DNA of 63,222 nt, the filler included, from Octopus bimaculoides (lineage: Eukaryota): the NCBI RefSeq assembly GCF_001194135.2. It is 9 parts of 9 records of this genome, joined end to end, with 100 filler letters (N's around TTAATTAATTAA, not from the genome) between each part and the next. Parts side by side here need not be neighbours in the genome. Positions count along the whole stretch, not along the records: positions 40,744 to 46,988 come from NC_069005.1; 8 more parts are not named here. One strand, written 5' to 3'. Position 1 is the first letter of the stretch; every line of letters begins with the position of its first letter. The notes beneath the pieces are model-generated. The model was not told the origin of the DNA. It was given only the letters and a program-made list of their open reading frames with translations, and searched no databases. A program made the translations under genes and the position numbers. This document shows positions 1 through 63,222 of this stretch, one piece after another.

Positions 1-26300: not shown

Positions 26301-27754
26301 AGTGTACACATCATGTGTAGTAGTCATACTATCGTATCACCACGTGTATTATCTTTATTGGTTTTACACCAAGATGTTTCATTTTCATTTATATACACCT
26401 CAGTGATCGGCAGCATATGCAGCTGATGTTACTGACGTAGTGATATCTGATGGAAGTATTGTTATGGTGGAGGTGAAGTGTAGATGTCTATTACGTTAAT
26501 GTGCTTCATTCTAAAACGTTTACTTTTTAGTCGTTGAATTTCTTTTGTGTTCTATGACTGTGTTATTTTTCTATATATTGATATGCTGGGGATTTGATAT
26601 AAAATATGCTTTTAGACCTGATCTTTGAATTGTCTACACTTTGTGTTATGATGATGTAAATAGTGATCTGAAGGGTCCAGTTTTACGATTATAGCCATGT
26701 TATTTGCTAATAGTGAAACAGATGTTACGTGTAATGTCGGAATTTGGGATTTGGTCTTAAGTACTGTACATGGGTTATATTGTTTGTGATTTACTTGTGC
26801 ATATTACACCTATTTATTGTAAGCCTATGCCTGTGAAAGACAAAGTGTATTGCATAATGTAACTCACAGCACTTCATATTTCAGCAGAGGGGCTCGTCCC
26901 TGCATCTGCATATGCTGTTACAATTAATACACACAAGTACTCAAACACACACACGTCATTAAATGCAAGTGTATATATAGAGAGAGAGACATAGATATGT
27001 GGAGAGTGTGAGTATTGTTATTTTTTGTTAATTGGAGTTTCTCAAACAGAGATTTATGCTTTGTTCTGTTAATTATAAATGTGGGATTATATTGTTGACA
27101 GGTAAATCAACCTTCTAATTACTCTGTTACTCAATTTCTAGCTTGATATCGAAATACATATTTCGATATCGATATGTATTTCGAAACATATTTCGATATC
27201 ATATTATTTTATATTCACCAGCTGTGTCGCAATGTATCTAGTACTAAATGCTAAAAGAGTCTTATGTGAAAAGAGCACGCATTTATTCAGTAATATCAAA
27301 TAATTTCATGGTGCTTATACTCAATAAAGGAGTGCATTTATGTTCGCAGAATATGAAGTTTCATGAAAATAAAAGAATATAAGTGTCTGCAAAACCTTTT
27401 AACTCCAAAATAATATATGCAACATCATTTCATGAAAGAAAGCCTGATATATTTAACCTCACCAAATGACCGACAACGAGTGTTATTACTACTGGTTCAA
27501 ACAATTCATAACGACGGTAAATTGTTATTTAGATGATTTGTCGACCTACGGCTTGATTCATATGTAAGATGTTGGAGGATTTGTATTATAAAGAAGTGTT
27601 TTTGATTGACGTTAAGATGCATTTCAAAACAATACACCACCACGATTAAAATATCGTGAACGCTCTTCTCCTACTGGCAAGTTTGGGTCACCAACTAAAA
27701 GAAATATAGAACACATTTTTATGTCTTTTCACCGTTTCTAACACCGTTGGCACC

Positions 27755-27796
<42 letters not shown>

Positions 27797-27808
27797 GAGA
27801 AAAACGCA

Positions 27809-27859
<51 letters not shown>

Positions 27860-28308
27860 TAACAGAGAGATAATTTCGCGAATAAAATATTATTGTGTAT
27901 GAAAGTCAATATTTATACTGCTTCTCAATGCAAAATTTGACAGACACCCAGTGCACACTAGGAACGAAATAAACTGGCAAGGAAAATGTTTTTTCAACAA
28001 CAACCTTTAAATTTCTCTTTAATGCTATTATTCAATTTGCACTTATATTATCACCCCTATCTATGTCAGTTGCGCTTAAATGTACTAACAAATTTCACTA
28101 CGTCTTGCCTTGCTATTACCCCCCAGTAAATTGAAATAAAATGTAATTCTCATAACCTATGGAGATTACTTATGGAAGTGACTTTTTACCATATGATATA
28201 ATCTCATAACCTACGGATATTTTTTACTATTCCCTTACTATATCAATTTTATTTTTATTATTTTATTATTTTATTTTACTTCCCCCACATGTTTGATTCT
28301 TATAAATC

Positions 28309-28348
28309 TGGACTCTCTGAAGAAGCTACGGGGCTGAAATATTGTCCA
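28309..28348 (+). ncRNA. Hammerhead-ribozyme-like motif of minimal Penelope type
   Basis: TGGAC-TCT-CTGAAGA-AGC(TACGGG)GCT-GAAA-TAT-T-GTCCA. Core boxes intact, stem II AGC/GCT, outer TGGAC/GTCCA pairing, palindromic ATAT stem III. Confidence 0.5.
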
Positions 28349-29349
28349 ACCGCTGTCCAACTTTTGTTTAACCTTTGTACAATCTCTGTATAACACTAGT
28401 ATGATGTGTAAACCTTGGGAAGTTGGACCCCCATCCCCCCAAAAAGTAGAAGTAGATGTAGGAGTATAGTATTATTCGCTCATTTATTCTTACTTATTTA
28501 TGTATTTTTAATTTTTATTTACTTGTTTATTTACTTAATTATACATATGATTGTAATTAATTAATAAATAGATCCAAATGAATGTTTGCAGGCTAATGTT
28601 TGTTGATTGATTATCTTGTTCATTTTCTTATTTATCTTATAAATTCTAGGTAAATTTCTGCTTTATCCCCACTCATACCTATTATTCAATTGGGCTACTG
28701 CCCTACATCAGTAAGCATTTGGATATAAATACATAGGTATACATCCAGTAGTATATTGGATATTTATTATCTGTTAGATGGTCGTTTATCACTGACCACT
28801 ACATTTATATTTTTTTCTCCTTGTTTCTCTCCTTATTTCTTTCTGTGTTCCTTTCAGTTGAAGAGCGTAACTCGAAACATCAAAGACTTTCTCTATTCCC
28901 GAGTTAATACATCCATTTGTTGTTTACACCACCTGTCTTCGTCTGTTGTTTTTTTGTAAATTCTCCCATATATATATATACATAACAGCCTACTAACAAA
29001 TCTACCCGTGTATGTATGAAAAAAACTAGCGAGACTTTTTGAATCCAATAGAGTAAAGTTAGGTCTACATGACCGAGGGCGACAAAGATCCTCAGTAGCA
29101 ATTCTCAACTGTTGATGTATGCTTTTTAGGGGAATGTTGATGCATTTATAAAATAGATTGATGCTTCTGATCTCAACTTCATTCGAGATTTCTTAGAAGC
29201 AATGCCTTGAAATCTGTTTATGTATATTCCAAACCCCAGAACTTTGATTTAATATTAGTGGATTGAATTGATGCATCTGCCTGTCAAGGGCTTTAATGTT
29301 TTTGCAAGGAAGTAGTATCCTAAAAATAATAATCCAGAACTAAGAATTG

Positions 29350-30240
29350 AATAAGAAACGTTTGGAACCCCAACGGGAGCACATTATAAATGACACAATT
29401 TCGAGTGTTAAAGTGTCAAAGGACATTCAATATAGGCGAATATATTTCATGATTCACGTGAGGATTGAGGGACTGCAATCCAGATTTCGGCTTTGACACG
29501 AAAATGTGGTAAATTTTAAGTAAAGGCATTCCTAATAAAATTTGCGTATACACAACAAAAGTTAAAATTTCCTTGTTAGCTGAGAAACATGTTATTCAAT
29601 GTAAGCTCCCTAACTCCATTTGGATAGCACACCTTCTACGTTTAGTTGATTTCTTTGAGCATGTCATGTCAATGCATTGGATAAGAAATGGGGGGGAGGA
29701 AAATCAATGTCATTAGAAGGAGAGAAAATATGTCAGCACAGCTATCAAATCTTGCGTAATAGATGCAAAAGCTGGCACCGGACACTAAATGAAATAAAAT
29801 AGCTGTCTTCTTAAAAGAACTAGTGCGAAGATATCTTTCTTAGTGACAATATGATATCACTAATAATGCAGGTCATCAATCTCAGTTGTTCCCTGGTTAA
29901 TCTCCGCAATTCGATTCACATACTGTCTGTTGGTTTATGAATTTCTTCAACTGTAAAATATCTCTTCTATCAGAATAATCAAAATATTTAGAAGAGGAAA
30001 CTTCTGGAATTCTCAACACTCAAATACACTCAAGAACTTTCCGAACACGAATAATATCATTTTCAGAAGGAGAGTCTTATAAACTATGCATGTAGAGGTA
30101 GCAAAATTATGATGTCTTTCCATATCTTACAAATTTCCCAACTTGTGAAATTGAAAACAAAAATTACTTTCAAAAATCTATTGAAATCTTCAGAGAGCAT
30201 CTAAATGAATTTAATATTAAACTCCTTAATTTTGCGGTTA
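29350..30240 (+). mobile_element. Possible highly decayed hAT (Charlie/SPIN-like) transposase
   Basis: Weak echoes only: HTVCWF resembles HTEVRW; NYDVFPYL...REHLNEF resembles FPTL...HL..L..EF. Confidence 0.2.
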
Positions 30241-31408
30241 TTTTAGAAAGGAAACACTCACATTTTCTCCAAATCTAACATGTAGGTATTTTGAATGAAA
30301 TTTTTAAGTTCCAATATATAATTTTTTGTTTTTATTTTTAATGCATATTTGACACTTTTGTTATTTATCCATAATAATGTTTGTGAACTTGCAAATCAGT
30401 TCGTAATAATATTTTCAGCTTCGGAATTCTTACCCTGTTTATTCTTACAAAATTGGAAATTGTCCCATTATAAATCTTGTTTTTCCATAACATTACTTTT
30501 TAACACAATAAAGACATACAGAAACTAACTGGACCTTGAAGGCAGCATCCAAATTGCTGTGACATTAAAAATATTCTGATTTTGAATTTTATATTATCAA
30601 AAATCAAAACAGCATTACTTTTACTTATTTTTCTTTTTGTAAACTACAATTAGGGTAGTATTTTTTTTTTAAATATGCAAGCACTTTTTTTTACATTCTT
30701 TTATACGAAATTAATTTGCATGATTTTTCTCATGTCAGTATACTGTGCATATCTTCTTTCTTTTTTTTTCATTTGAAGATATATATTCAATGCAATAAAT
30801 ATTTCTTTATATAAATGTTTGTATCCAACATGATACAATTTAAGAGAAATTGACATTTTTTTATACGAACAAGTCTGGATAAATTTTCATTTTACTTGTA
30901 AGGAGTTTTAGATACTGACTTACAAGGAGATAACCACACTTCACGAAAATTGTTGTTCGTTGAATTTCATGTCAAGGAGGTTATTTTTTTTTATTAGTGG
31001 TGGGTGTTATTGCTGTTTCATAGATGTCATGTATTTTATGTTTGATGTTGTATTGACGGTCTCATTATCGTAGCATTCCGAATTTAGACCGTTATTTCCA
31101 TTTTTTTCTGTACTTAGCAACGAGGAATCTTTCCTATTTAGCTATAATATATCTGGATTTGAGTGGAGAATTCCATCTAATATAATACAATATAATGTAA
31201 TATAATATAGAGTTTCTAAGTTTTGTTTCTTTTTTCGCTATTCCTTTTGTGTGTTGTATAATATTTTTCGGAATGTAAATTACTGTGAGGTCGCCGATCC
31301 TTATTGCGTATGCATAATCAGCTACTAAGAAAATGACATACTTGTATAACCAGTATAATTGTAGCGTCATGGAGTATATCAATTTTATGTTTTTACTAAA
31401 ATGTACAG

Positions 31409-31446
31409 ATGTCATTATTCGCTGAAGTTCGTACATTGGCTAGCAG
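31409..31446 (+). other. Candidate 38-nt exon
   Basis: T-rich tract plus TACAG acceptor and a consensus donor CAG|GTGAGT. Open in two phases (MSLFAEVRTLAS or CHYSLKFVHWLA). No homology recognised. Confidence 0.3.
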
Positions 31447-32376
31447 GTGAGTGATTTGATGCAAACTTTAAATTCCGTTATTTTGATATTATCACACACC
31501 ATGATTGTACGCAATGAAGGTTAAGTTCAGTTTTACTAGTTACAATTTTTATAAATAAGAGTGTTCATATTTCAAAAGCAGGGTGAAATTTTCATTTTAA
31601 TAATTTTTGTGTCTGTAGCATATTATGTAAAACTTGATTATATTTCATTCTAGAGGTTGGGCTGCCATTTTTTGTCTGTTTTATGTTGTAGTATAGTGGT
31701 TACGTCATTACATAGAAATATTAACATTTTGCTTTTGCATCGTGTATGAATGAGAATGTCAAAGCCTGTATGAATAGAAATTTAACCAGTGACATTTTCG
31801 GTTTGTTGCATTCGCAATCATTATTAGCAGACAGGTCTTTGTTAGGGTTCCAGACATCATATTATAAACCGACGCATATACGACAGGCACAAATATAATA
31901 TGATTAAGTATAACTATATGCACACACGTGCGCGCGCGTATTTGATGTTTAGACGTTTTGGCAAAAATTGATTAATATTTGTCAATAAGAACAATGATTG
32001 TTATGCCCTGCTCAGAATTACGAGTTACTTCTATATACAATTACATAAGATATATAAACAAATACTAAACAGGCATAAGTAAGTTTAAATACATGCATAT
32101 GTATATGTGCGTGTCTATAAACAAATATATAAGCAATACTGAGATGAGAGAAATAACGTGACAGGGGCGTTTCTTTAAATAAAATTGGCAAAAATACGTA
32201 CGTCAAATAGTGCACAACATAAAATCTTTATTTATGAAAACTTCACCTCCAGAGGATATAGCATAATTACCATGTGGCATTTTACAACCAACTCCAGTTG
32301 AGAAGAGCTATTATTCATGATTCAATAGATCATTAATGTTAAAACAACTGCAGCCCTAGTGCGAACACTTGCTATG

Positions 32377-32412
<36 letters not shown>

Positions 32413-33359
32413 ATAGGTAGAGGATTCAATTAAATCTGGGCACATCAAGACGTAGGATGCCTAAAAGTTTAGGTAAAATATTATAGGGTTCACAACGTGG
32501 TAAAACAAAAAGGAGACTCTCAAGTATTGATTCGTTACTGTAGATATCTCAATGCCAAATGCATTTTAATTCGTAGATCCAACTGAGGGTTGGTTCGCAA
32601 TGGGGTGTAGGCATATGAAGAGAATACAAATGTTGTTTAAAATATGCAACAGCTGTTTCGGAAAAAAAATTATTGATTTATTTATAGAATACACCATCTT
32701 TAGGTAAAATTTAAAGCAAGAATGAAACCGGCGAAATAATACATCGATCATTTACAATTTGTAGGATAAATGGTAGTTTCAAAATAACATTCGAAATTAT
32801 AAAGAAATTAGGAGTGGCTTTCACGGGCAAAGAGATCAAACAACAATATTAATTCAAAACACTTATATAAATTAGCTTAGAGCTGATATTTGCTTCGAAA
32901 ATGTATAAGAATCGTAGACATACTGCAGACGTGAGTTGACCTCAAGTTCATTAAAGTCAAGACTATATCTTGTGAATTAAATGAAGTAAAGAAAACAAAC
33001 TTCAGTGCAAAAGGAAGTCGTAAAATAGCAATCACACGTTTTGCTTCGTTCCATTCAAGTCAAGTACCATAGTTATACAATCACACCCCTAGACAGCCGC
33101 GCGCACACACACGCACACATACACATACACACACGCATATATATATAACCACAGACATATACAGACATATGGACATATGTATATATATATATATATATAT
33201 AATTATATATATATNNNNNNNNNNNNNNNNNNNNNNNNNNNNNNNNNNNNNNNNNNNNTTAATTAATTAANNNNNNNNNNNNNNNNNNNNNNNNNNNNNN
33301 NNNNNNNNNNNNNNATATATATATACATGCATGCATGTATGTATGTATGTATGTATATG

Positions 33360-33390
<31 letters not shown>

Positions 33391-33706
33391 GATGATAATA
33401 ATAATGATAATAATAATAATAATAATAATTAGATATGCATATATACATACGTATATGTACATACATCTATACGTATATATGTAGGCACAGGACCAAAATA
33501 AGAAAAGAAAAAGAAAGAAGAGAAGAAGGGAGTAAAAAAGAGAGAAAGAAAGCAAAAAGACTTTCAATGATGACCACACTACACCTGCATTTTTTTTTCT
33601 TGAAGAGGTCACCATCCTCAAACCCATTTCAATACAATGGTAAAAGTCTAAATAAATAAATGGTGAATAGGAAGGGAGATACTCTTCCCCTCCTCTCTCC
33701 CCACCC

Positions 33707-33755
<49 letters not shown>

Positions 33756-33877
33756 CATCTATCTATCTGCCTACCTATCTTTCTATTTATCTGTCTCTAT
33801 TGTCATGGAACCTCACCCACCCTCCCGCCAAAAAATGTTCTCTTCTGAACAAAACCCCCAAAAAACATGTTTTATAT

Positions 33878-34185
33878 CAGAGATTCTCAAACTTTTTAGG
33901 CCACCACCTCCTCATGGCCACATAATACCCCCATCCCCCATCCACCCTTATTTTTTATATTTTACCAATTTATATATACTTTGAATCATTTGATATTTAA
34001 TGTAATATTATATAATTTTTATACAACAATATTATAATAAATTCATAGCGTCCCCCAATCCACTGCCTTTCTCCCAACGCCTCCTTTTTCTCTACCGCCG
34101 CCACATCGCCCCTTAGGCACCTTTGCCCACCTGGGCCGTCTCAGCGCCCACCGGGGCGCGGTAGCGCCCACTTTGAGAACTTGCG
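33878..34185. mobile_element. hAT (Charlie-like) MITE
   Basis: Imperfect TIRs CAGAGATTCTCAAA / TTTGAGAACTTGCG and a perfect 8-bp TSD TTTTATAT (33870-33877 and 34186-34193). Confidence 0.8.
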
Positions 34186-34264
34186 TTTTATATGAATGCG
34201 CAAGCTGTTTGTACATTCACAAAATTCTGTTTGACAAGGTCGAGAATCGAACGAAAGCGCTAAA

Positions 34265-34461
34265 AATAATCCTTTCTACTCTTGGTACAAAGCCCGAAAT
34301 TTTGGGGGAGGGGACCAGTCGATTAGATCGATCCCAATACGCAACTGGTACTTAATCTATCGAACCCGAAAGGATGAAAGGCAAAGTCGACCGCGGCAGA
34401 ATTTGAACTCAGAACATAAAGACAGACGAAATACCGCTCAGCATTTCGCCCGGCGTGCTAA
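34265..34461 (-). mobile_element. SINE family A copy lacking the first ~20 nt
   Basis: High similarity to 16164-16382. Confidence 0.9.
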
Positions 34462-36040
34462 TAGTAATGAATAAATAAAAAGATTTTTTTCCATTATTCT
34501 GGCGACCTTTTTTCTCAATATTCAGTATCTGTACACCACACGTAACACTGTATATATATATATATCGTTTGTAAAAAAACAAATCCGAATATATACTGTC
34601 GAGCAGTATATATNNNNNNNNNNNNNNNNNNNNNNNNNNNNNNNNNNNNNNNNNNNNNNNNNNNNNNNNNNNNNNNNNNNNNNNNNNNNNNNNNNNNNNN
34701 NNNNNNNNNNNNNNNNNNNNNNNNNNNNNNNNNNNNNNNNNNNNNNNNNNNNNNNNNNNNNNNNNNNNNNNNNNNNNNNNNNNNNNNNNNNNNNNNNNNN
34801 NNNNNNNNNNNNNNNNNNNNNNNNNNNNNNNNNNNNNNNNNNNNNNNNNNNNNNNNNNNNNNNNNNNNNNNNNNNNNNNNNNNNNNNNNNNNNNNNNNNN
34901 NNNNNNNNNNNNNNNNNNNNNNNNNNNNNNNNNNNNNNNNNNNNNNNNNNNNNNNNNNNNNNNNNNNNNNNNNNNNNNNNNNNNNNNNNNNNNNNNNNNN
35001 NNNNNNNNNNNNNNNNNNNNNNNNNNNNNNNNNNNNNNNNNNNNNNNNNNNNNNNNNNNNNNNNNNNNNNNNNNNNNNNNNNNNNNNNNNNNNNNNNNNN
35101 NNNNNNNNNNNNNNNNNNNNNNNNNNNNNNNNNNNNNNNNNNNNNNNNNNNNNNNNNNNNNNNNNNNNNNNNNNNNNNNNNNNNNNNNNNNNNNNNNNNN
35201 NNNNNNNNNNNNNNNNNNNNNNNNNNNNNNNNNNNNNNNNNNNNNNNNNNNNNNNNNNNNNNNNNNNNNNNNNNNNNNNNNNNNNNNNNNNNNNNNNNNN
35301 NNNNNNNNNNNNNNNNNNNNNNNNNNNNNNNNNNNNNNNNNNNNNNNNNNNNNNNNNNNNNNNNNNNNNNNNNNNNNNNNNNNNNNNNNNNNNNNNNNNN
35401 NNNNNNNNNNNNNNNNNNNNNNNNNNNNNNNNNNNNNNNNNNNNNNNNNNNNNNNNNNNNNNNNNNNNNNNNNNNNNNNNNNNNNNNNNNNNTATATATA
35501 TATATATATGTTTATATATATATATTGCTTGTTTTATGCCATAAACCAATTTGAAGATATACTCGCTATTACTTTCATCTTTTATTGAGCGTGCTTTTTA
35601 TTCTGGCTTATGGTCAAATAATAAACCAATATATAACGAGAGGTTTTTTATTTGACCATATACACGTACAGACACACGTACACGCACATACATATATGTA
35701 CATATATGTGTTTGTGTGGGTGTGTGTGTTTGTGTGCACGTGTGTGTGTGTATGTTCTTGCATTTATGTGTGTATTTATGTGTGTGTAATCGCATATGTA
35801 TGTACACACACACACACACACATATATACACACATTCTCTGTTTATTCTTCACAGAATATTCACATTCTTTTCTCTTCTTTTTTTTTCTAACTCGATTTA
35901 TTAAGTTGCTGTTTTCCTACGTTTAATTCACTATCAGTTTTACCTGATCCCACCATTATCTTTTATTTTTAAAACATTTTGTCTCATATATTTCCCTCTC
36001 TGCTCTATGCCTCTCTCCTCTAAGCCTTCCNNNNNNNNNN

Positions 36041-36077
<37 letters not shown>

Positions 36078-37059
36078 TTCTTTCCTCTTCTTTACCTTCC
36101 TCTATTTCTTTTTTTAACTTTCAGAAACACTTTGCTCTTTCTGGCACCATCTTTAATGACACCCAGTTTATTAAAAAGAAACCAATCAAAATCAGAGTTA
36201 ATGTGCAGTAAAGTCGGTCGCAATTGTTGTTCTGTAGAAAAAGCACTACCTATCTCATTTCTATTTCATTGTTTCTGACGGAGATAACTTTTCTCTTACC
36301 ACTAAACGATGTAATGCAGTCAGTAGTAAGAGCTATAAATAAACGAAAATGAAAAGTCATAGGAGACAGTTTCAAAAGCAGAAGAATCAAGATGAGGAGA
36401 GTTGAAAAAGAATAGATATTTGTTATAACAATAAAAAGACTATTTTGTGAGGATGAATTACTGAGAAAATCAGGAATATATAATTTTAAGAAGGTAAACC
36501 ATTTGAGACAATGTTTGCAAAAGAAATAGAAAATTAAAACAAATAATAGTCTTCTTAAGTAAAGACAAACAGTTGATAGGGTTCCAGGCTATCTCTGTAA
36601 GTTTGATGGTTCGTATATTGTTACTGAGATTACATAGTATAATTGGTTATAAAATTTATTGCGATCGTTGTCTAGCTTCGGGTTATCCTTGATCGAGCAG
36701 ATCCTAAACCGTGATCATCCATTTTTTGATGGACATTGTGTCTGAGACTATATTATCTTAGGCGCCCTTTTCTCAGTCATTAAGGTGTCATTTGGCTGCT
36801 ATTTTTAGCAAGTTGAGCGATCTTATTTCGTAATTGCATAATTACAGTAAAATTGTGGAGTGAGATGAACGGTAAAAAGTCTAATAAAATAAAATGCTTT
36901 ACAGCATCATCATTTTCTGTTCTGTGTTCAAATTCCATTGAGGTTCAAATCCAAATTTTATCTTCCCAAAGTCTCTCTCTCCATCTTTCTCTCTCCCCCC
37001 TCTTTCTCTTTCTTTATACACACACACACACACATACATACATACATACATAACATAAC

Positions 37060-38730
37060 ATAAAGCTGAAGGTCAGTGAAAAAGAGAATACCTACACTGA
37101 ACTATTGAGAATTATGCAATTACTCTATCCAGATTACAAGTTCAGGTTTATTACTGCCTAAATACCAATCTTGAGAAATTAGGCTTCTCAAAACCAGAAA
37201 GGAGAAAACTAATTCGAATACTACAGATCCAATCCATCACTGGAACTGTAAAAATCTGTAAAACTTTCCAGAAGTTTATCATTTAAATATATTTGAGCAT
37301 GTCTAGATATGCAACTATATGCATGAGAATACATATAGGGGTTGGACAAAATAATGGTAACACCTTAAGATTTCAAACAAATTTATTTTAATATGGAGTA
37401 GGACTGCCTTTGGCAGTAATTACAGCTTGAATTCCACGAGATATGGACTCATACAAAGTTTGAATTTTTGTCCATTCTTCAGCTAAAACAGTCTCCAGTT
37501 CTTGTAGTGATGATGGCGGAGGATATCGACTCTTTCCTTGTCTTTCTAAAATGCACCATAAATGTTCAATAATATTGAGATCTGGGGACTATGATTGCCA
37601 GATAAGATGTTCAACTTCACTAGAAGTTGAACTTTAGCTGTGTGAATTGGTGCATTATCATCCTGAAACAGTTCCGCAACCATAAGATGAATTTGATCAG
37701 ATAAAATGCTTAAATAGTCTTGACTATTAATTCTGCCATGAAGGGAAACCATTGGGCCGGCAGGTTTCCAAGATATAGCCTCCCACCCCAGATTATCACA
37801 GATCCTCCTCCATGTTTAACAGTTGGAAGAAGGCAGTCTGGGTCAAATGCTTCTTTTGCCTGTCTCAACATGTATATTCGTCCTGTGGTCGGAAATAAGG
37901 TAAAGGATGACTCGTCCGAGAAAATAACATTCTTTCACTGCTCTAGGGACCAATTCTGTAGATTTTTACTCCACTCAAAACGCTTTGGAACGTTTATTTT
38001 TGAAAGTAGTGGTTTTCTGATTGCAGCCCTCCTGTGAAATCCGGCTTTGTGCAGCTCCCGGCGAAGAGTTTTTGTGGAAACGGGGTTCTCGAGGTGGTCA
38101 TTAAGCTCTGCAGTAATTTTGGGAGCTGTACTTTTGCGATTCTTTCTAACAATTCGCGTAAGAGTCCGATGGTCCCTATCTGAAAGTTTTGGTTCTCTTC
38201 CAGAGTTTTGTTTTGACGAGGAGGTTTTTCTCTCTTTCTCAAAGGCTGTCATTACTTTCGAGACAGTACTTATGATACACCAAACATGTTGGCTGTTTTC
38301 GTTACGCTAGCGCCTGCCATACAAGCACCAACAATTTGACCTCTTTGAAAGTCTGATAGATCTGTCATTTTAATGAATTTTAATTACTTTTTTCTGATGA
38401 TATCTGAAAAGAAACAGCAATTTTAGCAAAACATAATGAGGAACACTAATAATAAATCAAAAAACATAAAAATAAACAAGCTTTTGACGGTTTTATAGAT
38501 ATTTCAAACTTATGATGCTAGCTGTTTCCATTATTTTGTCCAACCCCTGTACATAAAGAAAAACATGCAAATCTGCACATATACATACATGTTGAAATTC
38601 TAATGAAGGAGCCTTGGATCTAGATCAGAAACCGGCTCTTTCTCTGTTGGCAAGAAATCTTGAAATAAAACTGAACAATGACATACGTAGTACATACATA
38701 CATACATACATACATACATACATACATACA
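37060..38730 (+). mobile_element. 3' end of an RLE-type LINE embedded in (CA)/(TACA)n, its 3' UTR split by a Tc1 insertion
   Basis: KLKVSEKENTYTELLRIMQLLYPDYKFRFI / CLNTNLEKLGFSKPERRKLIRILQIQSITGTVKICKTFQKFII* (stop at 37284-37286). The UTR appears to resume at 38552 and ends in (TACA)n. Confidence 0.7.
37336..38549 (-). mobile_element. Near full-length Tc1-like DNA transposon with a disrupted transposase (37388-38368)
   Basis: TIRs (C/T)AGGGGTTGGACAAAATAATGG at both ends with TA duplication. Protein MTDLSDFQRGQIVGA...IFSDESSF...PTVKHGGGSVIIW...FQDDNAPIHTAK...SPDLNIIEHLW; stops, frameshifts and deletions. Confidence 0.95.
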
Positions 38731-41009
38731 CACACAGATATTTATATACAAAGAGAGAGAAATTGGGAGCGAAGAAATTCAGATGAATGTGCCATAAACC
38801 TGGTTAACAGAAGGTCCATTGAAGAGTATGGTTATCCTTACAAGTTATAAATTTCAAGTTATTCACCAACCGATAAGGTAGTACTTTAAGCACAAAATAT
38901 AATACCAATCGGACAAAAAATGAAAAATTATATTCTTACATAACCTAATCCACTTAACGTTTCGAATGGTTTGAGTTATTTCCGCATTATACAATGGTTT
39001 GTAAGCACAACTATGCAATTAATTGATCAACCGAGTTATTAATTAATGGACTACTTATACCCCAATCATTCTTATCAGAGAACAAAGGTTATGTTAATTT
39101 TTTCGAAATCTGGCGACAAACATGCGGAATTAGGATTGTAGGCAAGAGACAGATCAGTGATTAATTCCATGTTTTGTTGTATCTCACTTAGAATATCAAA
39201 GTTTTCAGTTAACGAAGAGATTTTTTTACAAAATAAGGAACATTATAACTCTGCTTTAGCTACGGCAAGTTCTACTGCGAAGAATTCGTATATTCCAGAG
39301 GTAAATGCTATGAAAATACCTAGGGACAGTAAAATACGTTCACAATAGTAATATAAATGAATAGTAAGATATTGATAATAGTAAGGTGAAAACAGTCAAC
39401 ATTGCGATAGGGAAAATTACCTTCCAATTAAAAAGTTAAATCGTCTAAATAACTCTATGGTTATCCGTGAACACCCAGGAAAATACCTGGATAATCTACA
39501 GATTAAGAACCAAATGTAGAGGGATTAAGCGTGGCAATGAGGAATTGAGCCCAGAAATAATCCCAATAGTTCATGCAGCCACGAGGGAGCTAATATACAT
39601 AGTAATTACAAAACTAACATTAATTATGGTGACAAAGTTAAGAGAAAAAGAGTGCGTAGTAGAAATATAATGTGCTATAATGCTCCGTTCGGAATTCACG
39701 TAGCCATAGAGAACTAAAGGCTTTAGACATATATTCCCCCTCTTCTAGTTAATGTGGTAAGATATTCAACAAACATACTGTAAAGTCTGCGTACTCTAAT
39801 ACACATAACACTAGCAAAACATTCTTAAAATTTTCACAACCCCCTCCCCTACATAATTGACTTTCTTGGGTATAAATAAATATTTCAATGCCAAAGTTAA
39901 ATTATTAGTGATTCTTCCTCTTCCTTCTTAATTTACCTGCAATGTAAAATACGAAGTTCTCTTTAACATAATTCAATTTAATTAATTAAATTTATTTGTA
40001 TTTAATTTAATCCTCTTCAACCGTAATAAACCTGATATTTCTCGAAAGAAATAGAGCGGCGAGTTATTAGCCTTTAAATCGTACACAATGTTACCTTGCC
40101 CCTCAATTCCTCTCCCTCTTTCTCCAGTTTCTTTTCACACTTCTCTACTGCAGACTGTCCAGTAAATAAATTTGTTAAATAACAATTATCTTCTCTAATC
40201 TATATTCTCTAAACTATATTGACTAACATACTGTAACATTTGATGGCATCTTGATTTCCCAAAACTGTGAATTTGGCAATGGTATAATGAATCGGGTCTT
40301 GTAATTTGATATGTCTGTAACCTACAATCCCAATTTCACGAGATTTGTTTGTAGCAGATTTCGTAAAATCGAACATAATAATTTTTATGCTTTGATGAGA
40401 ATGAATGGGGGTTAACTGCTCCATTAATTACTTGATCAATTAGTTAATTAATTTATTGATTATGCATGCAAACCATTGTACGATGCGGAAACGATTCTTC
40501 TAGCCATTCGTAACGTAACGCATGTGAATAAAGTAGTATAAAAAAATAATACTTCATTTTATGTTTGATTCACACACACACGCACACACACACACACGTA
40601 TGAGTATATATATATGTATGTATATATATATATATATATATATNNNNNNNNNNNNNNNNNNNNNNNNNNNNNNNNNNNNNNNNNNNNTTAATTAATTAAN
40701 NNNNNNNNNNNNNNNNNNNNNNNNNNNNNNNNNNNNNNNNNNNTTATATACTTTACAAACTTATATTATACATACATACACACATACATACATACATACA
40801 TACATACATACATACATACATACATACATACATGCACACAAACATACATACAAAGACACATACATACATGCACACACACATAGATACATACATACATATA
40901 TACGTGCGTGCGTATGTATGTATAATGTATTGATTCATTCATTCATTCGTTCACTCATTCATTGGTATATGCTCATGCATGTTTTCCTTTTTTTTCTCTC
41001 CCCATTCAG

Positions 41010-41170
41010 GACCCAACAGCCCCTTATCCTGCATACTACCTCATTGTCTTCGTCCAAGAAGACCCCTTAATTCAAAGAGTGACAGATTCCAAATTCCTTT
41101 TATCTTGTGTCTACACAAGTGGACAGATCAACGTGTCGACATCTGAACTGTCTGTCAAAGACACCATGTG
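41010..41170 (+). CDS. Exon of a ZP-module protein (end of ZP-N plus linker)
   Basis: Strong polypyrimidine tract and CAG acceptor, donor TG|GTAAGT. DPTAPYPAYYLIVFVQEDPLIQRVTDSKFLLSCVYTSGQINVSTS... fits the ZP-N pattern Y..xVxVQxxPxI..xDxxFxxxCxY. Confidence 0.75.
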
Positions 41171-41302
41171 GTAAGTCTATCACACTCACTCATATATATG
41201 TACGTGTGTATTATTCACATACATATAGATCTGTTGTTTGTCACTGTATATGTATGGGTCTCTATCTATGCATTTTTGTATTGGTATAATTTTTCTACAC
41301 AG

Positions 41303-41463
41303 GAAAATTAAAGACTACCACTGGGAAGTTATCCAAGGTTATATAGACATGTCCTATGAACTGGGTATATACGCAGATGACGGAACCTTCAACACGCCGA
41401 TTACGACGGTGAATTTCGGAGAGAAAATGGCTCTGAAGATTGACATGTCTGGAATAGATGAAG
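41303..41463 (+). CDS. Next exon of the ZP-module protein (linker and start of ZP-C)
   Basis: TTTTCTACACAG acceptor, donor AAG|GTATGC, phase-compatible with the previous exon across a 132-nt intron (TG+G=Trp). WKIKDYHWEVIQGYIDMSYELGIYADDGTFNTPITTVNFGEKMALKIDMSGIDE resembles ZP-C 'M.L.Y.D..F..P...V..G+.L.+.+'. Confidence 0.75.
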
Positions 41464-41872
41464 GTATGCAGACTCATTGAGACAAGCCAGTCGCTTTTTT
41501 TAATCAAAATCTGATATACTAACGTGTTTTATTTTGTTATTTCTGGTGTTCTCTCTTTCTAGTTTGTAGACAATATAGATTCATACCAAAGAAGTCCTGA
41601 AAAATGTAGGGATAAACAAATGAATTTTTATAGAAATTCAGAATGGAAGTGTATATTGTCTTGTTGTGTTAATGGTTTATTTTGACTGTGACAAATCTGA
41701 CTGGCAAGTTAAAGCTAGCGTTAATAGAAAAGAAGTTTTCAATTTGGTGTCAAGAAATGTTATTCAAAATACATTGAAATACTTAGAATCGAAACAGACA
41801 TGTGAGAAGTGTTCTAGGAGAAGTGTTCACAGAGTACACACACATAGCTCTATACGCATATATGTGTGTGTA

Positions 41873-41915
<43 letters not shown>

Positions 41916-42267
41916 TCATGTTGAATCGTTAATTCCAGCAGATTTTTTTCTCTCTCCGTTATATATATATATANNNNNNNNNNNNNNNNNNNNNNNNNNN
42001 NNNNNNNNNNNNNNNNNNNNNNNNNNNNNNNNNNNNNNNNNNNNNNNNNNNNNNNNNNNNNNNNNNNNNNNNNNNNNNNNNNNNNNNNNNNNNNNNNNNN
42101 NNNNNNNNNNNNNNNNNNNNNNNNNNNNNNNNNNNNNNNNNNNNNNNNNNNNNNNNNNNNNNNNNNNNNNNNNNNNNNNNNNNNNNNNNNNNNNNNNNNN
42201 NATATATATATATATATATATATATACGTATATCTATATATATATGTTTGGACCTTATATGGGTGGT

Positions 42268-42465
42268 TTAACCCTTTAGTATTCAGATTACTCCGTCTAA
42301 TTTAATACTTATCTATTCACATTGTTTTTAATTAATCATGCATTATCTCATAGCTTCTTTGTGATTGTTTAACTTTTAGAATGACATTGTAGGGTAAGTG
42401 TGAGATGTTGGATCTGGTATGGTTTAACATAAAACAGGCAAAATATTTGAGTGGATTAAATGCTA
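42268..42465. mobile_element. TTAA-CCCTTTAG (piggyBac-like) MITE family C copy
   Basis: TTAACCCTTTAGTATTCAGATTACTC... is homologous to 45197-45995. Confidence 0.7.
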
Positions 42466-42689
42466 TTTGTTTTTTTGTTTGGGCCAGTCGATAGTGATCG
42501 GACATATCGATAATGATCTGACATACTTGTGATCCTTAGCCTTCCAGCCATGACCACCTAACCTTACTTATATCGATGAATACCTTCTCCAGTATGACCT
42601 TATTCTTTTAGACTGTAGGATGCGATTCAATTCGAGCAAACCATATTTCGGTTACCACATCAAGTCTTTGGAAAAATAAGAATTATGCA

Positions 42690-43460
42690 TCAGCTTTGGC
42701 AGCGGAAAATGGATATGTCATAGAAAAAAGGAGAAGAATCATGACAGAGTTCTTCAACATGAACGTTTGTAACCAGCAAAGATTGAATTATGTGTCGTAC
42801 AGAGAAGTTGAAAAGAGAATTTAAACAAATAGACCCATGGAACATTTTGTCCAAAAAAAAAATGGCGACAAACTGAACTAATGGCTTACACCGTCAAACC
42901 GACGTTGTTATTGGTGGTGATGGGCTGAATGGTGATTAGCATTTCGTAGGGCCTTTCATCTGTTTGGCAAGGTTCACAAATGGTAAGTTTCTTGAGCTTG
43001 TTGCAATTCTTGTTTCATTTAGAATTCAGTACATGGAACTCATGTCAGGAAACTCAAAGAAAATCAAGAAGAAAGAAAACAAAACGTTGCAAGTGTTTTA
43101 TTTCTCGGTTGAATCAAAACGAATTTATTTTTCTTTTGCTCTGATCTCGTTTCAAAAGACATTTTCTGAAAGATCGAAAGCAAAATACTGTTCTATAATG
43201 GTTAATGCCACACCTGATTCCACAAATGTCCAAAAGACGCCATTTTTCATACGTTGACTTCAAAGATTAGATTGTGAGAATTTCAGATCCTTGAGAGATT
43301 TCTGTCTTTTGAAGACTGTTGTGCAAAAACAGCTTCTGAGATTGCAGGCTTGATAAAGTAAACTGAATAAAAACAGTATTCTTTTGGAAGATTGCAAGGG
43401 TTAGAGATACAGTGGTGATGATGCCAATATGACAGTCAAAATATGAGGGAGTAAAAAAAA
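42690..43460 (+). mobile_element. Decayed hAT transposase (ZMYM1/Tip100-like)
   Basis: LAFR, NGKFLELV, AKYCSIMVNATPDSTNVQKTPFFIR, ERFLSFEDCCAKTASEIA and DCKG..Y..DDANM parallel LAFRG, NGNF, YYSIIVDxTPD, ERF and CRGQGYDNGANM. Confidence 0.8.
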
Positions 43461-43574
43461 AAATGTCATTTGATAAAAAAAATAATTTCCACTTACCTTT
43501 AGGAAAATTGCAGAACTTAAGGATATGACGATTTACCAATATGGCATACAAGAATACAATGGAGTACAAGAGAC

Positions 43575-43575
<1 letters not shown>

Positions 43576-43611
<36 letters not shown>

Positions 43612-43751
43612 ACTGTTGTTGTTGCTGTTGTTGTTGTTGTTGTTTGTTTGTTTGTTCCTTCTCGAGCTATGCCTGACTCATAAGGGCCAGTCTCCCGGTT
43701 TCATTGGCGTATAGGTTCCCCGCCTAGACGGGACGCCGGTTCGTCGCAACT
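43576..43751 (-). mobile_element. Isolated SINE/LINE 3' tail with (CAA)n
   Basis: Reverse complement GCGACGAACCGGCGTCCCGTCTAGGCGGGGAACC...GAGAAGGAACAAACAAAC matches the tail of the SINE at 56375-56483. Confidence 0.7.
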
Positions 43752-44139
43752 AGAGACTCTTACTTTACGAAAATTCATTTGTCCCTGTTTTTTTTTTTCT
43801 CGAAATGTGGATGCCATGCCTTAAATTAAAGGAACACAAATCAACAGAATGTTATTACTGAAACAGTTACCTTTTAGGGAAATATTCAAAGTGTCCATAA
43901 TATCTTTTTCTTCAGTCCAAAACCGAAACAGCAGAAGTTGTTTATCATTGTCTTTTGTATGTCAACTCCGCCGTAATCAGCTCGACTTGCTGAGACGAAA
44001 GCATTTGTCCCAAATCTCAGAGGTAGCAAACTGACCTTGTAGGATGTTATCTGTCACCTCCAGATGTATGCTTCCCCAGATGTATGCTTCTCCAGATGTA
44101 TGCATATGCCTCTAGATGTATACTCCTTCAGACGTATAT

Positions 44140-44149
44140 GCTGTTGCTG

Positions 44150-44192
<43 letters not shown>

Positions 44193-44219
44193 GATTATTA
44201 TTATTATTATTATTATTAT

Positions 44220-44275
<56 letters not shown>

Positions 44276-44328
44276 TCGTTGTTGTTGTTGTTGTTATTAT
44301 TATCGTTGTTGCTGCTGTTATTATTATC
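44140..44328. repeat. Compound trinucleotide microsatellite (ATT)n-(AGT)n-(GTT)n; a larger compound tract lies at 46508-46826
   Basis: Direct reading. Confidence 0.95.
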
Positions 44329-44810
44329 GTTGGCACGCCGGGCGAAATGCTTAGCGGTATTTCGCCCGTCGCTACGTTCTGAGTTCAAATTCCACCGAGG
44401 TCGACTTTGCCTTTCATTCTTTCAGGGTTGATGAACTAAGTACCAGTGAAACACTGGGGTCGATGCAATCGACTAGCTTCCTGCCCCTAAATTTCAGGCC
44501 TTGTGCCTTTAGTAGAAAGGATTATTATTATCATCAGCATTATTATTAAAGTGGCGAGCTGACAAACTCGTTATTGACACGCGTGCATAGAATTATTTCG
44601 GACACTTGAAGGCGGAGAGTTGGCAGATTCGTTAAACATTTTTTCAGATTCTTTACATTCAGAGGTCAAATCCGACAGAGGCCATCTTTACCTTTTATTC
44701 TTTCGGAATCGATGAAATAAAGTACCAGTCAAGTACTAACGTCTATGCACTCGACAAAGCCCCTCCCCTCAAAACCTATGTCCTTGTAAATCAGAAATGG
44801 TTATTTCAGA
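44329..44810 (+). mobile_element. Two to three adjacent SINE family A copies (44329-44530 well preserved; 44549-44810 old)
   Basis: Core GAGTTCAAATTCCACCGAGGTCGACTTTGCCTTTCATT...AAGTACCAG. Confidence 0.8.
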
Positions 44811-45196
44811 CATTAGGTTTTATGTCCCTGTTTGATTCTGTTATCGAGGATTATTGATTTCAGATTTTAAGCTGTATTTTATCATTTTTTCGTAGTAATA
44901 CCTGTCTGTACTGGAAAAATCTCTTGGTCCTAAAAGCATGTCATTTGCCGAAATTTACAATGCCAATGTATACGAGTCAAAGACCTTTCAATCGAATTAA
45001 ATTGACATAGAAACGAAACTACACCATGACAATTTTGAGTAACTACAAATTAAATCCGCTGATTAGCTCAACAAAATGTACATCAAGTTGTAAAACAATG
45101 TTCCAAATCTTTATACATCACTCTAGGTATTCCCCTCACCCACCGGACAACGCCTACAATGGCAGACAGCACCAGCAGAACAATCAGTCAATGTGC

Positions 45197-45995
45197 TTAG
45201 CTCTTTAGCATTCAGATTACTCTGTCGAATGTAATGCTTATTTACTCACATTCTCTGGTATTAATTATGCATTATCTTGTAGCTTCGAGACGTTGACGAT
45301 GTGATCACTTTTAGAACGACATGATAGAGTAGGTGTGTGAGGCTGTGTCAGACTGGTTTGAATATAAAACAGGCAGAATATTTGGGTCAGATATTGCTGG
45401 TTTAACCCTTTAGCATTCAGATTACTCTGTCAAATGTATAGCTTATTTATTCACAATGTTTTGAATTAATCATGCATTTTCTTGTAGCTTAGAAATTTCG
45501 TTGTAGGGTAGGTGAGAGAGACCAAATCAGGTCAGTTTGAACAGTTTTATATGCAATCGTTCGATTCTGTGTTTGCTTTCCAAGAATTTTGATCTGGGAC
45601 CTTGTATTGAAATCAATGTAGTTACATTTGGGAAGATTCAGGGACTTATCAAATTATATTCGTCTTAAATTCTTTCTGATTGTAGTACAAAACCAGTAAT
45701 TTGAAGGGAGGGGTTGATACAGAGACAGAGAGCCAAAGAGCAAGAACATTTGAGCTAGATATTGCTGGTGGAGCTCTTTAGCGTTACACCAGCTGTTTAG
45801 CTATACTCTGTCAAATGTAATGCGTACGTATTCACATTGTTTTGAATGACTCACAAATTATCATGTACCTTCGAGGTTTAGATGATGGGGTTATTTATTT
45901 TTAGAATATTGTAAAATAGATGTGAGAGGCTGTATCTGGCTGGTCTGAGCACAAAACTGGTAGGATATTCGGGCCAGATATGAACAGCTTAAAGG
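45197..45995 (+). mobile_element. Cluster of three MITE family C units, two of them directly tandem
   Basis: CTTTAGCATTCAGATTACTCTGTC recurs at ~45203 and ~45407; a decayed third unit spans ~45745-45995. Confidence 0.75.
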
Positions 45996-46750
45996 ATATA
46001 GAACTGTTTCAAAAAATAAACATATCAGAAAATGATCTGGGGATATTAGTTCCACGCGGCGTGGAATCAGAACACTTTCGAGATATTAACTCCTAGTATA
46101 TTACGCAAAAGTGTGCGCACAAAAATGCACGCAAAGCACTTTTTCAAAAAAAGATCAGAAACCCAATTACCCATTTTATGTTCTTTACTAATTAATGGAT
46201 AATTAAAATTAAGCCGTTTGGGAATTTAATAATTAGTGGGTGGAGGGGCCTTTCAAACAGGTCTTGGTCAAAGTAGAAATATGTGTCTCGACGGCCCGGC
46301 ATTGTAGTGCAGTTGTTTCCCAGAGTGTCGTATAGATGTATTTGAGTTTGTAATGATTTCCCAAGGTTCGATTTTACGTTTCACCATTCAGTGATCAATA
46401 AATGAAATACTAGATAAGTACTGTTTAACATTGATCTAATCGATTGCTGCCTTCTCCCACCCAAAATGTGTGGCCTTTGTAACTATGTTAGAAATCCTAA
46501 TTCCTCTCCTTCTTCTTCTTCTTCTTCTTATTATTATTATTATTATTATTATTTTTTTTTTTTTTTTTTTTTTGTTGTAGTAGTAGTAGTAGTATCGTTG
46601 TTGTTGCTGTTATTATTATTATTATTATTATTATTATCAATATTATTATTGTTATCATTATTATTACTACATTATTACCATTACTACCGTTGCCATTATA
46701 TTATTATCAATAGTAGCATCATCATCAGCAGCAGCAGCAGTAGCAGTAGC

Positions 46751-46825
<75 letters not shown>

Positions 46826-47088
46826 CAGATTTGTGTTTAATGAAGTTATTAATGATCACGGGCAGCACATCAATGTTGATTATTGTAACAAACACAAATT
46901 AGACAGCCATTGGAGATGCATGAGGAGTGGAATTCTAAATAATAATAATAATAACAATAATGACAATAATAATAACAATAATAATAATNNNNNNNNNNNN
47001 NNNNNNNNNNNNNNNNNNNNNNNNNNNNNNNNTTAATTAATTAANNNNNNNNNNNNNNNNNNNNNNNNNNNNNNNNNNNNNNNNNNNN

Positions 47089-47700
47089 TGTGGGAGTGTG
47101 TGTGTGCGTGAGTGTGTTTGTGTCTTTCTGTCTGAGTGAGTGTGTTGTTTTAAATACCCTTGTGGTGTGTGTGTGTGAGAGAGAGAGAGCAACCGTATGT
47201 ATGTGTGAGGGGGTGTACATATGTGTGCGTATGTGTGTGTATGTATGTGTGCATCTGTGTGTGTGCGCGGGAGTGTTTTGTGTGAGTGTGGGAGTGTGTG
47301 TGTGCGTGAGTGTGTTTGTGTCTTTCTGTCTGAGTGAGTGTGTTGTTTTAAATACCCTTGTGGTGTGTGTGTGTGTGTAAGCAACCGTATGTGTGTGTGA
47401 TAGTTCATATGTATGTGTATGTCTGTATGTGTGCGTATGTCTATTTGTGCTGTGTGTTGGTGGGGGTGTTATGTGTGTGTACGNNNNNNNNNNTATGTAT
47501 GTGTATGTCTGTATGTGTGCGTATGTCTATTTGTGCTGTGTGTTGGTGGGGGTGTTATGTGTGTGTACGTGCGTTTGTGTGTGTCTCTAAGTATGTTTGT
47601 GTTTGAATTGTCCTTGTGGTGCGTGTGTGTGAGGGAGCAACTGTATGTGTGTGCATGTGTGTGTGAGCATGAATGTGTGTATCGTATTTATTAGGTGTCC
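47089..47700. repeat. GT-rich complex satellite (198-bp unit at 47089-47286 partly repeated from 47287)
   Basis: Direct repeat visible; 47405-47483 is also duplicated across a 10-N gap. Confidence 0.8.
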
Positions 47701-48719
47701 TTGTACGTTGGGTTTATCCAGGTGATGTGTATGTGTGTGCATGTGTGTTCCGTGTATGTTGGTACTAGGTATGCGTTTGTATGTGTGTGTATGTGTGTAT
47801 GTGGGTATGGTTTATGTAGTTTCCTGGTGTATATGTGTACATGTGTGCGTGCGCTGTAATTGTGAGTGATTAGTTTTGTTTGTATTGTTNNNNNNNNNNN
47901 NNNNNNNNNNNNNNNNNNNNNNNNNNNNNNNNNNNNNNNNNNNNNNNNNNNNNNNNNNNNNNNNNNNNNNNNNNNNNNNNNNNNNNNNNNNNNNNNNNNN
48001 NNNNNNNNNNNNNNNNNNNNNNNNNNNNNNNNNNNNNNNNNNNNNNNNNNNNNNNNNNNNNNNNNNNNNNNNNNNNNNNNNNNNNNNNNNNNNNNNNNNN
48101 NNNNNNNNNNNNNNNNNNNNNNNNNNNNNNNNNNNNNNNNNNNNNNNNNNNNNNNNNNNNNNNNNNNNNNNNNNNNNNNNNNNNNNNNNNNNNNNNNNNN
48201 NNNNNNNNNNNNNNNNNNNNNNNNNNNNNNNNNNNNNNNNNNNNNNNNNNNNNNNNNNNNNNNNNNNNNNNNNNNNNNNNNNNNNNNNNNNNNNNNNNNN
48301 NNNNNNNNNNNNNNNNNNNNNNNNNNNNNNNNNNNNNNNNNNNNNNNNNNNNNNNNNNNNNNNNNNNNNNNNNNNNNNNNNNNNNNNNNNNNNNNNNNNN
48401 NNNNNNNNNNNNNNNNNNNNNNNNNNNNNNNNNNNNNNNNNNNNNNNNNNNNNNNNNNNNNNNNNNNNNNNNNNNNNNNNNNNNNNNNNNNNNNNNNNNN
48501 NNNNNNNNNNNNNNNNNNNNNNNNNNNNNNNNNNNNNNNNNNNNNNNNNNNNNNNNNNNNNNNNNNNNNNNNNNNNNNNNNNNNNNNNNNNNNNNNNNNN
48601 NNNNNNNNNNNNNNNNNNNNNNNNNNNNNNNNNNNNNNNNNNNNNNNNNNNNNNNNNNNNNNNNNNNNNNNNNNNNNNNNNNNNNNNNNNNNNNNNNNNN
48701 NNNNNNNNNNNNNNNNNNN

Positions 48720-49090
48720 GACCTGGGGAGGGGGCTTATGTTAGAGTATGTTGAGCTGTGGTCTGTATTTTTGAATAAGGTTATTTTCCCTATTTATTCG
48801 TGTTTGGTCAGTGGTATTGTCTGAGCATTGGTATAATGGGAAAACTCGGAATTTGGGGGACTTGTTTTGTGCACAGAGATCTAAGTTCCCACTGAGTGGT
48901 ATCTGTCTTGTGGTGGGATCCCTCAATTGTTGGCGGTGGACTGTCATCCTTTCTCTGAGAGTGCGGCTCGTTTGCCCTATGTATTCTTTGTGGCACCCTT
49001 CCCACCTTATGGCGTAAAGTAAAGTTTTTGGTTGGTCTGTGAGCTAGTCTGTCATGGCTCACTGGTTTTTGGGACTGGTTTTGTGCACAT
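48720..49090 (-). mobile_element. Penelope-like element 3' fragment encoding a GIY-YIG endonuclease end
   Basis: EGCHKEYIGQTSRTLRERMTVHRQQ...LSGNLDLC...RINRENNLIQKYRPQLNIL* (YIG-x-T, R..R..H, RE..I..Y.P.LN). Confidence 0.85.
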
Positions 49091-49543
49091 CTCTATGTGT
49101 GTGTGTATATATGTGTGTTTGTGTCCGTGTGTGTGTGTGTGTGTGTGTGTGTTTGTGTCGTTTTTACTGGTGTAACGAGCCTCACTCTCAGAGAAAGGAT
49201 CTATATATGTGTATATATAGATCTACGTGTGTATACGTGTGTATACGTGTGTGTGTGTGTGCGTGCGTGCGTGATACATATACATATATGCAAATATACG
49301 TATTTATTATGTATGTACATATGTACGTATGTATTCGTGTATGCATGTAGGTACTATGTCCGTATGTATGTTTGCAGATATGTATGTATCTGATGTCAAA
49401 TATTCGGTAAAAATCGTAAACTGTTGGAAATGGGTGAATATATGTCAAAATAGAAAAATTTAATATGATTGTGAGAAATTTTTTCTAATTAAGGCGGTTA
49501 AATTTTAGTTGTATAGTGTTATGAAATAGCTATTAAATGCACA

Positions 49544-49580
<37 letters not shown>

Positions 49581-50869
49581 NNNNNNNNNNNNNNNNNNNN
49601 NNNNNNNNNNNNNNNNNNNNNNNNNNNNNNNNNNNNNNNNNNNNNNNNNNNNNNNNNNNNNNNNNNNNNNNNNNNNNNNNNNNNNNNNNNNNNNNNNNNN
49701 NNNNNNNNNNNNNNNNNNNNNNNNNNNNNNNNNNNNNNNNNNNNNNNNNNNNNNNNNNNNNNNNNNNNNNNNNNNNNNNNNNNNNNNNNNNNNNNNNNNN
49801 NNTATATATATATATATAAGTATATATATACATATATATAAATACTATATAAATATATACGCATACATACACATATATATGTACATACATATATTTGTAT
49901 ATACATGCATATATGGGCACAGGACATCACGGAACGTAAACAACATAAAATAAACATAAAATACGAAAACAAGATGAAATACGAAAAGAAATATGACAAT
50001 GAATATGTGTGTATGTATATATATATATATATACCTATTTGTATATATATGTATAAATGTGTATATACGTTTATATTTAATATATGTGTGTATATGCATA
50101 TATATAAATATATATATATAAGTATGTATGTAAGTATCCATATACATACATACATACATATTGAAAACAATTAAGTATTGTAGATTTGTTAGGAATTGGT
50201 ACATCGATGTGTCAGTCTTAATCTATAATAGAGCGTGTTCATAATCATAACAGCTATTAGTTATATTTATAACTGGATTAACTATATACAATTGAATTTG
50301 TTTTCAGCACATTCATCAAAAGATTTAATATTTGCAAATAAAGGTTTTGGATGAAATATCAGATAAACGAAAAGTAGAGGAACATTCGATGTTGGGAAAT
50401 ATATTTTTGCTTTCTGATTTTTTATTTGAATACACAACGTAGAATATAGGTTGCGGATGAATGTGGTTTGTAGAAGGTAAAATAAACGATGATATACCTC
50501 AGGGATTTTAATAAGATGCCAGCTGAATGGATAAAGGGAGTATTTGATAATGCTTTGTGAACGAAGAGCTTGTACGAGGACTAAAGAGATATATTTGTGG
50601 CGGTGAGTAACGAAGAAATAAAGGGAATAGCGGGAAATGTATTTAATCTGGGAAATAAAGAAATTGTCAATAAAATACGAAATAGGGATGGAAGCGATCT
50701 GTAATGAAATTGGTGGCACTTTTGTTTTATGAAGGTAAACCTATGACCCTAGACAGTTATTGACACATTCCATTGGAATGTTTACACGTGTATTTGAGTA
50801 CATGTATGAGACAAAGAGATACAGAGAGAGACGGAGAAAGAGAGATTGTGTGTGTGTGTGTGTTTTCTT

Positions 50870-51680
50870 GTTGCGTAATTTTGATTTTTGTGGTTTTCGT
50901 CACTGCATATCAAAATCATTAGAAAAAATTCTTTTAATGTCTCATATTGATGTGATTTTTGACGCTAAATCCGAATTTGTGATTCATGTATTCCAGAAAA
51001 ATTTTGTGAAAATGTTACAGGTGTTCAGTTTGATAATTTTCAGAATATTCAGCCTATCAGAATACACGCCTTCGCTGCCTCTTCCATCATCTGTGACAGT
51101 AGCGAGAAAGCGGTGAAGGGAGGGCACGGGCATGACAAAATATGAAACTAGCTACAGTAAACAGTGAAAAACATGTAAGGATTAGTGAGCAAATTAAATA
51201 TTTAGAAGCTACGAGCAAACAAACAGGAGCTGCTAGAAATAACAGTCAAAACATTAAAATATACAAGAGCAAATTTAACAGTGAAAACAATGAAAAACAT
51301 CAAAATATTTGAAAGCAAATTAGATATTTGAAAGCAACGAGCAAACCAACAGGATTTGCCAGAAATAACAGTCAAAACGTGGTGAAAATCATTGTGCGCA
51401 TGCGCAGCATCTTTGGTTACTATGAAAACAGAGTTCTACGCAATCAGATATGGAACACATGGTGCTTCTTTGCTTTGGTTACTATTGAAACAGAGTTCTT
51501 CGCCACGGTCATGTGTAAAATATTGATTGGCTAAATTTGCAATTTTAAAGGCTAATAACTTTTTAATTATGAGTTTATGGGGAAAATGAATTTCATTTTC
51601 ATAAATAGTATCCAAAACTTAATCCCTATACAGTTACGAAAATCACAAAGATCCGATAATTCTTTAACTTTTTCGTTACT
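50870..51680. mobile_element. Decayed DNA transposon or MITE with subterminal inverted repeats and internal duplications
   Basis: 50886-50905 vs reverse complement of 51631-51650 match at 17/20. Direct repeats at 51188-51252/51314-51378 and ~51411/~51472. Confidence 0.4.
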
Positions 51681-52752
51681 GATGCAAAACGGAGATCAAA
51701 ATATAAAATTTATATTTCTTTGAGTCAAACAACTTCTGGATATATGTGAACGAGTGGAGTTGTTAGTGTGGACACACAGAGACCCTATTTATGAGTTCTT
51801 CACCTACACACAAGATGTTACTTTCCATGCTGTGTACACATGTGATGTATGCATTTCTCTGTTTACCCTTAGTAAAGGTTTCCCTAATGATACGATGATG
51901 TACTAAAGAGTAGTTAACAGTGCCCTGTCTCTGCTACATCCCTTCATTTCACATAGACTTTGTCATTGCTGATGTGGGTACCATAGGTGATGCTGAGTAA
52001 CTTAATTGTCAATGTTGCAGAGATCTCCCCGTATATAACCTAGTTCCCTTAATAGTGATACTAATACTGACATCTCAAATAGATATGGTAGAATCGCATT
52101 AACTGCAGACAGCTCTGTCATTCATAACTTCCCAAATATGCTGAATTAATTTTTGTCAATCTCCCTAGCTTTATTTACAGCATCAGCTTATGCATTATTC
52201 ACGCCAATTCCAGGAGAAAAGTTGGTTACGGCGTTAGAGATAGAAGAACCAGCCATTATTTATGTCCATATTATACATTTGATCAATAATCTATATTCGA
52301 TTGATTACAAAATATGAATATGGACAAAATCCATTACTGTGTTGTGACCAACTCCTCCTGTTTTTTGTAGTTTTAGTTGTATATGTCAAATTGCCATCAT
52401 TAAAATACTGTGAATGACATTTTTGTCTCTGCTTTGTTAAATATAACAGGACGAACATGAAAAGCAAAAAGTCATCACGGAATCACCCATTGATAATCTA
52501 GTTTTGCCTGTTATTGATACGGTAGCGTCAGTTCTCATTGCTTTGCGGCATGGGGTATGTTGCCTGTTTTATAAATGCCATTCAGAAAAGAGAAGTAAGC
52601 TTGGCAAGTTTTAATAATTTCAGTCTCCAGAAGTGAGGCCGAGAGACAAAAGTCTTCCGATAGAAAGGTCAGACTCTTATTAATAGATTTCGGCAAGCAA
52701 AGGTTCTGTTCACCACAGTGCCTTGTCATATTGTACTTATATCCCCATCTCT

Positions 52753-52815
<63 letters not shown>

Positions 52816-53013
52816 ACTATCTATATATCGTCTCTCCCTCTCTCTCTCAGTATATATGTGTGTGTGTACGTACGTGTAAATGTAAGTATCTACATACATG
52901 TTACGAGTATGAGTGCATGCATATACATATGTATTTATGTATGTAAGAATATATGAATGTATGTATGTATATGTATGTATGTACATGTATGTATATAAGC
53001 ATATGTGTATATG

Positions 53014-53063
<50 letters not shown>

Positions 53064-53161
53064 NNNNNNNNNNNNNNNNNNNNNNNNNNNNNNNNNNNNN
53101 NNNNNNNNNNNNNNNNNNNNNNNNNNNNNNNNNNNNNNNNNNNNNNNNNNNNNNNNNNNNN

Positions 53162-53219
<58 letters not shown>

Positions 53220-63222: not shown

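What the first reader, a model, noticed from the sequence alone, without database searches (positions are those of the whole stretch)
41010..41463. Hidden ZP-module gene, split by a 132-nt intron and not recoverable from the ORF track
Seen: two 161-nt exons with canonical splice sites join in frame into a 107-aa peptide with ZP-N-end and ZP-C-start patterns. Established: ZP modules polymerise in extracellular matrices, and molluscs have EGF-ZP proteins in shell matrix and ZP proteins in egg coats. Inference: a divergent cephalopod ZP protein. If it is related to shell-matrix EGF-ZP proteins in an octopus with a reduced shell, its fate (egg envelope, skin, sucker or beak cuticle, or loss) is the most interesting biological question in the window.
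Basis: partly seen in the sequence, partly recalled or inferred. Interest (0 to 1): 0.72.

Follow-up and report, generated by a model that had tools for sequence, protein, structure and literature searches.

The report
Two exons of an octopus ZP gene
The two short exons are real and are exons 3 and 4 of a zona-pellucida-module gene of Octopus bimaculoides; RefSeq already has the gene with this same splice but as two unnamed fragments, so this is an ordinary gene with an annotation fault and not a hidden discovery.

Summary
Observation confirmed. Exon 41010-41170 and exon 41303-41463 are separated by a 132-nt GT..AG intron.

The piece is Octopus bimaculoides chromosome CM046625.1. RefSeq XP_014777609.1 (LOC106874398, "uncharacterized") contains the peptide at 100% identity across the same junction, so the gene is not hidden.

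The same exon boundaries occur in O. sinensis and Argonauta hians. Cuttlefish RNA-seq contigs carry the joined sequence.

Alone, the peptide hits no Pfam model. Full-length orthologs hit VERL_C (PF25272, 55-61 bits) and ZP-C (PF00100, 26-27 bits). In a chimera test the window peptide added about 21 bits to the VERL_C match; three shuffled versions added 0-4.

The family has a signal peptide, four ZP-N cysteines, six ZP-C cysteines, an R-x-K/R-R cleavage motif and a C-terminal membrane anchor. It has no EGF domain, so the shell-matrix EGF-ZP idea is not supported.

The RefSeq model is faulty. Its last exon (42619-42824) has stop codons in O. sinensis, and the real ZP-C remainder lies about 18 kb downstream as a separate model, LOC128250822.

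Tissue and function are unknown. Verdict: a new, unnamed member of a known kind; low interest.

The parts
40981..41009 (+). Polypyrimidine tract and AG acceptor of intron 2, upstream of exon 3
   Evidence: Sequence TTTTCCTTTTTTTTCTCTCCCCATTCAG. The same acceptor is present in O. sinensis.
41010..41170 (+). Exon 3 (161 nt, starts in phase 0, ends after 2 nt of the W codon). It encodes DPTAPY...KDTMW: the last ZP-N strands with the fourth conserved cysteine (FLLSCVY), an N-V-S sequon, and the start of the interdomain linker.
   Evidence: 100% identical to XP_014777609.1. Conserved exon in O. sinensis and Argonauta. Cysteine invariant in alignment A3.
41171..41302 (+). Intron 3, 132 nt, GTAAGT...CACAG
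   Evidence: The orthologous intron is 801 nt in O. sinensis, enlarged by a 20-nt minisatellite and a TG-rich tract, and about 1.45 kb in Argonauta. Position and phase are the same.
41303..41463 (+). Exon 4 (161 nt, ends in phase 1). It encodes KIKDYH...MSGIDE: the rest of the linker and the first strands of ZP-C. It contains no cysteine.
   Evidence: Pfam ZP-C (PF00100) aligns from about peptide residue 74 onward when the rest of ZP-C is supplied. In Sepia P0007 it aligns from residue 168.
41464..46988 (+). Intron 4, incomplete; it runs on beyond the piece. It contains an assembly gap (41976-42201), microsatellites and interspersed repeats. No further conserved ZP exon lies here.
   Evidence: tblastn with the Argonauta and Sepia ZP-C exons finds nothing in the piece. 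The region is collinear with O. sinensis intron sequence at about 88% identity. In Argonauta the next exon is 7.6 kb downstream of exon 4.
42619..42824 (+). Terminal coding exon of the RefSeq model XP_014777609.1 (GCDSIRANH...EVEKRI, stop TAA). It is not conserved as coding sequence, so it is probably an annotation artefact or a species-specific alternative 3' end.
   Evidence: 100% match to P0005 residues 194-261. The O. sinensis counterpart has three in-frame stops and an indel. It has no Pfam match. It is absent from the Argonauta and Sepia proteins.

Best explanation
The two exons are exons 3 and 4 of an eight-exon gene for a membrane-anchored precursor of a secreted zona-pellucida-module protein. 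The gene is found in coleoid cephalopods: Octopus, Argonauta and Sepia.

The precursor consists of a signal peptide, a ZP-N domain with four cysteines, a linker, a ZP-C domain with six cysteines, an R-x-K/R-R cleavage motif, a short hydrophobic strand and a C-terminal transmembrane helix. The window encodes the end of ZP-N, the whole interdomain linker and the start of ZP-C. In ZP proteins whose filaments have been solved, these are the parts that rearrange to build the filament.

Shown here: the exons, their splicing, their conservation, and their homology to the ZP module of the VERL_C/ZP-C type.

Inferred from established knowledge of ZP modules (uromodulin, ZP2/ZP3): a furin-type protease cuts at the RIKR/RVRR/RVKR site, the blocking C-terminal strand leaves, and the ectodomain polymerises into extracellular filaments on an apical surface or egg envelope. 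Which matrix is not known. Full-length transcripts in whole Sepia larvae show expression outside mature oocytes.

In O. bimaculoides the gene looks intact, but RefSeq splits it into LOC106874398 and LOC128250822 because the assembly is full of gaps.
For: - Exon coordinates and reading frame.
- Identity to RefSeq XP_014777609.1, and the O. sinensis ortholog at 97%.
- Locus on CM046625.1.
- Conserved exon boundaries in O. sinensis and Argonauta, and the eight-exon map in Argonauta.
- Exons 97.8% identical between the two Octopus species against about 88% for introns.
- Spliced cuttlefish mRNAs. Runs identified as Sepia esculenta larvae in PMC10442824 and PMC10141105.
- Pfam VERL_C at 54.7-61.5 bits (cut-off 27.2), and ZP-C at 26.4 and 26.9 bits (cut-off 24.6), on the orthologs.
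- Chimera control: 59.9-61.4 bits with the real window peptide, 38.4 bits without it, and 38.3, 42.2 and 39.7 bits with it shuffled.
- Ten cysteines, the cleavage motif and the hydrophobic C-terminus: seen.
- Missing ZP-C half found as P0008 (LOC128250822), same strand, about 18.4 kb downstream.
Against: - The 107-aa peptide alone matches no Pfam model and no PDB sequence.
- Family profiles find no PDB chain.
- Both AlphaFold runs failed (mean pLDDT 33.7 and 30.4), so the fold was not confirmed.
- In O. bimaculoides, exon 5 (with the fifth cysteine) and the transmembrane exon were not seen. They may lie in assembly gaps, but loss cannot be excluded.
- No octopus transcript was examined, so use of the junction in O. 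bimaculoides itself rests on the RefSeq model and on orthologs.
- pN/pS is about 0.36, but it rests on only 7 substitutions.
- Cleavage, polymerisation and location are inferred, not tested.
Confidence: 0.85

Rival explanations
1. It is an egg-coat protein: the cephalopod counterpart of the abalone vitelline-envelope ZP proteins (VERL/VEZP), made by oocytes or follicle cells and built into the chorion.
For: The best Pfam model by far is VERL_C (PF25272), at 55-61 bits on orthologs. The VEZP family is a recognised molluscan ZP clade (PMC9290575).
Against: Full-length transcripts were assembled from many whole-larva Sepia esculenta libraries and, probably, a Sepia pharaonis whole-animal run. Larvae have no mature oocytes. 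The protein has a single ZP module and none of the tandem ZP-N repeats that characterise VERL (my knowledge of VERL; not tested here). A Pfam model name does not establish location.
Confidence: 0.25
2. It is a relative of the molluscan shell-matrix EGF-ZP proteins that has been retained or repurposed in a shell-less octopus.
For: EGF-ZP homologs do exist in cephalopods, including O. bimaculoides and O. vulgaris (PMC9290575).
Against: No EGF model hits any family member at E up to 10. The signal peptide is followed directly by ZP-N. The gene is equally present in Sepia, which has a cuttlebone, in Octopus, and in Argonauta, whose shell-like egg case is not a true shell. No phylogeny was run.
Confidence: 0.05
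3. In O. bimaculoides the gene is a decaying or truncated copy. The short RefSeq product (ZP-N plus a third of ZP-C plus an unrelated tail) would then be the real product, or the locus would be a pseudogene.
For: The RefSeq model ends in a non-ZP exon at 42619-42824. Exon 5 and the transmembrane exon were not found in the available O. bimaculoides sequence.
Against: All six exons that can be seen are open. Exon 6 is 89% identical in protein to Argonauta. Exons 3 and 4 are much better conserved than the introns. The RefSeq tail has stops in O. sinensis. About 11 kb of the 30-kb locus L011 is N, which is enough to hide two short exons.
Confidence: 0.1
4. The two open segments and their splice sites are a chance pattern in AT-rich intronic DNA.
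For: Open stretches of about 50 codons are common in this piece. The peptide alone has no family hit.
Against: There is exact identity to a RefSeq protein, conserved exon boundaries in two further genera, mRNA contigs in cuttlefish, and a 21-bit profile contribution that shuffling removes.
Confidence: 0.01

Closest known systems
ZP module of abalone VERL and the vitelline-envelope ZP proteins (Pfam PF25272 VERL_C)
   Same: Best-scoring profile. It aligns over positions 37-231 of 231, covering the end of ZP-N, the linker and all of ZP-C, well above the curated cut-off. Both are molluscan.
   Different: There is no array of tandem ZP-N repeats in front of the module (VERL's repeats are from my knowledge, not tested here). 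The protein is short (about 350-380 aa). It is expressed in cuttlefish larvae. Sequence similarity is too low for phmmer to reach any non-cephalopod protein among 1.84 billion representatives.
Type II ZP-module precursors such as uromodulin and ZP1/ZP2 (Pfam PF00100 ZP-C)
   Same: Same architecture: signal peptide, ZP-N with 4 cysteines, ZP-C with 6 cysteines ending in a C-x4-C-x3-C-x4-C cluster, a basic cleavage motif, a hydrophobic strand, and a membrane anchor. PF00100 is just above its cut-off in both Sepia proteins.
   Different: There are no extra N-terminal domains. PF00100 is below its cut-off in Argonauta and in the Octopus chimera (14-15 bits). There is no detectable sequence match to any solved ZP structure. 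The cysteine-pattern comparison with uromodulin is from memory and is only a lead.
Molluscan EGF-ZP shell-matrix proteins (PMC9290575)
   Same: Both carry a ZP module followed by a furin-type site and a transmembrane domain, and both occur in cephalopods.
   Different: This family has no EGF-like domain. The relationship of the two ZP modules to each other was not tested.
Nematode cuticlins (Pfam PF25301 CUT_C)
   Same: Weak overlap with the ZP-C region (13.8-15.4 bits).
   Different: Far below the cut-off of 30 bits. This is only the general ZP-C resemblance.

Membership tests
ZP (zona pellucida) module proteins | ZP-N domain with four conserved cysteines | tested here: met
   Four cysteines are invariant in all five aligned sequences (A3 columns 17, 49, 68, 104). 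The fourth (FLLSCVY) is encoded in the window at exon 3. The other three lie in exon 2, outside the piece.
ZP (zona pellucida) module proteins | ZP-C domain with its conserved cysteines | tested here: met
   Six cysteines are conserved in Argonauta and both Sepia proteins. O. bimaculoides P0008 shows five of them. The first sits in exon 5, which is unseen in the gapped assembly.
ZP (zona pellucida) module proteins | Significant match to curated ZP profiles | tested here: met
   VERL_C scores 54.7-61.5 bits (cut-off 27.2) and PF00100 scores 26.4 and 26.9 bits (cut-off 24.6) on orthologs. The window peptide adds about 21 bits, against 0-4 bits for three shuffles. The peptide alone gives no hit.
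ZP (zona pellucida) module proteins | Precursor layout: signal peptide, basic cleavage site after ZP-C, hydrophobic patch, C-terminal membrane anchor | tested here: met
   Read directly from the sequences: a hydrophobic N-terminus; RVRR (Argonauta), RIKR (O. bimaculoides) and RVKR (Sepia); then a hydrophobic stretch and a C-terminal hydrophobic helix in Argonauta and Sepia. No signal-peptide or transmembrane predictor was available. The O. bimaculoides anchor exon was not seen.
ZP (zona pellucida) module proteins | Two immunoglobulin-like beta-sandwich domains | tested here: inconclusive
   Two AlphaFold2 runs with alignments of 4 and 6 sequences gave mean pLDDT 33.7 and 30.4. No fold search was justified.
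ZP (zona pellucida) module proteins | Cleavage-dependent polymerisation into extracellular filaments | not testable with these tools
   Needs expression and biochemistry.
Molluscan EGF-ZP shell-matrix proteins | EGF-like domain(s) N-terminal to the ZP module | tested here: not met
   No EGF family is listed for any member at E up to 10. ZP-N starts about 10 residues after the signal peptide.
VERL / vitelline-envelope ZP proteins | Match to the VERL_C profile above the curated cut-off | tested here: met
VERL / vitelline-envelope ZP proteins | Tandem ZP-N repeats that bind sperm lysin, and location in the egg vitelline envelope | tested here: not met
   The repeat part was tested and not met: the proteins are 353-378 aa with a single ZP-N. 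Location is not testable here. Transcripts occur in whole cuttlefish larvae. That VERL has these repeats is from my knowledge and from PMC3567151 as listed, which I did not read in full.
Cuticlins | Match to CUT_C above the cut-off | tested here: not met
   13.8-15.4 bits against a cut-off of 30.

The most novel reading that the evidence does not exclude
This small ZP family has so far been found only in coleoid cephalopods, and it has no detectable sequence relative elsewhere among 1.84 billion protein representatives. It could be the filament-forming core of a cephalopod-specific extracellular matrix. Candidates are the chorion that sperm must pass, or a somatic apical matrix such as the sucker or beak lining or the statocyst cupula. 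In that case it would be a lineage-specific descendant of the molluscan egg-coat (VERL-type) ZP module put to a new use.
Probability: 0.2. Interest if true: 0.5.

Novelty: new member of a known kind. Interest (0 to 1): 0.2.

Why it matters
The practical value is modest and has three parts.

- **Annotation fault.** One O. bimaculoides gene is split into two "uncharacterized" RefSeq loci (LOC106874398 and LOC128250822), with a spurious terminal exon. Because of this, neither fragment is recognised as a whole ZP protein, and domain-based censuses of cephalopod ZP genes may miss or miscount it.
- **An unnamed family gets a name.** The Octopus, Argonauta and Sepia proteins form a compact VERL_C-type ZP-module family without EGF domains.
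- **A direction for follow-up.** Anyone looking for cephalopod egg-coat or apical-matrix proteins now has a candidate whose expression in cuttlefish larvae can be followed up.

It opens no new mechanism, and nothing here links it to shell loss.

Tried and rejected
- **Pfam and PDB sequence searches with the peptide alone:** nothing relevant.
- **First word-indexed protein search with the peptide:** no hit, although exact matches exist in that collection. This is a sensitivity limit of that tool, not evidence of absence.
- **Profile searches of PDB with family alignments A1 and A3:** no hit at E up to 10.
- **Two AlphaFold2 predictions** (Argonauta full length, and the Sepia ZP module; alignments of 4 and 6 sequences): mean pLDDT 33.7 and 30.4, unusable, so no fold search was run.
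- **Search for the remaining ZP-C exons** inside the piece, in the 8.3 kb downstream in O. sinensis, and in L001: none found. They were then found further downstream through P0008.
- **Rfam and tRNA scans of the piece:** empty.
- **Literature:** no paper in the library names the loci or accessions. The supplements of PMC9290575 are not held. Searches on VERL or zona pellucida plus cephalopods gave nothing specific.
- **Rejected readings:** chance ORFs, an EGF-ZP relative, and a cuticlin, for the reasons given under rivals and membership.

Full report
**1. The observation**

The piece (window 40744-46988) is AT-rich animal DNA with microsatellites and interspersed repeats.

- Exon A is 41010-41170. 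It follows a strong polypyrimidine tract and AG, and is followed by GTAAGT.
- Exon B is 41303-41463. It follows TTTTTCTACACAG and is followed by GTATGC.
- The intron between them is 132 nt.
- The joined 322 nt is open only in frame 0. It gives DPTAPYPAYYLIVFVQEDPLIQRVTDSKFLLSCVYTSGQINVSTSELSVKDTMW|KIKDYHWEVIQGYIDMSYELGIYADDGTFNTPITTVNFGEKMALKIDMSGIDE.
- Read without splicing, the frame stops straight after the W codon.

**2. Is it a real, used splice?**

An exhaustive HMMER scan of 1.84 billion protein representatives with the peptide gave three strong hits, each covering residues 1-107 without a break at the junction.

- P0001 is 97% identical.
- P0002 is 71% identical.
- P0003 is 53% identical.

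Cluster look-up identified them.

- P0001 is XP_029653703.1 (Octopus sinensis LOC115226848, partial).
- Its cluster mate P0005 is XP_014777609.1 (Octopus bimaculoides LOC106874398, "uncharacterized").
- P0002 and P0006 are two Argonauta hians proteins.

P0005 contains the peptide at 100% identity. The piece maps at 100% to GCA_001194135.2 CM046625.1, between assembly gaps. The gene and this exact junction are therefore already in RefSeq.

Independent support comes from other genomes and from mRNA.

- O. sinensis has both exons at 161 nt, with the same AG and GT sites.
- Argonauta hians has an intron at the same codon.
- P0003 and P0007 come from intron-less RNA-seq contigs in 7 and 17 sequencing runs.
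- Several of the P0007 runs are Sepia esculenta larvae: PMC10442824, read, pooled RNA of whole-larva samples, and PMC10141105 is listed.
- P0003 is probably Sepia pharaonis. This is inferred because SRR3011302 is adjacent to SRR3011300, which PMC5541922 lists as S. pharaonis whole animal.

Conservation also fits coding sequence. Between the two Octopus species the exons differ at 7 of 322 nt (97.8% identity, three amino-acid changes). The surrounding introns align at about 88%.

**3. What the peptide is**

Alone, the 107 aa hit no relevant Pfam model and no PDB sequence. The full-length orthologs tell a different story.

| Protein | VERL_C (PF25272), cut-off 27.2 bits | ZP-C (PF00100), cut-off 24.6 bits |
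|---|---|---|
| Argonauta P0002 / P0006 | 57.8 / 57.5 | 14.9 / 14.4 |
| Sepia P0003 | 54.7 | 26.4 |
| Sepia P0007 | 61.5 | 26.9 |

In each case the VERL_C alignment starts about eight to ten residues before the segment that matches the window peptide.

To test the window sequence itself I ran a chimera test. The chimera joined the O. bimaculoides N-terminal part, Argonauta exon 5 as a filler, and the O. bimaculoides C-terminal fragment.

| Construct | VERL_C score (bits) | Where the alignment begins |
|---|---|---|
| Full chimera | 61.4 | residue 78 (peptide starts at 87) |
| Window peptide + filler + C-part | 59.9 | peptide residue 23 |
| No peptide | 38.4 | in the filler |
| Peptide shuffled, three trials | 38.3, 42.2, 39.7 | only after the shuffled part |

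The window peptide therefore contributes about 21 bits at the expected place in the profile. PF00100 begins to align at about peptide residue 74.

Exon 3 carries the last strands of ZP-N, including the fourth cysteine. Exon 4 carries the linker and the first strands of ZP-C.

**4. The whole protein**

The alignment of the five family sequences shows a complete ZP-module precursor:

- a hydrophobic N-terminal signal;
- four invariant ZP-N cysteines;
- six ZP-C cysteines, ending in FEC-x4-C-x3-C-x4-C;
- a conserved basic motif: RVRR in Argonauta, RIKR in O. bimaculoides, RVKR in Sepia;
- a short hydrophobic stretch after the motif;
- in Argonauta and Sepia, a C-terminal hydrophobic helix followed by basic residues.

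No EGF or other domain is present.

By analogy with solved ZP proteins, I infer the following mechanism: cleavage at the basic site, release of the blocking strand, and head-to-tail polymerisation through ZP-N, the linker and ZP-C. This step rests on established knowledge of the family, not on a test here.

**5. The annotation fault**

XP_014777609.1 continues after exon 4 into an exon at 42619-42824 (GCDSIRANH...EVEKRI). Three things mark this exon as wrong.

- It has no family match.
- It is absent from the Argonauta and Sepia proteins.
- Its O. sinensis counterpart carries three in-frame stops and an indel.

In Argonauta the gene has eight exons over 30.7 kb. Exon 5 is only 24 codons long and lies 7.6 kb beyond exon 4. 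Exon 6 lies a further 9.6 kb on.

A profile search then recovered P0008, which is O. bimaculoides LOC128250822 (103 aa; VERL_C 33.1 bits). Its sequence, CSTSSLLDKNVGFISN...RIKR..., is the ortholog of Argonauta exons 6 and 7. It lies on the same strand, about 18.4 kb downstream of exon 4.

One gene has therefore been split into two models. About 11 kb of the 30-kb locus L011 is N, which can easily hide exon 5 and the anchor exon. Every exon that can be seen is open, so I judge the gene intact. This is not proven.

**6. Function**

The tissue is unknown.

- The VERL_C model name points to egg coats.
- The cuttlefish transcripts come from whole larvae, so the gene is expressed outside mature oocytes.
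- The gene occurs in animals with a cuttlebone, with stylets only, and in Argonauta, whose shell-like egg case is not a true shell. It also lacks EGF domains. Nothing therefore ties it to shell matrix.

I commit to a secreted, filament-forming component of an apical extracellular matrix or egg envelope. Confidence in the molecular kind is about 0.85. Confidence in any particular matrix is low.

**7. What failed**

- Both structure predictions were useless.
- PDB profile searches were empty.
- No paper names these loci.

**8. Verdict**

- The ZP reading is right.
- "Hidden" and "EGF-ZP shell-matrix relative" are not right.
- It is an ordinary spliced gene of a known kind, belonging to a small unnamed cephalopod family and carrying a correctable annotation error.
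- Interest is low.

Noticed in passing
window 42619-42824; L011 19203-19364 and 19863-20006: RefSeq splits one O. bimaculoides gene into LOC106874398 (with a non-conserved terminal exon inside intron 4) and LOC128250822 (the second half of ZP-C). Exon 5 and the transmembrane exon are missing, probably in N gaps.
   Followed up: yes
window 41171-41302; L002 12334-13134; L003 about 18981-20433: Intron 3 is 132 nt in O. bimaculoides, 801 nt in O. sinensis and about 1.45 kb in Argonauta. The O. sinensis excess is a 20-nt minisatellite (GTGTGACCGAGTGTGTGTGG, about 12 copies) plus a TG-rich tract. Expansion there, or deletion or assembly collapse in O. bimaculoides, cannot be told apart.
   Followed up: partly
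window 42244-42452, 45173-45387, 45378-45508, 45735-45974: Four copies (60-82% alike) of an interspersed repeat of about 200 nt lie inside intron 4. Copies also occur in the O. sinensis intron. The element was not identified.
   Followed up: no
window 44335-44480, 44610-44740, 46290-46420 (and reverse strand around 43680-43750): By eye these segments look related to one another (...TTCAAATTCCACCGAGGTCGACTTTGCCTTTCATTCTTTCAGGGTTGAT...AAGTACCAGT...) and sit next to trinucleotide arrays. This resembles a short interspersed element. ARAGORN and Rfam found no tRNA or RNA family.
   Followed up: no
window 40768-40903, 43575-43644, 44153-44332, 46528-46825, 46938-46988: Dense microsatellites: (ATAC)34 about 100 nt upstream of exon 3, (TGT)23, and long TTA/GTA/AGT arrays. 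(TA)n borders the 226-N assembly gap at 41976-42201.
   Followed up: no
P0002 and P0006 (Argonauta hians contigs of 1,015,101 and 1,001,303 nt): Argonauta hians carries two copies that are 94% identical, on different contigs of about 1 Mb. Both are named after O. sinensis LOC115226848. They could be haplotigs or a recent duplication.
   Followed up: no
The word-indexed protein search missed proteins that contain the query exactly or nearly so (P0001, P0005, P0002). It found them only when queried with an alignment. A negative result from that tool on short eukaryotic peptides should not be read as absence.
   Followed up: partly
window 41010-41170 and 41303-41463: The two exons have exactly the same length (161 nt), and this holds in O. 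sinensis too. There is no sequence similarity between them, so it looks like coincidence and not duplication.
   Followed up: partly
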